From NCBI GenBank assembly GCA_016840035.1, contig JAEOTC010000060.1, forward strand, positions 1 through 28,746: DNA of 28,746 nt, written 5' to 3'. Both the position numbers and the translations under genes were made by a program. This document shows, piece by piece, positions 1-28,746 of the stretch. This DNA is from Candidatus Hodarchaeota archaeon. GTDB taxonomy: Archaea; Asgardarchaeota; Heimdallarchaeia; Hodarchaeales; Hodarchaeaceae. The stretch's first letter is position 1, and each line of letters opens with the position of its first letter. The notes under the pieces were generated by a model. The model saw nothing but the letters and a program-made list of their open reading frames with translations, was not told the DNA's origin and searched no databases.

Positions 1-3000
1 TGATGATGCTTCGTCCCATGGATACCAGATATTTAACTGAAGGGAGTAATTTTGAGGATCACAGTCGATTTGGGTATACCAGTAATCCCCATACAAGTGT
101 GTTAAGCTATAATTCACATCTGCTAAGGTTGCTTGAACAAGAGCAAGATTAAGTGAATGTGAATCTATTCCAACACGAACTTCATAGAAACTGCCTTCCC
201 ACGATGCGGAGAATGTAGTAACCATAGGTACAGGGGGAATCCACAATTCATTGAAGGTGAGAACATCATAGCGTTCATTTATAGTCTTTGCATACAAGTA
301 AATTTCCCATCTACCTGGGGATGGCAATTTAAATGGACATCGGTATTCTTGATAAATCACATTCCATTCTAGCTGCCCAAAAAAAGACCCATTTATATAA
401 AATCCAACCTGGCTGAAATTAGTTGAAGAAATTAGTTCAGTACTTAATATATAGCTTCCTGCAGCATCCACCTTTATCAGCTGAGAGTTTATTAGCATTT
501 CAATACTCTCGACAACAGAAAAGTGAATTTGTATGGTGTTAATGTTCCCAGCGAAATCATATACACAAATAAAGATTGAATAACTTCCTACTGGGAGATA
601 CAGCTGGATTGAAGATGAATAGGTTTGATTATTAGTGAATACATTCGGAATTGTATAGAGAATAAGGTCCCCATCTGAATCAATTGATAATGGCACACTA
701 CCAATATAACTGTAGTTAAAAGGAGAATAGACGTTTAAATATGGGATTACTGTATCAATAGTGAAAAAAGAGTATTTAGTGACAAAATTCCCAACGGAAT
801 CACGAACCTTAATAGTAAGATTATGATCTCCTTCAAATAACCCTTCTAATACTATACCTGAACTTCCAATAATCAACGAATCGTCAAGAAAGATTAAGAC
901 ATCATCTTCATCTGTCAAATATGAAAGAGTTAGAGAATTCGTATTATACGTTTCATTCTTGGGATTAATAATAACTAATGAAGGTGCAGTAGAATCTATT
1001 CTGAAAATAGACGAAATCGAAGTTATCATACCATAAGAATTTTCTCCATAGACATTGCAGGTATAAAGACCCTCAGGTAACTCACGATATACGGTATTAG
1101 TCCATGAAATATTCACAGGGTCTAGGGGATCAATAAAATACCAATATTTCAATGCATTTCCTTGAAATGTTAGTTCTAAAATTGATCCATAGGTTGAATT
1201 GTTACGTGGGGAAAGTATTTCTATATCAGACGGAAGAGAGTGAATTAAAACAGAGAATTCCAAACTTACTGATGTATTATAATAATTTTCAACATCTAAC
1301 GGTACTTTTACCGATATCCAGTAACTTCCAGGTGTGTCGAATTCAATAATATAATCAAATAACCCAGCACCGTTGGTGGAGTCAACCTCTCGTTCAATTC
1401 CATCTACTAATAAAATAGCATCTAGACCAGAGATGGGTCCTGAAACTTCTCCTAAGATCGAACCATCAATGTGTATTGACATATTCACAAGGGCTTCTTG
1501 AGGAATGTTTAAAGAAATGATTAAATCTTCAAGAATGGTTACATCATGAAAAAGAATCTGAAAATAAACAAAAGTATCATTACTGATTATTGAAATTTCT
1601 TTATTGCCCTTACTAGTAAAAGTATATGAATATGAATGAATACCTGCTGGAGTCCAATCTTTAAATAACTGGTTATTAATTTTAATTTGATAGATTTCTG
1701 TACAATTTACTATGAATTCGTAATTATTGTTTACATTTCCATAATCCTTTCCAATAACTGCAATATTGGCAATAGTATACATAAACGCGTGATCATATTT
1801 ATAAGTACCATTAATGGTCGAGACACGTAAAGAAAATCCCCCTTTATAATAAGGCGTCGTCCAATTATAATTTCCCCTACCAGTAGCGTTCAAAGATACA
1901 TTTGCAATAAATTCCCAGAGAGGAGATCCATCATGTTGCCAATGTATTTGGATTTCTTCATTTAAACCACCCTCTATCTCTATTACAGACCAATGATTGG
2001 CAAGAACAGTTTCCTCAACGATGAGCGAAAGAGGTGGGCGAATGGTTATGGAGAAAATGGCTGAGGAGGAAGCTGGAAAATAATACCTTCCTAGATTTCC
2101 CTGAAAACTACATTGTAGATTGTGAACTCCGATTTGCGTAGTTTCAATTACGTAGAAATCAAAGAAGAATAAACCCTCAGTATTCGTCTCCACAGCTCCC
2201 AGAAATTCCCCAGTTGTTGTGTCAGTAAATTTAATCTGTACATTTGCTACAGGTTTTCCGACCTCATCAAGAAGAAAACCCCAAAACCGACCTGATTGAC
2301 CTTGAACAAGATCTGTTGAATTTTGATTCAACGATTCAAATCGTGGAATGGAAAAAATGGTTAATTTGAATGTTGTGGTCTCTTCATCATAATGTACGGA
2401 ATTATAAAAACGAATTATAAGATAAATATCCCCAATAGGATGATTTTCATCGATATAATAAGTAAAAATACTCCCTGCAATACAACCTTGGGTGTTAATG
2501 ACTGTGGAATTAGTATACATTAGAGATATTAAACCTTCATTAATAACAGTACCTCCAGATAAGACTGTGACCTGAATCAGAGTACTAGTGCCTCTTGAAA
2601 TTCCTCCACTCTCATATGTAAGATCGAATGAAACTAATCCCTTGATTGGGATAATTATTAATTCAGAGATGGGGAGTAGATTAGTACTCAGATCGAATAC
2701 TCTCAGCATGAATTCATGCAATCCTGTTGAGATATTGACTGGAAGAGGAAATTCAAAGGCAACATACCCATTAATGTTTGTAGACTTATTCATCATCGAT
2801 ACATTGCCATCTGTTATATCAGAAAGCTCAACCTGACACGATACAGGAATCGTATGGATATCCTCTTGTGTAACATAAGCTTCAAGATGAATTGTCTCAT
2901 TATGTTTGTACTCTGAAGAGTTTAAATAATATTGAATTCTTACTCTGTCTTGGATCGTAACAGAGGAAGAGGTATTTGCGTATAATTGATCATTATCATT

Positions 3001-4008
3001 TCTTAACTCGGTATAGAGGATAAAATCCCCTAAAGGTATTGAACTATTTGGAGAGTACAATATATAACAATTTCGACTATTAAGAACTTTGTTTTCTAAT
3101 AAAACGGTTTGAGATTCAATTTTATAAAAAACCGAAAGTGATAACCCACTAGGATTGTCTCCTAACACTGTAGTATTGATTAACATAGATTCTTCGTTAC
3201 GTTGAATCTTTGATGTATTTATGGACTGATAAAGTGAATATCCAGAACTTAATACAGTTACATTGACTAATTTTGAATAACAAGGGAGGGTCTGACTTTG
3301 TGAACTACCAGTATAGGATGCGAAAAACTTCGTGGTACCCAGAGAGGAAAAGACTGGAAATTGGAAATCAAATTCAAGAGTTAGGACGGCAGGATCTGTG
3401 CCGGGATAGTAGTTCTCTAAAGGACCAAAAGTCCAGATTGCAGACGAATCAGTTAAATTGAGGTTGTGTACGGATAGATATCCTCCAAGAAACCACCATC
3501 GATAATGAATATTCAAATTGAGAGAAAAGTGTAGAGATGCATTCTTGAAAACGGTAGTGGAATTAGTAGTTAATGTTAATGAGGTGGAATGAGTAGTACC
3601 AGGACTAACATCCTCAAAAAACACGGAACAGGTTCCATTAGAGGGTAAGTATCCTTCGAACCCCAAATATTCAGCAATGAAAAAGTGTTCCCCCGTTATA
3701 ATCGGTGAGGTGACGGTCCAGTCTATATGAGCTGAACCATTAGTAATTGCTGTTTCGGTAAAAACACCTGTTGTAGTATCAGTAACTCGAATTTGACCAA
3801 AGGGTACCGAATCATAATCCATGTATGTCCAGATAGAGAATCCTATGATATCACCTGAACCCACAATCCCTTTATCAGCTAGAATTGTTGTTGATGTATC
3901 TAGATTGACAGCTTCAACCTGATAAAGACTCAGGTTTTGAACAATTAACAATCCAAAGATAGTTAAAAGGAGGAAGTTGCTTGATTTTCTTATTATAGGT
4001 TTCCACAT
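1..4008 (-). CDS. Large secreted multi-Ig-like-domain surface protein (at least 1336 aa; C-terminus runs off the window)
   Basis: Read by hand: ATG at 4008 (MWKPIIRKSSNFLLLTIFGLLIVQNLSLYQVEA|VNLDT..., signal peptide-like), with no in-frame stop down to base 1 (...DPQNYSLQLNIWYPWDEASS). Beta-rich Ig-like repeats, e.g. LLDEVGKPVANVQIKFTD..TNTEG, and three IDxxxP..SPxNxTY...L.EG.H.L...D..GN units at about 1224-511. Many NxS/T sequons. Probably absent from the ORF track because its stop lies outside the window. Confidence 0.85.
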   Translation of the reverse strand, partial: MWKPIIRKSSNFLLLTIFGLLIVQNLSLYQVEAVNLDTSTTILADKGIVGSGDIIGFSIWTYMDYDSVPFGQIRVTDTTTGVFTETAITNGSAHIDWTVTSPIITGEHFFIAEYLGFEGYLPSNGTCSVFFEDVSPGTTHSTSLTLTTNSTTVFKNASLHFSLNLNIHYRWWFLGGYLSVHNLNLTDSSAIWTFGPLENYYPGTDPAVLTLEFDFQFPVFSSLGTTKFFASYTGSSQSQTLPCYSKLVNVTVLSSGYSLYQSINTSKIQRNEESMLINTTVLGDNPSGLSLSVFYKIESQTVLLENKVLNSRNCYILYSPNSSIPLGDFILYTELRNDNDQLYANTSSSVTIQDRVRIQYYLNSSEYKHNETIHLEAYVTQEDIHTIPVSCQVELSDITDGNVSMMNKSTNINGYVAFEFPLPVNISTGLHEFMLRVFDLSTNLLPISELIIIPIKGLVSFDLTYESGGISRGTSTLIQVTVLSGGTVINEGLISLMYTNSTVINTQGCIAGSIFTYYIDENHPIGDIYLIIRFYNSVHYDEETTTFKLTIFSIPRFESLNQNSTDLVQGQSGRFWGFLLDEVGKPVANVQIKFTDTTTGEFLGAVETNTEGLFFFDFYVIETTQIGVHNLQCSFQGNLGRYYFPASSSAIFSITIRPPLSLIVEETVLANHWSVIEIEGGLNEEIQIHWQHDGSPLWEFIANVSLNATGRGNYNWTTPYYKGGFSLRVSTINGTYKYDHAFMYTIANIAVIGKDYGNVNNNYEFIVNCTEIYQIKINNQLFKDWTPAGIHSYSYTFTSKGNKEISIISNDTFVYFQILFHDVTILEDLIISLNIPQEALVNMSIHIDGSILGEVSGPISGLDAILLVDGIEREVDSTNGAGLFDYIIEFDTPGSYWISVKVPLDVENYYNTSVSLEFSVLIHSLPSDIEILSPRNNSTYGSILELTFQGNALKYWYFIDPLDPVNISWTNTVYRELPEGLYTCNVYGENSYGMITSISSIFRIDSTAPSLVIINPKNETYNTNSLTLSYLTDEDDVLIFLDDSLIIGSSGIVLEGLFEGDHNLTIKVRDSVGNFVTKYSFFTIDTVIPYLNVYSPFNYSYIGSVPLSIDSDGDLILYTIPNVFTNNQTYSSSIQLYLPVGSYSIFICVYDFAGNINTIQIHFSVVESIEMLINSQLIKVDAAGSYILSTELISSTNFSQVGFYINGSFFGQLEWNVIYQEYRCPFKLPSPGRWEIYLYAKTINERYDVLTFNELWIPPVPMVTTFSASWEGSFYEVRVGIDSHSLNLALVQATLADVNYSLTHLYGDYWYTQIDCDPQNYSLQLNIWYPWDEASS

Positions 4009-4070
4009 TGTATTGACCCTCAGTAATGAGGGGAGTTCTCTCCTTTTATATTCGAAATGAATCTTTTTAA

Positions 4071-4095
4071 TCTTTATAAAGAGTTTATATAAAAA
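4071..4095. promoter_or_regulatory. Candidate divergent archaeal TATA boxes between the surface-protein gene and radA
   Basis: TTTATAAA (4073-4080, inside the perfect palindrome TCTTTATAAAGA at 4071-4082) and TTTATATA (4084-4091) in the intergenic gap between divergent genes. Confidence 0.5.
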
Positions 4096-4173
4096 TAGTC
4101 TTTTTCTTGATTTCAGATATTTAAGTTTCATGCAGATTCCATAGTGAAACCAATAATTCTTGGTGAAAAAATA

Positions 4174-5190
4174 ATGGCAAAAGCTGAAACAAAAAAAGAA
4201 GATGCTGTTGTTGAGGACATAATTCCTGAAAAAGGAAAGAAAACAAAAAAGAAAGGCAAAAAAGAACAGAATTTCCTTGATACTGTCTCTGGAATAGGTC
4301 CCACAACACGAAAACGATTAGAAGAAGCTGGTTTTGGTAGTAAAGAAGCTATTGCTCTAGCTACACGCTCGCAACTTTCCGATATTTCAGGAATCGCTGA
4401 AAAAACAGCAAATGTTCTAATTCGTGAAGCCCGTTCACAATTTGATCTTGGATTGAAACCAGGATCTCACTATGCAAAATTAGGAGAAACTCGTCAATAT
4501 TTAACAACCTCTTCTCAGGCATTCGATGAGCTACTTGGAGGAGGATTTGAAACGGGTTCTATTACAGAAATTGCAGGGGAAAATGGATGTGGTAAAACCC
4601 AAATTTCTCATCAATTAGCAGTAAATTGTGTCAAAAACGGGAAAGATGTTGTATGGATTGATACTGAAGGAACTTTTCGATTTACTAGAATTTCTCAAAT
4701 GGCTAAAGCGCTAAATCTTGACACTGACGAAATTTTGTCACATATTACAGTCGGTAGAGCATTCAATAGTGAACACCAGATGGCTCTTACAGAGGAAGCA
4801 TTAACAATGGTTCCTAACGTAGGATTAATCATTGTTGACTCTTTGATGGCACATTTTAGATCAGAATTCGCTGGAAGAAGTACATTAGCTGAACGGCAGC
4901 AATTGATTGGAAAATATCTAGCATTCATCTCTAAACAATCAGAGATCATGAATTGTGTGGCGGTTGTGACAAATCAAGTCTCTGCAAAACCAGACGCTAT
5001 GTTCTTCGGAGACCCGAATAAACCTATTGGTGGTAATGTTGTCGGACATACAGTTACTACACGATTGATGATCCGGAAAGGTAAAGATGTTAAACGTACA
5101 GCTACACTTACTAAGAATCCTGAACTTCCAGACGGAAAAATCGAATTCTCAATTGATACTGACGGAATTCGTGACTATTCTGGAAAGTAA
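4174..5190 (+). CDS. radA: RadA/Rad51-family recombinase (atypical variant or paralogue)
   Basis: N-terminal HhH (VSGIGPTTRKRLEEAGF), Walker A GENGCGKT, IDTEGTF, Walker B LIIVDS, L1 FRSEFAGRSTLAERQQ, L2 TNQV..DPNKPIGGNVVGH. ATG 4174 is preferred over GTG 4144 because GGTGA lies at 4162-4166. Confidence 0.92.
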   Translation: MAKAETKKEDAVVEDIIPEKGKKTKKKGKKEQNFLDTVSGIGPTTRKRLEEAGFGSKEAIALATRSQLSDISGIAEKTANVLIREARSQFDLGLKPGSHYAKLGETRQYLTTSSQAFDELLGGGFETGSITEIAGENGCGKTQISHQLAVNCVKNGKDVVWIDTEGTFRFTRISQMAKALNLDTDEILSHITVGRAFNSEHQMALTEEALTMVPNVGLIIVDSLMAHFRSEFAGRSTLAERQQLIGKYLAFISKQSEIMNCVAVVTNQVSAKPDAMFFGDPNKPIGGNVVGHTVTTRLMIRKGKDVKRTATLTKNPELPDGKIEFSIDTDGIRDYSGK

Positions 5191-5204
5191 CTTCCCTTTT
5201 TTTT
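5191..5204 (+). terminator. Oligo-T terminator-like tract after radA
   Basis: CTTCCCTTTTTTTT directly after the TAA stop, typical of archaeal oligo-U termination signals. Confidence 0.55.
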
Positions 5205-5300
5205 GCTTGGAGTTGAATTGGAACGCTTTCAACGCGGGTAGGTACAAAAATTCTTGAGGATAAGACCACACTACTTCAGGTTGAACACCCTCCAACCGAT

Positions 5301-7817
5301 TTGCATGAATTATATGCACCCAATGGAATCTTGGTCTCTTATTTTGCAATTCAACCCATTCATGATTTAGAGAACACTTCTAGGAATTTATTCCGTGTAA
5401 CGAGTCAACCTGGAGTTCAAATCCTTCGACAAACATTTTCAGCAATTCCGCGTAAGTCGAAGACTTACTCCAAGCGTGATATTTCTTATACAGGACTTTC
5501 ATTGATAGTGCGTGTATATTTTCAATTCGCTGTTCGGACAGAATCGACCTTTCCAACAGTTTTGCGGCATGTTAGGAAGGAATTCTTAAAACGACGGACT
5601 TTAACTTATACTATTCTTTCTGCTGCAGGATTTAAGGTCACGATTATCAAAGGAGATCAAATATTTAAGTTACATTTTCGTAATGACAAAATAAAAGAAG
5701 GAATATCGATTTTTCCCTTTCAGGCTGGATCCGAATCGGAATACCTTGACAGATTTCTTCGTCTAGAACGGGTACCATCTCGTTATATTCAGGATTTTGC
5801 TGTACCCGACCTACCTGTGACACATAGGGTTGGCCATCGAATTGATGATCCTACAGTTCCTGTAGGATTTGGTGACCTTTCATCTGGTTCAGTTCTGATG
5901 TGTGGTTCGGATAAGAATGAATTGATTTCCATTTTTCAGAATCTAATCAATTCATTTGCTGTCACTAATAATAAGAAGGGGATCTTTGTCATTGATACAC
6001 ACAATGAGTTTAATGGCTTAATTCGTCATCTTCAATCACAAACATCGAGTAAACAGGGATTCAATCTGCATTTGTTTCAATTGGGCACAAATATGTTTAT
6101 AAATCTCTGTGATGTCATTATCCCCCCCTCTCCCAGTGGTAAGAGACAAGAATCAAAGGCAATTGAGGCATGGAGAGCACATCTCGTGAGTAATATTCTT
6201 TTAAGCTCATTACCAACTTCAGATTATTTTTCCTCGCGATTCGCTGTTCCCCTAGAAACCCAAATTAGGAATGCTGCAAAAGGAAGAACTTCTTTCACTC
6301 TTGAGGATGTAAAGACTACTTTCGGAAATCTCGAAGAAGAAGAGTTAGAGTCCAGCATTGGTTCTACTGATGGAGTTTTCGCAGATCTAATGTCTATTGA
6401 ACACCTTAATGGAATTTTAGACCAGTTTAAGGCATTTAAAGAAGTAAATTATTCCGCCTTTTTTGGACACCTCAGTAATCTCCTTTATCGTGACGATTCG
6501 ATTACAATTTTCCAATTTGGCGCACAGCCTCCCATGATCAAAAGAGCAGTTGTAGCATTTCTGTTACAATATTTAGGGAATTTAGCTGACAGAGGATTCG
6601 TATTCTTTCCTCATGCTGATGAGTTTTTAAGTAGAAGGACATTTTACGGAAGAATTGAGGCTGGAATTCCCACAGTATTAATTGACGCGTGTAATTCCAT
6701 TGCACAAAATAATGTATTGATCTTAGGTAGTCAAAGCGTACAAGCTCTCGCATTGAAAGTCAATTTATTCGAACAAATTAAAGATCAAGTATATCTACGT
6801 TTGGTTAATGCACAGGATAGAGAACTCATAATCACTCAACATCAACTGAAAGTTCAGAAATCAACTAAACTCCCAATGTTTGAGAAACAAGTACTTGGTA
6901 TTCGGGAAGGGGAAGGTCTGCTCTTTCGTGGAGATACATCCTTAAGCACTGCTTTTCATTTCAAAACGGATTCCACAATTATACCAGTGGATTTACATCC
7001 AATTAAGGTCACAGAAACTAAAATGAGGGGATCTAAAACCTTTGGATTAGTCCCTACAAAATTTGCTCAATTAATGAAGATTCTGAAGATTCTTGCAGCT
7101 CAACCCCTTAGTAATGATACAATCCTTGACGAATTAGAGATTAATGATAGCGATGAGCGATTACTTACCCAGATGTCGGAATTTGGTTTATGTAAGGTGA
7201 AGGAAGAGAATGCTTCTCGAACCTGGGAAATTACCGTGAAGGGCTTACAATATCAAGCGGATCAACATACGTTAATGGAAAATTTGCCCTCTACTCCAAG
7301 TTTTGAAGAAATTAACCTAATAAGGAATAAAATTACTACTTCGGAAAAGTTCTTTGATAGAAGTGTCTCCAATCAAAAATCTAAGGAAGAAAATGCTAAA
7401 ATTAAGGATTTAGTTGGACAAATGCTAAGTTATTTGTTTACACTCACTGGAAATATACCATGGATTCGCTATGCTGAGTATACGGATTTGAAAGAGATAA
7501 CAGGTATTGAAGGACAAGATTTCAGGCAATTATATGCTCTAGCATATGAAATATGTCAGCATATATTAAATGATATAAAGAAGTTTCGCGAGAAAAATAA
7601 GGTCGCTCCACTAATTCTTGAATCAACCGCTATTTCAGATACAGGAAAACTGGATGATTTTTTGCCTGATGACCGATATGTCACTTTACAGAAGATAAGT
7701 AAGAGCTTAAACCTTAAGAGATACCCTGATAATGGGATTCTTGATATTCATTTCAAGTTTCTAAAAAAGGGAAAAAACCTCATAGATGAGCTAAAGGAAA
7801 ACCCCGATGGAAATTAG
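5301..7817 (+). CDS. Degenerate HerA/VirB4-like P-loop protein with C-terminal winged-helix domain (predicted ATPase-dead; true start may be near 5217/5218)
   Basis: HerA-like motif order: SVLMCGSDKNEL (Walker A position, no GKS/T), IFVIDTHNEF (cf. DPHGEY), FVFFPHADEF (Walker B position, cf. IIIDEAH), LILGSQS (cf. hhhasQ), YLRLVNAQDRELI, IREGEGLL. The segment LMKILKILAAQPLS...GLCKV..RTWEITVKG is wHTH-like. Confidence 0.65.
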   Translation: MHELYAPNGILVSYFAIQPIHDLENTSRNLFRVTSQPGVQILRQTFSAIPRKSKTYSKRDISYTGLSLIVRVYFQFAVRTESTFPTVLRHVRKEFLKRRTLTYTILSAAGFKVTIIKGDQIFKLHFRNDKIKEGISIFPFQAGSESEYLDRFLRLERVPSRYIQDFAVPDLPVTHRVGHRIDDPTVPVGFGDLSSGSVLMCGSDKNELISIFQNLINSFAVTNNKKGIFVIDTHNEFNGLIRHLQSQTSSKQGFNLHLFQLGTNMFINLCDVIIPPSPSGKRQESKAIEAWRAHLVSNILLSSLPTSDYFSSRFAVPLETQIRNAAKGRTSFTLEDVKTTFGNLEEEELESSIGSTDGVFADLMSIEHLNGILDQFKAFKEVNYSAFFGHLSNLLYRDDSITIFQFGAQPPMIKRAVVAFLLQYLGNLADRGFVFFPHADEFLSRRTFYGRIEAGIPTVLIDACNSIAQNNVLILGSQSVQALALKVNLFEQIKDQVYLRLVNAQDRELIITQHQLKVQKSTKLPMFEKQVLGIREGEGLLFRGDTSLSTAFHFKTDSTIIPVDLHPIKVTETKMRGSKTFGLVPTKFAQLMKILKILAAQPLSNDTILDELEINDSDERLLTQMSEFGLCKVKEENASRTWEITVKGLQYQADQHTLMENLPSTPSFEEINLIRNKITTSEKFFDRSVSNQKSKEENAKIKDLVGQMLSYLFTLTGNIPWIRYAEYTDLKEITGIEGQDFRQLYALAYEICQHILNDIKKFREKNKVAPLILESTAISDTGKLDDFLPDDRYVTLQKISKSLNLKRYPDNGILDIHFKFLKKGKNLIDELKENPDGN

Positions 7818-9546
7818 TTTACCCCCAAAAATAGAACTGTTTCCCCATGAGGAATTACGCGCGTATCAGGCGCGATTCATTCGGTTTGTGGAAAAAAATC
7901 CACGTGTGATAATCCATGCTCCGGTCGGATTTGGAAAGACAGTGATGGCTCTAGTTAGTACTCTCCCGTCGGTGAAAACTCAACAATTTCAACTTTTTAT
8001 TTTTGTTCGAACAAAAGCGCAAATATTCCATGTATTCCTCGATGAGATCCGAAAAATTGCGAATACAGATAGATACGGGTATTTAACGGCTCTACCATTA
8101 ATCCAGAAGTCTGATCTGTGTATTAGAGCAGATCTTCCACATTTTTACAAAGGAATTTGTGGAAAAATTCGATGTGAACACTTAGAAAAAGCCCGTTCTA
8201 TTCCCGAGGAAGATTTTCCAACCATAGTTGAACAAGTCCCCATTACTACTCATGAAGGAGAGATTAAACTTGAATCCTTCAAAGATATTCTTCAAGAATT
8301 TGGGTGTCCTTATTATATTATCCGACGTTGTATACCATATGCAAATATTGTGGTCACTACACAAACTTATCTAAGAAACAAAATCCTCCAATCTTTACTA
8401 TCTACTCTCCTCCACAGAAGTACATTTGCTAATAAAATTTGTATTATCGATGAGGGCCATAATTTTTCTGCGGAAATTGAATCAGAAATTTCTTTAGATG
8501 ATATCTATAAAGCACGAGATATTATTCCGCTTAAGATCTTTGATAGATTAGAATATTTAATCCATAATCGAAAAGGTAGAGTTGATCGCCCCCAAAACCT
8601 GACCTCAGACTCAATAGATGCCTATCTCGACCATATATCAAATCTATCTTCTTGGGAACAAACAAATCTTCTCATAATCAAAGACTTTCTTAATAGTAGA
8701 GGAGAACTCTGGATTTCGGAACTTGAAAAACTAATACAACTCAACCCTTTTCCCCAAGGTATCTTTAAATTCGTTGATAACAATTTTAAGAATATCATCC
8801 TAATGTCTGGGACCTTTCGACCAATTTCGTCATATAAGACCCTTTATGGAATAAGATATCCAGGGATGCAAATCCCATCAGATTTTCAATATGGTCTTAA
8901 TGGGATTCTATATCATCGACGATTCAGTACAAAATATCGAGAACGTACTCCACAAACCTTTCAAGCAATGGCTTCAGTTATAAAACGTCTTCACCAATAT
9001 AATCCCTTTCACACGATCGTTTTTACTCCCTCACATGATTTAAAACAGAAACTTCTTGTCCACATGTCCTTTCCAAACGTTTATATTGAACAACCCAATG
9101 AAAGACCATTTTTCATTGATGAATTGCAAAATAAAACACATGAGATAATATTTGGGGTGTTAGGAGGAAAATTGTCAGAGGGAATCGAGATCCTTCATCC
9201 CTCTACTAAACGAAGCCTTCTAACATTAATTATCATTGCAGGAGTGCCATATACTAAACCAGATTCCACGAACCGTTTGATTAAAAGCCTTTATACAAAA
9301 CGATGGGGGAAACTAATGGCAGATCATCTTACTCTTCTACCCGTGACCAGAGTAATGACACAAGCGATAGGGAGAGGAATTCGATCAGAAACTGATTTTG
9401 CGGCAAGTTTGATTTTAGATTATCGTGCAGTAACACTAAGAACCATGCTTCCCCGATCAACAATTTTTCGTGATATTAATGATTGTTATAATGTGTTTAA
9501 TAATTTCTTTACTAAAATGAAAAGAAATTCTAAAATCAAATTCTAA
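7807..9546 (+). CDS. xpd: XPD/Rad3/DinG-family Fe-S SF2 DNA helicase
   Basis: Q motif RAYQ, motif I HAPVGFGKT, Ia RTKAQ, four Cys in the Fe-S domain (KSDLC, GICG, IRCE, GCPYY), II DEGHN, III MSGT, V GGKLSEGI, VI QAIGRGIRSETD. Overlaps the upstream gene by 11 nt. Confidence 0.88.
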   Translation: MEISLPPKIELFPHEELRAYQARFIRFVEKNPRVIIHAPVGFGKTVMALVSTLPSVKTQQFQLFIFVRTKAQIFHVFLDEIRKIANTDRYGYLTALPLIQKSDLCIRADLPHFYKGICGKIRCEHLEKARSIPEEDFPTIVEQVPITTHEGEIKLESFKDILQEFGCPYYIIRRCIPYANIVVTTQTYLRNKILQSLLSTLLHRSTFANKICIIDEGHNFSAEIESEISLDDIYKARDIIPLKIFDRLEYLIHNRKGRVDRPQNLTSDSIDAYLDHISNLSSWEQTNLLIIKDFLNSRGELWISELEKLIQLNPFPQGIFKFVDNNFKNIILMSGTFRPISSYKTLYGIRYPGMQIPSDFQYGLNGILYHRRFSTKYRERTPQTFQAMASVIKRLHQYNPFHTIVFTPSHDLKQKLLVHMSFPNVYIEQPNERPFFIDELQNKTHEIIFGVLGGKLSEGIEILHPSTKRSLLTLIIIAGVPYTKPDSTNRLIKSLYTKRWGKLMADHLTLLPVTRVMTQAIGRGIRSETDFAASLILDYRAVTLRTMLPRSTIFRDINDCYNVFNNFFTKMKRNSKIKF

Positions 9547-10997
9547 TTAATACCATTTCCTAAATTTTTTAAGTGAAAAAATCGTGCTTCTTCACTTGTT
9601 TGTTTTGTTATTAAGACAATTCTTGGTGCTGGCACTGATAGGTGATTCAATTTTTCAAAAATGTCTGCATTCACATCATAGACGATTATAATACTCGCTA
9701 AGTTCGCAACAACATCGTTCACCGTATTTGTGATACACACATGAATTTTCTTCCCACTAAAACCAAAAAGTTCCTTTTCTAACTGAAGACGGGTGAGCGA
9801 AGAAACAGGTTGTTTGATATGAGTAGTTGAAACTCCTTTATCCCTTAATCGACTCTCAAGAAATTCCGCATTCTTCCGAATATTTGTGATTAATGAAATA
9901 CTATCATGATAATCTTCTATTAGTTTAAGAACCTGATTAAACTTCGGATGATCCAGATTAGGGAAAAGTTCGATATATTCTTGAAGTTTCCGAATTATAG
10001 GGTTTCTCAAGAACTCAACCAATGCCTTTCTTCCTATGATATAGGTTTTATCTTTAAGACGGACCCGTAAGTCTTCGAAATACCTTAGAAGAGCAGGAAA
10101 TCCTTGTGAAATCAACACTCGTTGTATATTCATTATACGCTGTAAATTAGCAGTTTTTACCAAAAGTTCCTTCCTTTCTTCATTCAATAAACTGTTGTGA
10201 ATGGCAACAATATCTTGAGATGTGCTCCTAACTGTGACTCCAAATCCTAAACCTTCCAATTCTTTGAGTCTATTCCTTTTCATGTGATTAAGAATGTCTA
10301 GAACGAAATAATACTCTTTGGGCAAAGGAAGTGAGTAATGTTGAATATTCGCTCTTTCTCGTCTACTACTTCCATCAATATTGATTATGTCTAATAATTC
10401 AAGATTATGACATGCTTGTTCGAGCTTGATCACATTTCTTTCTCTCGTAAGTCCTACAACTTGTATTGGATCTAAATTCTGAATAATATATCTCAGTGAA
10501 GACGAGGAGGCTCCCATCTCTGCATAATCTATTATTATCAATGAGAAATGAGTTTTATCAAAAAAATTTTGCTTGTAATCATTTTTCACAGTTTTTGGAG
10601 TTGAAAGAATAATACTAAAACGATTATAATCCGTTTTTCGCGCTTGGGGGAGAATTTGTCCATTATGGATTGTAAAAACCTGATCTAGATTATCTTGGAT
10701 GCAGGATTTAAAGATATCCTGAATCTGTCGCTTGGTTAAAATTAAAACTCGTGGAATAGAATCCCGCGATTTTTCTCTTGAAATAAAATAACTGATCAAC
10801 AAAGAAAGGATCCTGAAAAGCTTCTCTTCTATCCGATATTGAAGTAAGCAATTATTTTTCAGAATCCTTTCCAAACTAATTTGTTCATCCAAAGAGGGGG
10901 TGAATTTAAGTTTATGCGAATTTTCTTTGTTGATTACAGATGAACTCAAACTAAATCTATCCAGAATTTTACAAACAGCTGAATTATCCTTCAGCAT
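9543..10997 (-). CDS. Hef/FANCM-like SF2 pseudohelicase (catalytic motifs lost, no nuclease domain)
   Basis: Collinear with Hef: NGQILPQARKTDY..IILSTPKTVKND...FSLIIIDYAEM (cf. TPQ..ND, DEAH), VVGLT, helical insertion, HPKFNQVLKLI, ITNIRKNAEFL, IIIVYD, LITKQTSEEARF. Walker A is replaced by NCLLQYRIEEKL and motif VI QRxGRxGR is absent. Confidence 0.75.
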   Translation of the reverse strand: MLKDNSAVCKILDRFSLSSSVINKENSHKLKFTPSLDEQISLERILKNNCLLQYRIEEKLFRILSLLISYFISREKSRDSIPRVLILTKRQIQDIFKSCIQDNLDQVFTIHNGQILPQARKTDYNRFSIILSTPKTVKNDYKQNFFDKTHFSLIIIDYAEMGASSSSLRYIIQNLDPIQVVGLTRERNVIKLEQACHNLELLDIINIDGSSRRERANIQHYSLPLPKEYYFVLDILNHMKRNRLKELEGLGFGVTVRSTSQDIVAIHNSLLNEERKELLVKTANLQRIMNIQRVLISQGFPALLRYFEDLRVRLKDKTYIIGRKALVEFLRNPIIRKLQEYIELFPNLDHPKFNQVLKLIEDYHDSISLITNIRKNAEFLESRLRDKGVSTTHIKQPVSSLTRLQLEKELFGFSGKKIHVCITNTVNDVVANLASIIIVYDVNADIFEKLNHLSVPAPRIVLITKQTSEEARFFHLKNLGNGIN

Positions 10998-11223
10998 TTA
11001 TTTTTTCGTTTTTGGAATCTACCCAATTTCGATGCGCGCTACAAGAGATTACTTGTGAGTCTTTCACCACCAGTACTGAAGGAATTCGTCGATTCAACAG
11101 TAAAGAACAAATTCCTCCAATTCCCCAATTTGCAAATTCACATATTTGACATAAGGGACTATTAACGAAAATTTCATCTAGAAATGGTAGCCTGTGTGGT
11201 TGAATAATTGGTTGACTAGTCAC
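10984..11223 (-). CDS. Small Cys/His protein, putative metal-binding (79 aa)
   Basis: CQIC...GIC...SCSAH pattern; GAGGTGA upstream of the GTG start; overlaps the start of the Hef-like gene by 14 nt. Confidence 0.65.
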   Translation of the reverse strand: MTSQPIIQPHRLPFLDEIFVNSPLCQICEFANWGIGGICSLLLNRRIPSVLVVKDSQVISCSAHRNWVDSKNEKINAEG

Positions 11224-11346
11224 GTATGATTCACCTCTTGTAGAGACACTACATCTAGTAATGTCAAATCAACCTTAAATATCTAAAATCCCTACTTCCC
11301 ATTATTTCAAGTATAAAAACCGAGTCATCAATCCATATTGAGATCA

Positions 11347-11850
11347 ATGTTATCTGAAAAACAACTAGTTGAACATCTAGATCTTTTTCTTAGAAATCAA
11401 TTATCCTTCCAGTCGTATATAGAGCTTCAAATTTCCAGTAGTGAAGATCTGAAAATCTCTGAAAAAATTGATCAAGAGCAGATCCGGATAGATTTAGCGG
11501 GAATAAGCCAGATTGATAGTTCAATTCACTTTTTTGAGGCAGAAACTCAGATTCATGTGAATCATCCTACCACCTATTTACAATTTTGCGATTATTGCTA
11601 TCTACTTTGTCCAAATGAACAGTTTGAACTTTTAAATGGAAATACTTTGGAAGAACAGCTTGTATGGGCTCGAGAAGTAGGAATTGGGATAATCTCCATC
11701 TCGCAGAAGGGGGAAATTCGCTCACGAATCAGTGCCGTTCAGCAACCCTTTGATCCTGATATTCGAGAAGTGATACTTACACATATGAACAAACGATATA
11801 AAATTCCATTTTCTACAATTCCCTTATGGAAACGTTCTCGAGCACTATGA
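11347..11850 (+). CDS. PD-(D/E)xK-fold nuclease-like protein, MmcB-like
   Basis: N-terminal SExxL helix, RIDL (catalytic Asp), IHFFEAET (ExE in place of ExK), YLQFCDYCYLLCP and GIGII, as in MmcB-like proteins. ATG 11347 (the ORF track starts at TTG 11338). Confidence 0.6.
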   Translation: MLSEKQLVEHLDLFLRNQLSFQSYIELQISSSEDLKISEKIDQEQIRIDLAGISQIDSSIHFFEAETQIHVNHPTTYLQFCDYCYLLCPNEQFELLNGNTLEEQLVWAREVGIGIISISQKGEIRSRISAVQQPFDPDIREVILTHMNKRYKIPFSTIPLWKRSRAL

Positions 11851-12397
11851 TACCAAATTGGAGTGAAAGATTATCCCTCGTCGAAAAAAATTAGTTGTTT
11901 GCTCTCCAACAGAGAGGAAGAAAGCAGAAATCTTTAATCGTATTGACTTACTTCTTGATGAAGATCGATTGGATCAGGCAATTAATGATCTAAGTTATTT
12001 ATTACGTACTGCACCAAGTTTAAATCAGGAAGTTAGATACAAGCTTGCTCTTACCTTTTTTCTGCGAAGTGAACCAGATAAAACATTAGATTTATTGGGA
12101 CCTCTCCTTCCTTCCATAAAAGAGGAGATCACTGACTTAGCAATGCAAGCCTTTCTTTCCTTGGATGATCAGAAAAAATCAATCCAAATACTCATCAACT
12201 CTTCCCTAAATAACCAAGAGAAATCAAAATTATATCAAAAGTACTTTATTGAAAGGGACTTGGTCCAACGGTTGCCCCCACCTCTCCCCCTGATAGATCT
12301 GTATTGTGTTAATTGTGGAGGCCATCTATTCTTCTACCATCAGCGAACCTACTGTTTGGTGTGTAATTCGGTCTATTTATCTAAATTTCTTGCCTAG
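11847..12397 (+). CDS. TPR-like helical protein with C-terminal Zn ribbon, interrupted by a -1 frameshift at about 11885-11891
   Basis: ATG 11847 overlaps the upstream TGA (ATGA) and reads MIPNWSERLSLVEKN* (TAG 11892). The -1 frame is open from 11867 and continues LVVCSPTERKKAEIFNRIDLLLDEDRLDQAINDL... to 12397. TPR-like DQAINDL..APSLNQEVRYKLALTFF; Zn ribbon CVNC-x12-CLVC. Confidence 0.65.
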
Positions 12398-13511
12398 AAG
12401 ACTCTTTAGTCTTTAGATTTTCTTCGTACTCTAGTTTGACAGAGTTCTCTCGCTGTTCCTCCTCAAGTTGAATTTTATCCACAACTCTTGCTAGTAATGT
12501 TTTTTCGTTCTCTTCTACTTCGGTTTCAAGGATCTCAAAAGATTCCTCATTCTCAAATCGTGAGTTCTGCACGATTGAACTTTCTTTTCCCGAATTAACT
12601 GTATTTGCTTCAGATATTCGGTCCTGAGAATTAGACTCAGTATCCAGATGAGATTCCATGAGTGTGTCAGCTTGTTCCACAATCTTATCTTCTGTCAGGA
12701 AGGTAGAAGTGCTGGAAGGCGAAATAGCAATTTTACTTTTCTCGGATTCTGAAAGAATTTCTCTTGAAATTGTAACCGGAGGAGTTCCCGTCAAATCAGA
12801 TAAAATACTCTCTTCAGTTTCAGAATGTTCTTCTTTAGAATCTTCATCACTTTCAATGGACACTGGATCATTACCAAAATCAGGGGGCCTCGTTTCATGT
12901 GAAGAATTATTTAAGTCCGACACAAGCCAATTTTGATTACCAAGAATATCGGGTCTGGAAATACTAGCTAAGACTAATCCTGGGATGATTTTTTGTAACG
13001 CTCCTTGAAAATCAAGACTCTGTTCTTTAATATCATAAAAGAAAGTCTCCAATTTTTCGGGGAATTTAACTAATGAAGGATAGTCTAGCTCCTGGAATTC
13101 AATGAACAGAGAGAATATCGTCTTGGAAGAATCTTCAAGAATTCGAAATTCAAATTCATGGAGGTTTTTGAGAACAGACAGTCGAAAATCTTCAGGTTTG
13201 GCTTCAATTGTGTAATCAAGTAAAACTGCTGTTGTATTATCAATGATAGAATATATAATTACAGCTTCGGGTAGAAGATCAGAATAAAAAATCTCATGTG
13301 TGGAGGGAATACTACTAAAATGAAAGGTTTCTAGTTGGATTCGTCTATCAGCATTATCCAAGATTGTACCTATAAAATAACCGATTCCTCCAAAGAGGAA
13401 AAGGAACAAAGTACTTGGACTTATAATTGTATATAACAAATACCCGAATAAAAATCCGATGATTGTTGTTAATATGTTCTTATTTATCATCGTTACTCGT
13501 TTCTTTTTCAA
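12381..13511 (-). CDS. Membrane-anchored hypothetical protein (2 N-terminal TM helices, globular middle, acidic low-complexity C-terminal half)
   Basis: Hydrophobic ILTTIIGFLFGYLLYTII and LFLFLFGGIGYFIGTIL; E/S/D-rich tail. Alternative start ATG 13490. Confidence 0.75.
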   Translation of the reverse strand: MKKKRVTMINKNILTTIIGFLFGYLLYTIISPSTLFLFLFGGIGYFIGTILDNADRRIQLETFHFSSIPSTHEIFYSDLLPEAVIIYSIIDNTTAVLLDYTIEAKPEDFRLSVLKNLHEFEFRILEDSSKTIFSLFIEFQELDYPSLVKFPEKLETFFYDIKEQSLDFQGALQKIIPGLVLASISRPDILGNQNWLVSDLNNSSHETRPPDFGNDPVSIESDEDSKEEHSETEESILSDLTGTPPVTISREILSESEKSKIAISPSSTSTFLTEDKIVEQADTLMESHLDTESNSQDRISEANTVNSGKESSIVQNSRFENEESFEILETEVEENEKTLLARVVDKIQLEEEQRENSVKLEYEENLKTKESSRQEI

Positions 13512-13603
13512 TGATCTGAATAGTTTGAATATCTCTACTATTCATCATTGTATTCTTACTTTACCTTATATATCCAAAATCCACTTGGTATCTTTTGATT
13601 AAT

Positions 13604-16366
13604 TCAGGACAGAAATCTTCTACATTCGTTATAATCTGTACCGAGAGGGATTTCTTTGTTTTGAAGAATGAAATCAAGAATTTGTCGTGCACCCTCTTTA
13701 TCCAAAAGTGTATTGTTCTTACTACAGCGTGGCAAAAAGCAGCACTTGGGACACCCGTCTTGACATTCACATTGTAGGATCACACTTGCTCGTGCAAAAA
13801 GCTCAGATAAATGGCTTATTAACATTTCACATATCCCATAACCAGTTGCTTGATCAAACAAAAGTATGTATCCTTGTGGGAGGAGAGCTATTCCGCCTAT
13901 TTCGTGAATCTGTCCACCAATATATGGCAAACTGGCATGAATAAGAACATGAACTAGAGTATGTAGTGAGTCACTAAATCTGCTTTGCTCAAGTGAAAAA
14001 TCATCTGCAGTTCTTGGTATTTGAAATAATATTCCTCGTGATTGTGATGAATAATATAATGGATCACGTAATTTCTTGACTTCTGTTCCGGAGGGAGTCT
14101 GAAGGGTATATCCAATAACTGATTGCACAATCTTTGTTGTCACTAATTTAACCTCTAAACCAAAAGTGGAACGTAATGATTCATGAACCTCTAATATCTG
14201 AGGTTTCATTTTCGAAATTGGGAATGTCTGTCCCCATGCATTCTTAGGCTTAACCAAATCAACCCACCCTCTAAATCCATTAAAACTATAACTAACCACT
14301 CTATATCTAATACCCCCAGCTAAATAGTAAGCTCCTGGATATAATTCGTACATCGCTAAAGGCATAGATCGTTTACCTATTTGTTTACCACCTCGAACTT
14401 TGATTACTATCTCGTGATTTGTTCCTCTGATTGAATATTTCTTGACCTTCTCAGATCCCTCTTTGGTCGGAATAAATATCGACTCGTCAAACTTCTGAAG
14501 ATAGTTCTTTCTCATAAGATCTTGAATCATATATTGATAAGCTGGAAACTCTTCATTTCCTAGAGGATAATCAAGAGCAGCAGCGAGTAATTGATGCCCA
14601 ACAACAGTAGGATTGGTAGGGTCGAAGAAGACATCCTCAACCTCCTGAAAATATCTCTCAGGGTTATTATAGTAATAATGACTGATTGGATCATCAGCAT
14701 TAAGATGAATTATTGCCACAGCGTCTTGTCCTTTCCTCCCGGCTCTACCAATCCTTTGAATAGCTCTATTAGCAGATATTGGTGGAGTAACCACAATTTC
14801 TAACTCCCCAATGTCAATTCCCAGCTCCAATGTCGGAGTAGCTATTAATAGGTCAATTCCTCCATCCCGGAACTGTGATTCTACCTCTTCACGAATTTTC
14901 CTTGGTAAACCGGCCCGATGGATTCCTATCCTATCCGAAGAACTCTTCAATCTTTGAAATAAGTACTCTGCACTGCGATGAGAATCTTGAAATGCAAGGA
15001 TTTTTCCATTTGGCTTAATTGAATTTAATAAACTGACTATACCATCGAATGTAGACATTCCATCAAATGGTGCTATCATCAAGAAGTGTAATCGTCCTCT
15101 TCGTCCATTTTTACATTCAATTACACTTATTGGTCGATTTAATAAGCGACTAGTAAACTGCTTTGGATTAGCCACCGTCGCTGATGCACTAATATATTGA
15201 ATCCTCTGGTCTAGGAGTCGTTCTAATCGTTTCAGAATAAAGTGCATATTACTTCCGAATGTTCCGGAAAATGTGTGGATTTCATCTAAAATCACGATCT
15301 TCAAATTTGCAATCAAATTCTGAAAGTATCCTGAATTTTTCCCAATTCCCAGATGGTAGTGAAGAATGTCAGGGTTTGTAATCAATATTTCAGGAGGGTC
15401 AGCGAATATCTTCTTTCTCCAATAGTGGGAAGTATCTCCATCAAATACCTTCACAGTCAGATTTAGTAATGAAGCAATCTCGGTAATTTTTCTGAGTTGA
15501 TCTTTGGCAAGGGCCTTTTGAGGATATATTATTAGCAATTGAACACCGTATCCCACAAAATCTTTGATTTTTAATAGTGCAGGTAGAAGAAAAGCTTCAG
15601 TTTTTCCATTTCCGGTCGGTGCTACAATACAAACATCTTGATTTGCTAAAATTTTTTTAAAAGATTCTTCTTGGAATTTATAAAGGCGTTTAATATTCCT
15701 AGTAGTCAAATACTGAATAATCTTATCATTATTTATAGAGTGGATAGATTTACCATATTCTCCACTCTGTTTATCAAAAAACCTGTAATCTACTATCTGG
15801 TGCTGTGCAAATTGAACAATACGTTTGATTACTGTGGGTAAGGCCGATTCTGACTCTGTAATTTTAAAATGCGAGTAAAACTCATTCAACGAAAAAATAC
15901 TTCTCGGGGCATGGTTTTGGATATGTGCAGCCTTTTGTAATCCAAGTGGTTTATCAACTGGTAATGATTTGAGCTTTCCCGCACTTTTTAACCTGGATTT
16001 CACAGATGAACTCAAAGTAACACCACCCCCCTTCAATGAATAATATTTTTGTAAGCAAAATTCACCTTTACTATTTTCTTTCAATTTAAAGTATAGTGAT
16101 GAGAGAGCTTTCCATGTCTCCTTATGCTGGTCGTCCTCTCGTAAAATTGTACCAAAAGTAAGTTTAGCCTCATTAAAATGTTTCATCTTAACGAAACGAG
16201 TAGCAATTGACGAAAGTAATGAAATTGATGGTTTAGGAGAAGTAGATGAAATAATAGCATTGAATGTGTCTACCAGATCATCAATATCGTGATTGAGTGC
16301 ATATTCTTCCATAGCTAAATTGTACCTGTTCCAGAGCGACTTTTCGCGTTCTTCAGTTACATTCAT
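13604..16366 (-). CDS. Hrq1/YprA(MrfA)-type DEAH helicase with C-terminal DUF1998 Zn domain and N-terminal TPR-like region
   Basis: LYKFQ, APTGNGKT, YPQKALAKDQ, DGDT, ITNPDILH, DEIH, SAT, TLELGIDIG, QRIGRAGR; C-terminal HTLVH..YILLFD..GYG and CECQDGCPKC. The N-terminal ~110 aa are TPR-like (HFNEAKLTFGTILREDDQHKETWKALSSLYF). Confidence 0.88.
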   Translation of the reverse strand: MNVTEEREKSLWNRYNLAMEEYALNHDIDDLVDTFNAIISSTSPKPSISLLSSIATRFVKMKHFNEAKLTFGTILREDDQHKETWKALSSLYFKLKENSKGEFCLQKYYSLKGGGVTLSSSVKSRLKSAGKLKSLPVDKPLGLQKAAHIQNHAPRSIFSLNEFYSHFKITESESALPTVIKRIVQFAQHQIVDYRFFDKQSGEYGKSIHSINNDKIIQYLTTRNIKRLYKFQEESFKKILANQDVCIVAPTGNGKTEAFLLPALLKIKDFVGYGVQLLIIYPQKALAKDQLRKITEIASLLNLTVKVFDGDTSHYWRKKIFADPPEILITNPDILHYHLGIGKNSGYFQNLIANLKIVILDEIHTFSGTFGSNMHFILKRLERLLDQRIQYISASATVANPKQFTSRLLNRPISVIECKNGRRGRLHFLMIAPFDGMSTFDGIVSLLNSIKPNGKILAFQDSHRSAEYLFQRLKSSSDRIGIHRAGLPRKIREEVESQFRDGGIDLLIATPTLELGIDIGELEIVVTPPISANRAIQRIGRAGRKGQDAVAIIHLNADDPISHYYYNNPERYFQEVEDVFFDPTNPTVVGHQLLAAALDYPLGNEEFPAYQYMIQDLMRKNYLQKFDESIFIPTKEGSEKVKKYSIRGTNHEIVIKVRGGKQIGKRSMPLAMYELYPGAYYLAGGIRYRVVSYSFNGFRGWVDLVKPKNAWGQTFPISKMKPQILEVHESLRSTFGLEVKLVTTKIVQSVIGYTLQTPSGTEVKKLRDPLYYSSQSRGILFQIPRTADDFSLEQSRFSDSLHTLVHVLIHASLPYIGGQIHEIGGIALLPQGYILLFDQATGYGICEMLISHLSELFARASVILQCECQDGCPKCCFLPRCSKNNTLLDKEGARQILDFILQNKEIPLGTDYNECRRFLS

Positions 16367-16413
16367 CTCTTTTCTGTAATGGAATGGAATTATCCTTTAT
16401 GAATTCAAAAAAG

Positions 16414-16454
16414 TTATTATAAATTACGACATTTTTTATAAGGTATTTATAAGG
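16414..16454. promoter_or_regulatory. Cluster of TATA-like elements in the divergent helicase/luxE intergenic region
   Basis: TTATAAA at 16417-16423 and a direct repeat TTTATAAGG at 16435-16443 and 16446-16454. Confidence 0.4.
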
Positions 16455-16578
16455 AATAGATTTGAATAAGCATTTTTCACCCGTTTTCGAATATTTAAAC
16501 GATTCCCAGTATCTGTTTCAGAGGTAAATGAAAATGGTTATTTCAACACATATTCTCTCGGGGGAAAGACAAACCGAG

Positions 16579-17961
16579 ATGTTTCAAAATCCACAATCCT
16601 TAGTTCAAGCGACCAATGAAGAATTGTTTAGTCTTGAAACTGACTTTGTACAGCAAATTCAATTAGCTGGTGCCCAAAAAAGATTTGAATACTTTTATCC
16701 AAGGATAAAAGCATTAAAGCGACTGGCAGATGAACAAAAAATCTCAGAGATAAACGAGCTCAATGATTTAGCTCCGATTCTATTTCAACATACCGTGTAC
16801 AAGAGTTATCCTTTAACATTCATTGAAAAAAAGAGGTTTGATAAGCTTACACAATGGTTGGATAGGTTAACAACCCATGATTTATCATCCATCTTAACTG
16901 ACAAATGCAATTCAATAGATTCGTGGCTAGAAGCAATCGAAAACCAGTCGGAAATAAAAATTGTGCATAGCACGGGTACTAGTGGTAAACTGAGCTTTCT
17001 GCCAAGGAGTGAAAGTGAAATGGAAAATTTCAAGAGAGCTTTTTACCTGTTCGTTGAAGTTCTTACAGGTGTTAATCCTCACACTACGAAAATACCAGTG
17101 TTTTTCCCAAGTTTTTCCGATGGAAGGCAATTAGCTCAACGAGTTTTGAGTCGTTTTGGACCAATATTAGCAGGATCCAAAGATGAATATCATACTGCCA
17201 TACCTGGATTTCTCTCGGCTGATTTTATGTCCCTTGCAGGAAGATTACAAGCAGCCAAAGCAAAAGGAGAGTTGGGTAAACTCCAAATGTTAAAAGCACT
17301 AAGTTACAACAAAGGTGAGCTCATTCGAATTAAACGAAACCGTCCAAAGTATATGGCAGCTTTCTTTGATAATATGATCAAAAACTATCAAGGCCGGCAA
17401 GTGTTTATGTTAGGAACACTTACGTCAATGATAGAAGCCGCTTTAGAAGGAGAAAAACAAGGTTTAAGTCAAGTTTTTGCTTCCAATTCCGCTATTGTCA
17501 CTGGAGGTGGTCTCAAAGGTCAAACCGTTCCCGACGACTGGTATGAACGCATATGTAACTTTTATGGTGTTCAAAGTATTCGAGATGGATATGGTATGAC
17601 TGAAACCACAGGCTACATGCCTTCATGTGAACACAACCATTACCACATTTATCCACATTTTATCCCCTTCATTTTCGATATTGGTAATGGAAATGTGTTA
17701 CCACGATCAGGTATCCAAACTGGACGGTATGGATTTTATGATCTACTAAGTGAAAGCTATTGGGGCGGTTTCCTGACCGGAGACCTAGTTACCCTTCATT
17801 GGGACGATCAATGTGCATGTGGACGAACTGGTCCCTGGCTAGAGAAGAAAATTCAGCGGATAAGTGAAGCTAATGATGGTGATGACAAGATTAGCTGTGC
17901 TGGTAGTCAAGAAGCATATGATTCATTTATTGACTATCTTCTCAACTTAGAGGAAGAATAA
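16579..17961 (+). CDS. LuxE/PaaK-like acyl-protein synthetase (ANL adenylating superfamily)
   Basis: P-loop HSTGTSGKLSFLPRS, TGGGLKG, YGMTE, TGD, CACGRTGP, and C-terminal KISCAG (position comparable to the LuxE acylated Cys). Start is ATG 16579 or 16528. Confidence 0.8.
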   Translation: MFQNPQSLVQATNEELFSLETDFVQQIQLAGAQKRFEYFYPRIKALKRLADEQKISEINELNDLAPILFQHTVYKSYPLTFIEKKRFDKLTQWLDRLTTHDLSSILTDKCNSIDSWLEAIENQSEIKIVHSTGTSGKLSFLPRSESEMENFKRAFYLFVEVLTGVNPHTTKIPVFFPSFSDGRQLAQRVLSRFGPILAGSKDEYHTAIPGFLSADFMSLAGRLQAAKAKGELGKLQMLKALSYNKGELIRIKRNRPKYMAAFFDNMIKNYQGRQVFMLGTLTSMIEAALEGEKQGLSQVFASNSAIVTGGGLKGQTVPDDWYERICNFYGVQSIRDGYGMTETTGYMPSCEHNHYHIYPHFIPFIFDIGNGNVLPRSGIQTGRYGFYDLLSESYWGGFLTGDLVTLHWDDQCACGRTGPWLEKKIQRISEANDGDDKISCAGSQEAYDSFIDYLLNLEEE

Positions 17962-17993
17962 TCCTCTTCCTATTTTATTTGGAGGATCTACCA

Positions 17994-19442
17994 ATGCAAA
18001 CAACCCTTACCAAGAGACTTGATTCAAAGACATATGAGATTCCGATCATTCTTAGGGGAAGACTAATACGAGATTTTTCTGAGAGTTTCGGAGGAAGGAA
18101 TGGGGCTGAATTCACAACGCCTAGTGCAAAAAAATACGTAAACCATATTCCTCTCTCTGATCCATCAAAGTTGAAAGACCTTTATGATCTATCTGTAGAA
18201 GAAATTATCACTTTCCTTTATGATTTAGGCCAACATTTAACTCTAAGTGAAAATGAACACCTCCAAGATGCTTACAAACTCGCGTGTGAAGCATCTGGTT
18301 TGACCTCAGAGGTCCTCCTTACGACTTATAGATCTCTACCTTTTTTATTTCATCCAACTAATATTCGGGAAATGCTGGAAAAAAGAATTGGCATTCAATA
18401 TTTGGATTCTTGGGTACCCACGAAAATGGAAGATGGAAGAACAATTTCTATTAGGGCTTTTGGTTCTCGGACCGTCCATATCATTGCAGGAAATGTTCCA
18501 ACGGTTTCTGCAGCTTCTCTGATCAGAGGCTGTTGTACACGAAGTGATACGATTTTTAAATTGCCCAGTAATGATCCTCTAACCGCTACTGCATTAATTC
18601 GGACAATGATTGATCTAGAACCAACTCATCCATTAACAAAACACTGTAGTGTTCTTTATTGGCGAGGAGGAGATAAGGAGTTTGAAGAGAGATTCTATCG
18701 CCCCGAAAACATAGAAAAAATCATCGCATGGGGTGGATTTAATTCGATAAAACATATTAGTCAATATCTTCAGGCAGGGTTAGATTTAATAACATTTGAT
18801 CCTAAGATAAGTATTTCTATTATTGGAGAAGAAGCTTTTCAAGATATTCGTACATTAAGTATTGCAGCTCAAAGAGCAGCTATTGATGTCGGATCCTTCA
18901 ATCAGGAAGCTTGTTTAAACTCACGCATTATGTATGTTCAATCTGGAACCTCTGAAGAAGGAATAAGACGTTTGAACAGATTTGGGGAATTATTGTATTC
19001 TGCCCTAATTCACCTTCCTTCCCATGTTTCAACCTCACCAAAGGTTTTCGACAAGACTCTAAAGGATGATATCGAGGGAATTCGATTGGATGAGGATTTC
19101 TATCGAGTTTACGGTGGGAAATCTAATGAAGGAGCTGTAATTGTTTCCCAATTTGATGAACCAGTTGATTTTTCTCATCGTTTATGCAGTCGAGTAGTTA
19201 ATCTTGTGCCAATTGATAGCATAGACTCGGCAGTTCAATCAGTAAATTGTTACACTCAAACAGTTGGTGTATTTCCTGAAGTTTTGAAGTTTAAACTTAG
19301 AGATACTTTACCACTTTATGGGGTACAACGAATAGTCTCGTTAGGATTTGCTGCAACGGCTAGTTTGGCCACACCGCAAGATGCAATTGAACCAGTAAGA
19401 CGAATGTGTAAATGGATAGTTGATGAAAAATCAGTTCAATAA
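17994..19442 (+). CDS. LuxC-family acyl-CoA/acyl-protein reductase (ALDH fold)
   Basis: HIIAGNVP, KLPSNDP, YWRGGD, IIAWGG, FDPKIS, catalytic NQEACLNSR, YTQTVG, GVQRIV. GGAGG at 17981 favours ATG 17994 over TTG 17979. Confidence 0.9.
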   Translation: MQTTLTKRLDSKTYEIPIILRGRLIRDFSESFGGRNGAEFTTPSAKKYVNHIPLSDPSKLKDLYDLSVEEIITFLYDLGQHLTLSENEHLQDAYKLACEASGLTSEVLLTTYRSLPFLFHPTNIREMLEKRIGIQYLDSWVPTKMEDGRTISIRAFGSRTVHIIAGNVPTVSAASLIRGCCTRSDTIFKLPSNDPLTATALIRTMIDLEPTHPLTKHCSVLYWRGGDKEFEERFYRPENIEKIIAWGGFNSIKHISQYLQAGLDLITFDPKISISIIGEEAFQDIRTLSIAAQRAAIDVGSFNQEACLNSRIMYVQSGTSEEGIRRLNRFGELLYSALIHLPSHVSTSPKVFDKTLKDDIEGIRLDEDFYRVYGGKSNEGAVIVSQFDEPVDFSHRLCSRVVNLVPIDSIDSAVQSVNCYTQTVGVFPEVLKFKLRDTLPLYGVQRIVSLGFAATASLATPQDAIEPVRRMCKWIVDEKSVQ

Positions 19443-19447
19443 CCGGT

Positions 19448-19777
19448 TTGGTGGGATATTACCTGAATCACTGCCAACATCAGATCATAGACAGCCATGC
19501 AAATAACGGTTTATTCTTATGTGTAGTGTATAAAGATTATCTACGATCGTGTCCCACGAAATGTCCATATTGCATAGCTGGAACTCCTCTTACGTTCGAT
19601 CAACTTTATCGTAACAATTATGATTTTGAATGTACTTACTTTCAGAATCTTGTTCAGTGTGAATCCCATGATAGACAATTTTTTATCTGTGAATTGACGG
19701 GAAATTCTCCTGATTGTTCGAATTGCCCGTTAAAGTTGTCTTCGGAACCAAGTATGAATTCTGGGAAAAGTTCCTGA
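19448..19777 (+). CDS. Cys-rich small protein, putative metal-binding
   Basis: 109 aa with 10 Cys (CPTKCPYC, CSNCP); starts 5 nt after the luxC-like stop. Confidence 0.65.
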   Translation: MVGYYLNHCQHQIIDSHANNGLFLCVVYKDYLRSCPTKCPYCIAGTPLTFDQLYRNNYDFECTYFQNLVQCESHDRQFFICELTGNSPDCSNCPLKLSSEPSMNSGKSS

Positions 19778-19883
19778 TTCTGAAATCAAGAAATTCTGTT
19801 GCAACAAAAGAGTCATTTTTAGGAGGACTATGATATCAAAATTTTATTTGATAATTATCAGTTAAATTACTGGGTTCACGCGA

Positions 19884-20519
19884 ATGTCAGAGAAAATTGA
19901 TCTTACAGAGCTTATAAAAAGAATAGAGGCATCGAGCTCCTATATAAGAGCTGAAACAATCAGAAACCTTGGTAAAATGGACATTCATGTTACGGAAATC
20001 CCGATGGAGCTCCATTCCAAACTCGTCAAAGCTCTTTCCGATCCAGCACCAGAGGTGCGAGCAGAAGTAGTCATGACATTAGCCTTTCTTGAGGGAAGCA
20101 TAGTCAATCCCCTCTTGGAGCCATTACTGTCGGATTCAGTTGATATAGTCCGAAGTAACACAATATCCGCCTTAAGCTACTCGAAAGCACCATTGACTGA
20201 CATCTTAGCCGAGAAACTTCTTCATTGCATGAATGAAGAGAACGTACAAATCAGAGATCGATGTGCAAGAGCCTTAGGAAGATTAAAGGTTAAAGGTGCA
20301 GAAAAAATTCTGTTAAACACTCTTGAAAACGATTCATCCCCTGTTGTTCGTACTGGTGCAGCAGTAGGGTTAGGACAACTTGATTTTTTAGATTCAGAAG
20401 TATTAAACAATCTGAATAAGTACCTTGAGAGTGAAACATCCGAATTAGTACGACAAACAGTGAAAGAAGTGATCTCGATTCATTCAGCAAAACGAAATGA
20501 ATCTCTCACTGGAATATAA
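19884..20519 (+). CDS. HEAT (PBS-lyase-type) repeat protein
   Basis: Repeats of LSDPAPEVRAEVVMTL, LLSDSVDIVRSNTISAL, NVQIRDRCARALG, DSSPVVRTGAAVGLG. Confidence 0.9.
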   Translation: MSEKIDLTELIKRIEASSSYIRAETIRNLGKMDIHVTEIPMELHSKLVKALSDPAPEVRAEVVMTLAFLEGSIVNPLLEPLLSDSVDIVRSNTISALSYSKAPLTDILAEKLLHCMNEENVQIRDRCARALGRLKVKGAEKILLNTLENDSSPVVRTGAAVGLGQLDFLDSEVLNNLNKYLESETSELVRQTVKEVISIHSAKRNESLTGI

Positions 20520-20572
20520 TAATTGGGAGTTTAAATATTAGTCATTGATAGAAGGATTGGATACACTCTTCC

Positions 20573-20603
20573 TGGCTTTTGAGGGTTCTTCCCTCAAAGG
20601 CCA
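20573..20603. terminator. 13-bp stem-loop between convergent genes
   Basis: TGGCTTTTGAGGG-TTCTT-CCCTCAAAGGCCA (one G-U pair), followed by TCTCTCCCCTCCTAATTTTT. Confidence 0.5.
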
Positions 20604-20640
20604 TCTCTCCCCTCCTAATTTTATAATTAAAGTGGATATA

Positions 20641-21612
20641 CTAATCGATTGGAGCGTCGGTAACCCATTTTTCTGGTGAAAACCATCCATGACTTCGTTT
20701 TTCTTCGATGAGTTCATCCCGAATATCTGTAAAATAGTAAGTGGTACCTCCCATGACCTTGATTATGCTTTTAACTCCTGGGAGCTCGGTTAATTGTGCC
20801 TGTATCTTTTCCACTTCAGTGTAGGATGAACAGTAGAAACTCAAAAACAGTACGGGACGATTGGCTGATTTCCAAGAACTAGTTGGCCAAAAATTAGGAA
20901 TTGTATTAATTTCTTGCATGATCTCTTGCTGAATTAGATGATTTAGAATTGTAAATTCACACTGAAACATAGTTAGGGTCTCTTTAGGAGATCTCACTGG
21001 ATTGATTTGAATAGTTTCTTGGATGAGGTTATGATGACGAAGATAATCCAGCCGCTCATTAATGACTTCAACCTCAATTTCTATACGTTTGGAGAGTTCT
21101 TGAAGGGATAGACGACCCTGCTCTCGTAGGTGAGCTAAAATTAACCAATCCTCTTTTTCAAGCGAAACGATATCCTGTGTTGGTGCTAAAATTCCGGTAT
21201 TGACAAGGGGAATGACAGGATAAAGGTGTAATTCTTCAAAAGCTTTATGAAATTGCTGGAAATGTTCAGCTAATTCAGCGAAGTCTTTTTTATTACTATA
21301 TCTTGCATAGGCAAACCCTTCATGGGCAGTTCCAATAGAAATTGACTCAATTGTCGAATGAACCCCTAGAAGGGTCAGACGATTAAGCTCTAACGGCGTG
21401 AGTGACCGAAATATTATGATCGCATTGTGAAGATTTAGAAGATATGGATTGAGCACAACCGTGAACTTTAAGATCGTATGATTATTTACTAATCGCTGAA
21501 TTCGTGTTCCAACCTCAACAGCGGGTAGATTAAGTTCAGAAGCAAGCTGTGAAAAAGAAATACGACAAGATTTTGTCAAACTAAAGAGAATACTCTTGTC
21601 AAAAACATCCAA
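20641..21612 (-). CDS. Tandem (double) Lrp/AsnC-family transcriptional regulator
   Basis: Two Lrp wHTH+RAM modules: MDVFDKSILFSLTKSCRISFSQLASEL..RIQRL and LEKEDWLILAHLREQGRLSLQELSKRI..RLDYL. GGTGAG lies upstream of the TTG. Confidence 0.85.
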   Translation of the reverse strand: MDVFDKSILFSLTKSCRISFSQLASELNLPAVEVGTRIQRLVNNHTILKFTVVLNPYLLNLHNAIIIFRSLTPLELNRLTLLGVHSTIESISIGTAHEGFAYARYSNKKDFAELAEHFQQFHKAFEELHLYPVIPLVNTGILAPTQDIVSLEKEDWLILAHLREQGRLSLQELSKRIEIEVEVINERLDYLRHHNLIQETIQINPVRSPKETLTMFQCEFTILNHLIQQEIMQEINTIPNFWPTSSWKSANRPVLFLSFYCSSYTEVEKIQAQLTELPGVKSIIKVMGGTTYYFTDIRDELIEEKRSHGWFSPEKWVTDAPID

Positions 21613-21722
21613 AGTTCAAACTCACCCTGTACACTTTTCATTACGTTTTCTTACAGTTCTTGTGCAGTATCATTGTAGAACATAAAAAGCTATAAGTTCA
21701 GAATCATCCACAAATAGTTCAT

Positions 21723-22706
21723 TTAGCTCTTAAAAATCAAATCTTTCTCACGATACACGCGATTCTCTTTGATTAGTTCATTAATATGCTTTATTACATG
21801 AACAAACTCGAAATACTCCCAAACATACGGAGGATCACTCTTTTTCCCTCGGTAGACTATCGATTGATCAGCAATCTGCTTAGGGGTAACTCCATATTTG
21901 TCTTTTGCCACGAAATCTAACATAAGCTGTTCACGTTGGTCAAAGGTATTCAGAAATTCACGGAGTAACTGTAATCCTTCCTCTTTTGATACATCACGAG
22001 TATGACTTGAAACGATTCGTGAAATACTATGTCTAGAAATAAAATCAACAATATATCTTACTGAATTTCTAAAATCATTGAGATCAGAATTCCACCACCC
22101 ATACCAAGGACCAAATTTGCCAGAAAGATCGAGATCCCCGATGAAAAGGATTTCCGTTTCCTGTTCATAGACTCCACAATGACCTGGAGAGTGCCCTGGG
22201 AGGTGAATAGTATTGAGTTGAGTCACACCAAGGTCTATAACCTCATTGTTTTTGAAAGAATTCAAATTATCTAAATGAAGATCATTCCATACATCTAATC
22301 CCTCTCGGTTAAGTAAATTCGTAAATCTTCGATTCCAAATTGTCCATTCCCTTTCAGATATCTCTTGATCCTTAAAACAAAATCTGACAAATTCTTGGAA
22401 AGACTGTAGGGCGATAATTTCTTTCTCATGGATCATTTTCTGGCTGTCAGGAAAAACATGACAACCGAAAATATGATCGATATGGTAGTGTGAAAATAAA
22501 ATCAGATCTATAGGAATTTCACTCTTAATATTTCTGAGTTGATTACCCTGATATTGATAGCCTGTATCGATAAGAAGTATTTGATTACCAAGAAAAAGAA
22601 GTGAATTAGATGTTAAATATTGTCTTTCCGTAGGACGGACTAATAGAACATTGTCAGAAAGAAATTTGCCATACCGAGAGAGTTTTCTTGTCAAGGAGTT
22701 GGCCAT
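21723..22706 (-). CDS. Metallo-beta-lactamase-fold hydrolase with C-terminal wHTH-like domain
   Basis: LLIDTG, SHYHIDH (HxHxDH), PGHSPGH, LFIGD, SSH. Confidence 0.9.
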   Translation of the reverse strand: MANSLTRKLSRYGKFLSDNVLLVRPTERQYLTSNSLLFLGNQILLIDTGYQYQGNQLRNIKSEIPIDLILFSHYHIDHIFGCHVFPDSQKMIHEKEIIALQSFQEFVRFCFKDQEISEREWTIWNRRFTNLLNREGLDVWNDLHLDNLNSFKNNEVIDLGVTQLNTIHLPGHSPGHCGVYEQETEILFIGDLDLSGKFGPWYGWWNSDLNDFRNSVRYIVDFISRHSISRIVSSHTRDVSKEEGLQLLREFLNTFDQREQLMLDFVAKDKYGVTPKQIADQSIVYRGKKSDPPYVWEYFEFVHVIKHINELIKENRVYREKDLIFKS

Positions 22707-22733
22707 CAGAGATACCTATAATCTAAAATTAAT

Positions 22734-23513
22734 TCAAGCGATACCCAAATATGCTTCTTTCACATAGGGATTATTGATTAGCTCATCTTTGGTACCCTCA
22801 AGCTCAATTCTTCCATCCTCCAATAAGTACCCCCGATCACATATTTCGAGAGCAATACTGGCATCTTGTTCAACTAAAAGAATAGTTGTTCCGCTTGCTT
22901 GAATTTTACGAATTGCATTAACAATATCCTTCTTGACCATTGGAGCAAGACCTAAGCTGGGTTCATCTAGCAACAAGAGCTTCGGACTTCCCATCAAGCT
23001 CCGAGCAATCGCAATCATTTGTTGCTCTCCTCCAGAAAAATTTCCAGCTTTTTCGTGTAATCTCTTTTTGAGAACAGGGAATAGATTCAATACCGTTTCA
23101 AGGTTTTTCTCGATCTTTTGCTTATCCTGAGTTGTATACGCTCCTAAAATGAGATTCTCTCTCACACTCGACTCAGTAAATAGTCGTCTACGTTCAGGAC
23201 AGTGAATAATACCTAATTCTACAACTTTATGCGGTTTAAGAGATTCGTTCTTCCCCATAACTCTGAATTCTGATTTAGTTGATTCTAGTATCTTTTTTCC
23301 TTCAAAAAATATCTTTCCTCTTTCGAGCTCCACTAGACCGGATATAGCACGGAGAAGAGTAGTTTTACCAGTACCATTAGGACCAATTACGGCAACAAGT
23401 TCACCTCTATCGACCGTTAGAGAAACAGACGCAATAGCGATGGCTCTACCATAATGTACGGATGCTTCTTGCAATTCAAATAGGGGGGATGTTTTTTTGC
23501 TTGTTTCACTCAA
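22734..23513 (-). CDS. livF: Branched-chain amino acid-type ABC transporter ATP-binding protein LivF
   Basis: GPNGTGKT, PERRRLF, FSGGEQQM, LLLDEPSLGLAP, VEQ, AYLG. Start reassigned to TTG 23513 (GGAGG upstream; overlaps the livG stop). Confidence 0.92.
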   Translation of the reverse strand: MSETSKKTSPLFELQEASVHYGRAIAIASVSLTVDRGELVAVIGPNGTGKTTLLRAISGLVELERGKIFFEGKKILESTKSEFRVMGKNESLKPHKVVELGIIHCPERRRLFTESSVRENLILGAYTTQDKQKIEKNLETVLNLFPVLKKRLHEKAGNFSGGEQQMIAIARSLMGSPKLLLLDEPSLGLAPMVKKDIVNAIRKIQASGTTILLVEQDASIALEICDRGYLLEDGRIELEGTKDELINNPYVKEAYLGIA

Positions 23514-24294
23514 AATCAAATGCCTCCGTTCCAAGATAGGCTGTAATAACCTCAGGGTTGTTCGCGATTTCCTTGGGAGTTCCTTCCCCAATTAACTGTC
23601 CTTGATGGAGTACCAATACTCTTTCCACCAACCGCATGAGAATTTTCAGTTTATGCTCTACTATTATAATGGTCATTCCTTTCTCATTTGCTTCACGTAT
23701 AACTCGTTCTACACGGAAAGATTCCTCTACTGAAAGTCCTGCAAAGGGTTCATCCAATAATAATACTCGAGGTTGAACAGCCATGGCACGAGCGAAGTCT
23801 AATCGTTTCAAGTCGCCATGTGGTAGGATAAAAGCTGGATAGTTCTTTTTCTCAGCCAAATCGACCGTAATTAAGGACCAAGTAGCTTTATTTTTAAGAG
23901 TAGACGATCTAGCTAATTTTGATTTAGGAATATGAGGGACAGTTGTATTTTCTAAAGCATTTAATAACTTGAACGGGCGAACAAGCTGGAAGGTTCGAGT
24001 GATTCCAAGATTTGCGATTTTATGAGGACTTGAACCAGCAATATTCTTCTTATTATCAAGAATGATTCTTCCCAGAGTTGGTTTAAGAAACCCAGTCATA
24101 AGATTAAACAATGTAGTTTTACCTGCTCCATTAGGCCCTATAATACCAACAAGCTCACCTGCATTTATTTTGAAATTTACTTCGTCCACAGCCTTAAGTC
24201 CTTCAAAATGCTTACTTAAATTCTGTGTTTCAATGATTACACTCCGTTCGGGTTTCGTAACTTGTTTTTCTGAAGTAGATACTGTCATAAACAT
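23506..24294 (-). CDS. livG: ABC transporter ATP-binding protein LivG
   Basis: GPNGAGKTT, GITRTFQ, LPHGDLKRL, LLLDEP, VEH, AYLG. Start is ATG 24294 or 24288. Confidence 0.92.
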   Translation of the reverse strand: MFMTVSTSEKQVTKPERSVIIETQNLSKHFEGLKAVDEVNFKINAGELVGIIGPNGAGKTTLFNLMTGFLKPTLGRIILDNKKNIAGSSPHKIANLGITRTFQLVRPFKLLNALENTTVPHIPKSKLARSSTLKNKATWSLITVDLAEKKNYPAFILPHGDLKRLDFARAMAVQPRVLLLDEPFAGLSVEESFRVERVIREANEKGMTIIIVEHKLKILMRLVERVLVLHQGQLIGEGTPKEIANNPEVITAYLGTEAFDFE

Positions 24295-24306
24295 TCACCA
24301 CACGTA

Positions 24307-25770
24307 TTATTCGGGTTCGTACCTCCCAACAGATGGCCAGACTCCCCAAAATCGCAAACGAACTATTTTAAAGACTTTAGGAAGATAATAAGCAAATGGA
24401 ATACCCGCAATGCAATAAATAAGAAATTTCGCTTTAATAAGTGATTTAGCATTTAGTGTCAATCCCATTAATCCCTCTAGGATAAAGAGACCCAAGAATT
24501 CACTCACAATGAACACGGGAATTGCAGGGATTGTAAAAATGGTAATCAACACCATGACCAAGAACATCAATATATTTTCCACATTGATAACTGAAAGATA
24601 ATCAATGAAATTACTATATGGAACTATTGCCCATGCAACAGCAAATAATATTCCAAAAACCACTGCTTTCTTTTGATCAGGTTTGGCTCTAGCAAGACCA
24701 TACGGCATGTAACGGAGAGTAATTACTAGTAATAGTCCAAATGCAAGAATATCAACACCCTCAAGGATTGAGGAGGGGAAAATATCTCCAAGGAGAATTT
24801 CTATCATGATTGTTAGGAGAAAGGCTCCTACTACTCCTCCAGATATCGAACCAATTCCTCCAATAACACACATAATAATTATCGTAAATGAAAAAGTGGT
24901 ATCAAAGAATGAAGGGACAGCAATATGTCGATATTGCGCATACATTCCTCCTGCAATGCCAGCAAAGAACGCACTAACAGCAAAAGCGAATATTTTATAA
25001 AAAGCTAAGTTTATACCTAATGATTCAGCGGCATCTTCATCTTCCCTAATAGATTGGAAAATTAATCCATAACGTGAGTAAGCAATCAGCATCATGATAC
25101 CAACTGAAACTAATAGAACAGCAATGGAAAAAATGTAAAAATTTAAGGTATCAGTATCCAAATTTCCTGTAATTGTTAATATATCAGGAACACTCGGAAA
25201 TCCATGATCTCCTCCAGTTATAGGATAGAATTCATTCAGTTTAAATAATGAAGCGGTGATCAAGGGTATTACAAGGGTTACTAGAGCAAGATAAGGTCCC
25301 TTTACTCTCAGAGCTAAAATACCGACAACGACTGCAAGTAAAGCACATATGAAACCACTAAATATTAAAGCTATTGCAGGGGAGAGGTTAAATCTTGGTC
25401 CTAATATACCTACTAACGCTGGGTCCACATCAAAACCAACAGAGGTCCAATACCCGATGTAAGCTGCTAACCCGAAGAAGATGGCATGCCCAAAGCTAAT
25501 CTGCCCTGTGTATCCTGAAAGAATATCCCATGAGGCTGCAAATATGCCCCAGATTGCGCAGAGGGATAAAATTGTCAAAAAGAAATTTGTAGAACCAAAT
25601 AGCCCTATTTCACCTATTACTGCATAAATATCCGTTAAAAACGGGATATTCGGGGTATTAACTGCACCTAGAATAGAGGGGAGTAGTATAATTAGTGCTA
25701 TTCCTGAAATATAATAGCCACGATCTTTAATTTCATCCCATAAATCCTCGAAAAACTCGTACCAGTCCAT
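24307..25770 (-). CDS. livM: ABC transporter permease LivM (C-terminally extended)
   Basis: GYTGQISFGHAIFFG, LRVKGPYLALVTL, SIREDEDAAESLGIN, GGIGSISG, MPYGL. Confidence 0.9.
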   Translation of the reverse strand: MDWYEFFEDLWDEIKDRGYYISGIALIILLPSILGAVNTPNIPFLTDIYAVIGEIGLFGSTNFFLTILSLCAIWGIFAASWDILSGYTGQISFGHAIFFGLAAYIGYWTSVGFDVDPALVGILGPRFNLSPAIALIFSGFICALLAVVVGILALRVKGPYLALVTLVIPLITASLFKLNEFYPITGGDHGFPSVPDILTITGNLDTDTLNFYIFSIAVLLVSVGIMMLIAYSRYGLIFQSIREDEDAAESLGINLAFYKIFAFAVSAFFAGIAGGMYAQYRHIAVPSFFDTTFSFTIIIMCVIGGIGSISGGVVGAFLLTIMIEILLGDIFPSSILEGVDILAFGLLLVITLRYMPYGLARAKPDQKKAVVFGILFAVAWAIVPYSNFIDYLSVINVENILMFLVMVLITIFTIPAIPVFIVSEFLGLFILEGLMGLTLNAKSLIKAKFLIYCIAGIPFAYYLPKVFKIVRLRFWGVWPSVGRYEPE

Positions 25771-25771
25771 T

Positions 25772-27157
25772 TTATTCTACCTCCTTCTTTTCACCAAATA
25801 ATCCTTCAGGTTTAAGAATCATGACGAGAATGACTATTAGGAAAGGAATGGCTACTGAATAACTTGGATTGATTGAACTCACCAATATTTCGGAGTAACC
25901 TATGATGAAGGCGGCAATAATACTTCCTCCAAGGCTCCCCATTCCGCCGAGAGTTACAACTGCAATAGCCCAGATAAGAACTGGCCACCCCATAAAGGGA
26001 TTCCATAGTGGTCTGGCGGAAAATGATGAGGTTAATACTGCAGCAAATCCTGCAAGGCCCATGCCTACTCCACTAACTAGAGCAGTTGTTTTTCTGATAT
26101 TTACACCAACGAGTGCTGCCGCTTCTTCATCCTGTGACACCGCTCGTAATGCAATTCCAAATTTTGTTCTGTAAATGAAGATATAAAGAAGAATAACAGC
26201 GATTAAGGAAAATATAAGAGAAATTATCCTGATAGTAGGGATGGATATTCCCAAAAATGTTGTTATTCCTGTTTTGGGGACTATACCTGGGAAACTCCAA
26301 TCAATAGATTGAAAACGTGTAAAATTATCCCCATTTTGGGGAAAATATACAATTTGTACGATACTTTGGAAGATTAATGCTAAAGCAAACGTAACAATCA
26401 TCACTGAAATATGGGAGTGCCGAACTGTATCTAAGAGGTACCGATCAGATATCATTGCCACACAGGCAGTGAAAACGACAGATAATAGCATTAAAGAAAA
26501 GTAGATAGATGGAAAACCTATAATATAAAGGATGGGCATAGAAAGCGCATAAAAAAACGAACCTAGTGCTATTTCACGCTTCGGAAGTTCTAAATACCAC
26601 CCAGTCAATCCAATGATTAACGCAGCTAAACCAACATAAAATCCTGCAACTAAATTTCCATCAATGGCAATAATACCCCCTCCAGAAATTATAGGGGCTA
26701 CCAGAATAAATATAAATTCACGTATTGAAAAAATGGTATAGGTAAATACCAATAAAACGATGATGAGTACGATAGGTAATAGCGCTAATCCAAGGAACAT
26801 AAGTCCATCGAAATCTGTTCGGAACTCAGGAACAATTTCCACAGTTTCTAATAAGAAAAATTGACAGTAAGCTCCTAAAACAAAATATCCTCCCAAAGAT
26901 AATTTTAATTGTTTCGCAACACCGTAAATAAGCGAAAACCCAATAGCAAGCAAGGCATATAATGAACCTGTTTGAATTGCAAAAATATTAAGTTTAATTC
27001 CTGATTCTAAATCTAAGAGTATACCAATACCAGAATCGGTATTTTGGAAGATAAAGGGAAAAGAAACACAAAAGATGAAAAAGCCTAGTAATCCTAAGAT
27101 GATCCATTTTTCTTTCTGCCATATGTCTGGGGGAATAACTTTGTCAAGAAAACTCAT
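25772..27157 (-). CDS. livH: ABC transporter permease LivH (with extra TM segments)
   Basis: GSLYALLAIGFSLIYGV, RTKFGIALRAVSQDEEAAALVGVN, LGGMGSLGG, KPEGLFG. Start reassigned to ATG 27157 (GGAGA upstream). Confidence 0.88.
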   Translation of the reverse strand: MSFLDKVIPPDIWQKEKWIILGLLGFFIFCVSFPFIFQNTDSGIGILLDLESGIKLNIFAIQTGSLYALLAIGFSLIYGVAKQLKLSLGGYFVLGAYCQFFLLETVEIVPEFRTDFDGLMFLGLALLPIVLIIVLLVFTYTIFSIREFIFILVAPIISGGGIIAIDGNLVAGFYVGLAALIIGLTGWYLELPKREIALGSFFYALSMPILYIIGFPSIYFSLMLLSVVFTACVAMISDRYLLDTVRHSHISVMIVTFALALIFQSIVQIVYFPQNGDNFTRFQSIDWSFPGIVPKTGITTFLGISIPTIRIISLIFSLIAVILLYIFIYRTKFGIALRAVSQDEEAAALVGVNIRKTTALVSGVGMGLAGFAAVLTSSFSARPLWNPFMGWPVLIWAIAVVTLGGMGSLGGSIIAAFIIGYSEILVSSINPSYSVAIPFLIVILVMILKPEGLFGEKKEVE

Positions 27158-27230
27158 AGAAAATCTCCGTTTTATTAGATTAGGGGTAAAGGTAATAGAA
27201 AGAGGGAATTTAAAAAAATTTTGAGTACTC

Positions 27231-27252
27231 AAAAAAAAAAGAGGAGGGGGAG
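27231..27252 (-). terminator. Pyrimidine/oligo-T tract after the substrate-binding protein gene
   Basis: The minus strand reads CTCCCCCTCCTC followed by T10 immediately after the stop. It could give higher SBP than permease expression (inference). Confidence 0.55.
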
Positions 27253-28746
27253 TTAGAATTTCTTCCGTTTCCTCGTGCGGACCACTGTTGCAAGCATACC
27301 AAGTACAAACAAAATCAGGGCTAGTTCAAACCCTGGAGCTTGTTTGGGGGAATAACCATGTTCACCATGATTAATCGGCCACTCTAAGGCTGATGCACCT
27401 GTTGCAAAAGCGACTGCATCATCCGTTATCGATGCAGTAGCTCCCCAGACAGTCTTTACAGTACCATTCTGCTGCCATTGAGTGAAGTATGTTGTGGGAA
27501 ACGGTTTGTTTCTAAAACCGACAGTTGACTTTGTATACAAGTCATGGACAGTAATACTACCGTATGGTGTGCTTTCAGTTCCTGGTACTGGTGCAACAAC
27601 TTTCGTTCCGTTTGGTAAGAAATCAGCTAATATTAACTGGGGCCCCGGTTCACTAGTGAACTTATATTGCCATGCTGCGCCAACCATATCTGTATCTGCT
27701 AATGCAGCTTGAATATCAGCTTTATCAAAAGAATCAGCTCTTTCGATAGCTTCTTTCAAGATATAAACTGCATCATAACTGAAAGTAGCGGTATAGGTTG
27801 GATCTTCACCCCACATCTCATCATATCCAGATTTGTACCCTAGGGTTTTTGCAGTGGGTGTTAGGTCTGGAGGATTGGGATGCATTGTGATTTCACCATA
27901 CGCGCCGCCTTCTGTCTCTTCATAATATGTACTCGATTGAGCTTCTACATTAATACCAGCTAACATTTGTGACATGTTTTCATTAAACCATGCCTGTGTG
28001 ACATGCTTTCCTACGGGAGCAGAGAAGATCGGCATTAGTGCATCGACATCAGCACCCACATTGGCTAGTGCGGCAGCTACTGCATCAAGACCTGCATCTT
28101 GACCTACAGTAATGTCAGCTGTAAACTCAACAGCTTTAGCAGTAACATTATAGAGTGGAAGATAAGTACCAAGATAGAATTGTACCAGTTTTGATAGGGG
28201 AGGAGTCCAAGCGACATCTTCACGTACAATTGTGACTTTATCAACACCCATGTTTAACAAACCAAAACCGTATAAATCAATAAGTCCAAAAGCAAGGAGA
28301 CTTCCATTGGAGGGACCAACTCTCCAGTAATAGGGAGATATCAATTGCGCTGTTGAACCTACACCTAAGAAAGGAGTTCCAGTTGTGCCTAAGTTGGCTT
28401 GAATACCCCACATAACTTCTGTTCGGAATCCACCAACAATCGCCACAACTTCATCATCAACTGTCAATTTTGATAATGCTGTTAGGGCTTTATCAGTGTC
28501 AGGGAGACCTGTAGTCCCAGAATTGTCTTCAATGTAGACTTCAAAGTCATATGCAGTTCCGCCTACCATTACGCCGTCACCACTGTTGATCTCATCGACG
28601 GCTAATTCAATTCCTTTTCGCATGTCCTTACCAGGGGTAATTGATAAAGGGCCTAAACCCCCGATTTTAATAACATCTCTAGCCGTTTTGGCAGGCACCA
28701 AATCGACTGAGGTGGATAAGAACATGGCCAAAAGAATAGAAATTAA
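27253..28746 (-). CDS. livK: LivK-type ABC substrate-binding protein with C-terminal PGF-CTERM-like anchor (N-terminus runs off the window)
   Basis: IKIGGLGPLS..GIELAVDEIN, YDAVYILKEAIERA; C-terminus APGFE + TM helix + RTRKRKKF. The frame is open to base 28746 (LISILLAMF.., tail of a signal peptide). Confidence 0.88.
   Translation of the reverse strand, partial: LISILLAMFLSTSVDLVPAKTARDVIKIGGLGPLSITPGKDMRKGIELAVDEINSGDGVMVGGTAYDFEVYIEDNSGTTGLPDTDKALTALSKLTVDDEVVAIVGGFRTEVMWGIQANLGTTGTPFLGVGSTAQLISPYYWRVGPSNGSLLAFGLIDLYGFGLLNMGVDKVTIVREDVAWTPPLSKLVQFYLGTYLPLYNVTAKAVEFTADITVGQDAGLDAVAAALANVGADVDALMPIFSAPVGKHVTQAWFNENMSQMLAGINVEAQSSTYYEETEGGAYGEITMHPNPPDLTPTAKTLGYKSGYDEMWGEDPTYTATFSYDAVYILKEAIERADSFDKADIQAALADTDMVGAAWQYKFTSEPGPQLILADFLPNGTKVVAPVPGTESTPYGSITVHDLYTKSTVGFRNKPFPTTYFTQWQQNGTVKTVWGATASITDDAVAFATGASALEWPINHGEHGYSPKQAPGFELALILFVLGMLATVVRTRKRKKF

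Follow-up and report, generated by a model that had tools for sequence, protein, structure and literature searches.

What remains of a Hef-family protein once its helicase motifs have gone, and what could it still do for the cell? The question is raised by a gene in the DNA stretch that we analyzed (hereafter the window), 28,746 nucleotides of a contig from a Candidatus Hodarchaeota archaeon (JAEOTC010000060.1). The gene, which we call dHef, lies beside one encoding the helicase XPD. Euryarchaeal Hef has an active helicase, whereas eukaryotic XPF/Rad1 carries an inactivated Hef-like helicase module and works with XPD in nucleotide excision repair. In eukaryotes, a single ancestral helicase-nuclease of the Hef type gave rise to members with and without catalytic activity, as in XPF-ERCC1, FANCM-FAAP24, and MUS81-EME1. 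The Hodarchaeales are an order often placed closest to eukaryotes, and no paper found in our literature searches described dead Hef paralogues of Asgard archaea.

The dHef gene is a single uninterrupted frame ending in a TAG (9543-9545) that overlaps the TAA (9544-9546) at which the convergent XPD gene terminates (Table 1). The protein is Hef-like, with a confirmed affinity far above chance. The NCBIfam model NF010337 (“Hef nuclease”) matches residues 91-392 over profile positions 74-394 (E = 3.1e-22), with a score of 78.5 bits that is below the curated cutoff of 610 bits. The sole significant match of a phmmer search against the PDB was the helicase of Pyrococcus furiosus Hef (1wp9, E = 6.5e-7), which a profile of the dHef family matched at E = 1.4e-14. 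This sequence evidence is independent of the alignment used as input for AF2. The AF2 model (pLDDT 91.3) has two RecA-like domains and a helical insert, and this bears out the preliminary description of the window, which had seen a retained Hef layout. Its likeness to Hef is partly built in, because the AF2 alignment included canonical Hefs, and with this caveat Foldseek placed 1wp9 first (E = 1.7e-24, TM 0.70), then FANCM (6e-19), RIG-I (about 1e-16), and, further down, XPF (2.9e-14), while VIA gave Z scores of 28.4 for 1wp9 (438 residues aligned, rmsd 4.8), 21.9 for the second-best match, FANCM (9el5), and 18.3-18.8 for XPF chains. RecA-like domain 1 has lost motifs I, Ia, II, and III and kept G113..R120 and TPKTVKND; the insertion domain conserves LP, NLQR, and SQGF; RecA-like domain 2 begins at an invariant HPK and has lost motifs V and VI.

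Table 1. The dHef gene, its predicted domains, and the neighboring genes in the window
Feature	Position	Strand	Basis
RadA/Rad51-family gene and 838-aa gene, upstream of XPD (other conserved flank)	4144..7817	+	Pfam Rad51, E 2e-70
XPD/Rad3 helicase, 579 aa, convergent on dHef	7807..9546	+	Pfam DEAD_2, Helicase_C_2; TIGR00604 rad3
dHef, Hef paralogue putatively without catalytic activity; 484-aa short form limited to the helicase-like module	9543..10997	-	Sequence and fold match, motif loss, dN/dS
RecA-like domain 2 (about residues 350-480)	9558..9950	-	Motif table, model, conserved columns
Hef-type helical insertion domain (about residues 225-345)	9963..10325	-	All-helical H227-H343 in model; aligns to 1wp9 insert
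RecA-like domain 1 (about residues 30-210; borders approximate)	10368..10910	-	Model secondary structure, motif table, conserved columns
orf79, Cys4 microprotein gene upstream of dHef	10984..11223	-	Synteny, invariant cysteines
orf170, conserved 167-170-aa protein, divergent from orf79-dHef	11338..11850	+	Synteny, alignment
orf142, downstream of orf170; relatives 157-185 aa	11969..12397	+	Synteny
orf376 and DEAD/Helicase_C/MZB (MrfA/YprA/Hrq1-type) helicase, conserved cluster flank	12381..16366	-	Pfam

The loss of the ATPase motifs concerns the whole dHef family. In an alignment of 95 sequences with canonical Hefs, motifs I, Ia, II, III, V, and VI are absent from 36/36 dHef-family members, and the same substitutions are found family-wide. 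At motif I, dHef has LQYRIEEKLFRIL opposite VVLPTGLGKTIIA in canonical Hef, i.e., YRIEEKL instead of PTGxGKT. Motif II reads IIIDYAEMGA opposite LIFDEAHRAV, motif III GLTRE opposite GLTASPG, and motif V CITNTVND opposite TSVGEEGLD; the QRxGRxGR stretch of motif VI is replaced by LNHLSV and a 5-residue deletion. The replacement of Walker A by YRIEEKL(F) and of DEAH by DYAE, together with the loss of motif VI, had been read from the window alone and is thereby found across the family. Other landmarks are kept (TG..P..R, TPxTxxND, SQG, and HPK). There are 58 invariant columns in the family (16 sequences), and dHef has R120, T133, P134, N139, D140, L225, P226, Q298, G299, H350, P351, and K352 in common with canonical Hefs. 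From its sequence, dHef is predicted to be unable to bind or hydrolyze ATP while keeping the Hef fold.

The protein ends 7 residues past the last element of the helicase module, so it has no ERCC4 nuclease domain, as first noted for 9543-10997. Pfam gave no HhH match in dHef or in eight relatives; canonical Hefs and the second Hef paralogues of Heimdallarchaeia (HefB) match HHH_5/HHH_2. The idea of a stand-alone dead Hef holds for the window protein, but most of its relatives are 620-660 aa long and have a C-terminal domain with an ERCC4 pseudo-nuclease fold (model core pLDDT >90). These long forms run collinear to Hef up to and including the ERCC4 fold, and they lack HhH2. The best Foldseek matches of their C-terminal domain were the FANCM C terminus, the Hef nuclease, XPF, MUS81-EME1, FAAP24, and ERCC1. 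In VIA, twelve ERCC4-fold chains scored Z 8.8-12.1, the highest value being reached with the Hef nuclease and ERCC1, before a drop to 6.8. The GDxnERKxxxD signature is missing, and neither its acidic nor its ERK motif is conserved. Sequence searches gave no ERCC4 match in Pfam (10 members) or in the PDB profile search, and hhalign gave nothing significant (E = 0.21 for one Hef, 0.1-0.8 for four groups of Hef C termini). For the probable ERCC4 identity of this domain, fold comparison alone is decisive. Since most family members have the degenerate domain, the ancestral dHef protein would have been dead in both domains. The stand-alone state is secondary, the clade of the window having deleted the ancestral pseudo-nuclease domain, and no separate gene for it was found in this genome, which is 87% complete (best E = 0.11). 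The five genomes with short-form dHef are exactly those with a 521-522-aa canonical Hef helicase lacking ERCC4. Yet in two genomes (G060 and G061) the pseudo-nuclease domain is gone although Hef is still full-length, so the argument for co-loss comes from a single lineage.

The most constant partner of dHef is orf79, which the preliminary description had missed; at 21 loci, a homologue of it immediately precedes the dHef gene. Since all carriers belong to one family, this synteny, like that of the other neighbors, is partly inherited and not independently maintained. The orf79 frame overlaps the dHef start by 14 nt, starts with GTG preceded by GGTGA 7-8 nt upstream, and encodes four invariant cysteines (C25, C28, C39, and C61); an Atlas search with it gave no usable lead. 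The next gene, orf170, is syntenic with dHef in 17 loci and in 6/6 large regions, and its invariant residues include D52, E67, E69, H76, C84, C87, and C91. It had been put forward (11347-11850) as a nuclease acting in trans. The gene is a conserved neighbor that also accompanies active Hef paralogues, adjacent to them or a short way off, in families f3 and f7, but its identification as a nuclease found no support in any search. Pfam, NCBIfam, and PDB profile searches gave no family or structure match, with scattered weak Pfam matches of individual members, and the MmcB-like model PF06319 had no match over the whole genome. The orf170 profile retrieved Hodarchaeales hypothetical proteins only. 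Atlas leads were below 0.92 and pointed to no family, the nuclease lead consisting of a feature score of 0.87 and an invariant D...ExE pattern. The XPD gene is intact, and its product has a Walker A motif, DEGH, and four cysteines of the FeS type. Its position beside dHef, already noted in the window, recurs in distant relatives: the two genes adjoin in at least 12 loci and in 4/6 large regions, and XPD is missing within reach in the other 2/6. Being convergent, they are not co-transcribed. Upstream of orf142 there is a conserved in-frame N-terminal segment without a canonical start codon. The flank with orf376 and the MrfA/YprA/Hrq1-type helicase is kept beside the module in 5/6 large regions, and the RadA/Rad51 flank with the 838-aa gene in 2-3/6.

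How should the loss of the motifs be interpreted? The disappearance of every catalytic motif could suggest a decaying pseudogene or a recent loss of function. However, all 21 genomes of the host family have the gene as an uninterrupted frame (37-73% identity), dN/dS is about 0.06-0.10, the substitutions are identical across the family, and no orthologue has intact motifs. The gene is under strong purifying selection; its dN/dS and family-wide conservation rule out recent decay, and a pseudogene is hardly credible. It is scarcely more plausible that dHef is a cryptic NTPase with a non-canonical site. Residue E160 and the SSS-LR segment beside the former motif II are invariant, but the protein lacks the lysine and threonine of the P-loop, the arginine finger (motif VI is deleted), and motifs III and V. 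A different question is whether the inactivation was shared with eukaryotes. The family is present in all 21 genomes of one Hodarchaeales family and in 0/62 other Heimdallarchaeia. In archaea-only trees (quick searches with SH-aLRT support), it falls inside the Hodarchaeales Hef radiation (93-99) on a very long stem branch (2.7-3.2), adjoining paralogues that combine an apparently active helicase with a degenerate nuclease and HhH. Its nearest profile matches are ERCC4-degenerate Hefs of Hodarchaeales. Long-branch attraction was considered as the cause of this placement and rejected, since removal of the three long HefB rows leaves the family joined to the Hefs of Hodarchaeales (93). In another genome (G070), the corresponding place is occupied by a 518-aa gene without similarity to the dHef family or HefB and without a PDB match. 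The preliminary description had left open whether dHef is a relative or a convergent analogue of the XPF N terminus. The confinement to one family and the nesting point to the convergent analogue, inactivated independently, and make descent from an XPF ancestor unlikely. A true kinship with the XPF helicase-like domain through a shared ancestral inactivation would suit the Hodarchaeales host, the equally dead module of XPF, and the significant fold matches to XPF chains. Yet this is very improbable given the confinement to one family of the class, the nesting and the long stem, the closer fold matches of Hef and FANCM, and an ancestral form that had a dead nuclease and lacked HhH2, in contrast to XPF, where HhH2 is present and the nuclease active.

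Which function could then be under selection? Without ATP-using motifs and a nuclease-like tail, dHef is probably a non-catalytic DNA-junction adaptor, a conserved copy of Hef, a helicase of fork repair, devoid of ATPase motifs, and we assign this reading a probability of about 0.6. A non-catalytic junction-binding or scaffold role, as originally suggested, seems the most reasonable reading. dHef would use the DNA-contact surface conserved from Hef to bind bubbles or branched DNA passively, assemble with the Cys4 protein co-translated from orf79 into a complex, and mark or hold the junction for catalytic enzymes encoded nearby and elsewhere in the genome. These could be XPD, the MrfA/Hrq1-type helicase, the stand-alone Hef helicase, and the short XPF nuclease. 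In the long-form relatives, the pseudo-nuclease domain would probably pair with a catalytic ERCC4 domain, as in ERCC1, FAAP24, and EME1, a link that the lineage of the window would have dropped. We infer the DNA binding, the complex with orf79, and the link to XPD from conservation and gene order only. dHef could instead be a competitive regulator, a decoy vying with active Hef for forked DNA or shared partners and thereby restraining fork reversal or cleavage. It keeps the DNA-contact landmarks without the motor, and an active Hef coexists with it in every carrier genome. However, the dedicated conserved partners (orf79 and orf170) and the many family-specific invariant residues suggest a function of its own, and we regard competition as unlikely. 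We have similar doubts about a pure protein-protein adaptor, in which DNA contact is gone and the helicase-like fold is reused for the docking of XPD, the Cys4 protein, orf170, or PCNA. The helicase-like domain of XPF docks ERCC1, SLX4, and XPA. By their titles, the PDB entries 9qec, 9qed, and 9qee contain this module in complex with XPA and SLX4, and the fixed gene order with small partner genes would also fit. Yet the residues in common with active Hefs are the nucleic-acid-binding motifs Ib/Ic (TG..P..R and TPxTxxND), whose retention would be unexpected were DNA contact lost.

The dHef gene indicates that Hodarchaeales made Hef pseudo-enzymes by themselves, under strong selection and with fixed small partners beside XPD. 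dHef is thereby an experimentally tractable prokaryotic model for the contribution of a dead helicase module to structure-specific repair. It is a bolder and rather improbable proposal that Hodarchaeales Hef-family proteins work as heteromeric catalytic/non-catalytic pairs, like XPF-ERCC1, FANCM-FAAP24, and MUS81-EME1, with dHef, the Cys4 protein, and orf170 forming an adaptor that recognizes junctions for excision or crosslink repair dependent on XPD. If true, such pairs would either lie at the archaeal origin of the division of labor seen in eukaryotes or be a strikingly parallel reinvention of it. For annotation, dHef genes should not be named “ERCC4-related helicase” or “FANCM” as though active.

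The Hef-family proteins of Hodarchaeales form a graded series, with canonical Hef, an active helicase with pseudo-nuclease and HhH, the doubly dead form, the dead helicase alone, and a stand-alone short XPF. Compared with archaeal Hef (P. furiosus; helicase 1wp9, nuclease 1j22/1j24; NF010337), dHef has the same succession of RecA-like domain 1, helical insert, and RecA-like domain 2 and the same four landmarks, but lacks the ATPase motifs, the nuclease domain (degenerate in its relatives), and HhH2. Its nearest relatives in profiles and trees are the HefB proteins (L068:6574-8946, L071:1-2505, P0047, and P0279), one of whose genes adjoins an orf170 homologue and XPD (in G001). The nuclease domain of HefB is already degenerate (no GD...ERK), as in the dHef family. 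Yet HefB keeps PTGxGKT, DE(A/V)H, TA(S/T)PG, EEG, and QRxGR, which suggests active helicases, as well as HhH, a FANCM-like layout in contrast to the dead and truncated dHef. FANCM/Mph1 itself has an active motor, unlike dHef, followed by a degenerate ERCC4 domain and HhH2. Both domains are absent from dHef, the long relatives have the former only, and the HefB of other families have both. A parallel is offered by XPF/Rad1 (6sxa, 9qec, and 9pcp), likewise a Hef-derived SF2 module that lost its ATPase, became an element for structure or for binding DNA and partners, and acts in a pathway with XPD. However, XPF is a partner of ERCC1 and has HhH2 as well as an ERCC4 nuclease that is active, whereas dHef has neither domain; the ancestral form of dHef, with a dead nuclease, was the opposite of XPF, and in fold dHef resembles XPF less closely (Z 18.8) than Hef. 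Finally, the C-terminal domain of the long forms matches the pseudo-nucleases of FANCM-FAAP24, ERCC1, EME1/EME2, and Zip2-Spo16 (Z 9-12), where a dead family member serves as partner or targeting subunit. ERCC1, FAAP24, and EME1 have no helicase module, whereas dHef consists of that module and has no ERCC4-fold domain.

The gene for the short dead Hef paralog (dHef) is a single 484-aa frame whose stop overlaps that of the convergent XPD gene. The window has a GC content of about 36% and belongs to an archaeal genome of 4.3 Mb, 87% complete; its close protein relatives are labeled Candidatus Hodarchaeales or Heimdallarchaeota by NCBI and JGI. The NCBIfam Hef model matches residues 91-392 of dHef (E = 3.1e-22), Pfam gives a ResIII match alone, below threshold, and the sole significant PDB sequence match is the helicase domain of P. 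furiosus Hef (1wp9; E = 6.5e-7 with the single sequence, 1.4e-14 with the family profile). The preliminary description had reported a loss of ATPase motifs, which is real and extends to dHef and all its relatives (the dead family), as judged from motif columns in an alignment of 36 members with 59 canonical Hefs. All 36 replace motif I (PTGxGKT) by Y-[RS]-x-E-E-x-L, Ia (PTKPL) by T-KR, II (DEAH) by [DNL]-[YQN]-A-E, III (TASPG) by T-[RQ]-x, V (TSVGEEGLD) by TN[TS]VN[DE], and VI (QRxGRxGR) by LNxL with a five-residue deletion.

An AF2 model of dHef (pLDDT 91.3) was built on the same alignment. Foldseek placed four 1wp9 chains on top (E = 1.7e-24, TM 0.70). The FANCM translocase 9el5 came second (6e-19) and XPF 9qec lower (2.9e-14), with RIG-I-like receptors and Dicer between the two (about 1e-16 to 1e-14). 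By VIA-align, 1wp9 scored Z 28.4 (438 residues, rmsd 4.8) and FANCM 21.9; RIG-I, MDA5 and Dicer reached about 19-20, and XPF 18.3-18.8. Hef is thus the best match among the three relatives suggested at the outset, both methods ranking FANCM and then XPF lower, in a model that leans towards Hef because canonical Hefs sat in its input alignment; the sequence searches are independent of that bias.

The view of a stand-alone dead helicase without ERCC4 holds for the 484-aa dHef and fails for most members, which have 620-660 aa and carry an ERCC4-fold C-terminal domain of roughly 130 residues behind a low-complexity linker. This domain was recognized by no sequence method applied. Its AF2 model has a core pLDDT >90, and the top structural matches are XPF/MUS81-family ERCC4 folds alone. 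Foldseek returned the FANCM C terminus (4m6w), the Hef nuclease (1j24), XPF, A. pernix XPF, MUS81-EME1, FAAP24 and ERCC1; the VIA search, independent of Foldseek, put 1j22 and the ERCC1 central domain at Z 12.1. Twelve chains with the ERCC4 fold scored 8.8-12.1, after which Z fell to 6.8. The nuclease motif GD...ERK...D is not conserved there, the sole invariant acidic residue lies in a helix, and no HhH was detected in dHef or in eight relatives. Hence, by its sequence, the long form is dead in both domains. Since long forms are scattered over the dead-family tree and outgroup paralogs also have the domain, the long form is ancestral and the stand-alone state of dHef is secondary. The short form arose at least twice, in the window's clade (genomes G000, the window's own, G049, G052, G053 and G054) and in G060/G061. 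No separate gene for the lost pseudo-nuclease domain was found in the window's genome.

The same genome encodes a canonical Hef (P0276, contig C108) that consists of the helicase only, with DEAH, TATPG, EEG and QRRGR intact, and ends before any nuclease domain. The genome's sole ERCC4 domain is that of a 241-aa stand-alone XPF (contig C11), an arrangement shared by the four other genomes with the window-type short paralog. Most genomes of the family have a Hef of roughly 755 aa with ERCC4 and an XPF of roughly 240 aa; the five with the window-type short dead paralog are exactly the five whose Hef has 521-522 aa and no ERCC4. ERCC4 folds act as dimers, as in XPF-ERCC1, FANCM-FAAP24, MUS81-EME1 and archaeal XPF/Hef. 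The joint loss in the five genomes, which make up a single lineage, fits a pairing of the pseudo-nuclease domain with the nuclease domain of Hef; G060/G061 are a counter-example. A third, very divergent Hef-like helicase (contig C227; 518 aa, NF010337 85 bits) has a tree branch of great length and is probably active, to judge from its GTGKT, DEAT and QRRERARG.

Coordinates of the features discussed (window positions unless a locus handle, L, is given)
Feature	Position	Strand	Observations
Repair-gene block	4144-16366		
XPD	7807-9546	+	
dHef	9543-10997	-	
orf79 (Cys4 microprotein)	10984-11223	-	four invariant cysteines; GGTGA 7-8 nt before GTG start; 14-nt overlap with dHef start
orf170	11338-11850	+	invariant D52, E67, E69, H76, C84, C87, C91
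orf142	11969-12397	+	TTG start
orf376 and MZB helicase	12381-16366	-	
Canonical Hef, G000	L003:1480-2901		
XPF, G000	L004:1573-2298		
Third Hef-like helicase, G000	L005:1453-3009		
HefB, G001	L068:6574-8946		
HefB, G069	L071:1-2505		
Sister-family genes, G070	L070:775-5949		one strand

The surroundings of dHef are an inherited repair-gene neighborhood, not a mobile island. The block (RadA-family, 838-aa, XPD, dHef, orf79, orf170, orf142, orf376 and MZB/MrfA-type helicase genes) recurs, rearranged, in distant family members. Searches of 20 family loci by tblastn with the window's proteins showed that, in 21 loci, the gene immediately before the dead one is an orf79 homolog. They found orf170 in 17 loci and orf142 in 11; for XPD the count is at least 12, limited by the 1.5-kb flanks. 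In six 20-kb regions of distant members, orf142-orf170 faces orf79-dHef in 6/6, the MZB (MrfA/YprA/Hrq1-type) helicase and orf376 are present in 5/6, XPD in 4/6, and the RadA-family and 838-aa genes in two or three; NCBI locus tags (e.g., JSW11_05290 and 05300) are consistent with this synteny. The invariant cysteines of orf79, its GGTGA-preceded start and its overlap with the dHef start make its product the most likely physical partner of dHef. In longer orf79 relatives (alignment A5), the C terminus extends into an acidic tail that bears a conserved aromatic (e.g., ..FWE.., ..LWNES..) and often ends in (D)PG. Such elements might serve as short motifs for binding a partner; most of the tail is missing from the window's copy. 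An orf170 homolog also accompanies HefB, the second Hef paralog of other Heimdallarchaeial families: in G001 the HefB gene is followed by an orf170 homolog and XPD, and in family f7 the homolog lies about 3.5 kb from HefB in 5/6 loci. This gene order places the link between Hef paralogs and orf170 before the inactivation.

Two further observations concern gene structure. In the window (region 11847-11970), the N-terminal segment that orf142 relatives conserve (VCS-TE-KKAE-FN) can be read ahead of the TTG start, in the same frame; the stop before it is followed by no ATG, GTG or TTG, and a short ATG-started frame (11847) runs beside it in a different register. A frameshift or a non-canonical start would fit this arrangement. 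In G070, of a sister family, an 838-aa-like gene and XPD are accompanied by a 333-aa gene homologous to orf170 in its N-terminal half and by a 518-aa gene whose product occupies the dead Hef's position and has no detectable similarity to dead Hef or HefB.

What could such a protein do? The motifs lost are exactly the ATP-handling ones. Residues common to dHef and active Hefs (G113, R120, T133, P134, N139, D140, L225, P226, Q298, G299, H350, P351 and K352) make up TG..P..R, TPxTxxND, the SQG of the insert and the HPK that opens RecA2. TG..P..R and TPxTxxND correspond to the nucleic-acid-contacting motifs Ib/Ic of SF2 helicases, and it is mainly their retention beside the loss of ATP handling that suggests dHef still binds DNA. 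We favor, with a probability of about 0.6, that dHef would be an adaptor that binds junctions without catalytic activity, acting together with the Cys4 microprotein in a repair module to which XPD and orf170 also belong. It is doubtful that dHef serves purely as a protein-docking platform, and we are equally hesitant about a decoy restraining Hef. A cryptic NTPase is highly improbable. We give hardly any credence to a decaying pseudogene: a family profile search found the gene in 21/21 genomes of the window's GTDB family, its members (37-73% identical) share 58 invariant columns among 16 sequences, and pairwise dN/dS is 0.06-0.10 (dN 0.13-0.26, dS saturated). With intact motifs in 0/36 members, the recent decay considered in the preliminary description does not apply.

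dHef could also be thought homologous to the XPF N terminus, one of two options in the preliminary description. This is quite improbable given the narrow distribution of the dead family (in the same search, 0/62 genomes across the six further families of its class), the dead nuclease of its long form, and its nesting among Hodarchaeales Hefs in an archaea-only tree. In that tree (maximum likelihood, LG+C20 PMSF, quick search, SH-aLRT support), the dead family forms one clade (100) with a very long stem branch (2.7), beside the G069 HefB and P0279 (91), within a clade of Hodarchaeales Hefs (99). Once the three long HefB rows are taken out, it still groups with the Hodarchaeales Hefs (93), in preference to the outgroups or the one long branch left. 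A profile search run exhaustively over 1.84 billion representatives gave 412 matches, the best beyond the family's own members and fragments being P0047 (E = 1e-30) and P0048 (2e-28; cluster label Hodarchaeales), with ordinary Hefs next; P0047 and P0048 both have DEAD, Helicase_C and HhH matches and no ERCC4 match. From tree position and these matches, we take dHef to derive, within Hodarchaeales, from a Hef paralog with an already degenerate nuclease.

In the window's family, genomes encode a single canonical Hef along with the dead paralog, and HefB is absent. The HefB of family f7 has PTGTGKT and GDY...EYK. The helicase motifs are intact in the HefB of G001 and of G069, as well as in P0047 and P0279; in all four, the ERCC4 nuclease region is degenerate, with no GD...ERK and no Pfam ERCC4 match, and HhH is present. 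Intact helicase motifs followed by a degenerate ERCC4 and HhH are the layout of FANCM, seen here in an archaeon.
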